Both the position numbers and the translations under genes were made by a program. Below the pieces are notes generated by a model. The model saw only the letters and a list, made by a program, of their open reading frames with translations, did not search any database and was not told the DNA's origin. A stretch of 64,000 nucleotides of DNA, taken from a virus. Positions 1 to 64,000 of the stretch are shown piece by piece. Positions within the stretch are counted from its first letter, which is position 1. Every line of letters begins with the position of its first letter. Where the stretch lies: positions 122,313 through 186,312 of IMG/VR virus record IMGVR_UViG_3300037336_000025; one strand, written 5' to 3'.

Positions 1-1
1 G

Positions 2-1729
2 ATAACAATAACCAACTCAACACCAGCGACTCTTTACTATTGGTGTTCTAACCATTTAGTTATGGGAAATGCCATATCAGTAGCAGATCCAGGATCAGGT
101 GGAATTGCTAATATAACCCCAGGTAGTGGCATTTCTGTAGCAGTAGTTGATAATGTAACTACTGTGACTAATACAGGTGTATTAGATATTCAAGCTGCCG
201 CAGGGATTGCAGTTTCTGAAACCGCAGGTGCATTTACGGTATCTAATACAGGAGTGTTAAGCATTACTGCAGGTACCGGAATCACACTAACTACTAATCA
301 AGGAGTAGTTACTATAAATTCTTCTGCTGCCGCAGGCGACTTAATTTTCTCTACTAACACTATAGATTTGTCAACAGGCAGCAGTATATCCTTTTTAACC
401 GATGTAAGTTTTTCAGCAGATGTGGAAATAGGCAGCGAAATCGTATTTGGGGACGGTAGTAGACAAAGCACAGCAACGTTAGTAGGGCCGCAAGGCGATG
501 AAGGCCCTCCTGGTCCTACAGGTAGCGGCGCAGGCGATGTTAGCTCAGTAAATGGCGGCTATGCAGATAACAACCTTGTCCGGTACAACGGTGTATCCGG
601 TACATCTATACAAACTAGTTTGGCTTCTATCAGCGATACTGGAATATTATCAGCAACATCATTCAGCGGTATAGGAACAAGTCTAACGGCATTAAATGCT
701 AGCAACTTAGCAAGTGGTACAGTTCCTAATGCTAGATTTCCTGCTACGCTGCCTGTTGCCAGCGGAGTAAACTTAACAGCATTAAATGCTAGCAACTTAG
801 CAAGTGGTACTATGCCAGATGCTAGATTCCCTGCTACGCTTCCAGTAGTAAGCGGAATAAACTTAACAGCATTAAATGCTAGTAACTTAGCAAGTGGTAC
901 TGTGCCAGTTTTGAGGTTAGGCACTGCTGGAACTAGAGATACTACCACGTTCTTGAGAGGCGATAATACTTGGACAACCGTAGCTGGCGGTGGCGCACAA
1001 TCAGATAGTTTTGCAACAATAGCAGTAGCAGGACAGACTAGTGTTGCAGCAGATTCAGCTACTGATACGTTAACACTAGTCGCTGGCACCGGTATCAGTA
1101 TAACTACAGATGCAGGCACAGACACTGTGACTATTACTAACAGTTCTAGCTCTGCTAATGCTTTTGCAACTATTGCAGTTACCGGACAAAATGATGTAGT
1201 AGCAGATAGTGCTACTGATACGTTAACGATCTCCGCTGGTACAGGTATTAGCATAACTACAAATGAGAGTACAGACACAGTAACTATTACAAGTACAGTA
1301 GCCTCTGGAGCCACTGCATTTACAGGATTAAGCGATTCGGCCGGCGCAACTATAGATCAAATCTACTTACCAGCAATGACAATGTTGTTAGTAACAAATA
1401 ACGGAGCATCGGCATATAGATTTGATCAATACGGATCTACTGATAACCCAACAGTATATGCAATTACAGGAATGACTATTGCTTTTAATTTAAATGTAAG
1501 CGGCCATCCTTTCCTAATACAAACACCAAGCGGTATAAATTATAATACTGGATTAATTCATGTATCAACTGGTGGTACAGTATCAACTGGAACTAATGCA
1601 CAAGGTAAGGTTTCTGGAACATTATATTGGAAAGTACCATCGGACATATCAGGTGGATACCGATATCAGTGTAGCGTACACGGCTCAATGGTAGGGCTGA
1701 TTACTGTTAAAACTATCTCTACTCTTTAA
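2..1729 (+). CDS. Tail fibre / virion appendage protein, 5'-partial, with repeats and cupredoxin-like domains
   Basis: The frame is open from base 2 (ITITNSTPATLYYWCSNHLV-MGN), so ATG62 is internal. G/S/T-rich, short collagen-like GPQGDEGPPGPTG, 3x LTALNASNLASGT repeats, C-terminal GHPF...YRYQCSVHGSMVG. Confidence 0.75.
   Translation: MTITNSTPATLYYWCSNHLVMGNAISVADPGSGGIANITPGSGISVAVVDNVTTVTNTGVLDIQAAAGIAVSETAGAFTVSNTGVLSITAGTGITLTTNQGVVTINSSAAAGDLIFSTNTIDLSTGSSISFLTDVSFSADVEIGSEIVFGDGSRQSTATLVGPQGDEGPPGPTGSGAGDVSSVNGGYADNNLVRYNGVSGTSIQTSLASISDTGILSATSFSGIGTSLTALNASNLASGTVPNARFPATLPVASGVNLTALNASNLASGTMPDARFPATLPVVSGINLTALNASNLASGTVPVLRLGTAGTRDTTTFLRGDNTWTTVAGGGAQSDSFATIAVAGQTSVAADSATDTLTLVAGTGISITTDAGTDTVTITNSSSSANAFATIAVTGQNDVVADSATDTLTISAGTGISITTNESTDTVTITSTVASGATAFTGLSDSAGATIDQIYLPAMTMLLVTNNGASAYRFDQYGSTDNPTVYAITGMTIAFNLNVSGHPFLIQTPSGINYNTGLIHVSTGGTVSTGTNAQGKVSGTLYWKVPSDISGGYRYQCSVHGSMVGLITVKTISTL
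684..900 (+). repeat. Three tandem 90-bp (30-aa) coding repeats in the fibre gene
   Basis: attaaatgctag(c/t)aacttagcaagtggtac at 691, 781 and 871. A second 153-bp-period repeat (FATIAV.GQ..V.ADSATDTLT) lies at about 1010 and 1163. Confidence 0.9.
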
Positions 1730-1741
1730 ACTTTAGAATTA

Positions 1742-3169
1742 TTACCCGTTAACTATTCCCCAGTATCCTGGAGCGTACTCGCCTTCAAATGCTTTCATCC
1801 ATTGAGTACCGTCCCAGCGATATTGGATACCTGTACGATAGTTTTGAATATAAGTTGGAACAGTAGCAGTAGCAGGATCCCAAACTTCAACCCAGTTAGT
1901 GCCGTTCCATTCAATAATACTGTTGGCTTTGATAACTGGGTCACTAAGGTCGAGATTCTTCCAGCCATCGGGTCCATCTGCATTTGCACTATTAGGATTG
2001 ACATCGTCTAACATTAGATATCTAATCTCAGGTATATTTGCCTGTCCGTTAAATGTAGTAACAGGATTGAATCTATAAGGATCAATGATTGCATCTACAT
2101 AAGTTTTGCCTGCAATAACAGTATTAGAAATTTGGTTAGGATCGTCTGCAAACGACACAGTTAGAATAGTTGGATCAGTAGGGTTAATATCAAATGTGCC
2201 TACCATGTCAAAGCCGCTAGCCTGCTTAAAGAAAATATGGTCTCCAGCTTTAAACCCACCGGTAGCTGATAACAAACTATTCCAATCAACTGGTTCACCT
2301 AACTTGAATGCTTTTTGATCTAACCCTTGTGCAATAACAGCAGCACCTGGATTGACTAGTGTAAGATCGTAAATATTATCACTGATATTACCAGTATTAG
2401 ATTTAAACAATAGTACACGAAAGCGCAACGGATTAGTCTGGAAAGATCCCTTATCCCGATTAAATGCTAAATCTTCAAGATTAACAATATCACCGGCTTC
2501 TGTGAACACATTAGCAATAACTGATCTAACCACGCCTAACTTCTTGACCTTGGCTGGCGGAGATAACCATATAGGCATATCAAACTCAACAGAACAAATG
2601 TCAATGTCACTGTCAGTGCCTTGTGGTATTGTTCTAGAACTAAAATTAGTTGTCTTTATATTTAGAACGCTTAAACTAGTCCAATCAATATAGTTGTCCG
2701 TTGTTTGTAACTCAAGACTAGGATTAAACAATACCATAATCTGTTCAAATAATTGTAACTTTTGATCAGTGTTACTGGTCCAGATGTCTGCTTTCATAGA
2801 CAGTGTGAACGGAGTAGGCATTAGCCGTTCGACGGTATAGTTGCCGCCTTGTGCATTTTGATAATCAATTGTACCGTCGATATCGTCATATCTACGTTCT
2901 CTAATATTAACCTTACTAACAAACGTAGCATCACTCATCCGACTCATATCCATGTCAACGCCACTGATATAACAGGCAATGCGAGGAACGGTAGACATTT
3001 TGTTTTCGCTGTTATCTTTAATAATACTAGCAACTTGCCTGGTCATATCTCCGTACAGCACCGGAACACTTAATTGATTGCCTTCTCCGTCTTGATACTT
3101 AAATCCTATAAACACACGCATGAATTGCGTTACATATCGTCTTATTTGTCCGTCATAAAAATAGTCGAT
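1742..3169 (-). CDS. gp15: Tail terminator / sheath stabilizer (T4 gp15-like) with long C-terminal extension
   Basis: In-frame extension upstream of ATG3121 reads IDYFYDGQIRRYVTQF, matching the T4 gp15 N-terminus YFYNSSFRRY, followed by the VPVLYG motif. The codon at the expected start is ATC. Confidence 0.7.
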   Translation of the reverse strand: MDYFYDGQIRRYVTQFMRVFIGFKYQDGEGNQLSVPVLYGDMTRQVASIIKDNSENKMSTVPRIACYISGVDMDMSRMSDATFVSKVNIRERRYDDIDGTIDYQNAQGGNYTVERLMPTPFTLSMKADIWTSNTDQKLQLFEQIMVLFNPSLELQTTDNYIDWTSLSVLNIKTTNFSSRTIPQGTDSDIDICSVEFDMPIWLSPPAKVKKLGVVRSVIANVFTEAGDIVNLEDLAFNRDKGSFQTNPLRFRVLLFKSNTGNISDNIYDLTLVNPGAAVIAQGLDQKAFKLGEPVDWNSLLSATGGFKAGDHIFFKQASGFDMVGTFDINPTDPTILTVSFADDPNQISNTVIAGKTYVDAIIDPYRFNPVTTFNGQANIPEIRYLMLDDVNPNSANADGPDGWKNLDLSDPVIKANSIIEWNGTNWVEVWDPATATVPTYIQNYRTGIQYRWDGTQWMKAFEGEYAPGYWGIVNG

Positions 3170-3171
3170 GA

Positions 3172-3720
3172 TTATACAGTAGCGTTAGCCACAGCCTCCT
3201 TAGTTAACCACACTCTTTTACCATCTATAACTTTCCAAGTTTTTCCAGTATAGTGCTGTGCTTTTAAATGTGCTTCTCGTTTTTTTTGTTTATTTTCTTC
3301 GGAACAGATTTTTCCTTTCATAGGCCCGCCATCTTTCCTTTTCCATCCGCTATCTCTTCCTTCTAATCTTCTCTGTAAATGAGCAGCTTTTTGAGCATCA
3401 CTCATCCGTTGTTTACTCTCTTCAGAATGTAGCTTGTTGCCGCCTGCTTGTCGAATATTAAACCCATTGTTAATAGAATCGTATTGATTCACATATTTTT
3501 CCTCTAACAAGTTTAATTCTTCCAACGATTTCGCTTCTGCAATAACTTCAAATATAAATGATTCTGATCCGTATTTTTTTAAAGCATTGTGAAAGTGATA
3601 TGTTCTTGGAGTATTCCTACTATCGGCAATATGTTCAAGCCGACGCCGATTTGGATTTTGTATAGTTTGCCCTATATACGCTCTTCCGCTTTCGGTATGT
3701 ATAAATTTATAGATATACAT
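3172..3720 (-). CDS. GIY-YIG homing endonuclease (Seg-like, NUMOD3-type C-terminus)
   Basis: MYIYKF...AYIGQT, conserved R, E and N (GFN), then HSEESKQRMS repeat; inserted between gp14 and gp15. Confidence 0.85.
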   Translation of the reverse strand: MYIYKFIHTESGRAYIGQTIQNPNRRRLEHIADSRNTPRTYHFHNALKKYGSESFIFEVIAEAKSLEELNLLEEKYVNQYDSINNGFNIRQAGGNKLHSEESKQRMSDAQKAAHLQRRLEGRDSGWKRKDGGPMKGKICSEENKQKKREAHLKAQHYTGKTWKVIDGKRVWLTKEAVANATV

Positions 3721-4985
3721 TATACATCCGCCTGTGGTCTAAGCGCCTTGCTAAGGCTTTGTTTCTCTTCAACAGTATGCCCGTCGATGACTGCTGTATT
3801 TGTATTGTTAATAAATGTACCTTTCTGTGTTTGACGAACATCTTTACCTTCAAATGTATCGCCAACTCCAGTATCGCTAGCACCTAGATTGTTCATAGTC
3901 ATACGCTGTATATCTTCCATCTTAACCCATCTTGTTCCGTTGAACCTAAACAGTCTGTTAGGCATGTAATCTTTTCTTAGGCAATACTGTCCGTCTACGC
4001 CTGACAGTGGAAATGCAATGCCAGCAGTAAACGGCGCACCGTTTGAAGGAATGCCATCTCCTGTTAGGTAACCTTGGTAGCCATTGCCCTTGGCAGTTTG
4101 TAACATTGTGCTGGCTGTTGGCCCAACATATATTGGGTCGTTGTTGGCATCAAACAACAAGTTGCCATCAGCATCAGTGGCCTGGGTTTGCAAGCTAGCA
4201 TCAATAGTTTCATTGTCAACAGTTACGAGATCAGCATTTCCGTTTTCATCCAGTTGAACAGTCCAGAATTTAGTAGTATCGTATCCGCTCTTAGGAGCAT
4301 CTGCTTCTGCTTGGTTAAGAACTGCTTGGGTAATCTGCATTTCTTTTTCATACGTAGACATAATGTCACGTAAGGTAGTGGTAGTATCGTTACCATCTCC
4401 GTCAGCGAGACCGTTGAGAATGTCTTTAAATTCTTGACTGTCTACTAGTGGTTTACATTTAGCACGATATAGGTGCGGATACCAAGTTACTGAATATCCT
4501 TCCGCTGCACGATTGACTTCCTCAACAACGTAAAAACGTTTTAGAGCAAACTGCAAATCGTTAAGTGCATACTCGTCTTTTAAGTGCGGTAGCTCAATTA
4601 CATCGCCCGACATAATTTTACGTCCAAGTTTTTCGACAGTATCGTTAATATGAAACGTCATGAATACTGTGTCATTTTGTAGAAATAGACCAAACTGACT
4701 TAGGTTAAAGTCAATGTCTTGAATATTATAAACACCTCGCAGCCTATATATATCCGGATCATACTTGCGATCTCTATTTTCTAAGAATAGTAAATCTTGT
4801 ATTTGTAAAGGATTGTCTGTGGTATATGCAGGAGTTGTCGGAGTAACTTCACTGCTAGAACCAGGTCCTATATACTTGTGAACAAGTACATCGACTCCGC
4901 CGACTTGGAACATTTCCCAAACGGTTTTATCGATGAATTTAAAATCATTGCCCTTTTGGGCGCGGTAGAGGCTTAATCTTGGCAT
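3720..4985 (-). CDS. gp14: Neck / head-completion protein (T4 gp14-like)
   Basis: Start MPRLSLYR at 4985, 4 nt after TAAATA. Contains DLLFLENRDRKY, LSQFGLFL and MSGDVIELPHL. Sits beside gp13 and gp15. Confidence 0.65.
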   Translation of the reverse strand: MPRLSLYRAQKGNDFKFIDKTVWEMFQVGGVDVLVHKYIGPGSSSEVTPTTPAYTTDNPLQIQDLLFLENRDRKYDPDIYRLRGVYNIQDIDFNLSQFGLFLQNDTVFMTFHINDTVEKLGRKIMSGDVIELPHLKDEYALNDLQFALKRFYVVEEVNRAAEGYSVTWYPHLYRAKCKPLVDSQEFKDILNGLADGDGNDTTTTLRDIMSTYEKEMQITQAVLNQAEADAPKSGYDTTKFWTVQLDENGNADLVTVDNETIDASLQTQATDADGNLLFDANNDPIYVGPTASTMLQTAKGNGYQGYLTGDGIPSNGAPFTAGIAFPLSGVDGQYCLRKDYMPNRLFRFNGTRWVKMEDIQRMTMNNLGASDTGVGDTFEGKDVRQTQKGTFINNTNTAVIDGHTVEEKQSLSKALRPQADV

Positions 4986-4989
4986 ACTA

Positions 4990-5010
4990 TATTTACCGTA
5001 ACGATAAATA
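4990..5010. promoter_or_regulatory. Back-to-back divergent late promoters (TAAATA)
   Basis: Minus-strand TAAATA at 4995-4990 is 4 nt from ATG4985; plus-strand TAAATA at 5005-5010 is 5 nt from ATG5016. Confidence 0.7.
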
Positions 5011-5015
5011 CTTGT

Positions 5016-5771
5016 ATGAGCCAAATAGATATTACCAAACAAAGCGTTTACGACTACTGTAAAGCCATGCTGGGTGACGGCATGATTGATATAGAGCTAG
5101 ATCCTATCCATTACGAAACTGCGCTAACACGCAGTTTAGCAGTATTTCGACAACGTGCAGATAATGCTGTTGAAGAAAGTTACATCTTTTTGAATCTTGA
5201 AGAAGATCAAAACGAGTATATTTTGCCAAAAGAAATACAGGTTGTCCGACAGATTTATCGTAGAACTATTGGTTCGCGCACAGGCGGAGGAAGCGGCGGT
5301 ACCGTATTTGAACCGTTTAACTTAGCCTACACAAATACCTATTTGTTATCATCAACAAACATGGGTGGGCTAGCAACATACGAACTGTTTGCAGGCTATC
5401 AAGAAATGGTTGGTAAGATGTTTGGATCTTTTATTAACTTTAATTGGAATCCACAAAACCGTAAACTAACAATTCATCAACGTCCTCGCACTCAAGAGTC
5501 AGTTATGTTGTTGGTTTATAACGTTAAACCTGATCACGCAATTATCGAAGATACGTATGCAGGACAATGGATTAAAGATTACACCCTTGCTAATTGCAAA
5601 ATGATGCTTGGTCAAGCCCGTGAAAAGTTTGCCAGCATTGCAGGTCCGCAGGGCGGCACAGCGCTTAACGGGGCAGCAATGAAAGCTGAAGGACAATCTG
5701 ATATGGATAGACTAAGTGAAGACCTTAAGACTGGTATTACTACACAAGGTTGGGGATGGGTGATCGGATAA
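5016..5771 (+). CDS. gp13: Neck protein (T4 gp13-like)
   Basis: LGDGMIDIEL, WIKDYTLA..KMMLGQAREKF..I.GPQGG..LNG motifs typical of gp13. Confidence 0.75.
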   Translation: MSQIDITKQSVYDYCKAMLGDGMIDIELDPIHYETALTRSLAVFRQRADNAVEESYIFLNLEEDQNEYILPKEIQVVRQIYRRTIGSRTGGGSGGTVFEPFNLAYTNTYLLSSTNMGGLATYELFAGYQEMVGKMFGSFINFNWNPQNRKLTIHQRPRTQESVMLLVYNVKPDHAIIEDTYAGQWIKDYTLANCKMMLGQAREKFASIAGPQGGTALNGAAMKAEGQSDMDRLSEDLKTGITTQGWGWVIG

Positions 5772-6109
5772 TGAAAGCTAATGAATTTATTTTTGAAGAT
5801 GACGAAGAGTTATATACTGAAACTGCTAAAATGGTTTGGGGTGTTGGCAAGCACACTGCTCGTGGCGGCACAACTAAATTAAAATTCCGTTGTTCATCAG
5901 GACCAAGGAAGAGCCGACAAGTTAGTCATCCATCAAAATGCCACCAGCCTATGGATATGGCACAGGCCCAGAAGATGAAAACTACTAGAGCACGTACTGC
6001 TCCTCAAGCAGCTAGAAGAACTCAAAGAACTAAATCTATCAATACTGCAAGTGTATTAGCTAATAGATTGAACACTAACAAACCAAAACAACCAAAACCT
6101 TATAGATAG
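5771..6109 (+). CDS. Hypothetical basic protein, possibly internal virion protein
   Basis: TAATG coupling to gp13 gives start 5771 (MKANEFIFE); K/R-rich C-terminal part. Confidence 0.6.
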   Translation: MKANEFIFEDDEELYTETAKMVWGVGKHTARGGTTKLKFRCSSGPRKSRQVSHPSKCHQPMDMAQAQKMKTTRARTAPQAARRTQRTKSINTASVLANRLNTNKPKQPKPYR

Positions 6110-6110
6110 G

Positions 6111-6139
6111 TTGACCCTATATCATTATTATAGTATAAT
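6111..6139 (+). promoter_or_regulatory. sigma70-type promoter
   Basis: TTGACC-N17-TATAAT followed by AGGAG RBS and ATG6159. Confidence 0.75.
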
Positions 6140-6158
6140 TGTCGTATAGGAGATAGTT

Positions 6159-6812
6159 ATGATTATAGGTGTATGCGGGTTTATTGGCAGTGGTAAAGAT
6201 ACCGTTGCAGATTACTTACAAAACTTCCACGAATTTAGACGAGAGAGCTTTGCATCAACTCTTAAAGATGCAGTGGCAGCAGTATTTGGTTGGGACCGAA
6301 CTATGCTAGAAGGTCGTACTAAGGAAGCTCGCGAATGGCGAGAACAAGTAGATCCGTGGTGGGCAACTCGCCTAGCAATGCCTACACTAACTCCTCGTTG
6401 GGTTCTCCAATATTGGGGTACAGAAGTATGCCGCAAAGCATTCCATGACGATATCTGGATCGCTAGCTTGGAAAACAAACTCCGTCTAAGTAAAGATAGT
6501 GTAGTAATTAGTGATTGTAGATTTCCTAATGAAATTCAAAGTATTCGAAATGCAGGTGGTAAGATTGTCTGGGTACAACGTGGAGAATTACCTGATTGGT
6601 ATCAAGTGGCTCTCGACGCAAACACAGGCCGCAATTATGCAATTCAAGAATTAAAGATGCGAAAAATTCATGCTAGTGAAACAGCATGGGTGGGCACAGA
6701 CTTTGACGCTGTTCTAGACAACAATCATACTATTGACGCATTGTACAAGCAGGCCGCTTCAATAGTCAGCGATGAGGTCACCCTGCTTCCAGGCAATTCC
6801 TTCTTTGCCTAG
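6159..6812 (+). CDS. Deoxynucleoside monophosphate kinase
   Basis: IIGVCGFIGSGKDT P-loop, SFASTLKD, PRWVLQYWGTEVCR, ISDCRFPNE, HASE. Confidence 0.9.
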   Translation: MIIGVCGFIGSGKDTVADYLQNFHEFRRESFASTLKDAVAAVFGWDRTMLEGRTKEAREWREQVDPWWATRLAMPTLTPRWVLQYWGTEVCRKAFHDDIWIASLENKLRLSKDSVVISDCRFPNEIQSIRNAGGKIVWVQRGELPDWYQVALDANTGRNYAIQELKMRKIHASETAWVGTDFDAVLDNNHTIDALYKQAASIVSDEVTLLPGNSFFA

Positions 6813-7094
6813 TACTTGAGCACAGTTACAGCAAACAGTTTTTAGATTGTTAGGACGGCAGTTGTTTAAATTACCGTCTACGTGAAATACTCTAAACACT
6901 TCTTTATGCGGTGATCGAAACCCGCACTTATCGCATTGCAACTTTATCTGATACCCTGCTCTAACCCAGCGGGGTATTCCATGACCAATTCCGTTGGACA
7001 TGCAGATTTCACAGAGACTTCGGTAGTATACTCTGTCATTTTTCTTGTAATTTACTGCTTTAGGGCGATATCCGCACTTGCAAAGTGGTCTCAT
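6759..7094 (-). CDS. Zn-finger HNH-family protein
   Basis: Four CxxC pairs plus FHVDGNLNNCRPNNLKTVCCNC. Confidence 0.7.
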   Translation of the reverse strand: MRPLCKCGYRPKAVNYKKNDRVYYRSLCEICMSNGIGHGIPRWVRAGYQIKLQCDKCGFRSPHKEVFRVFHVDGNLNNCRPNNLKTVCCNCAQVLGKEGIAWKQGDLIADY

Positions 7095-7200
7095 AAAAAT
7101 ACTTAGCCTTTTCTGCCCCTTTTTCAGGGGTTATAACGGACTATTTTTCCTGCATTCAGGTAAATACTTTGAGTAAACTATTACCAGGAGAATAGGGAAT

Positions 7201-10200
7201 ATGGCACTACAATCACCAGGCGTACAAGTTACAGTTATCGACGAGAGTTTTTACACACCAGCAGAGCCTGGTACTACTCCTCTTATCGTAGTAGCTACAG
7301 CGCAAGACAAAACGAACGGATCAGGGACAGCGGTTGCCTCATCCACAACAAAAGCAAATGCCGGCAAGGCATTTAAACTAACTAGCCAACGCGATCTTAC
7401 TGATCTGTTTGGAGTACCATTCTTTGAGAAGACTGCGTCTTCAAGTCCAGTACACGGCGGTGAAAGAAACGAATACGGTCTGCTAGCAGCTTACAGCTTG
7501 CTAGGAGTCAGCAACGCAGCATTTATTGTACGTGCTGATGTTGATCTATCAGAGTTAGAAGCCCAAGCAACTGCTCCGGGAGCGGCCCCGAATAACGGCA
7601 AATGGTGGGTTGATACGCAAGCGACTACTTGGGGCATCCAAGAGTGGAACAGTGCAGATGTTAGCACTACCGGTGGACAGAAGTTTGCAGCAAAAACTCC
7701 AATAGTACTAACAGACGACGACAGTTCTAAAATTGAATCAGGCGGTGTTCCAAAAGCATCTATTGGCTCTATCGGTGACTACTGTGTTGTGTTCCAAACA
7801 GTGCAAGGAAGCGGCGCAGGTAGCGAAGAAGCTAAAATTTATTTCAAGAGCGCTGGACTACCAGTCGCTGGTGTTGTTGCAGGTGCATGGGCACTAGTTG
7901 GTTCTACAGAGTGGGCATTAAGCCACGCAACTGTAACTGGCTCTGGCTTTGGTACTCCTACAGCAGGCAACTTTACAATTAACGGAACAACTATTACATT
8001 GACCGGTGGCGAAACTGTTGCAGCAACAGTTGCACTTATTAATGGATTAACTATTGTTGATGCTGAAGAAGCAAGAGGCGTATTTGCTAGAGCAGTTGGC
8101 GGCGAAATTTATCTTTATACTTCCGGTACTAACGATCAACCAGCTACTGTTGATTCTAGTCTGTCAACAACAATTACCATTGGTGCAGGCACTACTACAC
8201 TATCCTTATTAGGTTTAGTTGCTGGCACATTTTATGCTCCAGGTCTACAGCAAACTCCACATACACAAGTTCCAACATGGAAGAGCAACGATGCAACTGC
8301 ACGCCCAACAGGTTCAGTATGGTTAAAGACAACTGAGCCAAACAATGGCGCACGTTGGAGAGTTAAGCAATGGAATTCAGCGACTGCTACTTGGGTAGCA
8401 AGCGAAGCTCCTATCTATGCTACTACAAATGCAGCATTGTACTACTTAGACCGCAGCGGCGGCGGAATCAACATTAGTGCTAACGCATTAATGGTTCAAA
8501 CAAACAGCCAAGAAGGCTCGTTCAATGACATAGTGCCTGATAGTGTTACATTTAGAATGTGGAGACGGTCTGTTGCGGCCGGACAATACACAACAATTGC
8601 TACTAGCATAACAGTAGGATCAGTTGCATCTACTGGTCCAAAGTCATTCACAATTGCAGAAAGTGTTAAGGGTGTTATTGCATTAGGTACAGCAAAGACT
8701 ATTTCATTCACTGCTACCAACGACATGGACGATGCTGAACTAATTGCTCAAGCAATTAACGCAGCAGGATTTGCAAACATTGAAGCAGAATCAGTAGCAG
8801 CAAGTACCGCGCCTACTAATGCAACTAACGTATTGAGCATTTACCACAAGTTAGGAGGCGACTTTAGAATTGTCGACACTGACAGTGTATTTGGTAACTT
8901 GTTTGCCAGCGCACTAAATGTATATGCTGCGCCTGCAGGTTCAAGTGATGACTATGTTGTCTCAGCCTGGGCACCATTTACAACTACTGCCTTTAGTGCA
9001 TCTGCTAGCGCTCCTCTAAACGAAGCAGATGATGGACAATTATGGTACAGCTCTAGTGTTGGCGATGTTGACATTATGATACATGATGGTACAACTTGGG
9101 TTGGTTACAGAAACGCTGCATCAGATTTTAATAGCGTAGATACAACACGTATTGGATACACTCCAGTGGTATCAGCAAGCAATCCTTGGATAGCCGGAAC
9201 ACTAACAGGCGACTTGTGGATTAGCACAGCCGACTTAGAAAATTATCCAACAATTTACCGTTACAATTCAGCAAGAACTGATATTGCCGACGGAAAGAAT
9301 CGTTGGGAATTAGTTGACAAGACTGATCAACAAACTGAAGAAGGTATCTTGTTTGCCGATGCACGTTATGACTTGAACGGCGAAGAAACTATTGCAGCTT
9401 CTATTAGCGATCTAGCTAACAGTAACTTCTTAGACTTTGATGCTCCAGATCCAGATCTATATCCAAGAGGCATGTTGCTGTGGAACTTGCGCAGAAGTGG
9501 CGGCAACGTTAAGCGTTACCAAAACAACTACGTGAATACAGCAAGTGATAATGTACGTTTTAACAACAACGAATCTATGGCAGACTATGCAACTGATCGT
9601 TGGGTTACAGCTAGCCCAAATAATGAAGACGGTTCTGGATCATTCCTACGTCATGCACAACGTGGTGTTGTAGTTGCTGCGCTTAAGAGTGCAGTTGATA
9701 CAAGCAGCGAGATCCGTGACGAAGAAAGACGTAACTTTAACATTATTTCTTGCCCAGGATATCCTGAGCTAATGAGCAATCTAGTTAACTTGAATATCGA
9801 TCGTGGAATTACAGCGTTTGTAGTTGGTGACACTCCACTACGTTTAGCTAGCGATGCTACAACATTAACTAACTGGGGTTCAAATGCCGAGCTAGTTACT
9901 GATAACGGCGATAAAGGGCTTGTTACTTACGACGAATACTTGGCTACGTTCTACCCAAGTGGATTTACCACAGACCTAAGCGGCGCCAATGCAGTTGTTC
10001 CTAGCTCACACATGATGCTTAAGACTATTGCACTAAGCGACAACGTTTCTTACCCATGGTTTGCTCCAGCAGGTACAAGACGCGGTGGCATTACTAACGC
10101 TACAGCCGTTGGTTACATTGATGCAGCAAGCGGTGAATTCCAAACTGTTGCACTCAATGAAGGTCAACGTGATACGTTATATGACTTAAAAATTAACCCA

Positions 10201-10581
10201 ATTACATTCTTTAATGGTGTTGGACTAGTTAACTATGGTCAGAAGACTCGTGCAAGAAACGCATCAGCATTAGATCGTATCAACGTAGCACGTTTAACAG
10301 TATACTTACGTAGTCAGTTAAACAAATTAGCTCGTCCGTTTATCTTTGAACCAAATGATAAGATTACTAGAGATGAAGTTAAACAAGCATGTGAAAGTCT
10401 ATTGTTAGAATTGGTAGGCCTACGTGCATTGTATGACTTTGCTGTAGTGTGTGACGAGTCAAATAACACAGCGGCAAGAATTGATCGCAACGAGCTTTGG
10501 GTAGATATCGCTATCGAACCCGTCAAGGCAGTTGAGTTCATTTACATTCCATTGCGTGTCAAGAACACAGGAGAGATTTAA
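7201..10581 (+). CDS. gp18: Contractile tail sheath protein with large insertion domains
   Basis: MALQSPGVQVTVIDES N-terminus; PWFAPAGTRRG, INPI, GQKT, ALDRINVARL, FIFEPND and PVKAVEFI C-terminal sheath motifs. Confidence 0.95.
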   Translation: MALQSPGVQVTVIDESFYTPAEPGTTPLIVVATAQDKTNGSGTAVASSTTKANAGKAFKLTSQRDLTDLFGVPFFEKTASSSPVHGGERNEYGLLAAYSLLGVSNAAFIVRADVDLSELEAQATAPGAAPNNGKWWVDTQATTWGIQEWNSADVSTTGGQKFAAKTPIVLTDDDSSKIESGGVPKASIGSIGDYCVVFQTVQGSGAGSEEAKIYFKSAGLPVAGVVAGAWALVGSTEWALSHATVTGSGFGTPTAGNFTINGTTITLTGGETVAATVALINGLTIVDAEEARGVFARAVGGEIYLYTSGTNDQPATVDSSLSTTITIGAGTTTLSLLGLVAGTFYAPGLQQTPHTQVPTWKSNDATARPTGSVWLKTTEPNNGARWRVKQWNSATATWVASEAPIYATTNAALYYLDRSGGGINISANALMVQTNSQEGSFNDIVPDSVTFRMWRRSVAAGQYTTIATSITVGSVASTGPKSFTIAESVKGVIALGTAKTISFTATNDMDDAELIAQAINAAGFANIEAESVAASTAPTNATNVLSIYHKLGGDFRIVDTDSVFGNLFASALNVYAAPAGSSDDYVVSAWAPFTTTAFSASASAPLNEADDGQLWYSSSVGDVDIMIHDGTTWVGYRNAASDFNSVDTTRIGYTPVVSASNPWIAGTLTGDLWISTADLENYPTIYRYNSARTDIADGKNRWELVDKTDQQTEEGILFADARYDLNGEETIAASISDLANSNFLDFDAPDPDLYPRGMLLWNLRRSGGNVKRYQNNYVNTASDNVRFNNNESMADYATDRWVTASPNNEDGSGSFLRHAQRGVVVAALKSAVDTSSEIRDEERRNFNIISCPGYPELMSNLVNLNIDRGITAFVVGDTPLRLASDATTLTNWGSNAELVTDNGDKGLVTYDEYLATFYPSGFTTDLSGANAVVPSSHMMLKTIALSDNVSYPWFAPAGTRRGGITNATAVGYIDAASGEFQTVALNEGQRDTLYDLKINPITFFNGVGLVNYGQKTRARNASALDRINVARLTVYLRSQLNKLARPFIFEPNDKITRDEVKQACESLLLELVGLRALYDFAVVCDESNNTAARIDRNELWVDIAIEPVKAVEFIYIPLRVKNTGEI

Positions 10582-10583
10582 AA

Positions 10584-11222
10584 ATGGCTATTACATCATT
10601 AAATAATTTTGGTATCCCGACAGGCGGCGCCGGTAGTACGCAAGTACTATTGATGCCAAAACTGAAGTATCGCTTTAGAGTGACTCTCCTAGGTTTTGGT
10701 GTTGCAGCAGCTACTGAGCTAACCAAGCAAGTACAAGACGTTACTCGTCCAAAGGTAAACTTTGAAGAGATTATGTTAGACGTTTACAACAGCAAGGTTT
10801 ACCTTGCTGGTAAGCCTAGCTTTGAAACATTATCATTAACATTACGTGATGATGCTAGTGGTGAAGTTCAAAAGTTAGTCGGTCAGCAAATTCAGAAACA
10901 GTTTGACTTTATGGAACAATCATCTGCACGTTCAGGTATTGACTATAAGTTCACAACTCGTGTTGAAGTACTAGACGGTGGTAACGGTAACTACGTATCA
11001 AACGTTCTAGAAACTATGAACATGTATGGTTGCATCTTAATGAATGCAGACTACGGCGATATGAATTACGCTACTAACGAAGCAGCTACTGTGGCACTAA
11101 CAATCCGCTTTGATAACATGGAACAATGGGGTGCAGGAGCATCCAGTGTTGGATCTGGTATTGGTGCAGCAGTTGGTCGTACACTTGGCGAGGCAGTTAC
11201 TGGAGCAGGTACGCCAGTCTAA
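10584..11222 (+). CDS. gp19: Tail tube protein
   Basis: Directly after the sheath; PKLKYRFRV, RPKVNFEE, AGKPSFETLSLTLRDD, LTIRFDN. Confidence 0.85.
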   Translation: MAITSLNNFGIPTGGAGSTQVLLMPKLKYRFRVTLLGFGVAAATELTKQVQDVTRPKVNFEEIMLDVYNSKVYLAGKPSFETLSLTLRDDASGEVQKLVGQQIQKQFDFMEQSSARSGIDYKFTTRVEVLDGGNGNYVSNVLETMNMYGCILMNADYGDMNYATNEAATVALTIRFDNMEQWGAGASSVGSGIGAAVGRTLGEAVTGAGTPV

Positions 11223-11240
11223 TCTACGCAGTACTAGAAA

Positions 11241-11268
11241 AAGCTCGGACATATTCCGGGCTTTTTTT
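11241..11268 (+). terminator. Rho-independent terminator
   Basis: aagctcgga-catat-tccgggctt hairpin followed by a T run. Confidence 0.85.
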
Positions 11269-11285
11269 ACGGCATAAATATTATT

Positions 11286-12362
11286 ATGGCAAACTACTTT
11301 ACTCGTTTTCTAAATGGCGTAGGCACAGGGTTAACTACTCCTAAGGGAATAGTTTCTAACTGGCAGCATGCCACGCGTCTGTTCATAGACGATACTATGA
11401 GATTAGCTCCCCGTACAAAGTTTAATTACTATGTGCGATTTGAGATTGATCCAACTGCCCACGCAGCACAAGCATTTACAGCTAAACATTCTCAAGAAGT
11501 TGGTATGCTGGTTAAAACTACAGAACTTCCTAAATTTAAATTTGATACTCTTACAAAAAATCAATATAATAGAAAAAAGATTGTTTACAAAAACATCAAC
11601 TACGAACCTATATCAATTACCATGCACGATGATGCAGCAGGTGTAACTAATGCATTATGGGCAATATACTACGGATACTATGTTGCTGATAGACACTTGC
11701 CAACTTCTGCGTATAACGAAAATAAATTCAGGCCTACAAAGACACCACTAGATAATTTTAGATACGGTATGGATAATAATATTTCTGTTCCTTTCTTTAA
11801 AAGCATTAGCATATACACTATGGCACGCAGACGCTTTACCGGATACACGTTAATTAATCCAAAAATTACTAACTGGAATCACGGATCATTAGATTATGCA
11901 GCAGGTAGTGAAGTACTAGAAAGTCAAATGACTTTAGAATATGAAGCGGTAAAGTATAGTGCGGGTAATGTAGGATATGATAGTCCAAAAGGATTTGCCA
12001 CACTACACTATGATACTGTACCAAGTCCATTAAGTGTAGCAGGCGGCGGCGTAAGCAACTTAACAGGCGACGGTGGAGTCCTTGATGGATTAGAAAGTAT
12101 ATTTGGCGATTTAGCTAATGGTAATACTTTTGACAGTTTTGGGGGATTCTTAGGAACTGCTATTAAAACAGTTAATACTTACAAAAATTTTAATGGTCTT
12201 AGTAAAGCTGGTCTTAAGAGAGAAGCAATAAATGTTTTAAGCAACCCAGCAAATATTGCAACCGCAGTAAGCACCGTGGGCGGCCTTGTAGGAACAATAT
12301 TTCCTAAAAGCTCCAGCAACACAGAAACAACTACTGCTTCACCAAAGAACCTAGCACCGTAA
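11286..12362 (+). CDS. Baseplate / tail-tube initiator (gp48/gp54-like, tube fold)
   Basis: ELPKFKFDT..KNQYNRKK..YKNINYEPISITMHDD tube-like motifs; TAAATA-N5-ATG. Confidence 0.6.
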   Translation: MANYFTRFLNGVGTGLTTPKGIVSNWQHATRLFIDDTMRLAPRTKFNYYVRFEIDPTAHAAQAFTAKHSQEVGMLVKTTELPKFKFDTLTKNQYNRKKIVYKNINYEPISITMHDDAAGVTNALWAIYYGYYVADRHLPTSAYNENKFRPTKTPLDNFRYGMDNNISVPFFKSISIYTMARRRFTGYTLINPKITNWNHGSLDYAAGSEVLESQMTLEYEAVKYSAGNVGYDSPKGFATLHYDTVPSPLSVAGGGVSNLTGDGGVLDGLESIFGDLANGNTFDSFGGFLGTAIKTVNTYKNFNGLSKAGLKREAINVLSNPANIATAVSTVGGLVGTIFPKSSSNTETTTASPKNLAP

Positions 12363-12363
12363 T

Positions 12364-12732
12364 ATGGCAACTACTAATCTCCCCGCACAAATTAAACAGG
12401 ATAGTGCAGCAGGAACAAAACTATTCTTTGATAGTTATGGGCAAGCACCTTTAGAATTTAATGCTGATGATGTCAATGCAACTATTGCATTCTTTAGATC
12501 AAAAGGATTCGAATTAGATGCAGCACAAACAGTATCAACTGTTTTATTAAAACAGGCAAAGTTAGACGGTACTCCTATATTTCAAATATTAGACAGCTTA
12601 ACTGGGTTTGATAATCTAGGGTTAAGTCAAGTAGTCGGAGAAGTTCTTAATAATAATAGAACTCCTAGTAGTACACTAGGATTTAGAACTGCTGATGTAA
12701 AACCAACTCAAATTAGGAATATTGCAGCATAA
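12364..12732 (+). CDS. Hypothetical protein in the structural module
   Basis: Clean ORF tightly coupled to its neighbours. Confidence 0.6.
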   Translation: MATTNLPAQIKQDSAAGTKLFFDSYGQAPLEFNADDVNATIAFFRSKGFELDAAQTVSTVLLKQAKLDGTPIFQILDSLTGFDNLGLSQVVGEVLNNNRTPSSTLGFRTADVKPTQIRNIAA

Positions 12733-13172
12733 TGGCAAAGTTTGCACAAGGTAGATATGAAGTAAAAAATCCCGAAAAGTATGTTGGGAAGAAAACTCCT
12801 ATGTCTCGCAGCTCTTGGGAATTTATCTTTATGAAAATGCTAGACGAACATCCTAGCGTTGAGAAGTGGGCAAGCGAAAGCGTACAAATACCGTATAGGG
12901 ATCCGCTCACTGGCAAATATACCATTTATGTTCCTGATTTCTTTGTAGTGTACAACGATAAAAACGGCGCGAAACATGCAGAGCTAATAGAAGTAAAGCC
13001 GTCTAGTCAAACATTTATAGATAAAGTAGGAAAGAGTCAATACAATCAGCAACAGTATGTTAAGAATGTAGCCAAATGGGAAGCTGCTACTGCATGGTGC
13101 AAACAGCAAGGTATCAAATTTCGAATAGTAAATGAAGGCGATATTTTCCACCAAGGCAGTAAACGTAGATAA
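12732..13172 (+). CDS. gp4: Head-completion nuclease (T4 gp4 / TnsA-like PD-(D/E)xK)
   Basis: KNPEKYVG, RSSWE, WASE..QIPY, YVPDF, LIEVKP, KWEAA..WC. Confidence 0.85.
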   Translation: MAKFAQGRYEVKNPEKYVGKKTPMSRSSWEFIFMKMLDEHPSVEKWASESVQIPYRDPLTGKYTIYVPDFFVVYNDKNGAKHAELIEVKPSSQTFIDKVGKSQYNQQQYVKNVAKWEAATAWCKQQGIKFRIVNEGDIFHQGSKRR

Positions 13173-13180
13173 GTAATTAT

Positions 13181-13657
13181 ATGACCAAAAAGTTAGAAGA
13201 ATTGTTCAACCTAGACTCAGCAGAGCCAGAAGCTAAGCCAGTTATTGAACCTCCTACCCATTCTCAAGTTAAAAGCATAACTGATAGTTACAACGCAGTA
13301 GCAGAGATCACTCGAACATTACCGCAGATTACAGAGTTGGACGACTTAGGCGACGACGAACTTGACGATCTAGCAGCAAAAGCAGAAAAAGCCTATGACG
13401 AACTAATGGATCTAGGTATGAACGTAGAAGTACGATATTCTAGCAGAATATTTGAAGTTGCTAGCAGTATGCTAGGACATGCTATCACCGCAAAGACTAA
13501 CAAAGTAGATAAAAAGCTCAAAGCTATTGATCTACAGTTAAAGAAACTAAAAATGGATAAAGATTCACCAGAAGACCCTAACGATGTGCTAAAAGGTTCA
13601 GGTTATATAATCACAGACCGTAATGCATTGCTCAAGAGTTTGGGTCAAAAGGACTAA
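13181..13657 (+). CDS. Probable terminase small subunit
   Basis: Helical acidic protein of gp16-like size near terL with a C-terminal ITDRNALLK; positional and weak motif inference. Confidence 0.45.
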   Translation: MTKKLEELFNLDSAEPEAKPVIEPPTHSQVKSITDSYNAVAEITRTLPQITELDDLGDDELDDLAAKAEKAYDELMDLGMNVEVRYSSRIFEVASSMLGHAITAKTNKVDKKLKAIDLQLKKLKMDKDSPEDPNDVLKGSGYIITDRNALLKSLGQKD

Positions 13658-13665
13658 ATACTGAT

Positions 13666-14253
13666 ATGAAAACTTTTAAAGAATATCTTGCTGAAAGCAA
13701 AAAAGCATACCCTTTTAGAGTAAAAGTCGCAGGCGAATTGCCTAAGGATTTTGAAAAAAAATTAAAGGAAATGCTCGGGGCAGCTAATCCAACAATCATT
13801 GAAAAGTCTAAAACATCTGCTCAAGCGATTCCGTTGGATTTCCCAGAACTTGCAAACATGGAAGTGTACACATTCGAAGTGGTTTGTGAATATCCAATTA
13901 CTGCACCCGAACTTGCTGTACACGTTGGCCACTTAGTGCCTGAATCTAATTTCAGAGTGCGTAACGGCGGCGACCCAGCTGAAGCAGAACATGCTACATT
14001 TGACCTAGACCCTAGCGGTGAAGCAGTACTAGATGAAGCAGAGTACAAAAATGAAAAAATTAAACACAAAGATTATTTTGGGGATGATTTTAACAAGAGT
14101 TTCTTAAAAGATTTAGAGAAAACGGCTAAAGCCCGTAAGAAAGAAGACGGTGTTGGGGAATACAAATTACCTAAGGCAAAACAAGACAAAGCTGGATCTA
14201 TGGCTCCTATGAGCAAGATTAGTAATCCAGATCCACTTAAAGGAAAAGTATAA
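13666..14253 (+). CDS. Hypothetical (probable head-associated) protein
   Basis: MKTFKEYLAE start typical of T4-like head proteins; TAAATA-N5-ATG. Confidence 0.6.
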   Translation: MKTFKEYLAESKKAYPFRVKVAGELPKDFEKKLKEMLGAANPTIIEKSKTSAQAIPLDFPELANMEVYTFEVVCEYPITAPELAVHVGHLVPESNFRVRNGGDPAEAEHATFDLDPSGEAVLDEAEYKNEKIKHKDYFGDDFNKSFLKDLEKTAKARKKEDGVGEYKLPKAKQDKAGSMAPMSKISNPDPLKGKV

Positions 14254-15059
14254 TGGATTTTAATAAATTAATGCAAACAATGCGTGACTTAGATCGCCCG
14301 GTCAGTAACGTAGCAGTAGAAGCCTGCGGTGATTCTATGATGAGTGGAATGATGCCCCCAATGTCATCTACTCCTGCAGTAACTCCACCATCAATGAGTG
14401 TTAATCTTAATGCACAAGGTATGGACAGCATTGAAAGTTTACTAAAGTTAATGACTAAAGTAAATCCGGATATGATCAATCAACCAATGCCTAGTTTAAC
14501 TCCTCCTGGACCTAGCATTGCACCTTTAAGTTTAGGTAATCTAGATAAAGGTCCGTTGAAGATGTTACCAGACTTTGATAAAGCAATGGGCGACCAAGAT
14601 GGTGATGGTGATCACGACATGGACGATCACGATATGGAGAAAGATGAAGGCCATATGGACGCTATGCAGAAAGCAATGGGTGACCAAGATGGTGATGGTG
14701 ATCACGACATGGACGATCACGATATGGAGAAAGATGACAGTCCAATGGACGCTATGCAGAAAGCAATGGGCGACCAAGATGGCGATGGTGATCACGACAT
14801 GGACGATCACAAGCTAGAAAAGAAGATGCGTGATAAAGAAAAAGACGAATCATACGCAAACGAGCCAGATCCTGAAGTTAAAAGTGTTGACTATATGAAC
14901 AACCAATTAGCCGGTGGCATGAATAAGCCTAAAGGAACACATCCTAAAGTGGCTGGCGGCGACAACCCAATGAACCGTGTTAGAGAAGGCACCGACCTAC
15001 GTGCTAGTATCCGTGCAGAACTATTACAAAGATTAGCAGAAGCTAAGGGAGCAAAATAA
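14253..15059 (+). CDS. Hypothetical protein with three DxDGDG acidic/His repeats
   Basis: 3x KAMGDQDGDGDHDMDDH; M/P-rich N-terminal part. Confidence 0.65.
   Translation: MDFNKLMQTMRDLDRPVSNVAVEACGDSMMSGMMPPMSSTPAVTPPSMSVNLNAQGMDSIESLLKLMTKVNPDMINQPMPSLTPPGPSIAPLSLGNLDKGPLKMLPDFDKAMGDQDGDGDHDMDDHDMEKDEGHMDAMQKAMGDQDGDGDHDMDDHDMEKDDSPMDAMQKAMGDQDGDGDHDMDDHKLEKKMRDKEKDESYANEPDPEVKSVDYMNNQLAGGMNKPKGTHPKVAGGDNPMNRVREGTDLRASIRAELLQRLAEAKGAK
14581..14810 (+). repeat. Three tandem 90-bp coding repeats
   Basis: aagcaatggg(c/t)gaccaagatgg(t/c)gatggtgatcacgacatggacgatcac at 14581, 14671 and 14761. Confidence 0.95.
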
Positions 15060-15499
15060 TGGCAGATTTATATGGAACAACCGCGGGCGGCACAGCAGTT
15101 AATGTTGACGCCAATGCAAGAAGAGTATTAGGAGATGGCGCAGCAGGAGTTGGACCATATACAAGTTTTGGTACTCCTACGCTAACGGCAATTAAGATTG
15201 TTTCAGCAACTATTAACTTTACCACAACACCTACAGTTGCTAACAGTAATATGTCTAAGGCACTTACAGGACTTCAAAGCCGTGCAGAGATTTATTACGC
15301 AGGCAAGCCAACAGCATCCGGTGCTAATCAGTTTGTAGCGCTAATTCACTCTGAAGATACTGGAGACGGCTACGGAGCATCAACAAGTTTTGACGGATCT
15401 TATGAAAATCTTGAAGATGCAATTGGCGCAGCACTTGGTGTTGCAGAAAATGATATCACAATTACTGAAGTGGCATTGACTGGGTTATCTTTCGCTTAA
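15059..15499 (+). CDS. Hypothetical virion protein
   Basis: A/G/T-rich 146-aa ORF, coupled by TAATG and followed by a terminator. Confidence 0.6.
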   Translation: MADLYGTTAGGTAVNVDANARRVLGDGAAGVGPYTSFGTPTLTAIKIVSATINFTTTPTVANSNMSKALTGLQSRAEIYYAGKPTASGANQFVALIHSEDTGDGYGASTSFDGSYENLEDAIGAALGVAENDITITEVALTGLSFA

Positions 15500-15514
15500 T
15501 ACAGCTATAAAACC

Positions 15515-15542
15515 AAATAGGCTCTTCGGAGCCTATTTTTTT
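15515..15542 (+). terminator. Rho-independent terminator with UUCG loop
   Basis: aaataggctc-ttcg-gagcctattt followed by a T run. Confidence 0.9.
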
Positions 15543-15556
15543 CAGTAAATAACAAT

Positions 15557-16195
15557 ATGGCAAAATCACTAGACGGTAATTTAATTAAGAAAGCACATGC
15601 TCCGATCCGATACACGTTAGAGGAAGTTAAGCATCTTGAAGCATGTATGCATCCGGTAGACGGTCCGTTATACTTCTGTAAAAACTTTTTAAAGATTCAA
15701 CATCCTGTACGTGGATCGATTAAGTTTGAACCGTATGAATACCAAGAGAGGCTAATACAGTCATACCACAACTACAAACAGTCTATTGGTATGCTGCCTC
15801 GTCAGATGGGTAAGACTACTTGCGCTACGGGATATTTACTATGGTACACAATGTTTGTGCCAGAAGCACAAGTATTAATTGCTGCTCATAAGTACGAAGG
15901 TGCGCAGGATATTATGAATCGTTACCGATTCGGTTATGAGAACTTGCCCGACTTTATTCGTGCAGGTGTATACAGCTACAACAGAAACACAATTGAATAC
16001 GACAACGGCGCACGTATTCAAGCAACTACTACAACAGAAAACACTGGTCGTGGTAAGTCTCTATCTCTAATTTATTGCCTAGATGGAGACACTACTACGG
16101 TTCGAGTTCGAAGTAAATTAACATTAGTTGAAGAGGATATAACGTTGACTGCGCTGTATGCTAGGCTAAACAGCAATGCTAAAATTATCGAATGA
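15557..16195 (+). CDS. terL: Terminase large subunit, N-terminal part fused to split-intein N-fragment
   Basis: Q-motif (EPYEYQ), Walker A-like PRQMGKT, then GRGKSLSLIY followed by the intein start CLDGDT and a stop. Confidence 0.92.
   Translation: MAKSLDGNLIKKAHAPIRYTLEEVKHLEACMHPVDGPLYFCKNFLKIQHPVRGSIKFEPYEYQERLIQSYHNYKQSIGMLPRQMGKTTCATGYLLWYTMFVPEAQVLIAAHKYEGAQDIMNRYRFGYENLPDFIRAGVYSYNRNTIEYDNGARIQATTTTENTGRGKSLSLIYCLDGDTTTVRVRSKLTLVEEDITLTALYARLNSNAKIIE
16076..16195 (+). other. Split intein N-fragment (IntN, 39 aa)
   Basis: CLDGDTTTVRVRSKLTLVEEDITLTALYARLNSNAKIIE*: intein block A (C-L-x-G-D-T) and the I..LY..L helix. Confidence 0.88.
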
Positions 16196-16221
16196 CGAGT
16201 TCGCATTTGTATAAATACTGT

Positions 16222-18487
<2,266 letters not shown>

Positions 18488-18498
18488 TAAATATAACT

Positions 18499-20238
18499 AT
18501 GGACGCAACTAACAACATCGCAACAGATTTATTCTACAAAATTCGTAGCAGATTCTCTGGTCTAAAATTAGGTACAGAAATTGGCGAAATTACTATAAAT
18601 CCACAAGACGCACGTTTCTTTGATTTTGACTATATGGAAGGTGAAACTCCTATTGGTCATGTTAGCATTAGTCTAGCAGAAGATAATTCCATAAAGATTT
18701 ACTTCAGTCACGGAATTACAGAATCAATGGACGCAGAGCAAAAAGATAATTGGTACGGATTCCTAAAAGAATTACGTATGTTTGCCAAGCGTAGATTACT
18801 AAACTTTGACACTAGAGATATTGCCAAAGACAACCTAGATAAAAGAGATTACAAATTTTTAACTCGTAATGCTCAACCTAAACAAGAAGCACAAAATTCA
18901 GTTCCAGTCGGAGAAGGCGTTATGGCAGAAAGCACAATGTACGGTACTAAAAGCGTTAGTTACCAAAAATTAGAAAATACACGATTGATTGTTAAACACA
19001 GTCAAAAGTTAAATGACGATATGGCACCGGGTGCCAGAAGTCGTAATATCGCTGGCTTGTTTGTAGAAAACGCAGACGGTGAAAGATTTAAATATCCATT
19101 CATTCACTTAGCAGGCGCCCGTGCTATGCAACGCCATGTGGCTAACGGTGGCTTACCGTACGATGCCATTGGTGAAAGCATCATTAAGATGAGTGAAGAG
19201 ATTGCACAATTAAAGAGCTTTGGCAATTATGTTGTACGCAATGATCTAATGAACAGCGACACGAACAGTGTTGTTGAGCGTAGTACACAAGCACTTAACG
19301 GATTACGTGAGCAAATAAAAGCACTATCAAAACAAGGCCACTATGAGGCTTACAAAGAAAGTTTCCAGGCACAGCAACCTATGGAAGTTCCGCAAGAAAT
19401 TGCAGAACAATTTAAAGATCAATTTACAGTGAAGAATTTCAAAGAAGATATGGCCGCAGTATTTCCTGTACTGTATCGTTTAATGAAAGAAAGTGAACTA
19501 GGCTACGACGACATAGTCGCCATGACACAAGAAGAAATCCAAACTGAAGACGAGGATTTCAACGCAGACCGCTATGACCCATTTGCAAAGTTTGAACAAT
19601 GGGCTATGAATTTAGGCGAAGAAAGCGCAATACAAAGCCAAGATGAAGAAGAACAGGCAGCAGCAGCACAACAATTACAAGAGTTAGTTAGCCAGGCATT
19701 CCCCGCAGGCGTAGACGGTTCTAATGCAATTGAAAGTCTTAAAGGCATCATAGATGATCCACGATTAGAAGAAGAAATTAAGACGCAATCTAAAGAAGAT
19801 CCGGAAGCAGATGTAAGAGGCCTAGTACAAGTATGGCTGGAAGCCAATGCTCCAGAAGTGTTAGAGGTATTAGATTTTGGTGATTTTCAACCAGAACCAG
19901 TGGGCGGTGAGCCGGCGACAGACCAAGGGGGTGAAGAAACTGCGCCAGAAGAAGTCCCACAGGAATCGGAAGAACAATCGCCGGAAGAACATAGTGGCAA
20001 GATGAACGTACAAGAATTAGCTGAGTTTATGCACAGCTTTTATGATAAAGATTCAGGCACATTTCCCAAAGGCCCAGAAGGCGTTTGCACTATGGTAGGT
20101 AAGAAGTTTGGTGAGCAGGCAGAAACGGTGGCTCGTAAGATGGCTGAAAGAATGGCGCCGCAACAACAAGCCCCAGAACCAGCAGAGAATCCAGAGCTAG
20201 CTCGTATTAAAGCACTATCAGGCATGTACAGTATGTAA
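18499..20238 (+). CDS. Large acidic hypothetical protein downstream of terL
   Basis: Start reassigned to ATG18499 (TAAATA-N5-ATG); long clean ORF ending ELARIKALSG. Confidence 0.7.
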   Translation: MDATNNIATDLFYKIRSRFSGLKLGTEIGEITINPQDARFFDFDYMEGETPIGHVSISLAEDNSIKIYFSHGITESMDAEQKDNWYGFLKELRMFAKRRLLNFDTRDIAKDNLDKRDYKFLTRNAQPKQEAQNSVPVGEGVMAESTMYGTKSVSYQKLENTRLIVKHSQKLNDDMAPGARSRNIAGLFVENADGERFKYPFIHLAGARAMQRHVANGGLPYDAIGESIIKMSEEIAQLKSFGNYVVRNDLMNSDTNSVVERSTQALNGLREQIKALSKQGHYEAYKESFQAQQPMEVPQEIAEQFKDQFTVKNFKEDMAAVFPVLYRLMKESELGYDDIVAMTQEEIQTEDEDFNADRYDPFAKFEQWAMNLGEESAIQSQDEEEQAAAAQQLQELVSQAFPAGVDGSNAIESLKGIIDDPRLEEEIKTQSKEDPEADVRGLVQVWLEANAPEVLEVLDFGDFQPEPVGGEPATDQGGEETAPEEVPQESEEQSPEEHSGKMNVQELAEFMHSFYDKDSGTFPKGPEGVCTMVGKKFGEQAETVARKMAERMAPQQQAPEPAENPELARIKALSGMYSM

Positions 20239-20254
20239 GCAGCGATGCTTCATG

Positions 20255-20283
20255 AAAAGGACTTTTCGAAGTCCTTTTCTTTT
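20255..20283 (+). terminator. Rho-independent terminator (possibly bidirectional)
   Basis: aaaaggactt-ttcg-aagtcctttt. Confidence 0.85.
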
Positions 20284-20317
20284 GGCTTAATAAAACCAAT
20301 AAAGTAGTAGATAATCG

Positions 20318-20346
20318 TTGACAATACTAAATAAAAAGCGCATAAT
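20318..20346 (+). promoter_or_regulatory. sigma70-type promoter with nested TAAATA late motif
   Basis: TTGACA-N17-CATAAT with TAAATA inside the spacer; GGAGG RBS before ATG20408. Confidence 0.75.
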
Positions 20347-20407
20347 AGCTTATGTGCATTAAGGCATATACAACATTTTTATTTTAGGCTATAGGAGGCA
20401 TACAAAA

Positions 20408-21412
20408 ATGGCATCACTCGCAGAAATCCGTGCTAAACTCGCAGAAGCACAATCAAAGTCCACAGGACAATCCACCGGCGGTGGAGACAACGCAATTTAC
20501 CCACATTGGAACATGGCTGAAGGTAAGGAAGCAGTAATTCGCTTGCTACCCGATGGCAATTCTGCCAATACATTCTTCTGGGTAGAACGTGCAATGATCA
20601 AGTTGCCGTTCGCAGGTATTAAAGGTGAAACTGACAGTCGTCCAGTTCAAGTACAAGTTCCTTGTATTGAAATGTACAATGACGGTACTGTTTGTCCGAT
20701 CTTATCAGAAGTACGTGGTTGGTTTAAAGATAAATCTTTAGAAGACATGGGTCGTAAGTACTGGAAAAAGCGTTCATACATTTTCCAAGGCTTTGTTGTT
20801 GAAGATCCTATTCGTGAAGAAAAGACTCCGGCAAACCCAATTCGTCGATTCATCATTGGTCCTCAAATCTTTCAAATTATCCGTTCAGCATTGATGGATC
20901 CAGAATTGGAAGAGTTGCCAACTGACTACCTGAAAGGTGTAGACTTTCGTATTGCTAAGACATCTAAAGGTGGCTTCGCTGATTACTCTACTTCAAAGTG
21001 GAGCCGTCGTGAACGTGCATTGACAGAAGTTGAAGCAAGTGCATTGGCAACAAATGAGTTGTACACTCTCAGCGACTTCCTGCCTAAAAAGCCAACTGAT
21101 GTTGAGCTTAAGGTCATGAAGGAAATGTTTGAAGCATCAGTTGATGGCGAAGCATATGACCTGGAACGTTGGGGTCAGTATTACAAGCCAGCGGGTATGG
21201 GTCAAGCAACTGGCGATCCGCATCGTGCAACTGCTAACACAGCTACACCAGCTGCTAAAGCTAGTGCAGACTATGCAGACAGCGAGCCTGCTCCTGTAGC
21301 AAGAGTTACTCAAGCACCAACACCAGTAGCTGCACCAGCAGCAACAACAGGTGGCGATAGTCGTGCGCAAGACATTCTTGCAATGATTCGTAATCGCAAA
21401 GCAGCAGAGTAA
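20408..21412 (+). CDS. gp32: Single-stranded DNA-binding protein (T4 gp32-like)
   Basis: AVIRLLPDGN, CPI...WF, YWKKRSY, GVDFRIAKTSKGGFADYSTSKW. Confidence 0.85.
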   Translation: MASLAEIRAKLAEAQSKSTGQSTGGGDNAIYPHWNMAEGKEAVIRLLPDGNSANTFFWVERAMIKLPFAGIKGETDSRPVQVQVPCIEMYNDGTVCPILSEVRGWFKDKSLEDMGRKYWKKRSYIFQGFVVEDPIREEKTPANPIRRFIIGPQIFQIIRSALMDPELEELPTDYLKGVDFRIAKTSKGGFADYSTSKWSRRERALTEVEASALATNELYTLSDFLPKKPTDVELKVMKEMFEASVDGEAYDLERWGQYYKPAGMGQATGDPHRATANTATPAAKASADYADSEPAPVARVTQAPTPVAAPAATTGGDSRAQDILAMIRNRKAAE

Positions 21413-21466
21413 GCAACATAAAAGAGTGGGACAGGTTCCCACTCTTCTTCATTTACAGGGACTAAT

Positions 21467-22546
21467 ATGGCAAAAGCATTTGATATTTCTAAATTTAGAA
21501 AGTCAATCACTAAATCAATCGAAGGTTTAAGTATTGGCTTTAACGACCCAACAGATTGGGTTAGTACAAACAACTACGCATTGAACTATCTTATCAGTGG
21601 ACACTTTGATCGAGGCATTCCACTAGGCAAGGTTACAGTATTTGCTGGAGAATCTGGTGCAGGTAAATCTTTTATCTGTTCGGGCAATCTAGTTAAGAAC
21701 GCACAAGCACAAGGCATCTATCCTATCTTGATTGATACAGAGAATGCGCTTGATGAAAAATGGCTACATGCTCTTGGTGTTGATACAAGTCCAGATAAGT
21801 TGCTAAAACTTAACATGGCTATGATTGACGATGTAGCAAAGACTATCACAGAGTTTATTTCAGAGTACAAAACAATGGACGAACTTGATCGTCCTAAAGT
21901 ATTGTTTATCGTTGATAGCTTGGGCATGTTGTTGACTCCAACCGATGTTAATCAATTCCAAGCAGGTGATATGAAAGGTGATATGGGCCGTAAGCCTAAG
22001 GCACTAACCGCACTTGTTCGTAACTGTGTTAATATGTTTGGTGCTTACAACATTGGTATGGTATGTACTAATCACACATACGCATCACAAGATATGTTTG
22101 ATCCGGATGATAAAATCAGTGGCGGCCAAGGCTTTATCTACGCAAGTTCAATTGTTGTCGCTATGCGCAAGTTAAAGTTGAAACTTGATGCAGACGGTAA
22201 CAAAACTTCAACTGTGCAAGGTATTCGTGCAGCTTGTAAGATTATGAAAACACGTTATGCAAAGCCGTTTGAAAGTGTACAGGTTGAGATTCCTTATGAA
22301 ACAGGTATGAGTCCATATAGTGGATTAGTCGACTTGTTCGAAGCTAAAGGGATGCTCAAGAAAGAAGGTAACAGCCTAGTATACATAACCAGTGATGGCG
22401 AAATTATCAAACAGTTCCGTAAGCCGTGGGAACGTAATGAAAAGAAAGGTCTCGATGTTATTATGGCAGACATTTCGAAACATGGCGAAAAATCCGATTC
22501 AGAGATAACTACTATTGTTGAACCTGAAACGGAGATTACTGAATGA
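21467..22546 (+). CDS. uvsX: RecA-like recombinase UvsX
   Basis: FAGESGAGKS Walker A, IDTE, IVDSLG, SGGQGFIYASSIVV. Confidence 0.92.
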   Translation: MAKAFDISKFRKSITKSIEGLSIGFNDPTDWVSTNNYALNYLISGHFDRGIPLGKVTVFAGESGAGKSFICSGNLVKNAQAQGIYPILIDTENALDEKWLHALGVDTSPDKLLKLNMAMIDDVAKTITEFISEYKTMDELDRPKVLFIVDSLGMLLTPTDVNQFQAGDMKGDMGRKPKALTALVRNCVNMFGAYNIGMVCTNHTYASQDMFDPDDKISGGQGFIYASSIVVAMRKLKLKLDADGNKTSTVQGIRAACKIMKTRYAKPFESVQVEIPYETGMSPYSGLVDLFEAKGMLKKEGNSLVYITSDGEIIKQFRKPWERNEKKGLDVIMADISKHGEKSDSEITTIVEPETEITE

Positions 22547-22773
22547 AAGAAGATTTAATTACGGATATTTGGACTATTGTTATTGAACATATCCCTGAGA
22601 AAGCAAGAAAAGATGTTGCAGCAGATTTTGTAAACGCTTTGCTCGATCATGGGATTAAAGAAAGCGTACTAGAAAGTTTAATGGGCGTAGATCCATATCT
22701 AGATCAGGCTATTGAATATGCAGTAGACGGTGAAGAAATCGAAGAACAAGACGAAGAAGATTACGAGGATTAA
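22543..22773 (+). CDS. Hypothetical acidic protein
   Basis: ATGA overlap with uvsX; clean ORF. Confidence 0.6.
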   Translation: MKEDLITDIWTIVIEHIPEKARKDVAADFVNALLDHGIKESVLESLMGVDPYLDQAIEYAVDGEEIEEQDEEDYED

Positions 22774-23229
22774 ATGAACTGGTACCACAAGGTTAGTAAA
22801 GATATAAGCAATATTCCCGATGCTGTGGCTTATTATGAAGCTGAATTAATTCATGCAAAACAAGATGTCCGCATAGCGGGAAACATTGAGAAGGCAAGTT
22901 CGCAAATGCCCGGCATTGTAGAAAATCGCTTTAATCAACTTCAAGAAATTGAAGGTATCCTTGAGTACTTACACATTGAACTTCGTAGACTTCGTAGTCA
23001 ATATTTTCGCAAGTATCTTGAAAATTATCAACGAGCTTTATCTTCTAGGGACTGTGAAAAGTTCGTAGAAGGTGAAGCTGACGTTGTAGACTTTGAAAAA
23101 ATTATCAACGATTTTGCCCTATTACGTAACAAGTGGTTGGGCATTATTAAAGCACTTGATCAGAAACAATGGCATCTAAGCAATATTGTTAAATTACGAG
23201 TATCAGGATTAGAAGACGCCAGTCTTTAA
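22774..23229 (+). CDS. uvsY: Recombination mediator UvsY
   Basis: Helical; EKFVEGEADVV, GIIKALDQKQWHLSNIVK; adjacent to uvsX. Confidence 0.75.
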   Translation: MNWYHKVSKDISNIPDAVAYYEAELIHAKQDVRIAGNIEKASSQMPGIVENRFNQLQEIEGILEYLHIELRRLRSQYFRKYLENYQRALSSRDCEKFVEGEADVVDFEKIINDFALLRNKWLGIIKALDQKQWHLSNIVKLRVSGLEDASL

Positions 23230-23262
23230 ACACAGCTATAATAGTAGCAGATAAATATCTGC

Positions 23263-24024
23263 ATGAAACGTATTATACTTGTCACTGGTGGATTTGATCC
23301 ACTACATTCTGGGCACATTGCCTACTTCAACGCAGCAAAAGAGTTAGGCGATGTTTTAGTCGTTGGTATCAATAGTGACGGCTGGCTAGAGCGTAAGAAG
23401 GGCCAAGCCTTTATGCCTAGCGCAGAGCGTGTTACGATTATAGAAAACCTAAAAATGGTTAGTCATTGCATCCTGTTTAACGATGATGACAACACTGCTA
23501 TAGAAGCCATCCGCAATGTTAAGATGCTGTATCCCAATGATCGTATTATTTTCGCCAACGGCGGAGATCGAACATTAGATAATATTCCAGAAATGGATAG
23601 CGGTGTAGACAACATAGAATTTGTATTCGGAGTCGGCGGCGAAGATAAAAAAAATTCTAGTAGCTGGATATTGCAAGAATGGAAGGCTCCTAAAACTGAA
23701 CGACAATGGGGATATTATCGAGTCCTGCATGAAGTTCCGGGAATGAAAGTTAAAGAACTTACAGTTAATCCCGGATGCAGTCTTAGTATGCAGCGGCATC
23801 AACTACGTGCAGAATATTGGATTGTTAGCGAAGGCAATGCAGTAATTAATAGCCAAATGAGCAGCGGTTATGTATTGCCTGCAACAGTCCTAGTACCACA
23901 TGAAGAATACAATGTACCTGTTAGAGAATGGCATCAATTAACAAACCCGTTCGATGTTCCTGTTAAAGTTGTTGAAATACAATACGGCAATAGTTGTGTC
24001 GAAGAAGACATTGAAAGAAAATGA
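23263..24024 (+). CDS. HIGH-family cytidylyl/adenylyltransferase fused to a cupin (mannose-6-phosphate isomerase-like)
   Basis: TGGFDPLHSGH, FANGGDR, GVGGEDKKNSSS; then RQWGYY, LSMQRHQLRAEYW, WHQLTNP, EIQYG. Confidence 0.88.
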   Translation: MKRIILVTGGFDPLHSGHIAYFNAAKELGDVLVVGINSDGWLERKKGQAFMPSAERVTIIENLKMVSHCILFNDDDNTAIEAIRNVKMLYPNDRIIFANGGDRTLDNIPEMDSGVDNIEFVFGVGGEDKKNSSSWILQEWKAPKTERQWGYYRVLHEVPGMKVKELTVNPGCSLSMQRHQLRAEYWIVSEGNAVINSQMSSGYVLPATVLVPHEEYNVPVREWHQLTNPFDVPVKVVEIQYGNSCVEEDIERK

Positions 24025-24695
24025 TTAACGTATTCATTGGGTACGACACTCGTGAGGACATTGCATATCAGGTGTGTAAACACAGCATTCTGAGCAAACA
24101 GTCCAATGCGGTTGTTACGCCGTTAGTACAAAAAGAACTTAGAGATTCTGGTTGGTATACGCGATCAATTGACAAACTTGCAAGCACTGAATTTACATTT
24201 ACACGATTTTTAGTCCCGCAACTTTGCAATTTTAACGGTTGGGCAGTGTTTATGGACTGTGATGTGATCTTAACTACAGATATTGAAGAACTAGTTGCAC
24301 AAGCAGATGACCGGTATGCAGTTATGTGTGTGCAACATGACTATACTCCTAAAGAAGGCACTAAGATGGACGGCCGGGCTCAAACGGTTTATCCCCGCAA
24401 GAATTGGTCAAGTGTGATGCTAATAAATTGCGGGCATCCTAGTAATCGAGTACTGAATATAGATCTTGTAAATGATCCCGAAATTAATGGTGCATATTTG
24501 CATCGTTTTAGTTGGCTCAAAGATGAGGAAATTGGAAAATTAGATCATACTTGGAACTATCTAGTAGGAGTTTATAACGACATTACCCGTCCTAAACTAA
24601 TACACTATACAGAAGGCGGCCCTTGGTTTGAAAACTACCGTAATTGTGAATTCCATAATGAGTGGAAAGACGAATTGTTTGAAATGATGAAATGA
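24021..24695 (+). CDS. GT-A glycosyltransferase (GT8-like)
   Basis: VFIGYD.RE, STEFTFTRF, FMDCD (DxD), YPRKNWSS, HYTEGGPW. Confidence 0.85.
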   Translation: MINVFIGYDTREDIAYQVCKHSILSKQSNAVVTPLVQKELRDSGWYTRSIDKLASTEFTFTRFLVPQLCNFNGWAVFMDCDVILTTDIEELVAQADDRYAVMCVQHDYTPKEGTKMDGRAQTVYPRKNWSSVMLINCGHPSNRVLNIDLVNDPEINGAYLHRFSWLKDEEIGKLDHTWNYLVGVYNDITRPKLIHYTEGGPWFENYRNCEFHNEWKDELFEMMK

Positions 24696-25486
24696 TATTT
24701 CTAAGTAAAGACGGACAAGACGAATATATTAATATGTTTGCCAAGGGATGCAACGGCGTTCCGATAGACACTGAAAAGTTTGTCTACGCAGAATCTACTG
24801 ATCCTATAGTATTACGTGGCATTCTCAAACATAAAATAATGAAACAATGCTGGCAAGATAGTAGAGATTTCTACTACATTGATACTGGTTATTTTGGAAA
24901 TGAACGCAACACTAACAATCCTAACGGATGGAAATATTGGCACCGCATTGTAAAGAATGACTTACAACACAGCAATATTATTACTAGGCCCGACGACAGA
25001 TTTAAACAGTTTGATAAAAAGTTTAGACCATGGAAAAAAGACGGACGTAAGATTTTAATTGCGGCTCCGGACGAAAAACCTTGTAAGTTCTACAGTATTA
25101 CTAAAGACGAGTGGATAAAACAAACTGTAGACAATATCAAGCAATACACTGATCGTCCTATTGAAGTTAGAGAACGAGCAGCAAAGCGCATTGATAGAAT
25201 TGCTAATGACACTCTTCAAAATGCATTAGATAACGACGTATTTGCTCTAGTTACTTACAATAGCGTAGCCGCAATAGAAAGTATATTTCATGGTATACCT
25301 GCATTTACATTAGCTCCGACTAATGCTGCGAGTCCTGTAGCATTACAGGACCTAAGTCAGATAGACACGCCCTACTATACAGATCACGATAAATTATATG
25401 CATGGGCTTGCCATTTATCGTATGGTCAGTTCCATAATGATGAAATGAAAAATGGAAAAGCATGGAGAATATTACGTGAAAGTTAA
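24692..25486 (+). CDS. KpsS/KpsC-like (capsule-synthesis, GT-B) paralog 1
   Basis: LVTYNSVAAIESIFHGIPAF...LSYGQF..DEMKNGKAW. Confidence 0.6.
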   Translation: MIFLSKDGQDEYINMFAKGCNGVPIDTEKFVYAESTDPIVLRGILKHKIMKQCWQDSRDFYYIDTGYFGNERNTNNPNGWKYWHRIVKNDLQHSNIITRPDDRFKQFDKKFRPWKKDGRKILIAAPDEKPCKFYSITKDEWIKQTVDNIKQYTDRPIEVRERAAKRIDRIANDTLQNALDNDVFALVTYNSVAAIESIFHGIPAFTLAPTNAASPVALQDLSQIDTPYYTDHDKLYAWACHLSYGQFHNDEMKNGKAWRILRES

Positions 25487-26471
25487 AATTTTTATGAATA
25501 CTGCCGGCACAAATCACGAAAGAGACATTCTTCGTATGATGCACGACGGTATCAAAGATAAAGTAGAACCAAAATCTAAACAAAAGTTTAACGAGTGGAA
25601 ACAAATAAACAAAGAATTAGGTCTAGGTGCCGGAGTCGAATATGCATACAACGAAAAGTATTCTACATGTGACGTAGGAGTCATGTTAGGCAGTTGGAAA
25701 ACAGATCGTTCTAATATACATCATATTGTTAGATGTAGCATTGCTGATCAATCAACATGTTTTATTTGCGTTGAGACACCGTTATTAGGACGTCAAGTAC
25801 TTAAAGAAAATACACATCAGCGTGTAGGTATAAACGGATTTTTAAATCGTGCTGCTATTTTTGGAGAAGAACTAGATTACCCAGATGATCGATTAATAGA
25901 TTTAAAAATTAACTATGCAGGATGGAATAAAAATAAAGGCAATAAAATTGTAGTTGCCTTACAACTTGCCGGTGATGCTAGTTTAAGACATAACGATATT
26001 AACGAGTGGTGTAAAGACACTGTAGATGAGCTTAGACTCCATACAGATAGACCTATAGAAATAAGAACGCATCCGGCAATGAGTGCAAAAGGATGGGGTA
26101 GTCACGAAGAATTATTTAGAGACTTTTTGTTTGGTAATTATAAAAATATTTCTTTTGTGAACGGCCGAGAAGTTCCTTGGGAAAAACAAATATTAGACGC
26201 ATACTGTGTAATTACATATACTAGCGGGCTAGCAATTGATGCAATAGTAAGAGGTATTCCAGTTATAGCATGTGACGAAGGAAACTTTGCTTGGAATGTA
26301 GCTGAACGCAAATTAAGAAATATAGAAAGTTTAAATCTAGCTAAAGACGAACAAGTAAATCAATGGCTTAAAAATTTAGCCTACTGCCAGTGGACTCCGG
26401 CAGAAATGGAAAGTGGTAGGTGTTGGGATCATTTAAAAAGTTCAATCGATAAAGTAATCAACGATCAATGA
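25476..26471 (+). CDS. KpsS/KpsC-like paralog 2
   Basis: GTG start after GGAG; IRTHP, ITYTSGLAIDAIVRGIP, LAYCQWTPAEMESG. Confidence 0.6.
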   Translation: MKVKIFMNTAGTNHERDILRMMHDGIKDKVEPKSKQKFNEWKQINKELGLGAGVEYAYNEKYSTCDVGVMLGSWKTDRSNIHHIVRCSIADQSTCFICVETPLLGRQVLKENTHQRVGINGFLNRAAIFGEELDYPDDRLIDLKINYAGWNKNKGNKIVVALQLAGDASLRHNDINEWCKDTVDELRLHTDRPIEIRTHPAMSAKGWGSHEELFRDFLFGNYKNISFVNGREVPWEKQILDAYCVITYTSGLAIDAIVRGIPVIACDEGNFAWNVAERKLRNIESLNLAKDEQVNQWLKNLAYCQWTPAEMESGRCWDHLKSSIDKVINDQ

Positions 26472-27403
26472 AAACAGTAGCATGTTATCACCGAACGGTA
26501 CCTAATGCTAAAAGTCAAGAAAAAATAGATATATTAAGACTTTTTTCTTTAGGTGTACAAGCTGCGGGTGATAAATCAATAGATGTTAATGATTGTAATT
26601 ATACTTCGTCCGACGTTGGAATTATACAAGGTTGGCTAGGACATAATGCGGGACTAACCTCGCATTTAAAATTAAGAAATACTGTAATTAAAAACCAACT
26701 AAAAAATAACAAATATGTTATTACAGCAGACAGTAATTTATTTTTATATGCTAATACATCTAATAAACCTCACCATTATCTAAGGTATAGTTTTAACGGA
26801 GTATTTCCTAGTACTGGCATATATTGCGACACACAAGTAGATACTAATCGCTGGAAACAAGTAAGCAAAGACTTAAACATATCATTAAAAGATTATAGAA
26901 CTTCAGGTAATCATATATTGCTTTGCTTACAGCGTAATGGCGGGTGGAGTATGGGCAATACCAATATACAAGACTGGACTATTAGCACTATAAACAAAAT
27001 AAGACAGTATACTGATAGGCCAATTATTATCAGACCTCATCCTGGAGACAAGCAAAGTAAAGCAATACTAACTCCTGGAAATCCTCACTGCAGATTACCG
27101 TTTTCTAATAATATTACATTGTCTACCAATCAATCAATTATAGATGATTTAAAAAATTGTTGGGCTGCTGTTAATTATAATTCAAGTCCCGTTGTAGGAG
27201 CAGCAATTGAAGGTGTTCCTATATTTGTTGCAGACAAAGAAAAAAGTCAATGTGCAGAAATTGCCAACGCAGATCTAGCACAAATAGAAACTCCAGTATT
27301 ATACGAAAGACAACGTTGGGTAGAGAGATTAGCAATGTTTCATTGGAACTTTGACGAACTAAAAAGTGGCGAGTGTTGGTCACATATGAGGCAATATATA
27401 TGA
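26468..27403 (+). CDS. KpsS/KpsC-like paralog 3
   Basis: IRPHP, VNYNSSPVVGAAIEGVP, LAMFHWNFDELKSG. Confidence 0.6.
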   Translation: MKTVACYHRTVPNAKSQEKIDILRLFSLGVQAAGDKSIDVNDCNYTSSDVGIIQGWLGHNAGLTSHLKLRNTVIKNQLKNNKYVITADSNLFLYANTSNKPHHYLRYSFNGVFPSTGIYCDTQVDTNRWKQVSKDLNISLKDYRTSGNHILLCLQRNGGWSMGNTNIQDWTISTINKIRQYTDRPIIIRPHPGDKQSKAILTPGNPHCRLPFSNNITLSTNQSIIDDLKNCWAAVNYNSSPVVGAAIEGVPIFVADKEKSQCAEIANADLAQIETPVLYERQRWVERLAMFHWNFDELKSGECWSHMRQYI

Positions 27404-28350
27404 AAGTAATTATGCGAGGATTTGAGCCTCCAGTTAGTAAAGTTTATTATCACTGGGATCACGGTCTAGAAAAACATGGCGACAAATACGAAATTATACA
27501 TAACCCAGTATCATATCCGTTAGTTGATGATGCTGATTGTTATTACCAGACAAATTTGCTTAAACCAAAACATAGTTCTAAAGGCAGAGATGCTACGCAG
27601 GGAAATCATTATAAATTTATTTTAGATAGTGAGAAACCGTTTGTTGTATCCGAAAGTAATCCTTTTAGAAAATACGCCGGATATTCTAGATTTGGGTGGA
27701 CCAGTTATAAATGGACAGACGCAAACTGCAACAATTCAAATGTCGGAGATGAGAGATGGAATCAGTATCAGTCCGCTACTAACATCACTATTAAAGACTG
27801 GCATAGTCCTGGAAATAACATCATTATCATGGGACAAAAAGAAAATGACAGTTCATTGATTTCTCTTTACGAAAAATACGATACATTTTGGGATTGGGTC
27901 ATAGAAGTGGTGTTGACTGTAAGAAAATATTCAGATAAGCCTATTAAAATTAGACCTCATCCTAAAAATATTATAAGAAGTGTTCGCGGAATTAAAGAAA
28001 CTATTTCTAGATTAAACATTAAAAATGTAGAGTTAGCAGAACATACGCCTGAAGGCGGAAATCAAGGCGGTGAGTCATTAGATAAAGAATTATCCAACGC
28101 TCACTGTGTTATTACATATAATAGTTTAAGTGGCGTAGAATCAGTATGTGAAGGAATTCCTACGTTTGCCTTAGATAACGGTAGTATGGTATGGCCGGTT
28201 GCACACACTGATTTAAGCCAGATAGAAAAGTTAAACTACAACATGCCAATGCAAGAATGGAAAAATAAAATTGCCTATACTATGTGGAATAAAGAAGAAG
28301 TTAGCTCCGGAGCTTGTTGGGCTCATTTAAAAGGCGTGTATTTTAAATGA
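27400..28350 (+). CDS. KpsS/KpsC-like paralog 4
   Basis: ATGA-coupled start 27400; IRPHP, ITYNSLSGVESVCEGIP, IAYTMWNKEEVSSG. Confidence 0.6.
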   Translation: MKVIMRGFEPPVSKVYYHWDHGLEKHGDKYEIIHNPVSYPLVDDADCYYQTNLLKPKHSSKGRDATQGNHYKFILDSEKPFVVSESNPFRKYAGYSRFGWTSYKWTDANCNNSNVGDERWNQYQSATNITIKDWHSPGNNIIIMGQKENDSSLISLYEKYDTFWDWVIEVVLTVRKYSDKPIKIRPHPKNIIRSVRGIKETISRLNIKNVELAEHTPEGGNQGGESLDKELSNAHCVITYNSLSGVESVCEGIPTFALDNGSMVWPVAHTDLSQIEKLNYNMPMQEWKNKIAYTMWNKEEVSSGACWAHLKGVYFK

Positions 28351-28360
28351 ACGTTTACAT

Positions 28361-28939
28361 TTATCTTTTTACAAAGAATAGTCCGTTGTTTTGAATCCAT
28401 GCCTTTTTACTGACTTTATCTTTCTTTACATTCATCGTAGTTACTTCTCTAATTTTTTTAGTTGTGTTTGCATCGTAACTAAATCCATAATGATCAAATA
28501 CACTAATCCAATATTCTTCAGTATTGCAGTTAACATGATGGTGACCGGCCTTTCCGGGCGGCGCAAAGGTAATTAGCGCATACTTTCCTTTTGCGAAGTC
28601 TTGCATATAGTTGTCTTGATATTCTTCGTATACATGTTCTAAAAATTCCACACTCCAAACTAAGTCTACAAACATGTTAAGAGGACTCGGCCCTACGGTA
28701 TAATCGTGTATAGTAATCCATAAAGGATCAATATCTCTTTCAACTGTAAAATCTCCATCAATACCAGAAGCCGCAATTCCGTTCTCTCTTGCAAGTTTTA
28801 CCATTCCTGCAGGACCGCAGCCAATGTCTAGCATTGTTTTAATATTAAACTCTTTTTTAAGAAAATCAAGTGTACCTTGATCAACGTGTGTGCGACCTTT
28901 ATGTCCGCCAAGGTGTTCAGGTAATTTATTCATTTCCAA
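28361..28939 (-). CDS. Class I SAM-dependent methyltransferase
   Basis: MLDIGCGPAG motif I, GIDGD, DLVWSVEFLEHV, HHHVNC. Confidence 0.85.
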   Translation of the reverse strand: MEMNKLPEHLGGHKGRTHVDQGTLDFLKKEFNIKTMLDIGCGPAGMVKLARENGIAASGIDGDFTVERDIDPLWITIHDYTVGPSPLNMFVDLVWSVEFLEHVYEEYQDNYMQDFAKGKYALITFAPPGKAGHHHVNCNTEEYWISVFDHYGFSYDANTTKKIREVTTMNVKKDKVSKKAWIQNNGLFFVKR

Positions 28940-29736
28940 TATTCCTCTGTTCTTTTAATTTTTAAATCGCTTAATTTGCTGCGGCCAATTGATTTGCGAT
29001 CACCTTTTAAATGATCTAAGTAGGCTCCCCATTCACTATTAATTAATGGGTGTCCTTCGCCTGATATTAAATGACTGCTCCAATCTAAATTGTTTAATGT
29101 CTTAAATTTTGTCCTAGCGGCATCAAATACAAAACTATCATGCCATTCATTTAATGTAAAAATACCCGATTCTGCATCATCATACATGCGCTGAAATTCT
29201 CGTAAGAATGATCTTACTAATGGAGATTTAAGATTCATTGAGTACAGACCACACTCGGTATATTTTCCTTTACGACCAAGAAAGCATAAATCTTTATCGA
29301 CAGGAATTAATTGCTCTAAACGCTCTTTAGTAATAGGACTATGACAAATTGTGTCAGCATCCATCCATACTAACACATCTGCATCTGAATACTTTGCACA
29401 ATCAAAAATAGCATAAACTTTATGAGCAAAGCGTACAGCATCCCATTTAAACCCTTTACCTGAATCTTTACGTTTACTACGAATAGGATCAGCGCTAACG
29501 TCTCCATTTGCTTTAGGAACGTTCTTCCATTTTTCTTTAAATTCTGTTAATCCTTTAACGTCGTCTAAACTAGTTAATGAAACATGTCCGTGATGGTTGA
29601 TGATTGGATAACATTTTTCAGGATAGATATGAAGTGTAACTTCTCCAGGCCAATTTTTACAAAAGGTGTCTATCATCTTTTGTGCATACGTCTTTAACCC
29701 TTTTTCGTGAAAGGTTGTTACTACTGCTATTTTCAT
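28930..29736 (-). CDS. GT-A glycosyltransferase
   Basis: AVRFAHKVYAI, VWMDAD (DxD), WHDSFVFD, DHLKG; start MKIAVV via ATGA overlap. Confidence 0.75.
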   Translation of the reverse strand: MKIAVVTTFHEKGLKTYAQKMIDTFCKNWPGEVTLHIYPEKCYPIINHHGHVSLTSLDDVKGLTEFKEKWKNVPKANGDVSADPIRSKRKDSGKGFKWDAVRFAHKVYAIFDCAKYSDADVLVWMDADTICHSPITKERLEQLIPVDKDLCFLGRKGKYTECGLYSMNLKSPLVRSFLREFQRMYDDAESGIFTLNEWHDSFVFDAARTKFKTLNNLDWSSHLISGEGHPLINSEWGAYLDHLKGDRKSIGRSKLSDLKIKRTEEYWK

Positions 29737-30140
29737 GGTTGAAATTTCCATATGTGGTATACACTATGTTGATCGACACAGCGATAATGATTTTTATATA
29801 ATGTTTGAGATTTATCTCTACCAATAGGATCATTGCCCTCTATTAAAATTAAAGGGCGCCATTGATGCCATAACGGTAAAGTTTGTTCTAGGCTAGGCAA
29901 GTATTCTAAATCTACAAGAATTGCAGTTACATTTATAGCATTCAATATTGAGATTATCGATTCTTTAGGAACTAAGTTCTTAGCCTTAATACTACTAAGC
30001 TCATTGGAGAATATAAAAACAGTTTCAAATATATCTAACAGATCAGTTAATCGTTTGAACCCATTGCCGATGACTACTGCATTTTGTGGATGCTTTGATA
30101 ACTTAGATAATCTTTTTTTAAACTTGTCCATAAGAATCAT
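29733..30140 (-). CDS. Hypothetical protein (possible degenerate Rossmann/methyltransferase fold)
   Basis: AVVIGNGF; located in the glyco cluster. Confidence 0.5.
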   Translation of the reverse strand: MILMDKFKKRLSKLSKHPQNAVVIGNGFKRLTDLLDIFETVFIFSNELSSIKAKNLVPKESIISILNAINVTAILVDLEYLPSLEQTLPLWHQWRPLILIEGNDPIGRDKSQTLYKNHYRCVDQHSVYHIWKFQP

Positions 30141-30167
30141 TAAATACTACTATATTTATAGGATCTT

Positions 30168-31001
30168 ATGCGCTTCAGATTATATCGAGAACACGGTGCC
30201 CTAAATAGTCAACCCATCTTTGATGCGTTTGAAGCTGGCTTGAAATTGCTTGGGCACGAAAGTGTAAAAACCGGAGATGCTATTCCGGTAATTTGGTCAG
30301 TATTGTGGGCCGGCCGAATGGCTGCTAATCAAAAAATTTATGATGAAAGTCGATCCGCCGGAACTCCTATAATTATACTTGAGGTGGGCAGTCTTGTAAG
30401 AGGTACTACTTGGAAAGTTAGTGTTAATCATATTAATGGACTTGGAATATTTGGTAATGATATTAACTTAGATACTGATCGTCCAACTAAGTTAGGAATT
30501 AAGTTAAACCCAATACAAGAAAAAAGACGGGGAGATATTTTAATTGCTACCCAACATTCGCACAGCCTTCAGTGGGCCGGAATGCCATCTATGAAGCAAT
30601 GGACTGAAGATACTATTGAAAAAATTCGACAATATTCTAAAAAAAGAATTGTGGTTAGATATCATCCTAGATCTCCTTTTCCATTAAAAATTAGAAATAT
30701 TTTTATAGAAACTCCAAAAAGAATAATTGGGTCGTACGACGATTTTGATATTTTTTATGGGTATCATTGCGTTATAAATTATAACAGCGGTCCTGCAGTT
30801 CAAGCAGCAATAAATGGTATACCAGTTATTTGTGACCATTCAAGTTTAGCAGGTCCGTTATCTGGTACAATTGAAAACATCAACAACATTGTACTACCAG
30901 ATAGAGAAGACTGGTTCTTAAGGCTTTGTCACACAGAATGGACTATTGGTGAAATTACTAAAGGTATACCATTAACAAGATTGTTGGGTAAGATTAGTTG
31001 A
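30168..31001 (+). CDS. KpsS/KpsC-like paralog 5
   Basis: VRYHP, INYNSGPAVQAAINGIP, LCHTEWTIGEITKG. Confidence 0.6.
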   Translation: MRFRLYREHGALNSQPIFDAFEAGLKLLGHESVKTGDAIPVIWSVLWAGRMAANQKIYDESRSAGTPIIILEVGSLVRGTTWKVSVNHINGLGIFGNDINLDTDRPTKLGIKLNPIQEKRRGDILIATQHSHSLQWAGMPSMKQWTEDTIEKIRQYSKKRIVVRYHPRSPFPLKIRNIFIETPKRIIGSYDDFDIFYGYHCVINYNSGPAVQAAINGIPVICDHSSLAGPLSGTIENINNIVLPDREDWFLRLCHTEWTIGEITKGIPLTRLLGKIS

Positions 31002-31026
31002 CATCTGTGTTGGGCGGTGCTATAAT
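30998..31026 (+). promoter_or_regulatory. sigma70-type promoter, 6 nt before ATG31033
   Basis: TTGACA-N17-TATAAT-N6-ATG, no SD. Confidence 0.75.
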
Positions 31027-31032
31027 AGTTAA

Positions 31033-32208
31033 ATGCTATCATCACCTCGCTACATCGAAGACATTTTTTCTGATTTTTATCACGCCTCTATTTTTGACAT
31101 AGACATCCAGCATCAAGATCAAAGTGCTAGCCAAAGTTTCTATGCGTCTATCTTAGACAGTAAACCGTTGACTCAGAATCAAGCAAACTTCTTGCTAAAG
31201 ATACTAGACAAGTATAAAGTAGTAATGGCACGGCACGGCCTTGATTATCAAGACGATATCAAAACACCAAAGTGGAAAAGTCCTTTTAGGATTATTGATC
31301 TAACCAAAAGCATTTGGGTTGAGCAAGATGAGCACACGGTCCCTGTGGTTTGTATGAAATTTCCTTACCAGATCAAAGCTGCATTTGAATCTGAATTTAG
31401 AGATTTAGTTAATGGCACTTGGGATCACGAAAGGAAGATGCGCCGTGTGTCAATTTATAAATGTAACTTAATCCAACTGCATGACTTTTCTGTAAAACAC
31501 AATTTTGAAATTGACGATACCTTGCTAATAGCACTAGGTGAAGTTGAAGAAATTTGGGCTGCTCCTGAAGAGATTTCACCAGCATCTGCCTTAATTGCAG
31601 ATTGGGTAACCTTACTGAACTCTAGTAATGAAACTAATTTATGGTGGAACGAACACTGCACAGGAAACTACTCAAAAGATCTAATGTTGGCAAAGAGTAT
31701 GGGCTATTGCTACGAGGGCATGCCGTTTAGCACTGTTGAGAAGATTGCAGCATCGCAGTCTAATGCGTTTTGGATTAAAACTAATAAAGAGCTACTGGAC
31801 CTGCACCATCGAGTAGGCGGCAAGATGTGCATTGTGCTGGATCGTGTAAGTGATACTATTAATTGGTTAACAAAATTTGCAGAAGATATTGATCGGTCGG
31901 ATATTAATCGCAACAAAGTTAGAGTTTGTTTCAGAGCAGAAAAAGGAGCAAAGACTGACATAAATGAGTGGATTAAAGATAATGGTTTCGGCGGCAAGGT
32001 TGAAGATGGTGACATTTTAATCTTTGAACAAAAGCCGGCAAAGTGGTTGTTTAAAGAACAAGATTCTGTTACACTATTAGTTACAAACAACATTTATCCG
32101 CCTACAAGCATGATAGCAAAGGATTGGTTCAATACTCATCCTTGCGTAATTTTCCTAGGCGATATTAAGCCATCAGAACAAAAAGGACAACCAATTGTCG
32201 AGCTGTAA
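31033..32208 (+). CDS. Hypothetical protein upstream of uvsW
   Basis: Long clean ORF overlapping the uvsW start. Confidence 0.65.
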   Translation: MLSSPRYIEDIFSDFYHASIFDIDIQHQDQSASQSFYASILDSKPLTQNQANFLLKILDKYKVVMARHGLDYQDDIKTPKWKSPFRIIDLTKSIWVEQDEHTVPVVCMKFPYQIKAAFESEFRDLVNGTWDHERKMRRVSIYKCNLIQLHDFSVKHNFEIDDTLLIALGEVEEIWAAPEEISPASALIADWVTLLNSSNETNLWWNEHCTGNYSKDLMLAKSMGYCYEGMPFSTVEKIAASQSNAFWIKTNKELLDLHHRVGGKMCIVLDRVSDTINWLTKFAEDIDRSDINRNKVRVCFRAEKGAKTDINEWIKDNGFGGKVEDGDILIFEQKPAKWLFKEQDSVTLLVTNNIYPPTSMIAKDWFNTHPCVIFLGDIKPSEQKGQPIVEL

Positions 32209-33649
32209 ACTTACAATCAGAGACGAAGTAAACATTAAGGTAGACGGACTTAGCGTAGAGACACGACGTAAGATTGTCAACAAATTAAAATTTGAGCTGC
32301 CATATGCACGACATATGCCGTCATATAAATTAGGAAGATGGGATGGAACTAAAACCTATTTCAGTATTGGTGGTACTGGTTATCTTGCACATTTGGATGT
32401 TATACTACCTATTATAGAAGAAGCCGGATACGAAATTGAAGTAGAAGATCTACGTGAACATCATGAACTAAAATTTCCACAGATTGATGGGAACTATTGG
32501 GCCGATCGAGGTAAGACTTGGCCTAAAGGACATATAGCAGCAGGACAACCAGTTGTACTTCGAGACTATCAATTTGATGTAGTTAATAAGTTCTGCGAGA
32601 ATCCGCAAGCATTGCAAGAAGTTGCAACTGGCGCAGGCAAGACGCTTACCACAGCAACATTAAGTCATTTGTGCGAGCCATATGGTCGAACTATGGTTAT
32701 TGTTCCTAACAAAAGTCTCGTTGTGCAGACTGAAGAAGATTATAAGAACTTAGGTCTAGACGTTGGAGTGTACTTCGGCGATAGAAAAGAACTAGGAAGA
32801 ATGCATACTATATGTACATGGCAAAGTCTAAATGTGCTTGATAAGAAAAGCTACGATACCGCAGTATTGAGCCTAGCTGAATTTATTGAAGGCGTGGTTG
32901 CAATTATCATTGACGAAGTACACCAAGCTAAAGCAGAAGTTCTAACAAAACTACTAACTGTTAACTTTAAAAATTGTGCTATTCGTTGGGGATTGACCGG
33001 TACAGTACCTAAGGAAGCATTTGAGTTTCAAGGCATCCTTGCAGCTATTGGTCCAGTTATTAATCGAGTATCTGCACACGACTTACAAGAAAAAGGTGTG
33101 TTAGCACAACTAAACATTAATGTATTACAGACTAACGAAGTAGAAGTGTTTAGAAGTTTCTCAGACGAATATACCTTCTTAGTTACGGACGATAGTCGAT
33201 TGACCTGGATGGCAAATAAAATTAAAGAGCTGTCGTTGACTGGCAATACTCTAGTATTAATCAATCGTATCGATACTGGTAAGCAACTAATTGAAAGAAT
33301 ACCAGAAGCCGTCTTTGTCAGCGGCGGTATGAAATTAGATGATAGGAAAGAATCATATGATGAAATTAAAACAAGTACTAATAAGATTATTGTGGCGACT
33401 TATGGTGTGGCCGCTGTGGGCATTAATATTCCTAGGATTTTTAATCTGGTTCTTTTGGAACCCGGAAAGAGCTTTGTTAGGGTTATCCAGTCTATTGGAC
33501 GCGGTATTAGGAAAGCGGAAGACAAAGACCATGTAGAAATTTGGGATATTACATCAGCTTGCAAATACAGCAAGAGACATTTGACAGAAAGAAAAAAGTT
33601 TTATAAGGATGCACAGTATCCTTTTACAATTACCAAGGTAACTAGATGA
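32195..33649 (+). CDS. uvsW: SF2 DNA helicase UvsW
   Basis: LRDYQ, ATGAGKT, IIDEVH, GLTGT, SIGRGIR. Confidence 0.9.
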   Translation: MSSCKLTIRDEVNIKVDGLSVETRRKIVNKLKFELPYARHMPSYKLGRWDGTKTYFSIGGTGYLAHLDVILPIIEEAGYEIEVEDLREHHELKFPQIDGNYWADRGKTWPKGHIAAGQPVVLRDYQFDVVNKFCENPQALQEVATGAGKTLTTATLSHLCEPYGRTMVIVPNKSLVVQTEEDYKNLGLDVGVYFGDRKELGRMHTICTWQSLNVLDKKSYDTAVLSLAEFIEGVVAIIIDEVHQAKAEVLTKLLTVNFKNCAIRWGLTGTVPKEAFEFQGILAAIGPVINRVSAHDLQEKGVLAQLNINVLQTNEVEVFRSFSDEYTFLVTDDSRLTWMANKIKELSLTGNTLVLINRIDTGKQLIERIPEAVFVSGGMKLDDRKESYDEIKTSTNKIIVATYGVAAVGINIPRIFNLVLLEPGKSFVRVIQSIGRGIRKAEDKDHVEIWDITSACKYSKRHLTERKKFYKDAQYPFTITKVTR

Positions 33650-34152
33650 GAATTTTAACACTAAACAATAGGTCATTTGACCTTAACGACTTACCAGATG
33701 AGGTAGATGAAGATACTAGATTTTCAGTATTAGATAATTCTAATCCTAACGATCCTGACTTCTTTTTCATGCCACTGATCTTTTTAGAATCTTTTAATAG
33801 TCCGGCTATTTTGTTAAATATTGGCGGACACGAAATTCAAATGCCTTTAGATTGGTGCATGGTAGTTGGCGATAAAGAATGTGGGCTTGATCCAGAAGTA
33901 TTGCCATTGACTAGCATTAACGAACGTGGATTTGATGCATTGTGTTTTAATCCGATAAACGGATTTAGAGCAGAGTTTATGCCGATTGAGATTGTAAATA
34001 TATACCAAGACGTAAAATGGTATTTCCCTAAAATGAAAAACGGACACTTGCTTACTGTTCCATTGCATGACGGTCCAAGCCCTCCTTGTGTTTATTTTGT
34101 TAAAGAAATATCAAGGCAAAGTGAAATTGTACAACTAGATAAGGTGATTTAA
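33646..34152 (+). CDS. Hypothetical protein
   Basis: Coupled to uvsW; clean ORF. Confidence 0.6.
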   Translation: MRILTLNNRSFDLNDLPDEVDEDTRFSVLDNSNPNDPDFFFMPLIFLESFNSPAILLNIGGHEIQMPLDWCMVVGDKECGLDPEVLPLTSINERGFDALCFNPINGFRAEFMPIEIVNIYQDVKWYFPKMKNGHLLTVPLHDGPSPPCVYFVKEISRQSEIVQLDKVI

Positions 34153-34367
34153 TGCCTCAATCATATATGGTTGATCACCGGAGAATATCTAGCGAAGTAA
34201 AAACATCACTGCTTCCTAGACGGTGTTATCTCAGTGGAAAAAAATTATGGCTTAAACGGTGTCGAGTAATATATACAATACTAACTGGCCCCGGCGATGC
34301 GATATATGAAACGCATTGGTGCGACCCAGCAGAATTTTTATTATATGAATTAAGGAGAACAAAATGA
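34152..34367 (+). CDS. Hypothetical protein
   Basis: TAATG-coupled 71-aa ORF. Confidence 0.5.
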   Translation: MPQSYMVDHRRISSEVKTSLLPRRCYLSGKKLWLKRCRVIYTILTGPGDAIYETHWCDPAEFLLYELRRTK

Positions 34368-34438
34368 AAGCAGGCAAGGTTTATAAAAGCAGGAAAAATG
34401 CTAAATACTTTTATGAAAGTATACTGGATAAAAAATAA
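34364..34438 (+). pseudogene. Relic 5' end of the cupin gene (MKAGKV...) ahead of a homing endonuclease
   Basis: AAGGAG RBS plus ATG, 24-aa ORF whose start matches RAGKV(WG) of the cupin at 35000. Confidence 0.6.
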
Positions 34439-35000
34439 AGAACATAATGATATAATGACTCAAGGATATATTGGCATAACTGTAACCGAAGGACGTGGCA
34501 ATAGAATCTGGGGTCATTTTAATAAATTACAAAATAAGTCTCATCCTAATCCACATTTACAAAATGCTTACAACTTATATAAAGATTTAGAAGTAGATAT
34601 TATATTTGAAGGCACTGAGGAAGAATGTATTGCCAAAGAAGTTGAGCTGAGACCTACTAAAGAAACAGGTTGGAATATATTAGAAGGTGGTGGCATGCCA
34701 CCGAACCATAACGGAAAACATTGGTTTACTAATGGTAAGAAAAATACTTTAGCAGAAGATTGTCCTATAGGATTTCGATTAGGTAAAACACAAATAGGTG
34801 GCGAGCAACACGGGCACTATAATAAGCCTAAAAAATATAAAACAGTACAAGTTCACTCTTTTGCTGATAGAAACATTCCGTGGAATAAAGGAATTGTCGG
34901 AGACAAAAAAGAACAAATTAGTTGTCCTCATTGTAATAAAAAAGGAGGTAAACCGTCTATGACTAGATGGCATTTTAATAGTTGTAAGGAGAAAAAATAA
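34413..35000 (+). CDS. GIY-YIG homing endonuclease
   Basis: MKVYWI...GYIGIT, R, E, GWN; C-terminal IPWNKG and CPHC. Start at 34413 (TAAATA-N5-ATG). Confidence 0.82.
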   Translation: MKVYWIKNKEHNDIMTQGYIGITVTEGRGNRIWGHFNKLQNKSHPNPHLQNAYNLYKDLEVDIIFEGTEEECIAKEVELRPTKETGWNILEGGGMPPNHNGKHWFTNGKKNTLAEDCPIGFRLGKTQIGGEQHGHYNKPKKYKTVQVHSFADRNIPWNKGIVGDKKEQISCPHCNKKGGKPSMTRWHFNSCKEKK

Positions 35001-35362
35001 TGGGAATTCGCGCTGGTAAAGTATGGGGGGCCACTGAACTCCTCGAAGCAAACGGTGTATTAGAATTTCACCGTATTGAAGCGTCGGCAGGCGGCGTATG
35101 CTCAAAGCATCGACACAAATACAAATGGAATGGCTTCTTTGTAGAGTCAGGTGAAATGATTATTCGAGTGTGGAAGAACAACTACAATCTAATTGACGAA
35201 ACAGTATTAACTGCCGGCCAATATACCAAAGTTGCTCCAGGTGAATATCATCAATTTGAAGCTGTCACTGATTGCATTGCCTTTGAATTATATTGGGCAG
35301 AGTTTGATCATGCCGATATCGAGCGCGAAACAGTAGGACATGCAAAAGATGGGAAGTCTTAA
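35000..35362 (+). CDS. Cupin-domain protein
   Basis: CSKHRHKYKWNGFFVESG...PGEYHQF. Confidence 0.75.
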   Translation: MGIRAGKVWGATELLEANGVLEFHRIEASAGGVCSKHRHKYKWNGFFVESGEMIIRVWKNNYNLIDETVLTAGQYTKVAPGEYHQFEAVTDCIAFELYWAEFDHADIERETVGHAKDGKS

Positions 35363-35636
35363 ACCTGGAGCAACATATATCTACGAGCGTAATGGTGAGG
35401 AAATATATGCTCGCGAGTTCGGCGAAACAGATCGTACATTAGTTGGATACAAATACGAAATGGGAAGAACTCCTGATCCTCGAACAAGTGACGGACGCCC
35501 GCTAATTGATCACATACGAGAAGATAAACTTTGGGGCAGCATTCGGAGAGAAGCAAAGACAAATACAGCTTTACAAGCAGCATTAGACCATGCTATACTA
35601 ATATATCACTTGAGTAAAGACGATGGGCAAAAATAA
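35349..35636 (+). CDS. Hypothetical protein
   Basis: Probable start MGSLKPG; clean ORF. Confidence 0.55.
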   Translation: MGSLKPGATYIYERNGEEIYAREFGETDRTLVGYKYEMGRTPDPRTSDGRPLIDHIREDKLWGSIRREAKTNTALQAALDHAILIYHLSKDDGQK

Positions 35637-36102
35637 ACACGTAGATCTTTTTAATGACATGATTCCTGCTGTTGATCTCGGTATCAAAGAATTGTGGGAC
35701 GCTGCTACTGATGAAGGCAAAAAAGAAATTAAAGGCGACTTCTTCAATCTTACTAGATATATCAGCAGTGTTAAGAGCAATAACAGAGAGCTACAAGAAC
35801 ATTTTGTATTGACTGTCAATGAATTCTACAATAAGAATTGGAATGACATCCAGAAGCATCCTAAGTTAGTATGGCAGACTTTATGTTCGTGTAGTCATGA
35901 AAGCAAGAAGAAACAGTTCCACGAATGGATTCCGTTAAAGAAGCAGAAGAATAAAAAAGTAGCGTTCTTAGCGGAACTGTTTCCCGATATGAAAATGTCG
36001 GACGTTGAAACTATGTCTATAATTACAACCGATAAAGAAGTAAAAGCATACTGTGAGAAACTTGGTTGGGATAAGAAAGAAATCAATGCAATTAAATTTT
36101 AA
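35623..36102 (+). CDS. Possible clamp-loader small subunit (T4 gp62-like)
   Basis: FNLTRYISS, KKQFHEWIP and the helical C-terminus resemble gp62; lies in the replication module. Confidence 0.4.
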   Translation: MGKNKHVDLFNDMIPAVDLGIKELWDAATDEGKKEIKGDFFNLTRYISSVKSNNRELQEHFVLTVNEFYNKNWNDIQKHPKLVWQTLCSCSHESKKKQFHEWIPLKKQKNKKVAFLAELFPDMKMSDVETMSIITTDKEVKAYCEKLGWDKKEINAIKF

Positions 36103-36769
36103 GTGCGAACATTGTGAAAAACTATTTGCTAAAGAAAAGACTTTAGTAGTTCACATCTGCGAACAAAAACGTAGGCATTTAAGCAAGGGCGAGAAACATG
36201 TTCAGATGGGGTTGTTAACATTCCAACGTTTCTACGAGCTTACACAAAAAGCAAAACAGGCAAAGACATTTGATGAATTTGCATCAAGTAGTTTCTATAC
36301 AGCCTTTGTAAAGTTTGGCAGCTTCACTGTTAATACTGCTCCTATCTATCCAGAACGGTTTGTTGACTTTGTTATCAAGAGCGGAGTTAAACTGGATCAC
36401 TGGTGTAGAGACGAATTGTATGACAAATATATTAGCGAGCTTATTAAGATTGAGCCAGCCGATGGTGCAATTCAGCGTACTATAAAAACTATGATGGATT
36501 GGGCTGATGATAATAAATCACAGTGGGAGCATTACTTTGCCTATGTCAATTTAAATAGAGCTACGCATGATATCAAAGAAGGACTGGTCAGTCCTTGGAT
36601 TATATTAAATACCAAAGCTGGTAAAGAGATGCTGAAAGGCATGAATGATGAGCAACTGGCAATTGTAGGGCCAGTTATCGATCCGCAGTTTTGGATGAGA
36701 CGTTTTAAATCTCTGCCAGCAGATACAGAATTAGTTAAAGACGTCATCAAGGAGGCGAAGATATTATAA
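36086..36769 (+). CDS. Hypothetical protein with N-terminal Zn-finger
   Basis: FKCEHCEKLF......HIC; probable start MQLNF. Confidence 0.6.
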   Translation: MQLNFKCEHCEKLFAKEKTLVVHICEQKRRHLSKGEKHVQMGLLTFQRFYELTQKAKQAKTFDEFASSSFYTAFVKFGSFTVNTAPIYPERFVDFVIKSGVKLDHWCRDELYDKYISELIKIEPADGAIQRTIKTMMDWADDNKSQWEHYFAYVNLNRATHDIKEGLVSPWIILNTKAGKEMLKGMNDEQLAIVGPVIDPQFWMRRFKSLPADTELVKDVIKEAKIL

Positions 36770-36993
36770 TGGCAAAACGACCTGAAGAAGAAATTAAAGA
36801 AATAGAGTTAGCTGAAAACGAAACTTTTATTTCAGATGACGACATTGATGTTGAAGTTGTAGTAACTGAAGATACTAACGAAGTTTTTGTAAAGTTTTCT
36901 GGCTTTGCTGACAGCGAGGATGCTGAGGAATACGCACAGTTCCTAGCAGAAACATTACCTTTACTTTTATTCGAAACAACAAGAATACAATAA
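36769..36993 (+). CDS. Hypothetical acidic protein
   Basis: TAATG coupling on both sides. Confidence 0.55.
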   Translation: MAKRPEEEIKEIELAENETFISDDDIDVEVVVTEDTNEVFVKFSGFADSEDAEEYAQFLAETLPLLLFETTRIQ

Positions 36994-37571
36994 TGCCAGA
37001 TATTGATATTGACTTTTTAGATAGAGAACACGCATTAACATTGTTTAAGCACGTTGGTGCTAGTCGTGTTGACAATAACAAACTAGTTAAACATAACACT
37101 GGAGTTTACATGCACGAAGTTCCAGTTGACGCAATTACTGGACTGTGCAGTGTTCCTTATAATGAAGCAGATAACGAAGGATACTTTAAAATTGACTTTC
37201 TTAATGTTGGCATTTACAAAGGTGTAAGAGATGAAACTCATCTTGTAGAATTAATGAACAACGAACCACTATGGGACTTACTAGAGCAGGACGATTTCAG
37301 TAATCTGCTGTTTCATGTAAACGGTCATGGTTCTATTCTGAGATCAATGAAGCCAACTAGTATAGAACAATTAGCGGCAATTTTGGCAATGATCCGGCCT
37401 GCGAAACGTTATCTAATTGGAAAAGATTGGACTACGGTAATGAACGAGGTATGGACAAAGCCAGCGGGCGATGAATACTTCTTTAAGAAGTCCCATGCCA
37501 CTGCATATGCTGTTGCTATTGTGGTGCAGATGAATCTAATCTGTGAAGGAATTAGTTACGGATTTAGTTAA
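36993..37571 (+). CDS. dnaE: Miniature C-family DNA polymerase (DnaE palm/fingers core, 192 aa)
   Basis: PDIDIDF, KHNTGVY, KIDFLNV, PTSIEQLAAILAMIRP and FKKSHATAYA in DnaE order. Confidence 0.8.
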   Translation: MPDIDIDFLDREHALTLFKHVGASRVDNNKLVKHNTGVYMHEVPVDAITGLCSVPYNEADNEGYFKIDFLNVGIYKGVRDETHLVELMNNEPLWDLLEQDDFSNLLFHVNGHGSILRSMKPTSIEQLAAILAMIRPAKRYLIGKDWTTVMNEVWTKPAGDEYFFKKSHATAYAVAIVVQMNLICEGISYGFS

Positions 37572-37939
37572 GTAGGTTTTCTGACTAGAGTAATTGATTT
37601 ACGTTTGATACGTTTTACAATAATATTGTTTAGGCTTGTGCATGGGCCAAACATAACTTTTACATCCTTAGTTGAAAAGTTTTTAATAATATATCGGAAT
37701 CCTGCAATTTCTCTTAACAGAAAAATATTAATAGGAATTTGACGATTTGACTCCCACCACCATGCTTCGCCTAGCTCTAAAAATTGAGTCCGCTCTTCTT
37801 CCGTCTTAATAGAAGTATAAATGTACATACTGGTAACTTGTGCATCTTGATTAATAATAATACCCACGTACTCTTGATTGACGTGGTTAATGACACTAAT
37901 AAATGGGAAGTTTTCTTGTAAGTTTTCTGTTATTCTCAT
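37568..37939 (-). CDS. Hypothetical protein
   Basis: Clean ORF with upstream TATAAT. Confidence 0.6.
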   Translation of the reverse strand: MRITENLQENFPFISVINHVNQEYVGIIINQDAQVTSMYIYTSIKTEEERTQFLELGEAWWWESNRQIPINIFLLREIAGFRYIIKNFSTKDVKVMFGPCTSLNNIIVKRIKRKSITLVRKPT

Positions 37940-37969
37940 TGCTAAATATTATAAAGGGTCCGCTAGTGT

Positions 37970-38785
37970 ATGCAACTTAATTCAGTTTATTTATATTCAA
38001 ATAAGATAGATGTCTTTACAAATGCACTAGCCTCATGGAAAACAGAGAGGTATCGTCAAGTGTATAATCGCAATCTAAAAATATTTCGTAGTGTTGACAA
38101 TCGTATTGATTTACAGGTGCGCAACAGCGACGAAAAGTCTGCAAACATAACTGGGTCAACATTGGTATTTAACCTAGTTACTAGAGACACCAAAGATTTA
38201 ATATTAGCTAAGGACTGTATAGTAGTTGATGCTGCCAAAGGTAAAGTTTATGTTGTTATTACTGAAGCAGAAACATTATCACTTGAATCTGGATTCTACA
38301 ACTTTACTATTACACAAGAAGTTAGAGAAACTGTAGACTCTACAGATTATTACGTAACCGCCCGAACTCCTATGTATATCGATAGCCAGTATGGAGTTAT
38401 TGCTACTCTAGAAGTTAGTGGTGATGTGTTTGGGGATATTGCAGAGACTTTAAAAATTAATAAGTTTGCTCGTATCAATCCAGCGACCACTGGTAACACT
38501 GAGCCTGTTTATATTACCTCGAGCATCATCGATACTAAAAACTACGATACTGCATCTAGTCTACATACGTTACAATTCTATGCATCAGCAGATTACGTAG
38601 GCACAGCTATTGTACAGGGCAGCTTAGCCGAAGGCGGTACCCCAAACGATCTATTATGGACAGACATTGGAGTTGCATTTGATCCTACTACAGACAAGTA
38701 CAAGAACATTGTAGGAAAATGGAGTTTTCTAAGAGTTCGGCACTATCCAACTGCCGGAACACTTGACAAGATATTATATAGATAG
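37970..38785 (+). CDS. Hypothetical beta-rich protein, possibly structural
   Basis: T/S/V-rich Ig/BppU-like character; TAAATA upstream. Confidence 0.55.
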   Translation: MQLNSVYLYSNKIDVFTNALASWKTERYRQVYNRNLKIFRSVDNRIDLQVRNSDEKSANITGSTLVFNLVTRDTKDLILAKDCIVVDAAKGKVYVVITEAETLSLESGFYNFTITQEVRETVDSTDYYVTARTPMYIDSQYGVIATLEVSGDVFGDIAETLKINKFARINPATTGNTEPVYITSSIIDTKNYDTASSLHTLQFYASADYVGTAIVQGSLAEGGTPNDLLWTDIGVAFDPTTDKYKNIVGKWSFLRVRHYPTAGTLDKILYR

Positions 38786-38791
38786 TATACT
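38763..38791 (+). promoter_or_regulatory. sigma70-type promoter, 6 nt before the primase ATG
   Basis: TTGACA-N17-TATACT-N6-ATG38798. Confidence 0.75.
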
Positions 38792-38797
38792 AGTGCT

Positions 38798-39823
38798 ATG
38801 ACACTAGTTGTAGACTTATTCAGAACACTAATTCCTACAAGAGCAAAATCTAGCCCAAGTGGCTGGACTAGCTTTAATGCCCCCTGTTGTGGTCATCGCG
38901 GGCATGCCGCAGACACTCGAAAACGTGGCGGACTACGCTTTGAAAGCGGAGTTAACTTCAACTGCTTCAATTGCAAGTATACTGCTAATTGGAAGCCAGG
39001 TCGTCCAATATCGGATAAATTTAAATCTCTTTGCAAATGGTTAGGTGCACCAGATGATCTAATTAATCAAATGATATTCGAAGCCCTAAAAGCAGAAGCA
39101 CCTACATACGTACACGTTGATTCGCCAAAGAAAGTTGAGTTTACTCCAAAGCCGTTGCCGGAAGGCAGCTTGCTTTTATCAGAATGGATACAGGTTAACG
39201 ATCTCGAAGTAGAAGAAAAGATAGTTCCAGTTATTGACTATTTGTTAGGTAGAGGACTTGATCCGTTAGATAAAAACTTCTATTGGACGCCTGAGCCTGG
39301 ATTTAACAACAGAGTTATTATCCCTTTTAGGTATAAGGGTGCTATTGTTGGAAATACTGCTCGTAAAGTTACACACGGTAGGCCCAAGTATGTGTCCGAT
39401 CAACATCCACATTTTGTATTCAATCTAGACGCACAGAAAGAAGAACATAAGTATGTGTTCGTTCTCGAAGGACCGTTTGATGCACTTAGTGTAGGTGGAG
39501 TAGGTGTACTTACAAATGACATTGCTGAACAGCAAAGAATATTAATTAATGGCCTAGGACAAGAAGTCATTGTAATTCCAGACCAAGACAAAGCAGGACT
39601 TGTTCTAATTACTCGTGCTATCGAATACGGTTGGAGTGTTGCATTTCCTAATTGGGAAGATGACATTAAAGATAGTGCCGACGCGGTACTACGTTATGGC
39701 AAACTGTTTGTGATTGTTGATGCAATCAAGACCGCACAGAGAGGTGAGATTAAAATCACCATGGCAAGAAATAAACTAGAAGCAAAATTAAAAAGGTTAG
39801 AAAATGTTGAAGAAAATAATTGA
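38798..39823 (+). CDS. gp61: DNA primase (T4 gp61-like)
   Basis: Zn-binding APCC...FNCFNC, IIPF, TOPRIM EGPFDAL and PDQD, KDSADAV. Confidence 0.88.
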   Translation: MTLVVDLFRTLIPTRAKSSPSGWTSFNAPCCGHRGHAADTRKRGGLRFESGVNFNCFNCKYTANWKPGRPISDKFKSLCKWLGAPDDLINQMIFEALKAEAPTYVHVDSPKKVEFTPKPLPEGSLLLSEWIQVNDLEVEEKIVPVIDYLLGRGLDPLDKNFYWTPEPGFNNRVIIPFRYKGAIVGNTARKVTHGRPKYVSDQHPHFVFNLDAQKEEHKYVFVLEGPFDALSVGGVGVLTNDIAEQQRILINGLGQEVIVIPDQDKAGLVLITRAIEYGWSVAFPNWEDDIKDSADAVLRYGKLFVIVDAIKTAQRGEIKITMARNKLEAKLKRLENVEENN

Positions 39824-39920
39824 TTTCATCTTATCCCCATACCGAAAGATTAAAGAAGAGAGAGCTTTTAAAAAGCGTCTTGAAGAACTACGTAAACGTG
39901 ATCCATTTATCTACAAATGA
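39804..39920 (+). CDS. Small basic protein (38 aa) missed by the ORF track
   Basis: MLKKIIDFILSPYRKIKEERAFKKRLEELRKRDPFIYK*; fills the gap and overlaps the next ATG (ATGA). Confidence 0.55.
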   Translation: MLKKIIDFILSPYRKIKEERAFKKRLEELRKRDPFIYK

Positions 39921-40861
39921 TTACCTGGGGAATAAACGCTCTTAATCACGGATCTAGCATTGCGGTATTTGACAATGACGAATATAAAATTAGTGCAGTG
40001 TCCGACCGTGATACCTTGCCTTCTGAGATAATTCGAAGAGCATTAGATCAAGGCGCACCAGATCACATCTTTTGGTATGAGCAGCCGTGGCTTAAAAAAG
40101 CTAGGCAGGTGTATGCAGGACAATGGCGGCGAGCGTTAGATATGACTGTGCTGCCTAGAAGATACCTAAATGAAAATAGATTGCAGTATGCCAAACTCTC
40201 GTATACGCAGCATCATGCTAGCCATGCGGCTGCAGGCTACTATACTAGTCCTTTTAATCATTGTGCTATTGTAGTTCTTGATGCTATTGGTGAGTTTGAA
40301 TGTGCTACGATTTGGGAAGGTCGTGACGGTGAGATGAAGAAAATTTGGAGTCGTAGATATCCGCATAGTCTAGGCTTGTTCTATTCTGCCTTTACAGCAT
40401 TGCTAGGAATGACTCCTATCAGGGATGAATACTTACTGCAACAAATGGCAGCAAAGGGTCATCCCGATCGTTATCGCCATCTTGTTCACACATACATGAG
40501 CGGGTTATTAACAGCTGGCAAGAACATGCACAAAGGTATAGTTGATTGGCCACACGACACTTTGGTATTATCAGATCAGTACGATGTTGCAGCCGCAGTA
40601 CAAGCAGTATTTGAAGAACAGATTGCATCAGTGATGTATAAGGCTAAAAAGTTAACTGGAGCAGATAGCCTAGTATACATGGGCGGCTGTGCTATGAATA
40701 GTACCGCTAACATAAAAGTAGTTGAGCCTAAATTCAAATACATTTGGTCATTGCCTAGTCCGGGAGATCCGTCTAGCGCTATGGGAGCGGTATTGTATCA
40801 CACAAAACAACGTGTAGATTATAACTGGGGAACGGTAAAACATATTAAAATTAGTGTTTAA
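39917..40861 (+). CDS. Carbamoyltransferase, N-terminal (Kae1-like) domain only (NodU/CmcH/TobZ family)
   Basis: HGSSIA, HHASHAAAGYYTSPF, VLDAIGE, SLGLFYS, GGCAMN, PGDPSSAMGA. Confidence 0.82.
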   Translation: MITWGINALNHGSSIAVFDNDEYKISAVSDRDTLPSEIIRRALDQGAPDHIFWYEQPWLKKARQVYAGQWRRALDMTVLPRRYLNENRLQYAKLSYTQHHASHAAAGYYTSPFNHCAIVVLDAIGEFECATIWEGRDGEMKKIWSRRYPHSLGLFYSAFTALLGMTPIRDEYLLQQMAAKGHPDRYRHLVHTYMSGLLTAGKNMHKGIVDWPHDTLVLSDQYDVAAAVQAVFEEQIASVMYKAKKLTGADSLVYMGGCAMNSTANIKVVEPKFKYIWSLPSPGDPSSAMGAVLYHTKQRVDYNWGTVKHIKISV

Positions 40862-41051
40862 AAATACCAGTCTTAATTGCCATGATAGATAAGAACAAAT
40901 ATAACTATGCCTTACTTCACGTATTTTTAGCAAAAACTGCAAAAATGCATAAAAAAACATCAATAGAATCAACAACTTATAACGTCAATTTTTGCAATAA
41001 GACTCTTAAATTAAATTGCAATCTATTTAAAAACTGTGTACAATAACATAT

Positions 41052-42464
41052 ATGATAAAAAACTACGATCACGATGTACAAAAACTGTACTTAGAAATGA
41101 TGATGGCAGATGCAGAAGTATTTGTACGCTGTCAGGGTATCTTTGATCACACTCTGTTTGATCGCAAGCTACAAGATGCTGCAGAGTTTATGAATGAATA
41201 TGCCAAAAATTATAATGTATTGCCAGACTTTGATATGGTTAATGCAACATGCAGGACTGAGCTCAAGTGTCCAACAGAGATAAAAGAAGGTCACTTAGAA
41301 TGGTTGCTAGATGAATTTGAAAGTTTCACTCGACATAAAGCACTCGAACGTGCTATTATTGCATCAGCTGATTTACTTGAGAAACATAACTACGGTGAGG
41401 TAGAAGCCCTGATTAAGGAAGCGGTACAGATCGGACTAGCCCGTGATATGGGTACAGATTACTTTGCTGATCCAAGAGCTCGACTGATGAGTTTGAAAGA
41501 CAAAAACGGACAGGTGAGTACAGGTTGGCCAGGTATGGATCGTCGGTTGTTTGGTGGTTTCAACAGGGGCGAACTGAATATTTTTGCAGGTGGTTCTGGC
41601 GCAGGTAAGAGTTTGTTCCTGGCTAATCTAGGTGTAAACTTTGCACTTGCAGGACTGAACGTTGTTTATATAACATTAGAACTTTCAGAAGCACTTGTGT
41701 CAATGCGTATTGACAGTATGGTAACAGGTGTTAGCACTAGAGAGATCTTTAAGAATCTTGATGACATCGAAATGAAAGTCAAGATGATTGGCCGCAAGTC
41801 TGGTATGTTGCAGGTCAAGTATATGCCCAGTGGCAAGACTGTAAATGATATCCGGGCGTATCTAAAAGAATATGAAATTAAGTGTGGTAAGAAAGTAGAC
41901 GTACTGTTGCTAGACTACATGGACTTGTTGATGCCTATTGGTAAGAAGATTTCAGCAGAGAACTTGTTTGTTAAGGACAAGTATGTATCGGAAGAACTGC
42001 GCAACTTGGCAATGGAAAAACAATGTGTGTTCGTAACTGCGGCACAGTTGAACCGAGGTGCGGTTGAAGAAGTCGAATTTGATCACAGTCATATCTCAGG
42101 TGGACTTAGTAAGATTCAAACAGCCGACAACGTAATTGGTATCTTTACATCGAGAGCAATGCGTGAGCGTGGTCGCTATCAGTTACAGTTGATGAAGACA
42201 CGTAGTTCAAGTGGCGTGGGCATGAAAATTGATCTAGAGTTTAATATTGAAACACTACGCATCAGTGACTTGCCAGAAGATGAGCAAGAATCAAATGGTG
42301 CAACCAGTCGTGGTACAAGTAGCCTAATTGACAGCATCAAGCGTAAGACCGAAGTACATCGTGAAGAGCCCGATGAAGGAATGCCAGTAGGCAAAGTACG
42401 TGCCACTGTAGAAAGTTCAAAGTTACGTGATATTCTAAACAATATGAGTAGTGAAGAAGAATGA
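41052..42464 (+). CDS. gp41: Replicative DnaB-like helicase (T4 gp41-like)
   Basis: GGSGAGKS, ITLEL, LLDYMD, TAAQLNR, MKTR. Promoter TTGCAA-N17-TACAAT at 41016-41044. Confidence 0.92.
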   Translation: MIKNYDHDVQKLYLEMMMADAEVFVRCQGIFDHTLFDRKLQDAAEFMNEYAKNYNVLPDFDMVNATCRTELKCPTEIKEGHLEWLLDEFESFTRHKALERAIIASADLLEKHNYGEVEALIKEAVQIGLARDMGTDYFADPRARLMSLKDKNGQVSTGWPGMDRRLFGGFNRGELNIFAGGSGAGKSLFLANLGVNFALAGLNVVYITLELSEALVSMRIDSMVTGVSTREIFKNLDDIEMKVKMIGRKSGMLQVKYMPSGKTVNDIRAYLKEYEIKCGKKVDVLLLDYMDLLMPIGKKISAENLFVKDKYVSEELRNLAMEKQCVFVTAAQLNRGAVEEVEFDHSHISGGLSKIQTADNVIGIFTSRAMRERGRYQLQLMKTRSSSGVGMKIDLEFNIETLRISDLPEDEQESNGATSRGTSSLIDSIKRKTEVHREEPDEGMPVGKVRATVESSKLRDILNNMSSEEE

Positions 42465-42697
42465 ATGTAAGAAAGCGCATTACCCTAGCAGAATGGTACA
42501 GCAACGAAGATACTATCGAAGTAGACTGGCCCAAGATACATCAAATGGTAGGGCAGGATCATGTAGAGTGGTTGCTAAAGCAGTCGCACGATAAATGTCA
42601 ATTGGTAGTAGATAAAACCTGTGAAAACTTTGCCCTAGTAGCAGAATTCTATGATGAGCGGCACCTTATGCAGTACCACTTAATGTGGGCTAAATAA
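42461..42697 (+). CDS. Hypothetical protein
   Basis: ATGA coupling. Confidence 0.5.
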   Translation: MNVRKRITLAEWYSNEDTIEVDWPKIHQMVGQDHVEWLLKQSHDKCQLVVDKTCENFALVAEFYDERHLMQYHLMWAK

Positions 42698-42734
42698 GTG
42701 TCTGCGCTAGAACGCAATAGGTACGGAGTTTAAC

Positions 42735-43421
42735 ATGTGGTTAAGAGAATTTGCAGAAAACTACTTTGTCAGCGTTAACAAAGAGCTAAACCCAAAGGTC
42801 TGGGAAGAGGATCAGCTTCGGCCCGAAGTTAAACAGAAGCTAGAAAATATTGCCCGCGTGTTCATTGAGTTTGTGGCTGTTGATCTAGATGTAGTAGACC
42901 TAACACTAACTGGCTCCAACGCTAATTATATGTGGACCAAGTACAGCGATCTAGATCTACACGTTATTATAAATGGCACAATAGATGCTGCTACTCGTGA
43001 ACTATTCATGGCTAAGAAAGCATTATGGGCTGAACACCACGACATTACTATTCGCGGACTGCCTGTAGAATGCTACATCCAAGGCGAAAAAGAAGCACAT
43101 CATTCTAGTGGCGTGTACAGTATCATGAACAGCAAATGGCTAATGGTTCCTCGCAAGCTGAAACCAAAAGTTGATGACTCGGCTGTGGAAAACAAACTGA
43201 ATGCTATGGTACATGACGTCACTGCTGCCGTGACCGGGGGCAACCGTAAAAAGCTAGAGCAGGTCAAAGAGCGTATTACCACAATGCGCAAGAGTGGGCT
43301 AGAACGTGCAGGCGAGTGGAGCATAGAAAACCTAGTGTTCAAGGCACTGCGCAACATGGGCATCATTGATCAGCTTTCAGAGAAGATTCGTGAACTAGAA
43401 GATCAAGAACTCAGCTTGTAA
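42735..43421 (+). CDS. Pol-beta superfamily nucleotidyltransferase
   Basis: LTGSNANY.....SDLDLHV (hG[GS]x9-13DhD) with a third acid in PVECY. Confidence 0.78.
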   Translation: MWLREFAENYFVSVNKELNPKVWEEDQLRPEVKQKLENIARVFIEFVAVDLDVVDLTLTGSNANYMWTKYSDLDLHVIINGTIDAATRELFMAKKALWAEHHDITIRGLPVECYIQGEKEAHHSSGVYSIMNSKWLMVPRKLKPKVDDSAVENKLNAMVHDVTAAVTGGNRKKLEQVKERITTMRKSGLERAGEWSIENLVFKALRNMGIIDQLSEKIRELEDQELSL

Positions 43422-43485
43422 TCTTAACTTATCTAATTCTGTACCCGAGATATAAATACGCATATTACAGCACACGGGGCACACC

Positions 43486-43920
43486 ATGTTACACATAATA
43501 AACACGTTGGAAGATCAATTCGCAGCATTGATCAAGGACGATCCAGTACGTCCAGAAATCCCGCTGGAGAGTAGGGTTAATAGTAACAGTCAAATCTTTG
43601 TGTTAAAAGATGATAATAATCGTCCGTTAGCAGTTACCTGTGTAAAGTTTCTCAGTGATATTCCCAGCAGTGTAGAAGCATTGGCAGACACAGTGATTAA
43701 TACTAATACCGCAGTGTTCTATACTATTTGGAGTTATGCGGCTGGTGCGGGTAAAAGACTAATTCAGGAAGCGCAAGCTGAAATTCGTCGTGAGCATCCT
43801 GAAGTTGAGAACTATGTGACACTAAGTCCCAAGACTGAAATGGCTCGCAGATTCCATCATAAAAACGGTGCTGAAACATTCCGTGAAAATGAAGACTCGG
43901 TAAACTACCGCTACAAGTAA
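43486..43920 (+). CDS. GNAT-fold protein (malonyl-CoA decarboxylase-like motif)
   Basis: AVFYTIWSY..GAGKRLI...YVTLSP. Confidence 0.55.
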   Translation: MLHIINTLEDQFAALIKDDPVRPEIPLESRVNSNSQIFVLKDDNNRPLAVTCVKFLSDIPSSVEALADTVINTNTAVFYTIWSYAAGAGKRLIQEAQAEIRREHPEVENYVTLSPKTEMARRFHHKNGAETFRENEDSVNYRYK

Positions 43921-44133
43921 TTAGCTGCTGCGTCGAACTGAGGGAGTGTATGTTTCTAAAAATCCTGTCCACTGAACGCCGGTACGTGCAGTCATTTTCG
44001 CAGCCAATTGGTCTGCTACTTGCTGTGCAATTGCACGTTGAGCCAGAGTAAATCTAGAGCCATCTAGCTCCTGATTCTTTACAGTTTGTCCTGTAGCTGA
44101 CCGAGCTTTGACTATTAAGTATTGTTGTTCCAT
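43921..44133 (-). CDS. Hypothetical protein
   Basis: TAAATA-N5-ATG on the minus strand. Confidence 0.55.
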   Translation of the reverse strand: MEQQYLIVKARSATGQTVKNQELDGSRFTLAQRAIAQQVADQLAAKMTARTGVQWTGFLETYTPSVRRSS

Positions 44134-44166
44134 GCAGTTATTTATCCGGCAGTCTGAATTGATACG

Positions 44167-45006
44167 TTAGGAATTGTGAAAGTGCTGCGTGTATACCTGT
44201 TCAGCAAAGTTACTGTGATGCAGTACACTTGGATGGTGGTCAGATCCTGCTGTGGGTATGTTAGGATCATGGATCACACGGCAGCTGACATGATCCACTG
44301 CCATCTTATGCCATTCTGTTGGATTAGGTATAGTGTATGGCGTTTTCAATGAAACGTCAAGCTGTTGTCTAGCTGTTTCAAGTTGCTCTAGATATGATTC
44401 AGGTTCTACACTTAGATGTATAACGTCTGCACCAGTTGCTCTAAGAAAGCCATCAGTCATAGCCTGTAAGACTAGACTGTTGTAGTAGCGGTCGTATACG
44501 CCCATAGGATCAAATGTATATCTTGAAGAATTATGTATATAGGTGTAGATGCGATCGTCGATATCGTGGGTACTTGCTGGCGAAAGACTTAGACCAAACA
44601 ACTTGTTAAATCCCGGTAACACCTTAGTGCGCCAAAAGGAAGTATCAACAAGGTGGGTCAGTGGTACTGAGGTTCTAGCTGGCCACTGCAAGCTGACTCG
44701 GCTCATATATGTCCACATCACCACAACTTGATCTCCGGGCTGTATGCGGTCTGCTGCCACAGCACACTGCCGGGCAATCTGCTGGAAACAGGCTCCGCGA
44801 CGTGCATGGTTTTCCACTGCGATCCCTAGTTTATCAGCAAGCAGTGCGGGCCACGCATACGCACTGGGTTTGAGTATATGCTCGTCGGACCAATGCGACT
44901 CCCTGCCCAGTGTGGCTAGTTCTGCTGTAGTTAATGGTGGTCGTACCACATCCGGAAGTGCATGTCCCTGGGTTATAGAACAGCCAAATGTGTGTAGTTT
45001 TTTCAT
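44167..45006 (-). CDS. SGNH/GDSL-like hydrolase
   Basis: LHTFGCSITQG block I, C-terminal SDHHP; TTGACC-N17-TATAAT promoter at 45067-45039. Confidence 0.65.
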   Translation of the reverse strand: MKKLHTFGCSITQGHALPDVVRPPLTTAELATLGRESHWSDEHILKPSAYAWPALLADKLGIAVENHARRGACFQQIARQCAVAADRIQPGDQVVVMWTYMSRVSLQWPARTSVPLTHLVDTSFWRTKVLPGFNKLFGLSLSPASTHDIDDRIYTYIHNSSRYTFDPMGVYDRYYNSLVLQAMTDGFLRATGADVIHLSVEPESYLEQLETARQQLDVSLKTPYTIPNPTEWHKMAVDHVSCRVIHDPNIPTAGSDHHPSVLHHSNFAEQVYTQHFHNS

Positions 45007-45071
45007 CAGTAAAGAATCCTTGTGTGTAATCTAATTTTATTATATGGTCGAGAATATAAGCAGGTCAATTT

Positions 45072-45686
45072 TTATTCTACCTTGACAATGTTTAATTCTT
45101 TAGTGCTGTCACCAATTGATCCTGTGGGCATGGTATTAAAGGCAATGGAGTACCGAAAATCATTATCGTTGTGTTCCACATGATGCAGCAGTTTGGAAGG
45201 GAATAGCAGCAGGTAGCCCGGCTTTATGGGCAATTTAAGCACCTGCCAAGTATGCTGATTTTTTGCATCCCACTGTACCACTGGCCTAAGTGTGAATAGA
45301 TCTTCTGTTTGGAGAGGATTGTGGAAATTCAAAGGAGCTCCGTCCGTTAGATAAAATACTCCACTCACATAACTATTGGGATGCTGATGAACCCGTATTG
45401 GCTCATCACGCCCCAGGGTATTACCCCACGAGCTTGTTACAGCCACTTGATCCACTAGATGTCCCTGCAAACTGACATATGCTTTTGATAACTGCTGGCA
45501 TTCTAGTTTAACCTCACGGAATACCGGAGCATCAAGTAATCGTTGCGTCACAGTCACAGCGCCATTGCCAGCGGGCTGTTCAATAGTTTTGTCCAGTGTG
45601 TTCACGTACTTCAAAGCTGCTGCAATATCCAAACTTTGAAGTTGTGCTACTCCTACCCAGGCACCGAAAATCGGTATCATCTGCAT
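45072..45686 (-). CDS. 2OG-Fe(II) oxygenase
   Basis: HQHPNSYVSGVFY, LLLFPSKLLHHV, RYSIAFN. Confidence 0.82.
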   Translation of the reverse strand: MQMIPIFGAWVGVAQLQSLDIAAALKYVNTLDKTIEQPAGNGAVTVTQRLLDAPVFREVKLECQQLSKAYVSLQGHLVDQVAVTSSWGNTLGRDEPIRVHQHPNSYVSGVFYLTDGAPLNFHNPLQTEDLFTLRPVVQWDAKNQHTWQVLKLPIKPGYLLLFPSKLLHHVEHNDNDFRYSIAFNTMPTGSIGDSTKELNIVKVE

Positions 45687-46056
45687 TGCGATTCCTCTAA
45701 TTAAAACACTGTGTGCTGTGAATATTTATAGTGTGTTCCCAGCACCAGGTTAAACTCTGGCCGGCACCCGCAGATCCAAGGCTGCGAAGCAGCAGCGAAG
45801 CGCAAAAATTTTTAAGCAAATTTTCTTACCAATATAGTAGCATATTATGTCACCGAGGCCAGCGTGACAGATACTATACCACCGTAAGCCTGTTGATACA
45901 GTTCTGCTACTGCTCTCACACGGAATGTGAGCGTGTGTCCCCGTGCGGTGATTAGTGTATAGGTCATGCTAGTATATAGTGAAACAGAGTCTGCGGCAGA
46001 AAAAAAACGGCAGCAAATTTTTACCGTAAATACTGTACAAAGGGACTAGAAACTAT

Positions 46057-46479
46057 ATGAAACCACAACAGGTACTGCGAACCGCACTGATTGATACTTA
46101 TAGACAACATGGCTGGGAAATACCCAACAGCGTGATTGACTATGAATCTGAACTGTTTAGTCTATATATAGATAAACCTGACTTTGAACCTAAGCCCAGC
46201 TATGCAGAACAGTATATGACTATGAACACAGTGAGCGAAGCTAGAAGGTTGGCCGATTGCTGTTTCTTCACTCGATCAGTATTTCCCGATCTTAAACAGC
46301 ATAGAGGTATATCCAGTAGCTACTTTGTGGATATGGGACAGGGCTGCTATGACCGTGTGTACAAAGAAACTGGCTATGCAGTAATGTTAGTGATGCGTGA
46401 TCACTTTGAGTTTCTAGCAGAGTGCGCTTACACTGCTATACGCATGAACGGTGAGTTTAGATCGATGTGGGAAGACTGA
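46057..46479 (+). CDS. Hypothetical protein
   Basis: Isolated plus-strand ORF with TAAATA at 46027. Confidence 0.6.
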   Translation: MKPQQVLRTALIDTYRQHGWEIPNSVIDYESELFSLYIDKPDFEPKPSYAEQYMTMNTVSEARRLADCCFFTRSVFPDLKQHRGISSSYFVDMGQGCYDRVYKETGYAVMLVMRDHFEFLAECAYTAIRMNGEFRSMWED

Positions 46480-46549
46480 AAAAGGGTTAGGCACAGTGAA
46501 AAAAATACAGCGCAGTTTTTTTAAAAGTGGGAAATCAATCCGGTAGCTG

Positions 46550-46816
46550 TTACACAGCGCCTCTCAGTATGCTCATGGTGATCTCTTGATCTGCTATGCG
46601 AAATACGTTATAACACTCTCTTCTAATGGCAGCTTGCGCGGGCTTGGGTCTACGACCACCTGCCGTGCTGGAAAGTGGCTGTAACTGTACGTTATTACTG
46701 TTAGCATATAGTTGCAGTATTCGAGCCAGGATGATTCTATTGTGTTCAGTGACGATACAGTGATCTCCCACTGTTAGAGCAACGCCGGCGATATCTTTGT
46801 GAGTTAGTGTGTACAT
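46550..46816 (-). CDS. Hypothetical early protein
   Basis: Clean ORF. Confidence 0.55.
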   Translation of the reverse strand: MYTLTHKDIAGVALTVGDHCIVTEHNRIILARILQLYANSNNVQLQPLSSTAGGRRPKPAQAAIRRECYNVFRIADQEITMSILRGAV

Positions 46817-46992
46817 GTGTGCTTATACTAGAATGCAGTAGAAAAAGGCTGCAGGGTGTGAAAAAATAGAACAGCAAAAAATTGGGGTGGAGTACTTACG
46901 CTTTCGGGGTGGTGATCTGCTACCATACTGTTGTGTATACGCTACAGTACAGTGTGTATACCCCGACCACCACCATGACCCCACCGACCACC

Positions 46993-47214
46993 TCAACACC
47001 TCGGACTCTGATGGGGCAGGCATTTCGACAGGTGACCACAACACAGTTTGGTAGCTGCGTGATCCCAGTTAGGCAACTGATCGATCAACTGTGCGCTGCC
47101 TTTAGGATCCCAAGGTGCCACACGCGGGTCTACTACTGCACAGCCTGTAGCTAGTACTGTGCTAGCTGCTAGCAGCGTGGCTAATAGCAGCCTGCGCACT
47201 GTGTAAGTAATCAT
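46993..47214 (-). CDS. Small putative lipoprotein, Cys-rich
   Basis: Basic-hydrophobic signal ending LATG-C. Confidence 0.5.
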   Translation of the reverse strand: MITYTVRRLLLATLLAASTVLATGCAVVDPRVAPWDPKGSAQLIDQLPNWDHAATKLCCGHLSKCLPHQSPRC

Positions 47215-47398
47215 CTAGTCCCTCCTCTTGTTCTGTTGAGTCAAGTGTAACCATCTGCATAAGGCTTAGACAGTCCTGCCGATCTCTATATGGTAGAGTC
47301 AGCACAAACTCTGTGACCTTGGTCATGCTGGGCAGTGCCCACATCACTTCCATAAGAGCTTTCTGCTTGTGGGTCAAGCCCTCTATAGTTAGGCTCAT
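47162..47398 (-). CDS. Hypothetical early protein
   Basis: ATGA overlap with the upstream ORF. Confidence 0.5.
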   Translation of the reverse strand: MSLTIEGLTHKQKALMEVMWALPSMTKVTEFVLTLPYRDRQDCLSLMQMVTLDSTEQEEGLDDYLHSAQAAISHAASS

Positions 47399-47545
47399 AG
47401 TACATCCTTAACTACTAACTGTTCTAGTACTAGTGCAATAGCCATCACAGTTAAGAACAGCCATAAGGGCCAAGTAGAGTAAAAAGCTTCTAGTAACATG
47501 TCAATTCCGTTGTGTCTGTATGTGTTAATTATAGCAGCTTTTGGA

Positions 47546-47911
47546 TCACATGTCAACCAATTTTCGGATCCGTTGTGCGGTATCTGCAGGGGTGTCACTG
47601 GGTACTGTCAGTATAAATCCGCCGTAGTCTACGAAATCGGCACTCTTGAACTCTAGGTCAATGCCCATGTTTCTAAACACTTGATTCACGCTCTTCAGTG
47701 TTTCATTGACCGCTACCAAGGCTAGATCGTAGTCGACATCTTCCACTTCTGTGAACTGGCTGAGGATTGAGTCTAGGCTCATCTCACCTTCATTCATGAC
47801 CAGTAGCTTGTCCATGGCCCGGTTAAGGGTTTCGTTCTGGTAGTCTTCTAGGTAATCGCCTAAGGCATTTGTGTTTATCTCAGCTAGTGCATTCTTTTCT
47901 TTACGCATCAT
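47546..47911 (-). CDS. Hypothetical acidic early protein
   Basis: Follows the promoter and AGGAG cassette at 47970-47912. Confidence 0.6.
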   Translation of the reverse strand: MMRKEKNALAEINTNALGDYLEDYQNETLNRAMDKLLVMNEGEMSLDSILSQFTEVEDVDYDLALVAVNETLKSVNQVFRNMGIDLEFKSADFVDYGGFILTVPSDTPADTAQRIRKLVDM

Positions 47912-47996
47912 TTAGTTCTCCTAGTGTGTTGCTAAGTGTATATTATAGCACAGTTTGGACGACCTGTCAATCTGTCACTTGCCTGAGATCATGCGT

Positions 47997-48320
47997 TCAA
48001 CCATTGCTTGCCAAGTGTTTGCAGGCACCTCGGAAAGTGAACCCGGGACAGTTGCATGTTTGTGCGTCCGGGTCGACTGTGTATTCTTTGCCATTGCTGC
48101 CTTTGACTGTGATTGCATTTGATTCTTTCTTTGTGTGTTTGAATGGGTTTGGTTTAACTGCTTCGAACTTGCGTCCGCTCTTGCTAAACCCTTTGATTGG
48201 GTTCTTAAAGTAGAAAGGCTCGGTGTCGCCCTTCTTGATATAGCTGACTAGATTGTTACCATCCAGTAGATATATGTGTGCGGGGAACAGTCCCCCAGTG
48301 ATCTCACGTACTGCTTCCAT
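47997..48320 (-). CDS. SWIM-type Zn-finger protein
   Basis: CNCPGFTFRGACKH (CxC..CxH). Confidence 0.7.
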   Translation of the reverse strand: MEAVREITGGLFPAHIYLLDGNNLVSYIKKGDTEPFYFKNPIKGFSKSGRKFEAVKPNPFKHTKKESNAITVKGSNGKEYTVDPDAQTCNCPGFTFRGACKHLASNG

Positions 48321-48414
48321 TAGCCCAGCATCTCGATCAGTTCTTTAACTTGCATGGTTCGCTCCTAGTGTGTTGCTGTTTAAGTATTAATTATAACACT
48401 CTCTGTCCAAACTG

Positions 48415-48642
48415 TCAACCCCAAGCTCGCAATAACCCTGCAGCTCCTATGGTTAATGCTACACCATTAACTATCATCTGCGGCCGGTTGTGCACACGCA
48501 GATTCCACGTCAAGTAGCAGGCACCTCCACCTAAGCCTGCCACAATGTTCCAAGGATGTTGCTCCGGAAAAAAGCTCATCAGCACGTACATTGTTACTAG
48601 GAATACAGTGCCCGTCCATTGCAGTGTATTGTTTAAGTTCAT
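48415..48642 (-). CDS. Small membrane protein
   Basis: Three hydrophobic segments. Confidence 0.55.
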   Translation of the reverse strand: MNLNNTLQWTGTVFLVTMYVLMSFFPEQHPWNIVAGLGGGACYLTWNLRVHNRPQMIVNGVALTIGAAGLLRAWG

Positions 48643-48765
48643 CTATAACCCTTTACGCAGGTACAGTATTTTTGCATTTTAAGTCCTTCTGTGTGTTGCT
48701 TTGTATGTGTTTATTATAGCGCACTTTAGCCAATTTGTCAAGTGCGCTATGTATAACCCTACACT

Positions 48766-49017
48766 TTAGTCAACTATTTGCACGCTTGTAGTACGCAGTG
48801 CTTGTTGCGCAAAAGCCACAACACGTTGCAGTTCCTCATTTAAGTTTTCTGCACTTAAATCTCCACTTACATAATTGCATTTTGCTTGTGTAGGGAATAC
48901 ATACTTAACCTCGTCGCCTACAAATTTCTTGTGTACGTTAAAAGCAAACTGTGCTTTATATGTGTTTAGTTTTTTGTTTTTAACTAGTTTAACGTAAGCA
49001 ATACAAGCTGTGTACAT
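48766..49017 (-). CDS. Hypothetical early protein
   Basis: Own promoter and AAGGA RBS. Confidence 0.6.
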   Translation of the reverse strand: MYTACIAYVKLVKNKKLNTYKAQFAFNVHKKFVGDEVKYVFPTQAKCNYVSGDLSAENLNEELQRVVAFAQQALRTTSVQIVD

Positions 49018-49107
49018 TGTGTTTCCTTTTTAGTGTGTATGCATGTATTATAGCGTACTCTAGCCAAACTGTCAACCAAAATGTTTACAACCCTGCGGCC
49101 TGTAGGG

Positions 49108-49497
49108 TTATTCTTTGATATAAGCAGCACCGTCCTCTTCGGTAAGTTGCAGTCGGGCGCCCTGGGGAAATTGGCTGATCAGTCGAGCCATAAGGGCTTC
49201 ACGATCCGAGCCCTGTCCGATGAACTCGCCGGTGTCTTTACGGTAAGCGAACAATTGGTCTTCGTCCTGTTCGATACGGATATGGATAGCATCTGGCTCC
49301 AATGCAGGATCTAGTTCTTCCCCAGCTTCTTCAGCCATCTCTCGAGCCAACCCCCTCAGCTCTTCCTCTGAAACATTAAGGCGCTCCAGCATTTCGCTAA
49401 AGACTCCACTGTGGAATCGTTCACTGACCTTCCAGGTAACTGCCGCACTGATGGCGCCACAGACTGCACATAGAAAAATCACTTCAATATCTGACAT
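49108..49497 (-). CDS. Hypothetical protein with N-terminal TM helix
   Basis: Hydrophobic N-terminus, acidic body. Confidence 0.55.
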   Translation of the reverse strand: MSDIEVIFLCAVCGAISAAVTWKVSERFHSGVFSEMLERLNVSEEELRGLAREMAEEAGEELDPALEPDAIHIRIEQDEDQLFAYRKDTGEFIGQGSDREALMARLISQFPQGARLQLTEEDGAAYIKE

Positions 49498-49571
49498 ACC
49501 TTACCCTTAAAAAAAGACCCCAGGATCTCTCCTGAGGCCGTGAGTTGCTGCCTAATCCGGGAGCGAATCGT

Positions 49572-49877
49572 TTAGGCCGGCACTGCTTCTGTCATCTCGA
49601 CAGTAGCTTCTTCTTGTGAACCCGTAAATGGATTCTTCTTTACCACGTAGGCAACTGCTGCTGTGATAGCCGCGTTGTCTTTGCCGTACTGGGTGGCGAT
49701 CAAGTGCTGAGCGATTTCAGTCTTGGTCATTGCGTGTGGAAGATCGATCAACTGGACATCAGTGTGGCCGTTCTTGGCCAGGATCTTGACACGCATTGTG
49801 TCGTTAGCAAATCGGATTTTAGTTTTACCTGCCAGCGTTGAAACACCTGCAACTGCGAAAGTCTTGTTAGTAGCCAT
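49572..49877 (-). CDS. Hypothetical early protein
   Basis: Own promoter and RBS. Confidence 0.6.
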   Translation of the reverse strand: MATNKTFAVAGVSTLAGKTKIRFANDTMRVKILAKNGHTDVQLIDLPHAMTKTEIAQHLIATQYGKDNAAITAAVAYVVKKNPFTGSQEEATVEMTEAVPA

Positions 49878-49958
49878 TTTAAAATTTCCTTCTGTGTGTG
49901 TAATGTCGATATCGACAGTTAATTATAACATCTTCTAACCAATGTGTCAACCAATCAT

Positions 49959-50135
49959 TTATCCAATTCGTTGGACTTGAATAGTGACACTTTCCTTCTC
50001 GTCTAGGGCGGTGATGAACTCATCGTCATAAACCAGATCCTGCATACTCAAGTCAATCATCTCTTCGACTCGAGCTTCGTCCGCGACACCGTTTCCGGCA
50101 CACTGGACTTCAAATGTAAATTTAATCGTTCTCAT
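49959..50135 (-). CDS. Small acidic hypothetical protein
   Basis: Start reassigned to MRTIKF; the upstream part of the track ORF overlaps another gene. Confidence 0.5.
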   Translation of the reverse strand: MRTIKFTFEVQCAGNGVADEARVEEMIDLSMQDLVYDDEFITALDEKESVTIQVQRIG

Positions 50136-50739
50136 TGGCAGTAGCTCCATCTTTGATCCACTCTGTGAGCTCTTCCTCTTCGTAGACTTCTTCGTATTCG
50201 GCCATGCTGCCGCTGATATCAAACATGTCATCAAGCTCATCGCCAATGGCAGCTCGCACAGTGTCCGCCTTCTCACCACCGTATTCATACAGGTCGTCAC
50301 ATCCATCTTCCCACTTGCCCACATAGGCCATGCCGGGTTCGTAGTAGTAAAGGGTGACTTCAAAGCCTTGCTCTATCAGTGCTTCACAGACTGCAATGGG
50401 CGGGCTCCAAGCTGAATCAAAGGTGCCGTTAAATCCGAGACCATCACTGTCGATCTCAACACTGTCACTCGTCACATCCCACTTGGTTCCCCACTCGGAC
50501 ACATTGAAGTCATACCAATTGCTGTAGCCATACTTCTCGAGGTTGGCAGCGGTCTTTGCTTCAAGCGCAGCCTGCTCTACAGGATCACCTAGGTGGCCTG
50601 ATGTAGTATCAAGTAGCTCTGCAGGGCACGGAACTACCGCTTGGCAAAGACCACCATTACTAAATGCATCTGCAAGTCGCTGGATCTCTGATTGCTGACC
50701 ACCACGGACTGTAATTTGATTTTGGCACCAATTTGGCAT
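50122..50739 (-). CDS. DUF1281/YubB ferredoxin-like domain protein
   Basis: MPNWCQN, WYDF...WGTKWD, FDSAWSPP, YYYEPGM. Confidence 0.75.
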   Translation of the reverse strand: MPNWCQNQITVRGGQQSEIQRLADAFSNGGLCQAVVPCPAELLDTTSGHLGDPVEQAALEAKTAANLEKYGYSNWYDFNVSEWGTKWDVTSDSVEIDSDGLGFNGTFDSAWSPPIAVCEALIEQGFEVTLYYYEPGMAYVGKWEDGCDDLYEYGGEKADTVRAAIGDELDDMFDISGSMAEYEEVYEEEELTEWIKDGATANEND

Positions 50740-50748
50740 GTTCGCTCC

Positions 50749-50940
50749 TTATGTTTCAGTATTAGACAATTGTTCTTCTATCTTGCTTATGAACAACAGC
50801 TCTGCTCGCTGTGCCGCACCCTCGAAAAGCTGACCAATTATACGATATGTCTTTGCCGCGTTCATCTCTGTGACCTCTCCGGCATTGAGAGTTTTCATTG
50901 CTTGGCTGATCCACTTGTACTCTGTAGTGGTAAGCATCAC
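50749..50940 (-). CDS. Hypothetical early protein
   Basis: Coupled ORF. Confidence 0.5.
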   Translation of the reverse strand: MMLTTTEYKWISQAMKTLNAGEVTEMNAAKTYRIIGQLFEGAAQRAELLFISKIEEQLSNTET

Positions 50941-51137
50941 GCCACCACCTTTGTAACTACTCTCTGCATACTGTCTTGGAAGATTTTCTGCTGTTTCTTG
51001 GTCAACTGGCCGAACATATCAACACACATACTCTCGAAGTAACCTGCGGTATAAGCATGTGAGTATTCAGCTTCTTTACATGCTGCGAACTCTTTCAGTG
51101 TCTTTCTGAACTCTTGCTGTGCTGTGCTTGAAAACAT
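50937..51137 (-). CDS. Hypothetical early protein
   Basis: Own promoter and RBS. Confidence 0.55.
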   Translation of the reverse strand: MFSSTAQQEFRKTLKEFAACKEAEYSHAYTAGYFESMCVDMFGQLTKKQQKIFQDSMQRVVTKVVA

Positions 51138-51211
51138 TTGCGTTCCTTTTGTGTCTGTATGTGTATATTATACAACCAATCTGCCAATCTGTCAACCAAA
51201 ATCTTTAACAA

Positions 51212-51421
51212 TCAGCAGGTATAAAATGATCGCTCTTCGTCCTCTTCCTCTTCCTCTTCTTCTTCTTCTTCCTCTTCTTCTTCCAGGATGTCATTCGAAC
51301 GCATCATATCGGCCACATCGTCTTCGCTCATGTAGCACAGCGCCATCTCTGCCACAGCCTGTGCGCTGATCGAGCCTTTGTCCATCATGGCCAATAATTT
51401 AGTAGTTGCTTCACGTGTCAT
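51212..51421 (-). CDS. Small protein with poly-Glu tail
   Basis: 14 consecutive Glu (GAA/GAG); own promoter and RBS. Confidence 0.6.
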   Translation of the reverse strand: MTREATTKLLAMMDKGSISAQAVAEMALCYMSEDDVADMMRSNDILEEEEEEEEEEEEEEDEERSFYTC

Positions 51422-51612
51422 TTTGCGTTCCTTTTGTGTCTGTATGTGTATATTATACGATCAAGCAGCCAATCTGTCAACCAATTTGTCAACTAAGATC
51501 AACTGTGGCTTTCCTACAACACGACCGCCTTTGTTGCTGGCGTAGAGCTCTGCTATTGCACGAATGTAGAACTGCTCCACAGTTCCGTTTGGATAGACTA
51601 CCGTGTATTCCA

Positions 51613-51816
51613 TTATGCCTTCTTCATCATTCGCATCAGTTCATTGTGCAGGTAATCAACTTCATCCTGCGGCACATAGAAGTCACTACGAGGATCATAG
51701 TATGCACCCTCTTTGACATCGTAGTAGAGTGGGCGGCCGCCAATGTTAAACGGTCCTTCTAGTCCCTTGCGGGCAGTGTAACCTTGAAGCACATCGTTGA
51801 CTATTCTGTAACCCAT
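51613..51816 (-). CDS. Hypothetical early protein
   Basis: Start MGYRIV after AAGGAG; LEGPF...LYYD.KEGAYYDP. Confidence 0.6.
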   Translation of the reverse strand: MGYRIVNDVLQGYTARKGLEGPFNIGGRPLYYDVKEGAYYDPRSDFYVPQDEVDYLHNELMRMMKKA

Positions 51817-51880
51817 CTCGCTCTCCTTGTTGCTGTCTATGTGTTTATTATAGCGCCTTTTGGACAACCTGTCAACCAAT

Positions 51881-52090
51881 TTAATCTAAAGCCACTCCGG
51901 GCATAGGGTTTTTACCAGTCCAGTGATCCATTGTGACACAGATGGGATGCTGATGTACTCCTATCAATGTAATTCGATCTACCTGCTTGGCCATTGCTCG
52001 GCACTGCACTTGGGTCTGGACGTACTCCACCTTTTTGTCGATGAAGTCGCCCCCCGGGGTGCTTAACATTATGATCAGCACCCAGTTCAT
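51881..52090 (-). CDS. Hypothetical protein
   Basis: TAATG coupling. Confidence 0.5.
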   Translation of the reverse strand: MNWVLIIMLSTPGGDFIDKKVEYVQTQVQCRAMAKQVDRITLIGVHQHPICVTMDHWTGKNPMPGVALD

Positions 52091-52437
52091 TAGTCCATCC
52101 TTGAGCCAGCGTAGACCTTGTCCAAGCCCAACCGCTCTTTCAGCACCTTGGCGTAAGCATACGCACCTGCTTCTTTAACTGAGATGCTCTGGGTGCCGTG
52201 ACCGCTTGGGTTCCAAATCTGCAGGCTACCTGTGTAGTCTTTGCGGAAGCCAAAGCTCTGAAGCGCCTTGCCCATCTTTGAGTTTGATCGCACACCGTAC
52301 ACGTTAACCCAAGCAAAGCCGCAGGCATCGCGCTCGCCAATCTGGGCAAAGGAAATCGCAGCCGCTGTCTGTGCGTGGAGAGCAGCTTGGGCACAGGCTT
52401 CTTGTACGGCTTCTAAGTTAAAGTCTTTTGCATTCAT
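52090..52437 (-). CDS. Hypothetical early protein
   Basis: CGFAWV...KEAGAYAYA; own promoter and RBS. Confidence 0.6.
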   Translation of the reverse strand: MNAKDFNLEAVQEACAQAALHAQTAAAISFAQIGERDACGFAWVNVYGVRSNSKMGKALQSFGFRKDYTGSLQIWNPSGHGTQSISVKEAGAYAYAKVLKERLGLDKVYAGSRMD

Positions 52438-52505
52438 AGTTCGCTCCTATTTGCTGTTTAAGTGTTTATTATAACACCGATCGTCCAAACTGTCAACCAA
52501 TACCC

Positions 52506-52640
52506 TTACTTCTTTGCGGGCTTCTGTGCTGCTTCGCTGGCTGCGATCTTGCCTGTGTAAGCACTGCCTGCCTTATGGATCAAGCCAGTTGGAGTGATAG
52601 TAACAGTTCCGCCGTTTTTTGTAGTGTAAGTCGTTTGCAT
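52506..52640 (-). CDS. Small hypothetical protein (44 aa) missed by the track
   Basis: Promoter, AAGGA RBS, MQTTYTTKNGG...AKK*. Confidence 0.55.
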   Translation of the reverse strand: MQTTYTTKNGGTVTITPTGLIHKAGSAYTGKIAASEAAQKPAKK

Positions 52641-52827
52641 TGTGTTTCCTTTTTGCTGTTTAAGTGTTTATTATACTGTCTTTTGGACAAGCTGTCAACC
52701 AAAATCTGCATCTTTTGGAAAATACTTTATCGAAGCGTTAAAAAGCCCTACAAGCGGCGATCACTGTAGGGCTTGGGTTATGCACTAGGGCAGGGCCTGC
52801 GCCTGCTGTAGACGGTTTAAACAGGTC

Positions 52828-52995
52828 TTAGAGGTCGAAGTACTCTGAGGGCTCAGTGGGCTCTGGAGCCAGCACACCGATCTCTTCCAACCAATCGTAC
52901 ACTGTCTCAATTGGACACTCTAGCATTAGAGCGATAGTTTTTGGGCGGTGCCCGTCGATATACATTTGCTCGATGTCGTATGCTAGTTCACTCAT
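52828..52995 (-). CDS. Small acidic HTH-like protein (55 aa) missed by the track
   Basis: MSELAYDIEQMYIDGHRPKTIALMLECPIETVYDWLEE... Confidence 0.55.
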   Translation of the reverse strand: MSELAYDIEQMYIDGHRPKTIALMLECPIETVYDWLEEIGVLAPEPTEPSEYFDL

Positions 52996-52997
52996 GC

Positions 52998-53180
52998 TCA
53001 TTTGGTTATTTCCTCAATCTTTTGTTTAGTTTTTTCATACAATGTAGGCTCAGTTACTTCTACAATCTTACTGGCGCCTTTGTGTATCGCCGAGTTTACT
53101 TCTTTAGAAAGATCTTCTACCTGTGAAGGATAGTTCTGATAGATTAGAAAGCCTAATAGGGCGACTATGATATATTGCAT
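52998..53180 (-). CDS. Small membrane-anchored protein
   Basis: N-terminal hydrophobic helix. Confidence 0.5.
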   Translation of the reverse strand: MQYIIVALLGFLIYQNYPSQVEDLSKEVNSAIHKGASKIVEVTEPTLYEKTKQKIEEITK

Positions 53181-53470
53181 TATGCATACTCCCGATCTTC
53201 AATTACAGATAACATATTAGCAGGAACACGCCACGAGCCCTGGACTGTCTTCACTGTGATATACTTGATTGCGATCTTAGTAACTATACCAGTTACATTC
53301 TGTCTTGTAATTGAGTTAGTAAAGTTCACGTTAGCGCCAAGACGCAGGCTTCGCTTGGTTGCCTGTATGAGCTGCGCACGGTTCCATTTGACTGCATCGA
53401 TGATGCTGGCCAGTTGATCGTTGGTCCAAGTGCCGAACATGATTGCTTGGTTGATGTCTTTGATATTCAT
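53180..53470 (-). CDS. Hypothetical early protein (SH3/KOW-like C-terminus)
   Basis: GIVTKIAIKYITV...WRVPANML. Confidence 0.55.
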   Translation of the reverse strand: MNIKDINQAIMFGTWTNDQLASIIDAVKWNRAQLIQATKRSLRLGANVNFTNSITRQNVTGIVTKIAIKYITVKTVQGSWRVPANMLSVIEDREYA

Positions 53471-53590
53471 CTTTCGCTCCTAGTTGCTGTGTGTATGTGT
53501 TTATTATACAACCAATCGAACAAGTTGTCAACCGAAATATACCCTACTAGCAGCGGGGTCTGTGGCTGTTAAACCACAGCCCCTAGCACC

Positions 53591-54817
53591 CTAGCCTACT
53601 TCTTTGTCATAGATCACAGTCTGTCCAAACGGACTGATCATGTTGCTACCTTTAACGATGAACAAGGTATCTGCATAGTCCTCGTCACCCCACTCACCGC
53701 AAGGGTAGCCATCAGTGAACATGATAAACTTCTTAGGCTGGATATCATTCTCTTTCATGAACTCCCAGTTCACCATGAAGTCAGTACCGCCGCCGCCCTT
53801 GGGTTCGTACTCTAACAGGTCTTCGCTGTTGTCATGTGTGATCTCTTCATGAGCATAGATCTCTGTATCAAAGCACCATAGGTTAATCTTGAAGTCTTGG
53901 TACTGGTCCATGATGCCTTTGATCTCGCTAAGGAACACAGTTGCATCTTCAACACCAATTGATCCGCTCATGTCAATGGCCACGCATACATCGATAGTCT
54001 CATCGTTCTTCATGCCTGGCAGGATAGCACCTGACATCTGGCCCTTACGGCTAGGACGACTAAAGGAGTAATCGTTGCGTACGATACTTTGGATGTTCAT
54101 ACGGATCAACTCACGCCAGTTCATCTTAGGCTCAGTCATGTCCTTGATCAGGCGCTGGATACCCATAGGCACTTTGCCTGCACCAGCTGCCGCCGCTGAC
54201 TGGATCATTGCCTGCTTGATCTCATCACGGATGGCCTGTGCTTCTTCCTTAGTCATGCCGGGAACGCCCTTGCCGCCCTTGCCGCCCTTGCCTTCTTTGT
54301 CTCCTTCTTTGCCTTCGCTAGGAGCGTTGCCGTCTTCGTTAATGTGATCGTCAAGCAGGTCACCAACTTGCTTGAGCAAGTCCTCCATAGAGATCTTCTC
54401 AGACTTTTCCCAAAGCTCGTCGTAGATCTCTTCCCATGCCATGCCACGATACTTATTGTCTTGGCAGATATTTACTTCGGTGATCTTGTCGCCGATACGC
54501 TCGTCTACAAGGATCTGATTGACTGCAAAGTCCTGTGCAATATTACTCAGCTGACGATCACGCGATCCTACACGACCAAAGTGGTCAAACACGCAATGAC
54601 AGATCTCATGTGCAAAGAGGAACTCTAGTTTCTTGATAGAAAGTTTCTTAACAAAGTCCACATTGTAGTAGAAGTTTCTGCCGTTAGTTGCGGCAGTTTG
54701 GCACCAATCGCTAGCATCAATCAGTTGCATACGAGTAGCCATGTTGCCGAAGAAAGGAGTCTTCAGTAGCAGGGCAATACGGGCAGTTGTCAGTTTCTCA
54801 ATAATAGGATCATTCAT
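53591..54817 (-). CDS. Metallopeptidase-like plus vWA domain protein (DUF2201 type)
   Basis: TAATNG, HEICH (HExxH), AIDMSGS (MIDAS), GGGGTDF, FTDG. Confidence 0.85.
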   Translation of the reverse strand: MNDPIIEKLTTARIALLLKTPFFGNMATRMQLIDASDWCQTAATNGRNFYYNVDFVKKLSIKKLEFLFAHEICHCVFDHFGRVGSRDRQLSNIAQDFAVNQILVDERIGDKITEVNICQDNKYRGMAWEEIYDELWEKSEKISMEDLLKQVGDLLDDHINEDGNAPSEGKEGDKEGKGGKGGKGVPGMTKEEAQAIRDEIKQAMIQSAAAAGAGKVPMGIQRLIKDMTEPKMNWRELIRMNIQSIVRNDYSFSRPSRKGQMSGAILPGMKNDETIDVCVAIDMSGSIGVEDATVFLSEIKGIMDQYQDFKINLWCFDTEIYAHEEITHDNSEDLLEYEPKGGGGTDFMVNWEFMKENDIQPKKFIMFTDGYPCGEWGDEDYADTLFIVKGSNMISPFGQTVIYDKEVG

Positions 54818-54919
54818 TAGTCGCTCTCCTTAGTATGTATATATTATAGCACCAACGAATCCAATCGTCAACCACTATGTTGTTGTATTACTGCAACAGC
54901 CCTGGCGCTTGAATAGGGT

Positions 54920-54990
54920 GGGCAGGCCCTGCTGAGACAGTCCTGCCCTGCAACGGAGGGGTCTTAATTCTCCATGGCACTTAGAACGTA
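54920..54990 (-). pseudogene. Relic 3' end and terminator of the AAA ATPase gene
   Basis: Minus strand 54990-54964 reads YVLSAMEN*, against the live end YVLVAMEN*; hairpin with the same CTG-CTGAGA-CAG core. Confidence 0.8.
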
Positions 54991-55058
54991 TAAATAAGAG
55001 TGAGGATCGCGATGTACCACCATCCACCCTCTCTAACAGTTTATAAGGAACTATCAGC

Positions 55059-55718
55059 ATGAATATTTACACTCCCTACACCTATCTCATAACATTTCTG
55101 CCCACAGGGCAACAGTACTATGGTGTTCGTACCAAACGAGGCTGCAACCCCACAGACCTTTGGAACAGTTATTATACAAGCTCTAAGGTTGTACGTCAAC
55201 TGATCGCTCAACACGGCTGTGGTGCTTTTACAACACAAGTCCGTAGAACCTTTGCCACCAGAGAAGCAGCATTGCTGTGGGAACATCGTGTTCTCCGTCG
55301 ATTGGATGCTGCCCGTACTCCTCACTGGCTAAACAAGAACAATGGTGATCGCAAGTTCGTCAATGAAGGCAAGACAATGAACGGTAAGAAGCATACCGAA
55401 GATGCCAAACAGCGTATGAGTATTAACAGCAGTGGAGAGAAGAATCCCAATTGGGGAGGAAAGGCTTTTACAGAAGAATCACGCAGGAAAATAAGTGAAG
55501 CTCGTAAGGGATCTAAACACACACCCGAGTCCCGTAAGAAGATGTCGGCGGCTCAGTCTGGGGAGAACAATCCCAACTATGGTAAGAAGTTCCATTGGTG
55601 GAACGACGGCACTCGCAATTCGTTAGTAGAACAATGTCCCGGATCGGAGTGGGTGCGTGGACGCTTATGGAGTGACGGACATAGAGCTAAGATGTTAGCA
55701 TCACGGCACCCTACATAA
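55059..55718 (+). CDS. GIY-YIG homing endonuclease with NUMOD3 repeats
   Basis: YTYLI...YYGVR, YYTSS, E, LN; HTEDAKQRMS and HTPESRKKMS. TATAAATA at 54989 and AAGGA RBS; opposite strand to its neighbours. Confidence 0.85.
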   Translation: MNIYTPYTYLITFLPTGQQYYGVRTKRGCNPTDLWNSYYTSSKVVRQLIAQHGCGAFTTQVRRTFATREAALLWEHRVLRRLDAARTPHWLNKNNGDRKFVNEGKTMNGKKHTEDAKQRMSINSSGEKNPNWGGKAFTEESRRKISEARKGSKHTPESRKKMSAAQSGENNPNYGKKFHWWNDGTRNSLVEQCPGSEWVRGRLWSDGHRAKMLASRHPT

Positions 55719-55720
55719 GG

Positions 55721-55755
55721 AAAAAGGTGGGCTACTGCTGAGACAGTACCCACCC
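55721..55755 (-). terminator. Terminator after the AAA ATPase
   Basis: Minus strand gggtgggtactg-tctcag-cagtagcccacc-ttttt. Confidence 0.7.
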
Positions 55756-55777
55756 TCAATGGAAAACTGGGTCTAAA

Positions 55778-56863
55778 TCAATTTTCCATTGCCACGAGCA
55801 CATATTTGCCAAATCTTTTATGAAACTCTTCGAAGCTCTTCATCTTTGTAGCATCCAACGGCAGGTTGTAGTTTGTCAACGCTGTCTTCGCACCCATCAC
55901 TACCAACTCAGTTGGGAAATTGTCCATCATGTAGCGGAAGAAGTTGTCAGCACCGTCGTCCCAGTTCTTGACTTTCTTCTCTGCACGGTCTTTCAACTCG
56001 TAGCACAAGCTCACAGTCAAAGAGTACATTGCTGAGATCTCTTTAATCTGCAGGTCCTTGACCTTGCCATCAATGATGTCTTCTGCTTTAGGCAAGCGTC
56101 CTGCAATCTTGCGGTGAGCCATAAACTTCACAGCCAAGCCATCACCAACTGCACCACTGATCAAGTTAGTCAGCGTGTCGTTGTCAGTGTCGTCATCTTC
56201 CAACAGCTCGCTCACAAAGCTCCATGAACGTGGAGTAGCGAATGCCTTTGAGCTAGACTTAGGATCAAAGTCATACAGGTCTTGCTTGGCAAAGCCCACA
56301 TAGCCTACGACCTCTGGGTGGATCTTGTTCAGCGTGGCCCAGTCCTGCCAGTCATCAAAGTCTACCTTTGCTTCCAAGTGGACGAAACGGTTAGCCAGTG
56401 GAGCTGGCATACGATATGTCACACCACGATCGCCTTCGCGGTTACCAGCGGCAACCAAGTCAACACCATCTGGCAGTTTGTAAGTACCAACACGACGGTT
56501 CAGGATCAACTGATAGGCCGCAGCCTGCACAGCTGGAGGAGCACTGTTCAACTCATCCAGGAAGATGATTGCGGTGCTAGTTGGATCTGTAGGCAGCTCT
56601 GCTGGAGGCGCCCACACCATAGTGCCTAGGTCGCTGTTGTAGTAAGGAATACCTTTGATGTCAGTAGGTTCCCACAGGGCTAGACGAACGTCGATGACTT
56701 CGCGGCCTGCGTCTTCGCCAATCTGCTTGACGATATCTGACTTACCAATACCTGGAGGACCCCACAGGAACACTGGGCGACGTTTCTGGATTGCCTTAGC
56801 GATAGAACGCTTGGCACTCTTTGGACCCACTTGACGAACACTAATATCTGCTGACTTTGACAT
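55778..56863 (-). CDS. MoxR-like AAA+ ATPase
   Basis: WGPPGIGKS, FLDELN, AAGNR, PLANRF, TPRSW; partner of the vWA gene. Confidence 0.88.
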   Translation of the reverse strand: MSKSADISVRQVGPKSAKRSIAKAIQKRRPVFLWGPPGIGKSDIVKQIGEDAGREVIDVRLALWEPTDIKGIPYYNSDLGTMVWAPPAELPTDPTSTAIIFLDELNSAPPAVQAAAYQLILNRRVGTYKLPDGVDLVAAGNREGDRGVTYRMPAPLANRFVHLEAKVDFDDWQDWATLNKIHPEVVGYVGFAKQDLYDFDPKSSSKAFATPRSWSFVSELLEDDDTDNDTLTNLISGAVGDGLAVKFMAHRKIAGRLPKAEDIIDGKVKDLQIKEISAMYSLTVSLCYELKDRAEKKVKNWDDGADNFFRYMMDNFPTELVVMGAKTALTNYNLPLDATKMKSFEEFHKRFGKYVLVAMEN

Positions 56864-56935
56864 AATAAAGACCCTTCTCAGTTGTTACAATTTGCTTTCT
56901 CAGTGTTAATAGTATAACACCAATCACCCTAGTTG

Positions 56936-57571
56936 TCAAGCTCTTTTTACAAAGTTGAGTTGGGTAGTGTTGTCGCCACGAACACTTTTAATCTTTGCTT
57001 TGATACAGATCTTAGTGCCTGCTTCTAAGTTACTATTATACCAGAAATCAACGAAGCTGTCAACCAGTTTTGCAGTAACCCTATACTTGTCATAGTCTTT
57101 GCTGTAGTAGCACTTGACAACTTCTACTTCGCCCTGGATCTTGTCTCCCACATTGCCTGTGAGCTGGGTTGAGTTGCGGATGTCGCTGGTTAGATCCTTA
57201 CGCTCTTGCTCACGGACCATAGCAGCAGGCAGGCAGCTGACAATGGCAAACTCTAGTAGGTTACGGCCGGTGAACTCATCCATCTGTGCAATACGCAGAG
57301 CCTGCTGCTCGAACTCGTTGATCTTGCCCGATAGCTGTTTAAGCAGGAAGCCGTTGAAGAAGTGTCGAACTTCACGTCCTCGCTCGATGTCTGCGGCAGT
57401 AGCTTCGGTCACAGCATCTGTTCGCAGCCATTCTTTCAGCATCATCTTGTTGGCCTGTGTGATACGCTTGGTGCACTGATTCTCCATCACGTATACATCT
57501 TCTTTGAAGTAGCCGCCGTTGACTCTGTCAGCTGCCACTGCCAATCCCCAAACTTGATCTGCTGTAAACAT
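56936..57571 (-). CDS. Hypothetical early protein
   Basis: Own promoter and AGGAG RBS. Confidence 0.6.
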   Translation of the reverse strand: MFTADQVWGLAVAADRVNGGYFKEDVYVMENQCTKRITQANKMMLKEWLRTDAVTEATAADIERGREVRHFFNGFLLKQLSGKINEFEQQALRIAQMDEFTGRNLLEFAIVSCLPAAMVREQERKDLTSDIRNSTQLTGNVGDKIQGEVEVVKCYYSKDYDKYRVTAKLVDSFVDFWYNSNLEAGTKICIKAKIKSVRGDNTTQLNFVKRA

Positions 57572-57730
57572 GTTCGCTCCTAAGTTCTTACTATGACGCT
57601 AGTATACTATAATTTATCCCGATTGTCAACCACTTTGTTGGAGTTCCAGCCAAGAAAAAAGACTGTGGCATTTCTACCACAGTCCTAAACACTGCCCCGG
57701 GAGCGACTACGGTATGTGTTTGAAAACCCC

Positions 57731-58003
57731 TTAGAGGGTGATGCCCATTGACTTGGCCTTGTAACCTAGAGCCACGATCTCACGGCTGGCATTGCCCATT
57801 TCATATTCAGTGACCATAACACCGTTGCCTGCTTTGCGGCTCTTAGCGTAGATGGCATAACCATTTTGACGCAAGCGGCTAGCTTCTGCAGCCAAGTTAC
57901 CAACGCCTAGATCACTCTTGGCCTGTGCTGGTGTTAGTTTTGCACCATTGTAAAGTGCTTGAAAGACTTTGAATGTCTTTGTATCTTTAGAAATACGTTT
58001 CAT
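57731..58003 (-). CDS. Probable winged-HTH protein
   Basis: KVFQAL..GAKLT......GV.NLAAEASRLRQNGYAI. Confidence 0.55.
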   Translation of the reverse strand: MKRISKDTKTFKVFQALYNGAKLTPAQAKSDLGVGNLAAEASRLRQNGYAIYAKSRKAGNGVMVTEYEMGNASREIVALGYKAKSMGITL

Positions 58004-58093
58004 GTTTAAGTTTCCTTTGTAAAGCTGTTATTTCACAGCATTTAATTAGTATATAACACACAGCGTTGAATGTCAACCCTGCGGTTTACCAAT

Positions 58094-58282
58094 TTACTTC
58101 TTTACAGAAACATTAGCTCGAAGGAACGCACCGAAGATAACCACAGCCAACCAAGTGCCGATAGTGTAAGGGATCTCCAATGCAGGGAACAAAGTGTTCG
58201 CCGCCCAGATGGTAATGACTGGGCCAATGGCAACCAGCACAACGATCAACAGGATACCTAGAATAATTTTAAGCATTGTCAT
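58094..58282 (-). CDS. Small membrane protein
   Basis: Two hydrophobic helices. Confidence 0.55.
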   Translation of the reverse strand: MTMLKIILGILLIVVLVAIGPVITIWAANTLFPALEIPYTIGTWLAVVIFGAFLRANVSVKK

Positions 58283-58514
58283 TCTCCATTTCGTTAATTT
58301 CCTGTTGAAGCTTCAGTTCAGCGATTTCTTTGTCGACTTCTTTCTCTGCCCGTCGACCTGCTGTGGCACTGCCCTTCTTGTAGATCTCCCAATAGTGATC
58401 TTCACAGTAGCTCTTGCCGCCGATACTCTTTTTGCCGCAGAACGTGTACGGCCACGCCTTTTGTTCTGCGCCAATGAACTGACATGTTCTTGCTGGTCCA
58501 AATCCTAAATCCAT
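58269..58514 (-). CDS. GcrA C-terminal-like Cys/His protein
   Basis: TCQFIG......FCGKK..GGKSYCEDH resembles the GcrA C.WP.G...FCG....G.PYC..H motif. Confidence 0.55.
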   Translation of the reverse strand: MDLGFGPARTCQFIGAEQKAWPYTFCGKKSIGGKSYCEDHYWEIYKKGSATAGRRAEKEVDKEIAELKLQQEINEMENDNA

Positions 58515-59587
58515 TATGCGCCCCTCCGCATGATTGTGACTTCAGCCATGCTCTTCCAGTTGTTGGCAAAGCTCTTGCGCAGGTCTGCAACCTTGAGCAC
58601 AGTGCGCAAGCTCAACTCACGCATCTTGGCACGGTTCTCCATAACAAAGTCTACTACCTCATCACGCTGAACTTCATTGAACTCGTAGCTGTCCAGCATG
58701 CCGTCGGCTACAATCTGCTTGATACGCAGGCACTTTTCACGATCAGTGTCCATTTGCAGATCAATGTAGTGGCAACGGCTTTCTAACGCTGCCAAGTGAT
58801 CTTGCAATTTCTTAGAACGAACGTTCTCGAACTTGATGTTGGTGATAAAGATAGCACCTGCTTTGAATTCGAACTTGTCTGGAATGCCTTCGCTTCGCAG
58901 GATGCGGCTGTCAGTGTTCCAAGAGATAGTGCGCTTCTTGCTAGTGTCCAAAGCCGCTTTGAGAATGTTCAAGCTAAGGTCGTCTAACAGTACTGAGTCA
59001 CAGTCATCGAACACGATAACGTTACCTTTCTCACTGTACTCGTAGAGCTTGCTGTACAGGCCAATGGCACTCATAGCACCCTTCACAATCTCATAGCGTG
59101 GCTTACGGTCACCTAGTGCATTGAACAGGTCGTCCTTGCTGAGCACTTCGTCAACACCAAAGCTCTTGCCTACGCCTGGAGGGCCTGTGACAATCATTGC
59201 TCGCACATTGCCTTCTTTCACAGCCTTGGTCATGTCTGTAAGTACTTCAAAGCGAGCACGTAGGCGCTCAACAATCTCTTCGTCTGTCTCTTTAGACACA
59301 ACTGCATCACTGACTTTGATCTGTTCCAAGCTCTTGTCTCCTGCTGGAGTTGCTGACACATCGCCTGACACAACAATGTAGCTGTCTACACCATCACACT
59401 TGATCTTGATCTTGCGATCTGGAATGCCTGCATTGCTGGGATTAGCGCTGCCGCCTTCTACTGTAACGAACCCGCCAGTGCTGCCAAACTTGAAACCATC
59501 TACAAGCTGAAAGCGTACACCGCTCATGCTGGTCTCGCGGCCACGGATCTTGTAGGTACCATCGTTGATTTGAATAACTGCTGACAT
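58514..59587 (-). CDS. P-loop AAA+ ATPase with N-terminal extension
   Basis: TGPPGVGKS, VFDDCD, IFITN, LESR. Confidence 0.85.
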   Translation of the reverse strand: MSAVIQINDGTYKIRGRETSMSGVRFQLVDGFKFGSTGGFVTVEGGSANPSNAGIPDRKIKIKCDGVDSYIVVSGDVSATPAGDKSLEQIKVSDAVVSKETDEEIVERLRARFEVLTDMTKAVKEGNVRAMIVTGPPGVGKSFGVDEVLSKDDLFNALGDRKPRYEIVKGAMSAIGLYSKLYEYSEKGNVIVFDDCDSVLLDDLSLNILKAALDTSKKRTISWNTDSRILRSEGIPDKFEFKAGAIFITNIKFENVRSKKLQDHLAALESRCHYIDLQMDTDREKCLRIKQIVADGMLDSYEFNEVQRDEVVDFVMENRAKMRELSLRTVLKVADLRKSFANNWKSMAEVTIMRRGA

Positions 59588-59666
59588 AGTTTTCGCTCCT
59601 ATTTGCTGTTTAAGTGTTTATTATACTGCCAAATGAAGCTGTTGTCAACCTCAGCGGCTGTTGTAA

Positions 59667-60143
59667 TTACGCCACAACTGCTTCTGTAGCCTTTGCTTCG
59701 CTCATTGAAACCCACTTGCCGTCTGTAGCGTTACAGCGTACGAACCACGCAGCTATACCGTTGAGCTTGCGCAAGATGTAGTCGTATTCCTCTTGCTGGC
59801 ATAGGTCAAAGTATTCCTGGATGCTGTCGTACTTGTTGCTCTGCTGGCTATACTCGCCGCGATCACGACCATAGAACAGGCACTGTCCAGCCCACTTGGA
59901 TTGGAACGCAAGGTACTCATCGCTGCCGTACTTGCCAGGTGCATCAAACGGACGCTTAACACCAATCTCTTCGCCCAGTGTACTGAGGTTCCCCAAGTCC
60001 AACAGTTGCTGCACTTTGAACGGGTCCATGTAGTGATTAGTTAGGATAGCGCCTGTGCCGGACAAATAATTATCCCAATGGCAGTAAACTTGCTCTACTG
60101 TGCCGTCTGCGTATTCTAAAGCAATAGTTCCGCGAGTTCCCAT
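59667..60143 (-). CDS. Conserved-looking phage hypothetical protein
   Basis: MGTRGTI...VYCHWDNYL; own promoter. Confidence 0.6.
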   Translation of the reverse strand: MGTRGTIALEYADGTVEQVYCHWDNYLSGTGAILTNHYMDPFKVQQLLDLGNLSTLGEEIGVKRPFDAPGKYGSDEYLAFQSKWAGQCLFYGRDRGEYSQQSNKYDSIQEYFDLCQQEEYDYILRKLNGIAAWFVRCNATDGKWVSMSEAKATEAVVA

Positions 60144-60237
60144 TTAGTGCTCCTAGTGTGTGTGTGTTGCTGTCTATGTGTTAATTATAGCAAGGTTTTG
60201 CCAAACTGTCAACCAAAAAGTTTGTAGTACTTGGGTA

Positions 60238-60537
60238 TTACGTGCTCCAGTAAGTTTCTGAGCTTGGGCTACAGTAGTAGGGCGTGTCATAACGCTCTTG
60301 AAACTCTATGCCACCCATTAAGTTTTGTCTGGTCACAAAAGTTTCAAACACGTTGGCTACCACGCCATCCCTACGAAAGTCTTCTGCAAGACACTCAATG
60401 TAGTCTTTGGTGCTGGGGGCATAGTCCATCACTTTAATAAAACGCAAGCCTGCCTTGTTTTTGCCGTAGCGCTCATCACGTTTGATACGCTTGTCTGCTT
60501 TGTAGATTTCAATTGTGTATTCAGTTAACTTAGACAT
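60238..60537 (-). CDS. Hypothetical early protein
   Basis: ATG60537 after AGGAG; shares IYKADKR and the C-terminal TPxxCxPSSExYWS with the 61905-62186 protein. Confidence 0.6.
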   Translation of the reverse strand: MSKLTEYTIEIYKADKRIKRDERYGKNKAGLRFIKVMDYAPSTKDYIECLAEDFRRDGVVANVFETFVTRQNLMGGIEFQERYDTPYYCSPSSETYWST

Positions 60538-60607
60538 TTTCAACTCCTGTTTTGCTTTGCTATGTGTATATTATAACAGCTTTTGGATTAATCGTCAACC
60601 AAAGACC

Positions 60608-60823
60608 TTACACATAAAAGGGTGAGTTGAATCCAAGTGTGTTATACACACATTCACACACGGCTGTATCGGTTGCTTCACCAAAGTCTTCGGGGAATCT
60701 TTCGGCCAAGTTGGTCAATGCAGTAAGTGTGGTGGGCCAATCATATTGAAGTATGCTGGCCTCTCGCACAACCGCTGCCACTGCATCATTGCCCGACTCT
60801 GTGTACATGCTGAAGTTTTTCAC
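60608..60823 (-). CDS. Hypothetical early protein
   Basis: GTG start after AGGAG. Confidence 0.55.
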   Translation of the reverse strand: MKNFSMYTESGNDAVAAVVREASILQYDWPTTLTALTNLAERFPEDFGEATDTAVCECVYNTLGFNSPFYV

Positions 60824-60874
60824 ACTGTGCTCCTGTTGCTAGTATTGGTATTATAACACTGGTTGGACCATCAG

Positions 60875-61132
60875 TCAACCAAACTCGTAAAATTTAACAG
60901 TAGGATCCACAGCCTTTAACTCCAGGGCCGCGGCGCGGAGCACACGGTATCTGCGGCTCTCTTCTGCACCGCTGAGCTCGCCATCACAGCTCAAGTTCTC
61001 TGGACTAAGGTCGCTGTCCAACATGCCTGCGATACGCTGACGGTCTGCACTCAGGGCCAAGCTGAGGGGCGCATCACCAAAGATGGCACTCCATTGATTC
61101 TTTTGGTCTACATAGTTTTGTAATGCACTCAT
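60875..61132 (-). CDS. Hypothetical early protein
   Basis: LSPENLSCDGE; own promoter. Confidence 0.6.
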   Translation of the reverse strand: MSALQNYVDQKNQWSAIFGDAPLSLALSADRQRIAGMLDSDLSPENLSCDGELSGAEESRRYRVLRAAALELKAVDPTVKFYEFG

Positions 61133-61209
61133 AGTGTCGCTCCTAGTGTGTGTAAGTGTATATTATAGCATCAAACAATAACCCAGTCAACCACTGGGTT
61201 ATTGTAACT

Positions 61210-61371
61210 TCACAGAGCGGCAGTGTCAACGGCTACATCTGCCAGCACCACTGTGACTTCGTAGCTCTTCTTTGCCTTGTAGAGCAGCGCTGCCATCTGT
61301 TGAGCAGCATACGAACTGTCAGCAACGATGGGCTTCTGCTGACCTTTATAGAATGCAATGTATGTACGCAT
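61210..61371 (-). CDS. Small hypothetical protein (53 aa) missed by the track
   Basis: Promoter, AAGGA RBS, MRTYIAFYKG...AAL*. Confidence 0.55.
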   Translation of the reverse strand: MRTYIAFYKGQQKPIVADSSYAAQQMAALLYKAKKSYEVTVVLADVAVDTAAL

Positions 61372-61431
61372 GACTTAGTCCTTTGTTGCTGTTTAAGTAT
61401 TAATTATAGCAGCTTTTGGACAGCTTGTCAA

Positions 61432-61668
61432 TCAGTAGTCTGCAGAAACCCTACCAGCAGCAGGGTCATAGCTAAGGAACACTTTGTTAATCTGTAGCTT
61501 GTTGTCTTCCATGTACTCTACCTTGTAGGCAAACTGTCCACCAGTTGTGATGCCCACGAACATGCTGCGCTGGAATGCAGGACGCTTGTAGCCTGCTGCT
61601 CGGATAGCGTTGGTCAATGCCACAGCAGTGAACGTGGTCAGTGTCTTGAGAGCGCTTGGCGTGATCAT
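61432..61668 (-). CDS. Hypothetical early protein
   Basis: Start MITPSAL after GGAG. Confidence 0.55.
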   Translation of the reverse strand: MITPSALKTLTTFTAVALTNAIRAAGYKRPAFQRSMFVGITTGGQFAYKVEYMEDNKLQINKVFLSYDPAAGRVSADY

Positions 61669-61838
61669 ATTGTCTCCACTGCGTCGTCTACCATCTTGTT
61701 GCACAGGTTCATTGTCATCATGGCCACAGTCATAGCCAATGCTCGCTCTGGACCCGAAAACTTCTGTAGGTAAGCGAACAGGTCCGCTTGAGTCTTTGGT
61801 GTGGCAAACATGCCACTGCATGGAATTGGATTTGTCAT
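61665..61838 (-). CDS. Hypothetical early protein
   Basis: Start MTNPIPC after AAGGA. Confidence 0.5.
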   Translation of the reverse strand: MTNPIPCSGMFATPKTQADLFAYLQKFSGPERALAMTVAMMTMNLCNKMVDDAVETI

Positions 61839-61904
61839 CTTGTGTCCTTTGTTGCTGTGTAAGTGTATATTATAGCAGCTTTTGGCAAAGCTGTCAACCA
61901 AAAT

Positions 61905-62186
61905 CTACATGCTCCAGTAAAGTTCTGAGCTTGGATCGCAGCTTCTAGGTGTGTCCCAAGCAATGACCACGTCCTGTCCAGTCATCAAGTTCTTCACGGT
62001 CTTGGTAGTAGGAAACCATTCAAAGCGCCATCCGTTATCTGGATTGTACAGATCAAACAGTGCAGCAACTTCTCTGCGCATACCGTTGTCATCACGGTTG
62101 CACCACACAGTAGTAGAGAACAAGCGCTCGCCTGTCTTCTTACGCCGGTCTGCCCGGTAGATGTACATGGTGTAGCTGGTGTTCAT
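61905..62186 (-). CDS. Hypothetical early protein, paralog of 60238-60537
   Basis: IYRADRR...TPRSCDPSSELYWSM. Confidence 0.6.
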   Translation of the reverse strand: MNTSYTMYIYRADRRKKTGERLFSTTVWCNRDDNGMRREVAALFDLYNPDNGWRFEWFPTTKTVKNLMTGQDVVIAWDTPRSCDPSSELYWSM

Positions 62187-62244
62187 TGCGGCCCTTTGGT
62201 GTGTATGTGAGTATTATACTGCTAATCTACAACCCTGTCAACTC

Positions 62245-62760
62245 CTAACGTGCCATGGCCAAGTCTACAAAGCTGGTGCGCTCGTAGCCATGAAACTTAA
62301 CGATGTGATCATGCTCTCGATGATAGGTGTACATGATTTTGCCAATGCCTGAGCTGGGATGCAGTGTGATGTGGCTTTGCCACATGCGCTTGGGCAAGAA
62401 GTAGTAGCGCAGCTGGTCCTTGTGCGGATTGTATATGGTGCAGCGAAGTGCCCCTATCTTGCGTCCACCACCTGCTGTTTCTACACCGCTGATTTCTCCA
62501 CCATGACTCCGGCCACCGGCCACCACAGGATTAACACGTATGCTGGCTGTCTTTGAGTCTGTGCCATCACTGAAGTCAGCATGAGCAGCATCAATAAACT
62601 GATAAGGGCCCACAGCAGCAAGGCTTTCTTCAACCAGTCGTTCTACATTGAAGATGTCAGGATGCTGCAGGCCGTAGGCTCGCAGGTCCTTGCTTTTCCT
62701 AAACTCTGGATGATACTGGGTTATTACATCTCTCATCAATACTAGGTTCTTACTCATCAT
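62245..62760 (-). CDS. Hypothetical protein (possible nuclease fold)
   Basis: DFSDGTDSKT could be a PD..ExK variant; own promoter. Confidence 0.55.
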   Translation of the reverse strand: MMSKNLVLMRDVITQYHPEFRKSKDLRAYGLQHPDIFNVERLVEESLAAVGPYQFIDAAHADFSDGTDSKTASIRVNPVVAGGRSHGGEISGVETAGGGRKIGALRCTIYNPHKDQLRYYFLPKRMWQSHITLHPSSGIGKIMYTYHREHDHIVKFHGYERTSFVDLAMAR

Positions 62761-62940
62761 GTTCTCCTTGGTGTGTATGAGTGTATTATACTGCCGCTCG
62801 TACTATGATGTCAACCTCTAGTCGCCGCGAACATCTGTAGCACCTAAAATGGTAAGAATCCCATTGTAGAATGCCAGCACTGTCACAAGGTTATCAGCCT
62901 CGGTAATCATAATAGATGGCACGGTGACAATTGTAAGACA

Positions 62941-63291
62941 TTATCTGTATAAGTGATCGTTCCGGACATCTGTGTTCAGTGTAGGCCCTAGTTCGCGGCG
63001 CAGCTCTACTTCGCGTCGATGGGCAGCAGCTTTGCCTCTCAGTGTTTCCCACACGTATACTTCGATCTCGCTCTTGTCTCTGAGTGTGCGCAGTGCAGCA
63101 CACAGCAGCCATGCCTTGTTCTCTGTCTTGGCACGGTACCAGTGCTTGGCTGCACGAGCTAGCACTGACTTGTTCACAGTGCTTTCAGTCTTAGCTGTGA
63201 CACCAATGTAGCTGGCACCACCTACACGCAGCTCATAGATGATGTGCGTACGGTCGACTCGCTTCTTACGGGGTGTGTTTTTTGTCTCCAT
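62941..63291 (-). CDS. GIY-YIG-like small protein
   Basis: HIIY.L......YIGVT, R, E, LN; TATAAT-N6-ATG start at 63291. Confidence 0.6.
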   Translation of the reverse strand: METKNTPRKKRVDRTHIIYELRVGGASYIGVTAKTESTVNKSVLARAAKHWYRAKTENKAWLLCAALRTLRDKSEIEVYVWETLRGKAAAHRREVELRRELGPTLNTDVRNDHLYR

Positions 63292-63357
63292 AACAGTATT
63301 ATACGACACTTTGAACACTCTGTCAACCAAAAAGAAAAGCCCCTAAGGGCTCAGTGG

Positions 63358-63612
63358 TTATTCGTCCCCGTCCGGGCTGTCATCTGCCGGACTGTGCTGT
63401 TCCGTGGCAGCAGCCTTCTTCTTGGGCTTGCCCCATGCTGAGTAGCTGGCACCTTCCACTCTGCCCGATACATTGTTGGCGATCTTCTGAATCTTTCCGC
63501 CCTCAGCTAGAAAGGCCGCCATAGCTGCTTCGCCTGCTAGCCGTGACTCTCGCTTTTCTCTAATGGCTGCTGCCTGCTGTTCTGCTGCTTTACCTGAATC
63601 GTATTCTGACAT
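63358..63612 (-). CDS. Hypothetical protein
   Basis: AAGGA RBS; FLAEGGKIQKI. Confidence 0.55.
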   Translation of the reverse strand: MSEYDSGKAAEQQAAAIREKRESRLAGEAAMAAFLAEGGKIQKIANNVSGRVEGASYSAWGKPKKKAAATEQHSPADDSPDGDE

Positions 63613-63631
63613 CTGTATCCTTAAGTTAACT

Positions 63632-63706
63632 TGGTCCGGCGTGCAGGAATCGAACCCACATTCTAGAGGTAGAAGCTCTATGTCCTATCCGTTGAACGAA
63701 CGCCGG
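63632..63706 (-). tRNA. tRNA-Arg(UCU)
   Basis: Acceptor ccggcgt/acgccgg, anticodon arm tagag-ctTCTac-ctcta, T loop GGTTCGATTCC, encoded CCA. Confidence 0.9.
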
Positions 63707-63712
63707 GAAATT

Positions 63713-63744
63713 TGGTGGGCCGACTTGGAATTGAACCAAGACCC
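63713..63744 (-). pseudogene. 3' half of a tRNA (T arm, acceptor 3' strand, CCA)
   Basis: gggtcttggTTCAATTccaagtcggcccACCA, with no 5' acceptor strand, D arm or anticodon arm upstream. Confidence 0.65.
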
Positions 63745-63763
63745 TTATACCAAAGATGCTTTG

Positions 63764-63835
63764 TTGGACCCTCCGAAGTCGAATCGGAACTTTAAGAATT
63801 ATGAGTTCTCGGCACTACCATTATGCTAGAGTCCA
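63764..63835 (-). tRNA. tRNA with CAU anticodon (Met or Ile2), CCA not encoded
   Basis: tggactc/gggtcca acceptor, gagaa-ctCATaa-ttctt, tccga-ttcgact-tcgga; 3' end reads ACAA. Confidence 0.8.
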
Positions 63836-64000
63836 ACGAAACACCCTTGTCTTATTTTCTTTATTTCAGCAGCCTTTATTATACACAACTTCTCGGGAAA
63901 TTGCAACCACTTTGCTCTATCTCTATCTGTTTCATACCCCTTTACCTCTATGTATAAATCTATAGATTCTATATAGAAGTCCGGAAAATATCTACGTGTG

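Follow-up and report, generated by a model that had tools for sequence, protein, structure and literature searches.

The gene for the terminase large subunit (terL) in the 64,000-nucleotide stretch of viral DNA analysed here (the window) does not occur in one piece. Two ORFs, each carrying one half of a split intein, together make up the contiguous TerL of intein-less relatives, and a free-standing endonuclease gene lies between them. Directly behind the first intein half stands a second, recoded version of the codons with which the second part of TerL begins. What is this copy, and why does the locus keep it?

The fractured terminase gene

All features described below lie on the + strand. The upstream ORF (15557-16195) begins with the TerL N-extein (15557-16075), 173 amino acids ending in ...GRGKSLSLIY that comprise the Walker A side of the ATPase and match Pfam Terminase_6N (E 3.7e-8). 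It continues into IntN (16076-16195), a 39-residue half reading CLDGD...LYARLNSNAKIIE (...AKIIE), which is conserved in 50+ related loci and terminates at a TGA (16193-16195). The endonuclease gene (16222-17106) encodes 294 amino acids, with an N-terminal domain of ~140 residues common to its family and an HNH-like C-terminal part (HHIDH...N...N). Its 3′ end overlaps by 23 nt with the downstream ORF (17084-18487), which opens with IntC (17084-17419; 112 amino acids, block B TATDDH, ending SHQ) and runs on into the live site TGT GAT GAG TTT GCG TTC GTG (17420-17440), encoding Cys+1 and the Walker B residues DEFAFV. This is the start of the C-extein (17420-18487), the nuclease or RNaseH-like part of the protein, which matches the PHROG 36964 terminase large subunit (E 2.6e-82). 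In ~80 viral contigs an intein-less terL, 90-100% identical in its N-part, reads on past SLSLIY without a break; the intein is thus inserted within the Walker B motif.

The intein belongs, from its sequence, to the atypical TerL class: IntC matches the consensus engineered intein CatC (PDB 6dsl_B; E 5.6e-5 over residues 6-114), C1 is present in CLDGD, block B reads TATDDH and a Cys stands at +1 in SHQ|C. IntC has 191 homologues. In the window it ends in His-Gln rather than His-Asn before Cys+1 (17411-17422), an ending that is invariant in the IntC of the same type (type A) in six relatives; a second type (type B) ends in Lys-Asn. Some relatives carry further inteins in the same terL (L082 and L083, at about 1200-1949 and 3225-3974; L085, L086 and L089; and the downstream parts of L111 and L154), namely a LAGLIDADG-type intein upstream in the N-part and, in the C-part, a second split intein that lacks an endonuclease gene.

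A recoded copy of the Walker B codons

The copy comprises 17 bases (16194-16210) between IntN and the endonuclease gene and overlaps both the IntN stop, whose GA supplies its first two bases, and a TATAAATA box (16210-16217). In the +1 frame relative to IntN, positions 16191-16214 read AAT GAC GAG TTC GCA TTT GTA TAA, that is N-DEFAFV-stop, with the recoded element itself running from the second of these codons to the TAA (16194-16214) and the TAA belonging to TATAAATA. The original prediction had described just this, a +1-frame DEFAFV over the IntN stop that differs from the live site (17420-17440) at the third base of five of the six codons, and both statements were borne out. All 17 bases fit the degenerate coding pattern for Walker B, and 12 of 17 match the window's own live site (13 of 18 with the sixth wobble base).

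Chance can be ruled out as the source of this match. With one mismatch allowed, the degenerate 17-mer GAYGARTTYGCNTTYGT occurs exactly twice in the window, at the copy and at the live site, against 0.02 occurrences expected from shuffling, and none of 100 shuffles gave two or more. A 24-mer made up of the copy and TATAAATA was found in 26 stretches among 2.9 million viral contigs (IMG/VR). In every distinct context listed an endonuclease start follows, at one locus ~33 nt further on, and in all but one (L237) a recognisable TerL IntN lies upstream. Upstream, towards the N-extein side, the LIY codons and the KII codons of the IntN tail have only ATT in common; we make no claim that the copy extends in this direction, because the IntN tail varies synonymously in the IntN frame. 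No matching right half-site (QPP codons) was seen 3′ of the endonuclease gene.

Selection on untranslated codons

Related loci were gathered by three routes, through similarity to the TerL N-part, the endonuclease and IntC, and gave 55 distinct IntN-end junctions, 37 of which retain the copy at 15 or more of 17 matches. These are not a random sample, although they were collected by protein similarity, not by the copy. Changes per site were counted by the Fitch method on a tree built from the flanks with a total length of 10.6 substitutions per site. At the 12 non-wobble bases of the copy we find 0.83 changes per site, as against 5.2-5.5 at first and 3.1-3.5 at second positions of the flanking IntN and endonuclease codons. 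The five wobble bases of the copy's ghost codons, the codons that it would have in the DEFAFV frame, change at 6.4 per site compared with 9.4-10 at real third positions. Pairwise identity at ghost positions 1, 2 and 3 is 0.92, 0.97 and 0.66. Among the 32 minority states found at the four two-fold ghost sites, 31 are transitions, so that Y or R is kept, and at the four-fold Ala site A, G, C and T all occur; at genuine four-fold sites of the flanking genes transversions prevail, 82 to 40 transitions. Purifying selection acts more strongly on the copy than on the coding DNA to either side. It is also old: an endonuclease lineage at 33% identity (L229/L230) has the still recognisable GAA AAG TTC ACA TTT GTT directly before TATAAATA.

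Two departures from the pattern may be recorded here. At position 4 of the copy a G-to-A change has recurred (four events by parsimony; L107, L122, L123, L125, L184, L197, L206 and L111), turning ghost Glu into Lys. The live Walker B motif could not carry the resulting DKFAFV, and the change may tune binding or prevent cutting. In L160 the copy reads DEFGFV (GGG), which is the natural live Walker B variant of L145; even this rare non-wobble change thus falls within natural target variation.

The original prediction called for homologous terL-IntN loci to be collected and the frame of DEFAFV recorded. Among the 37 junctions the copy is in the +1 frame with a TGA overlap in 28, in frame and translated in three (L098, L135 and L160), in frame but behind a TAA in two (L114 and L198) and at +2 behind a TAA in four (L142, L148, L158 and L154). 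The copy is, in general, not translated, or only rarely, and its conservation is independent of translation. Several other coding explanations fall away. A conserved mini-ORF in the ghost frame can be rejected, with stops one or two codons upstream in many loci and the start codon absent, as can an N-terminal extension of the endonuclease from an ATG at 16192, whose frame is stopped in L084, L085, L086 and L087. Nor can an antisense ORF (16072-16275) have caused the pattern, since in it the ghost wobble bases would occupy first positions of codons.

The copy and the endonuclease gene

If it is not translated, what does the copy go with? Each of the 34 junctions that match at 16 or 17 of the 17 bases has an intact endonuclease of 290-320 amino acids with the N-domain at its N-terminus, beginning immediately after the box, a co-occurrence that is partly plain linkage because the copy physically adjoins the N-domain coding region; 29 of the 34 carry TATAAATA exactly. 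Where the endonuclease gene has been lost or truncated, the copy has decayed (L100, L103, L111, L143, L144 and L146), and in other cases of loss it is absent (L092, L096, L128, L161, L162 and L172). In L129 and L156 an N-terminally extended endonuclease starts on the IntN stop, and here there is neither a separate box nor a copy. The copy is strictly linked to the endonuclease gene with its putative promoter.

A few loci (L101, 2947-3042; also L102 and L181-L183) have a contiguous intein derived by loss of the endonuclease gene from a split locus resembling L085. The L101 junction keeps ...GAGTGAC of the copy together with a perfect palindrome of 12+1+12 nt (AAATTATTGAGT C ACTCAATAATTT), which brings the sequence back into frame and looks like the product of hairpin-type break repair. 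The contiguous inteins of these five loci reflect secondary loss of the endonuclease gene and are not ancestral.

The endonuclease itself matches PHROG 5104 and 23051, and a relative matches PHROG 559 ‘HNH endonuclease’ (E 7.7e-4). In its AlphaFold model (pLDDT 89.8), residues 157-238 weakly match the HNH endonucleases 5h0o_A (Z 3.9) and 4h9d_A (Z 3.5); Pfam searches with the endonucleases gave nothing above threshold. For the N-domain, Foldseek against pdb and a wide structure search returned only weak coiled-coil-like rows (best Z 4.0), and a sub-threshold ROS/MucR match in one relative is the sole hint of DNA binding. The 186-kb record holds no second copy of the gene. One viral-contig scan, through which the contexts of distant N-domain proteins were sampled, found four loci, all in terL.

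The N-terminal ~140 residues are found joined to C-terminal nuclease modules of at least three unrelated kinds. Between the window (16623-17419) and L001 (5067-5885), the nuclease module and the whole of IntC have been exchanged for unrelated sequences; homology is retained in IntN, the copy, the N-domain (79% nucleotide identity), the C-extein (72%) and the N-extein. The right boundary of the exchanged block is exactly the splice junction and the IntC of L001 is of type B (...ITKN), so one IntN type pairs with two very different IntC types. Retention of the N-domain while the nuclease module is swapped is what would be expected, from these sequences, of a target-recognition module. The family has other arrangements too. 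Three of the four proteins P0241, P0227, P0268 and P0212 are in-frame fusions of the endonuclease with IntC-TerL-C. The nuclease module in these fusions is of a third type (...DLVIP...EF.G..FH...) that to the eye resembles PD-(D/E)XK/Vsr, and in one 474-amino acid protein three stretches match the N-domain and a CP-containing module of ~40 residues is repeated three times.

A putative operator for the endonuclease gene

For a sequence that tolerates just the silent variants without being translated, the only reader that we could conceive of is a protein adapted to the natural alleles of the coding sequence, which points to the homing endonuclease. Promiscuity at exactly the wobble positions of a coding target is known for homing endonucleases, as in I-AniI (PMC3943268). 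A precedent for the position of the copy comes from I-TevI, whose operator shares 15 of 20 bases with the homing site and overlaps a late promoter (Edgell et al. 2004, reviewed in PMC2988022); it is bound as strongly as the homing site and cut ~100-fold less (PMC2988022).

By analogy with I-TevI, the copy is on balance probably a mimic of the homing site that serves as an operator for the endonuclease's own gene. It would be a cis-regulatory DNA site of the endonuclease cassette, mimicking the C-extein half of the homing site in intein-less terL. The conserved N-terminal domain would recognise Walker-B-coding DNA, as needed to cut the intein-less terL of co-infecting phages. It would bind the copy too, with the differing upstream bases allowing binding without efficient cutting, and the bound endonuclease would occlude the promoter and so limit its own synthesis. 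We infer each of these steps, the targeting of Walker B DNA, the binding to the copy and the resulting repression. Several points speak against it: the recurrent change to DKFAFV departs from any real target, the fold searches with the N-domain were uninformative, and the box is neither enriched in the window nor spaced from the ATG in the usual way. The suggestion in the original prediction that the tail might act as a decoy comes close to this operator; the alternative offered beside it, an IntN cap that relatives would read in frame, is not supported, with three of the 37 distinct junctions translating the copy and six placing it behind a TAA.

How the copy came to be where it is

The copy may also preserve the footprint of a founding event, in which the endonuclease gene entered a terL intein with, or via, an ectopic copy of its own extein target that was later co-opted as an operator. 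We regard this history as unlikely, though worth keeping in mind; it would, with the same reserve, explain why the split falls ~30-39 residues in rather than at the usual site of the endonuclease domain. The original prediction suggested that a promoter-HNH-IntC-CDEFAFV cassette arrived and so gave rise to the split, a route that the loci gathered here speak neither for nor against. The nuclease module and IntC block that ends exactly at the splice junction and has been swapped between close relatives loosely fits such a cassette. An intein-less intermediate of the form N-extein-CDEFAFV-stop-endonuclease was absent from all the 24-mer matches, and no sign of conversion or recent re-copying between copy and live site was found, same-genome pairs being no more alike at silent sites than random pairs.

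It is unlikely that the copy serves as a cis-acting DNA substrate for mobility, being nicked or cut by the endonuclease, or annealing in the donor genome to the cleaved end of a recipient; the proposed outcomes, that this launches or anchors copying of the endonuclease gene or drives recombination at the boundary, we consider just as improbable. The conservation pattern implies recognition by the endonuclease equally well here, and some HNH enzymes, I-HmuI for example, nick occupied and empty alleles alike. The left deletion boundaries of four independent losses (L101, L161, L162 and L172) lie within the first 4-8 bases of the copy, and the 25-nt perfect palindrome at L101 is of a kind that hairpin-type break repair typically leaves. 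The same boundaries would, however, result if selection acted to retain the IntN stop codon. Priming of a recipient end on the copy would leave terL without its IntN, a dead product, 17-20 bases that include silent mismatches make a short substrate for recombination, and no sign of conversion between copy and live site is seen within single genomes (2.50 vs 2.57 +/- 0.15 wobble matches).

The putative promoter box and a predicted RNA hairpin

The TATAAATA box has the T4-type late-promoter consensus and is a putative promoter, lying over the last bases of the copy and 4 nt before the endonuclease ATG. Its pairwise identity across the 37 junctions is 0.97 and its overlap with the copy is one or two bases. 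The window shows no enrichment for TATAAATA (six found, 4.9 expected), and five of the six boxes lie 4-48 nt upstream of a same-strand ORF start. In the window (16210-16224) and the 37 related junctions the ATG follows just 4-5 nt behind TATAAATA, and there is no Shine-Dalgarno sequence. With this spacing a late transcript of the T4 type would either lack a leader or have its first base within the ATG, which makes the role of the box uncertain. In the distant L229 lineage 19 nt separate box and start, and a AGAGGTGG ribosome-binding site is present. The copy is not a general promoter UP-element of the phage, because the 17-mer occurs nowhere else in the window beyond the live site.

Might the copy act as RNA? 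A hairpin is predicted at 16193-16241, with the copy as its 5′ arm and box and start codon inside. On this account the copy would hide the endonuclease start in read-through terL transcripts, so that only transcripts begun at the box are translated, as for I-TevI and Aeh1 mobE; such a role could coexist with an operator. The window sequence is predicted to fold in this way (-10.6 kcal/mol) and close relatives reach -13 to -21 kcal/mol, with z-scores down to -4.0. For fractured genes, Dassa et al. (2009; PMC2677866) reported hairpins bearing TATAAATA in 15 of the 16 endonuclease leaders. In the window, however, z is just -1.78 and 16 of 200 shuffles fold as well. The hairpin is confined to the ‘TKL’ endonuclease subclade, about half of the 37 junctions (endonuclease N-termini MNKIEQF, MNKKIEQ and MDIKIQ) do not show it, with z near 0, and RNAalifold gives no consensus (-0.7 kcal/mol). 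The copy is equally conserved in lineages without the fold, and a stem would not account for changes that are synonymous only. The hairpin may contribute a further layer but cannot be what keeps the copy conserved; that the copy is essentially such an element, or that control of translation by it is the reason for the copy, strikes us as improbable.

Much weaker is the case for a translated tail, in which a +1 shift at a leaky TGA-C/T stop would extend IntN by DEFAFV, and this tail would serve the TerL N-fragment as a folding aid or as a cap that mimics the extein. Stops of the form TGA-C are weak, the prfB shift site being an example. Synonymous-only variation is what a translated peptide would show, and L098, L135 and L160, which read the copy in frame, tell us that a DEFAFV tail is tolerated. 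Against this, the copy is perfect (L114, L198, L142, L148 and L158) or nearly so (L154) in the six junctions that have a TAA before it, in two different frames. Five frame or stop arrangements are seen among the 37 junctions, which does not fit programmed frameshifting or stop bypass, and the codon before the TGA is neither conserved nor slippery (GAA, AGT, GAG, GTG, ACA...). Between L135, which reads in frame, and its relative L147 the tail differs by a 1-nt indel, whose direction is taken from the majority arrangement. The copy also decays on loss of the endonuclease gene although IntN stays. GOS-TerL IntN works when cut from 37 to 27 amino acids (PMC11766414), and by analogy the last ~10 residues of IntN here are probably dispensable for splicing. 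We consider a translated tail very improbable.

A neutral fossil of the founding insertion, devoid of present function, can be set aside almost completely: in its favour, the copied extein start does border the inserted cassette, but the non-wobble bases change 4-6x slower than the neighbours' non-synonymous positions over a tree length of 10.6, and the copy decays after loss of the endonuclease gene. The original prediction was right, then, that the endonuclease cassette carries a copy of the C-extein start, one half of the presumed intein-less homing site, but its reading of the copy as a fossil is not supported.

Relation to known systems

Fractured terminase genes with an atypical split are already known, as is the operator principle for T4 intron endonucleases. 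Dassa et al. (2009; PMC2677866) described a fractured terminase with an unusually long C-part from Lake Gatun. Its fractured genes share with the window the order of N-extein and IntN, endonuclease gene, and IntC and C-extein; the terminase there likewise has an atypical split and a long C-part (122 amino acids, 112 here), TATAAATA lies near the endonuclease start, and the 3′ end of the endonuclease gene overlaps IntC (by 6-69 nt, 23 nt here). The available text of that paper reports hairpins and two leader motifs but describes no copy of an extein target, and the terminase locus is absent from its hairpin examples. AceL-TerL, GOS-TerL and Cat-TerL (PDB 6dsl; PMC11766414) share the type of insertion point in TerL, a short IntN (25-37 amino acids, 39 here) and a long IntC (104-115, 112 here); the studies of them deal with the proteins and, in the available text, do not take up the DNA that separates the two halves, and the IntC here ends in Gln, not in Asn.

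A close parallel is the operator of I-TevI in the td intron of phage T4, where a homing-site look-alike lies over a TATAAATA-type promoter just upstream of the endonuclease ORF, as the copy may do here in a T4-related phage, and where a hairpin hiding the start may coexist with it. I-TevI is, however, a GIY-YIG enzyme encoded inside a group I intron; here a modular HNH-type enzyme with an N-terminal recognition domain is encoded by a free-standing gene that splits an intein. The mimic here, moreover, copies protein-coding DNA, keeps the codon-phase pattern and supplies the IntN stop, and its operator role is putative. I-TevII and I-TevIII have putative operators (PMC2988022).

An endonuclease-gene invasion model for mobile introns was reportedly put forward by Loizos, Tillier and Belfort in 1994. 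Here too sequence beside the endonuclease ORF within a self-splicing element resembles the exon or extein homing site; that model explains origin, whereas the resemblance found here is kept by selection. No pre-invasion intein carrying such a site was found among the related loci gathered here. A search of the available literature found no report of a fractured gene whose free-standing endonuclease has a copy of its homing site at its promoter.

Implications

If the copy is an operator, self-repression in the style of I-TevI would extend from intron-encoded GIY-YIG endonucleases to a free-standing, modular HNH-type enzyme, and to one whose gene fractures an essential phage gene via a split intein. 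The recognition sequence T GAY GAR TTY GCN TTY GT, including the bases that it tolerates, would then have been predicted from comparative genomics alone. Untranslated DNA that varies like coding DNA would be a searchable signature, able to locate the targets of uncharacterised homing endonucleases. For those who use TerL split inteins, the related loci offer natural variants with and without an extra IntN tail. Were the copy in addition the footprint of a founding event, it would be sequence-level evidence for the making of a natural split intein, and conserved ghost codons near endonuclease promoters would allow homing sites to be read directly from genomes.

What the first reader, a model, noticed from the sequence alone, without database searches (positions are those of the whole stretch)
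36993..37571. 192-aa 'minimal' DnaE: all three catalytic aspartate motifs, no PHP, thumb or most of the fingers
Seen in sequence: PDIDIDF, KHNTGVY, KIDFLNV, PTSIEQLAAILAMIRP and FKKSHATAYA occur in DnaE order, with the ORF starting at the first motif. Established knowledge: E. coli Pol III alpha (about 1160 aa) uses D401/D403 (PDxDxD) and D555 (KxD), with the thumb between them. Here that spacer is only about 25 aa, and the PHP, clamp-binding and OB domains are absent. Inference: either one subunit of a multi-gene C-family replicase (candidate partners are the Zn-finger ORF at 36086 and the gp62-like ORF), or a repurposed nucleotidyltransferase or primer-extension enzyme. No T4-type PolB gene lies in this window's replication module.
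Basis: partly seen in the sequence, partly recalled or inferred. Interest (0 to 1): 0.75.

Follow-up and report, generated by a model that had tools for sequence, protein, structure and literature searches.

The report
C-terminal half of split phage mini-DnaE
The 192-aa ORF is real and conserved, but it is only the C-terminal half of a two-gene, stripped-down Pol III alpha-like enzyme of Rak2/121Q-type jumbo phages, a family predicted from sequence in 2021 and never assayed.

Summary
The ORF (36993-37571, +) and its five DnaE-order motifs are confirmed. It is not a complete minimal DnaE. It starts exactly at the PDxDxD strand and lacks the N-terminal palm half with the GRGS nucleotide-binding loop.

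In six relatives a separate gene of about 155-177 aa supplies that half. It matches Pfam PF07733 and E. coli DnaE 321-393, and ends at ...EF(L/F)K, where the C-unit begins. That gene lies 30-224 kb from the C-unit gene. In three syntenic relatives it sits 2.7-3.9 kb beyond the point where this 186-kb contig starts, so it is missing here by truncation.

A natural 375-aa N+C fusion exists. A co-fold of the two halves scores ipSAE 0.91 against 0.00 for the best control, which may partly reflect memory of solved DnaE structures.

The AF2 model (pLDDT 96.4) superposes end to end on Pol III alpha (Taq Z 9.4; E. coli residues 400-784). The thumb is replaced by a turn. D3, D5, K66, D68, R135, P136 and H168 are conserved, and dN/dS is about 0.09.

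The genome has an 892-aa PolB open frame, so this enzyme is accessory, not the replicase. Iyer et al. 2021 (PMC7824862) described exactly this split minimal Pol III alpha in group 2.2 jumbo phages. First readers of this scan flagged the same ORF type in several other genomes. The biochemical role is untested.

The parts
36993..37571 (+). C-terminal unit of the split minimal Pol III alpha (192 aa): palm strands with the catalytic Asp residues plus a reduced fingers core.
   Evidence: phrog_11778 'DNA polymerase', E 2.7e-67. Profile against PDB Pol III alpha, E 1.3e-5. AF2 pLDDT 96.4. VIA Z 9.4 to Taq 461-838 and Z 8.7 to E. coli 400-784. dN/dS about 0.09.
36996..37016 (+). PDIDIDF (residues 2-8), equivalent to E. 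coli D401/D403/D405, on the first strand of the model (E4-8).
   Evidence: D3, D5 and D7 are conserved in at least 90% of 89 cluster representatives and in 42/42 close relatives. E. coli has MPDFDVDF at 398-405. In the co-fold this strand contacts the GRGS loop of the N-unit.
37089..37109 (+). KHNTGVY (residues 33-39), equivalent to E. coli K510-HAGGV, the strand that follows the thumb in DnaE. Here it follows a 3-5 residue turn, so the thumb is deleted.
   Evidence: H34 and G37 are conserved in at least 90%. The model has a hairpin E21-27/E30-39. E. coli sequence at 426-440 and 510-519.
37188..37208 (+). KIDFLNV (residues 66-72), equivalent to E. coli K553-F-D555; carries the third catalytic Asp.
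   Evidence: K66 and D68 are invariant in 89 representatives. HMM alignment to E. coli 539-641.
37353..37400 (+). PTSIEQLAAILAMIRP (residues 121-136), equivalent to the E. coli ...ALVALFRPG fingers helix (about 625-641).
   Evidence: P136 is invariant; R135 and P121 are conserved in at least 90%. Alignment.
37482..37511 (+). FKKSHATAYA (residues 164-173), equivalent to E. coli F-N-K-S-H-S-A-A-Y-A (about 756-765).
   Evidence: K165, H168 and A173 are conserved in at least 90%. Alignment to E. coli 743-768. Residues 165-168 contact N-unit 142-144 in the co-fold.
36769..36993 (+). 74-aa acidic ORF. Its stop overlaps the C-unit ATG (TAATG). This is context only; no evidence that it is a subunit.
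   Evidence: In sister strains a 707-nt 2OG-Fe(II) oxygenase gene is inserted exactly between this ORF and the C-unit, so the coupling is not obligatory.
36053..36769 (+). C2H2 zinc-finger, all-helical protein (phrog_11058; likely start at 36086). It is a conserved upstream neighbour of the C-unit and is not a DnaE piece.
   Evidence: Present upstream in 79 of 80 IMG/VR loci and in PAC2, Turkey3 and Phosso. AF2 pLDDT 89.5. No convincing PDB fold match.
37568..37939 (-). Convergent 123-aa ORF (phrog_11637) overlapping the C-unit stop by 4 nt. A conserved neighbour of unknown function.
   Evidence: Same arrangement in Phosso, PAC2 and Turkey3. A weak homolog also lies next to the fused form P0214.

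Best explanation
**What it is.** The ORF encodes the C-terminal subunit of a two-piece, minimal family-C (Pol III alpha-like) nucleotidyltransferase typical of group 2.2 (Rak2/121Q/PA5oct/Atu_ph07-like) jumbo phages. It carries three things:
- the two beta-strands with the metal-binding aspartates (D3/D5 and D68, next to K66);
- the post-thumb KHxxGV strand;
- a cut-down fingers core with the RP and KSH motifs.

These correspond to E. coli alpha residues 399-784. The thumb and the finger tips have been excised. There is no PHP, clamp-binding, HhH or OB domain.

**What is missing.** The first half of the Pol-beta-like palm is absent: the helices plus the G-R-G-S loop, equivalent to E. coli 271-393. 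In relatives a separate protein of about 155 aa supplies it. That protein ends at ...EF(L/F)K, 5 residues (E. coli numbering) before the point where this ORF begins.

**How it most likely works.** The two proteins most likely assemble non-covalently, without an intein, into one active site. In this phage the N-unit gene should lie about 3-4 kb beyond the 5' end of the assembled contig.

**Role (inferred, not shown).** The phage has its own PolB, clamp loader, primase and helicases. The mini-Pol III is therefore an accessory enzyme. The most likely role is a low-processivity DNA polymerase for short-patch synthesis, such as primer extension at the primosome or gap and repair filling.

**Shown versus inferred.** Identity, fold, the split, conservation and co-occurrence are shown. 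Physical assembly is predicted only. Polymerase activity and biological role are inferred.
For: **Family.**
- phrog_11778, E 2.7e-67.
- 96 jumbo-phage records carry a near-full-length homolog.
- 7446 homologs at E<=0.001 among proteins of 105-336 aa; nearly all of the top 120 are 192 aa.
- 418 clusters at 50% identity.

**Homology to DnaE.**
- Profile E 1.3e-5, colinear with E. coli 539-641 and 743-768.
- The full-length DnaE PHROG phrog_405 matches the C-unit at positions 442-453, 584-678 and 775-809. It matches the N-unit at 365-432.

**Fold.**
- pLDDT 96.4.
- The top 15 Foldseek hits are all Pol III alpha/PolC-type C-family polymerase entries.
- Z 9.4, rmsd 3.4, 187 residues aligned to Taq 461-838; Z 8.7 to E. 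coli 400-784.

**Selection.**
- K66, D68 and P136 are invariant. D3, D5, D7, H34, G37, R135, K165 and H168 are conserved in at least 90%.
- Median dN/dS is 0.09.

**The N-unit.**
- PF07733 hits above the cut-off at distant positions in Phosso, PAC2 and Turkey3 and in three IMG/VR relatives.
- The N-unit profile aligns to E. coli 321-393.
- Per-genus record counts for N and C in the phage collection are almost the same: Escherichia 34/34, Pseudomonas 11/11, Klebsiella 10/11, Salmonella 8/8, Erwinia 8/8.

**Truncation of this contig.** The start of G000 aligns colinearly with G005 position 10122, G003 position about 14966 and G002 position 188736. The N-unit lies 2.7-3.9 kb further out in all three.

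**Fusion.** P0214 (375 aa) is N-unit plus C-unit in DnaE order. One continuous PF07733 match crosses the junction.

**Co-fold.** ipSAE 0.91 in three runs against 0.00 for the best of three controls. That mark was reached by 58 of 80 solved complexes and 2 of 110 mismatched pairs. At least 81% of contacts are shared between runs, and partner pLDDT is at least 76. The interface joins C-unit 2-9 and 165-168 to N-unit 112-125 (the GRGS loop) and 142-150.

**PolB.** An 892-aa PolB open frame is on the same contig.

**Prior description.** Iyer et al. 2021, section 3.4.1.
Against: - The N-unit is not on the 186-kb contig itself: regex, tblastn and PF07733 all found nothing. Its presence in this phage rests on synteny with relatives.
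- Two of five large related contigs also lack a hit. All five are incomplete (55-79%).
- The co-fold pass may come from the model's memory of intact DnaE structures. It shows likeness, not binding.
- The N-unit used in the co-fold (P0355) comes from a relative, not from this genome.
- No biochemical or genetic data exist for any member. Only the 2021 comparative paper was found.
- Without a thumb, clamp-binding motif or HhH, templated DNA synthesis is not assured.
Confidence: 0.85

Rival explanations
1. Stand-alone minimal DnaE: the 192-aa protein is a complete single-chain polymerase or nucleotidyltransferase.
For: It holds all three catalytic Asp residues and the RP and KSH motifs. It folds confidently on its own.
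Against: The ORF starts at the DxD strand and has no G[GS] loop or preceding helices of the Pol-beta-like fold. Those are E. coli 321-393 and map to the separate N-unit. A partner with matching phyletic distribution exists, as does a natural N+C fusion. The predicted interface buries residues 2-9 and 165-168 against the GRGS loop.
Confidence: 0.04
2. The two halves do assemble, but the enzyme is not a templated DNA polymerase. It would be a terminal transferase, a nucleotide-signal synthase or degrader mimic, or a DNA or protein nucleotidylylating enzyme used in host conflict.
For: Thumb, HhH, clamp-binding and OB elements are lost. Its size and architecture approach minimal Pol-beta-superfamily nucleotidyltransferases (general knowledge). 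PolB already covers replication.
Against: The DnaE fingers motifs are retained and highly conserved. Both halves sit among replication genes. The C-unit lies between UvsW and primase. The N-unit lies about 2.5 kb upstream of an RFC-like clamp-loader ATPase. None of this is decisive.
Confidence: 0.25
3. Decaying remnant of a once full-length phage DnaE: a pseudogene fragment.
For: It covers only part of DnaE, and Pfam finds nothing above threshold.
Against: Length is constant across thousands of homologs. Catalytic residues are invariant. dN/dS is about 0.09 with saturated dS. Contigs from other salt-lake samples show no indels. Model confidence is very high.
Confidence: 0.01
4. The adjacent C2H2 protein, the gp62-like ORF, or both are additional subunits of the mini-Pol III.
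For: The C2H2 gene is upstream of the C-unit in 79 of 80 related loci and in cultured phages. Stop and start codons overlap along C2H2, the 74-aa ORF and the C-unit in this window.
Against: Neither protein shows any DnaE similarity. The C2H2 model has no significant PDB match: best Z 4.2, and T4 gp59 at Z 3.6 with rmsd 12.1. A 707-nt gene is inserted between them and the C-unit in sister strains. Neighbourhood alone does not indicate binding, and binding was not tested.
Confidence: 0.15

Closest known systems
Split minimal Pol III alpha of group 2.2 jumbo phages (Iyer, Anantharaman, Krishnan, Burroughs & Aravind 2021, Viruses 13:63; for example the 121Q, PBECO4, GAP32, PA5oct and Atu_ph07 proteins)
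   Same: Same family (phrog_11778 for C, phrog_11127 for N). Same split into an N-terminal NTP-binding unit and a C-terminal Mg/template-binding unit encoded by distant genes. Same coexistence with PolB, UvsW and DnaG-type primase. Same local gene order.
   Different: This copy is from an uncultivated salt-lake phage and is only 36-52% identical to cultured members. Its N-unit is off the contig. Three points here are not in the paper's text as read: the natural 375-aa fused form, the exact break point and thumb-to-turn replacement, and the co-fold.
Bacterial DnaE / Pol III alpha (E. coli 2HNH, Thermus 2HPI/3E0D, M. tuberculosis 5LEW)
   Same: Catalytic PDxDxD and KxD, KHxxGV, RP and KSH motifs in the same order. 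Palm and fingers fold superposes at Z 8.7-9.4 over about 187 residues.
   Different: No PHP, thumb, finger tips, beta-clamp motif, HhH, OB or tau-binding domain. About 345 aa in two chains against about 1160 aa in one. It accompanies a PolB rather than being the replicase.
Cyanobacterial split-intein DnaE (dnaE-n / dnaE-c)
   Same: A family-C polymerase encoded by two widely separated genes.
   Different: There is no room for intein halves here. N-units stop 0-6 residues after EF(L/F)K, and the C-unit starts at MPD. Assembly must therefore be non-covalent. The comparison with the cyanobacterial break site and intein sizes rests on general knowledge and was not tested here.
Minimal Pol-beta-superfamily nucleotidyltransferases (G[GS] loop + DxD + third acidic residue)
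   Same: The reconstituted N+C core reduces to this catalytic arrangement, and its overall size is similar.
   Different: It keeps DnaE-specific fingers helices (RP, KSH). Sequence and fold searches return only C-family polymerases.

Membership tests
Family-C DNA polymerase catalytic core (Pol III alpha / DnaE) | Catalytic aspartates in PDxDxD and KxD | tested here: met
   D3/D5/D7 and K66/D68 are present and conserved. They align to E. coli D401/D403/D405 and K553/D555.
Family-C DNA polymerase catalytic core (Pol III alpha / DnaE) | Complete Pol-beta-like palm, including the N-terminal G-R-G-S nucleotide-binding loop, in the same protein | tested here: not met
   The ORF begins at MPD. The GRGS segment (E. 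coli 321-393) maps to a separate protein in relatives and is absent from the window and the contig.
Family-C DNA polymerase catalytic core (Pol III alpha / DnaE) | Significant sequence and fold similarity to solved Pol III alpha | tested here: met
   Profile E 1.3e-5. Foldseek top 15 are all Pol III alpha/PolC-type entries. VIA Z 9.4/9.2/8.7 over about 187 residues, against Z 3.2 or less for unrelated folds.
Family-C DNA polymerase catalytic core (Pol III alpha / DnaE) | PHP, thumb, clamp-binding, HhH and OB domains of cellular DnaE | tested here: not met
   The 192 aa span only E. coli 400-784. The 433-509 thumb is replaced by a turn. No Pfam PHP or OB hits.
Family-C DNA polymerase catalytic core (Pol III alpha / DnaE) | Template-directed DNA polymerase activity | not testable with these tools
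Split minimal Pol III alpha of group 2.2 jumbo phages (Iyer et al. 2021) | Stand-alone C-terminal Mg/template-binding unit of about 190 aa | tested here: met
   phrog_11778 E 2.7e-67 over 3-185. Homologs are 185-216 aa.
Split minimal Pol III alpha of group 2.2 jumbo phages (Iyer et al. 2021) | Separate N-terminal NTP-binding unit encoded by a distant gene in the same genome | tested here: inconclusive
   Found in 6 of 8 relatives searched. Not on this contig. Synteny places it 2.7-3.9 kb beyond the contig start.
Split minimal Pol III alpha of group 2.2 jumbo phages (Iyer et al. 2021) | Coexists with a family-B polymerase and a T4-like replication and recombination set | tested here: met
   PolB, 892-aa open frame. 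UvsW-type helicase and DnaG-type primase in the window.
Split minimal Pol III alpha of group 2.2 jumbo phages (Iyer et al. 2021) | The two units reconstitute one enzyme | tested here: inconclusive
   Supported by the natural fusion P0214, by matching phyletic counts, and by the co-fold at ipSAE 0.91 against 0.00 for the best control. The co-fold may reflect memory of DnaE structures. Physical binding is not shown.
Split-intein DnaE | Intein halves flanking the break | tested here: not met
   N-units end 0-6 residues after the last DnaE-homologous residue. The C-unit starts at the DnaE-homologous MPD.

The most novel reading that the evidence does not exclude
The split mini-Pol III would be a dedicated second replisome polymerase. 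It would take over RNA primers from the adjacent DnaG-type primase and hand them to PolB, as Pol alpha does in eukaryotes or DnaE does beside PolC in Firmicutes. The invariably adjacent C2H2 helical protein may act as its loader. Alternatively, as Iyer et al. suggest, it preserves a pre-cellular proto-Pol III architecture. The rare 375-aa fused form would then be a tractable single-chain minimal C-family polymerase.
Probability: 0.2. Interest if true: 0.7.

Novelty: already known. Interest (0 to 1): 0.35.

Why it matters
A family-C catalytic core of about 345 aa in two chains would be by far the smallest relative of the bacterial replicase. It also sits beside a family-B replicase, a combination not seen in cells. 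The family is very abundant in metagenomes, with thousands of 90% clusters, and it marks a whole clade of jumbo phages. Yet nobody has shown what it does.

The comparative description was published in 2021, so the discovery itself is not new. What remains valuable is a directly testable question: does N+C polymerise DNA, on what primer, and is it needed for infection? Concrete reagents for that are identified here: the exact boundaries, a natural fusion and a predicted interface.

Tried and rejected
- **Weak single-sequence searches.** Pfam on the C-unit alone gave only a sub-threshold DNA_pol3_finger hit (13.9 bits against a cut-off of 22). Single-sequence phmmer against PDB gave E 0.33. A profile was needed.
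- **Megablast.** 15 kb around the ORF against the phage collection gave no match.
- **N-unit on this contig.** PF07733, phrog_405 at E<=10 (only the C-unit itself), a GRGS regex on six frames and tblastn with three N-units all found nothing. Synteny explains this as contig truncation.
- **Fused forms.** The word-index search among longer proteins found none. The only fusion seen, P0214, came from the exhaustive HMMER search. It sits on a 2.4-kb contig with little context.
- **Supplement.** The supplement of Iyer et al. is not held, so their accession lists could not be compared.
- **C2H2 neighbour.** Foldseek against PDB gave no hit at E<=0.001. VIA wide gave a best Z of 4.2, with T4 gp59 at Z 3.6 and rmsd 12.1, which is not convincing. 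The Atlas gave only unnamed viral clusters.
- **Expression.** No RNA holder was listed among sequencing runs, so nothing can be said about expression.
- **Literature.** A search for any later work on split, minimal or mini-DnaE in jumbo phages found only the 2021 paper. The PA5oct omics paper text does not mention the gene.
Full report
**1. The observation**

The ORF listing and get_sequence confirm a 192-aa ATG-initiated ORF at 36993..37571 on the + strand. Its translation contains five motifs in DnaE order:
- PDIDIDF (residues 2-8)
- KHNTGVY (33-39)
- KIDFLNV (66-72)
- PTSIEQLAAILAMIRP (121-136)
- FKKSHATAYA (164-173)

The protein starts M-P-D-I-D-I-D. The stop of the upstream 74-aa ORF overlaps the ATG (TAATG).

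One number in the finding needs correcting. D7 to D68 is 60 residues, against 149 from E. coli D405 to D555. The '25 aa' is the distance from PDIDIDF to KHNTGVY.

**2. It is a real, selected gene of a large family**

- PHROGs places it in phrog_11778 ('DNA polymerase', profile length 197) at E 2.7e-67. Pfam alone gives only a sub-threshold fingers hit.
- tblastn finds near-full-length homologs (36-52% identity) in 96 phage records. Among the records and genera listed, all are jumbo phages of the Rak2/121Q/PBECO4/GAP32/CBB/PA5oct/XacN1/Atu_ph07 type.
- The large protein collection holds 7446 relatives at E<=0.001 among proteins of 105-336 aa. Nearly all of the top 120 are 192 aa.
- An exhaustive HMMER search finds 418 clusters at 50% identity. 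Of the 150 listed, the 89 taken as full length are 179-219 aa.
- In an alignment of 89 such representatives, K66, D68 and P136 are invariant. D3, D5, D7, H34, G37, W94, P121, R135, K165 and H168 are conserved in at least 90%.
- Against 17 IMG/VR relatives with usable dS, median dN/dS is 0.09, with dS saturated. All key residues are identical in 42/42.
- Contigs from four other salt-lake metagenomes carry the gene with a few substitutions and no indels.

The pseudogene reading is excluded.

**3. Homology and fold**

A profile of the 89 sequences hits E. coli, Thermus and M. tuberculosis Pol III alpha at E 1e-5 to 1e-4. Profile 55-140 aligns to E. coli 539-641, and 155-179 to 743-768. The full-length DnaE PHROG (phrog_405) matches the ORF colinearly at profile positions 442-453, 584-678 and 775-809.

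AlphaFold2 with this alignment gives pLDDT 96.4 and pTM 0.89. The 15 best Foldseek hits are all Pol III alpha/PolC-type C-family polymerase entries.

VIA-align superposes model residues 1-190 as follows:

| Target | Range | Z | Notes |
|---|---|---|---|
| Thermus alpha | 461-838 | 9.4 | rmsd 3.4, 187 aligned |
| M. tuberculosis DnaE1 | 419-811 | 9.2 | |
| E. coli alpha | 400-784 | 8.7 | |
| Best unrelated fold | | 3.2 or less | |

So 190 residues cover what takes 385 in E. coli.

The E. coli sequence shows ...SQIITFGTMAAKA at 426-440 and KHAGGVVI at 510-517. In the phage protein the equivalent strands (model E21-27 and E30-39, with K33-H34-x-x-G37-V) are joined by a turn of 3-5 residues. The thumb is therefore excised. 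PHP, clamp-binding, HhH and OB are absent.

**4. It is only half of the catalytic domain**

The ORF begins at the DxD strand. It therefore lacks the helices and the G[GS] loop that precede that strand in every Pol-beta-like palm.

Iyer et al. 2021 (PMC7824862, section 3.4.1) describe precisely this case. [quoted passage not shown] I located the N-unit independently. PF07733 scans of three complete relatives each give one hit above the cut-off to profile positions about 16-97, far from the C-unit gene. The ORFs are 169-177 aa. All contain WG(V/L)GRGSSVASY...(Y)(N/K/E)LD...EFL(K/N) and end there. Three large IMG/VR relatives, with C-units 71-76% identical to ours, have the same gene at 155-168 aa.

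A profile of 55 N-units aligns to E. coli DnaE 321-393 (...GPGRGSGAGSLVAY...FERFLN). It aligns weakly from residue 271, the PHP/palm boundary. The C-unit picks up at E. coli 398-399 (MPDFDVDF). On phrog_405 the N-unit covers 365-432 and the C-unit starts at 442. The break is thus a clean cut between two adjacent secondary-structure elements, with no intein-sized extra sequence.

**5. Do the halves belong together?**

- **Phyletic match.** tblastn with an N-unit hits the same genera in almost the same numbers as the C-unit: Escherichia 34/34, Pseudomonas 11/11, Klebsiella 10/11, Salmonella 8/8, Erwinia 8/8, Yersinia 4/4, Xanthomonas 4/4. It also hits other phages, such as those of Bacillus, which probably carry full-length DnaE or PolC.
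- **Spacing.** The genes are 30-44 kb apart in the enterobacterial and Pseudomonas phages and 182-224 kb apart in the rhizobial ones. In the window's own clade they are about 167-185 kb apart.
- **Natural fusion.** P0214 (375 aa) has an N-unit (39% identical to a relative's N-unit, E 3e-23), a linker of about 8 residues, then a C-unit. One continuous PF07733 match crosses the junction.
- **Co-fold.** The window's C-unit (alignment A1) with the N-unit P0355 (alignment A2; from a relative whose longest contig, 352,379 bp, has the same length as that listed for an 83%-identical C-unit) scores ipSAE 0.91 in three runs, against 0.00 for the best of three controls. That mark was reached by 58 of 80 solved complexes and 2 of 110 mismatched pairs. 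Runs share at least 81% of contacts, and partner pLDDT is at least 76. The interface puts C-unit 2-9 (the DxD strand) and 165-168 (KKSH) against N-unit 112-125 (the GRGS loop) and 142-150.

As the tool warns, halves of a protein with solved full-length relatives can pass from memory. The co-fold shows that the pair looks like an intact DnaE palm, not that it binds.

**6. Why the N-unit is not in this genome record**

The window is positions 122313-186312 of a 186-kb IMG/VR contig judged 53% complete. No N-unit is on it.

tblastx shows that base 2 of the contig aligns colinearly with G005 position 10122, G003 position about 14966 and G002 position 188736. In all three the N-unit lies 2.7-3.9 kb further out. 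The gene is therefore expected just beyond the assembled end. This is an inference from synteny, not an observation.

**7. Context and role**

The same contig has an 892-aa PolB open frame (PF00136, 99.5 + 22.4 bits). The mini-Pol III is therefore not the main replicase.

Around the C-unit the gene order is conserved from Pseudomonas, Escherichia and Sinorhizobium phages to this one: UvsW helicase, small ORFs, a gp62-like/phrog_11758 protein, the C2H2 protein (phrog_11058), the C-unit, a convergent phrog_11637 ORF, a structural protein, the DnaG-type primase and, in the cultured phages, DnaB.

The N-unit lies about 2.5 kb upstream of an RFC-like clamp-loader ATPase.

The C2H2 protein folds confidently (pLDDT 89.5) into a zinc finger plus a helical body, with no convincing PDB match. 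The best Z is 4.2. T4 gp59 reaches Z 3.6 at rmsd 12.1, which is a lead only.

In sister strains a 707-nt 2OG-Fe(II) oxygenase gene sits exactly between the 74-aa ORF and the C-unit ATG. Tight translational coupling is therefore not essential.

My best reading of the role is an accessory, low-processivity DNA polymerase for short-patch synthesis, meaning primer extension or repair. I put this at about 50%. It follows Iyer et al.'s suggestion and the replication-module context. A non-templated nucleotidyltransferase role (about 25%) cannot be excluded, given the loss of thumb, HhH and clamp-binding elements.

**8. Novelty**

The family, its minimal nature, the split and its coexistence with PolB were published in 2021. 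PHROGs and JGI already label both halves as DNA polymerase (III alpha). Weinheimer and Aylward 2022 note PF07733 as a marker of their jumbo-phage cluster PGC_A.

First readers of this scan flagged the same ORF type in several other genomes. The increments here are:
- the exact break point in E. coli numbering;
- the replacement of the thumb by a turn;
- a natural fused form;
- a high-confidence model and co-fold;
- the explanation for the missing N-unit on this contig.

No experimental characterisation was found. The verdict is that the object is genuine and interesting but already described.

Noticed in passing
window 36991/36992; L012:5326-5991: Population polymorphism. In three of four salt-lake runs, and in a contig with a 100%-identical C-unit, a 707-nt insertion carrying a 221-aa 2OG-Fe(II) oxygenase (PF13759, E 5.5e-11) sits exactly between the stop of the 74-aa ORF and the C-unit ATG. 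Contigs without the insertion are also present, in two of the four runs (one of which has both forms).
   Followed up: partly
L103:1066-2193 (protein P0214): A natural 375-aa fusion of the N-unit and C-unit of the mini-Pol III, on a 2.4-kb metagenome contig. The convergent ORF downstream is weakly homologous (E 9e-5) to window 37568-37939(-), so the fusion sits in the C-unit's genomic context.
   Followed up: partly
window 36053-36769 (+): A C2H2 zinc-finger, all-helical protein (phrog_11058) lies immediately upstream of the C-unit in 79 of 80 related loci. The model is confident (pLDDT 89.5) but has no clear PDB fold match. T4 gp59 helicase loader and HMG boxes appear only at Z 3.2-3.6. The likely true start is the ATG at 36086.
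   Followed up: partly
window 34152-35362 (+): Between the UvsW-side genes and the gp62-like ORF lie three ORFs absent from the three cultured relatives looked at: a weak HNH-like 71-aa ORF, a 200-aa homing-endonuclease-like ORF (phrog_7168, E 3.5e-4) and a 120-aa cupin/cysteine-dioxygenase-like ORF (phrog_7851, E 1.5e-9). They look like mobile or accessory insertions in the replication module.
   Followed up: no
window 39917-40861 (+): A NodU/CmcH-type carbamoyltransferase N-terminal domain protein (PF02543, E 3.8e-28) directly follows the DnaG-type primase. Cultured relatives have the DnaB helicase at that position.
   Followed up: no
window 35340-36102 (+): The gp62-like ORF (159 aa) matches only positions 138-248 of the 263-position phrog_11758. 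The overlapping upstream 98-aa ORF has no PHROG hit. In Escherichia phage Turkey3 the syntenic gene is a single 281-aa 'clamp-loader small subunit'. This may be a shorter or split form in this clade.
   Followed up: no
window 36053-37939: The phage recurs, with at least 71% of sampled 31-mers shared, in 24 salt-lake metagenome runs dated 2017-2021. It is a persistent population.
   Followed up: no
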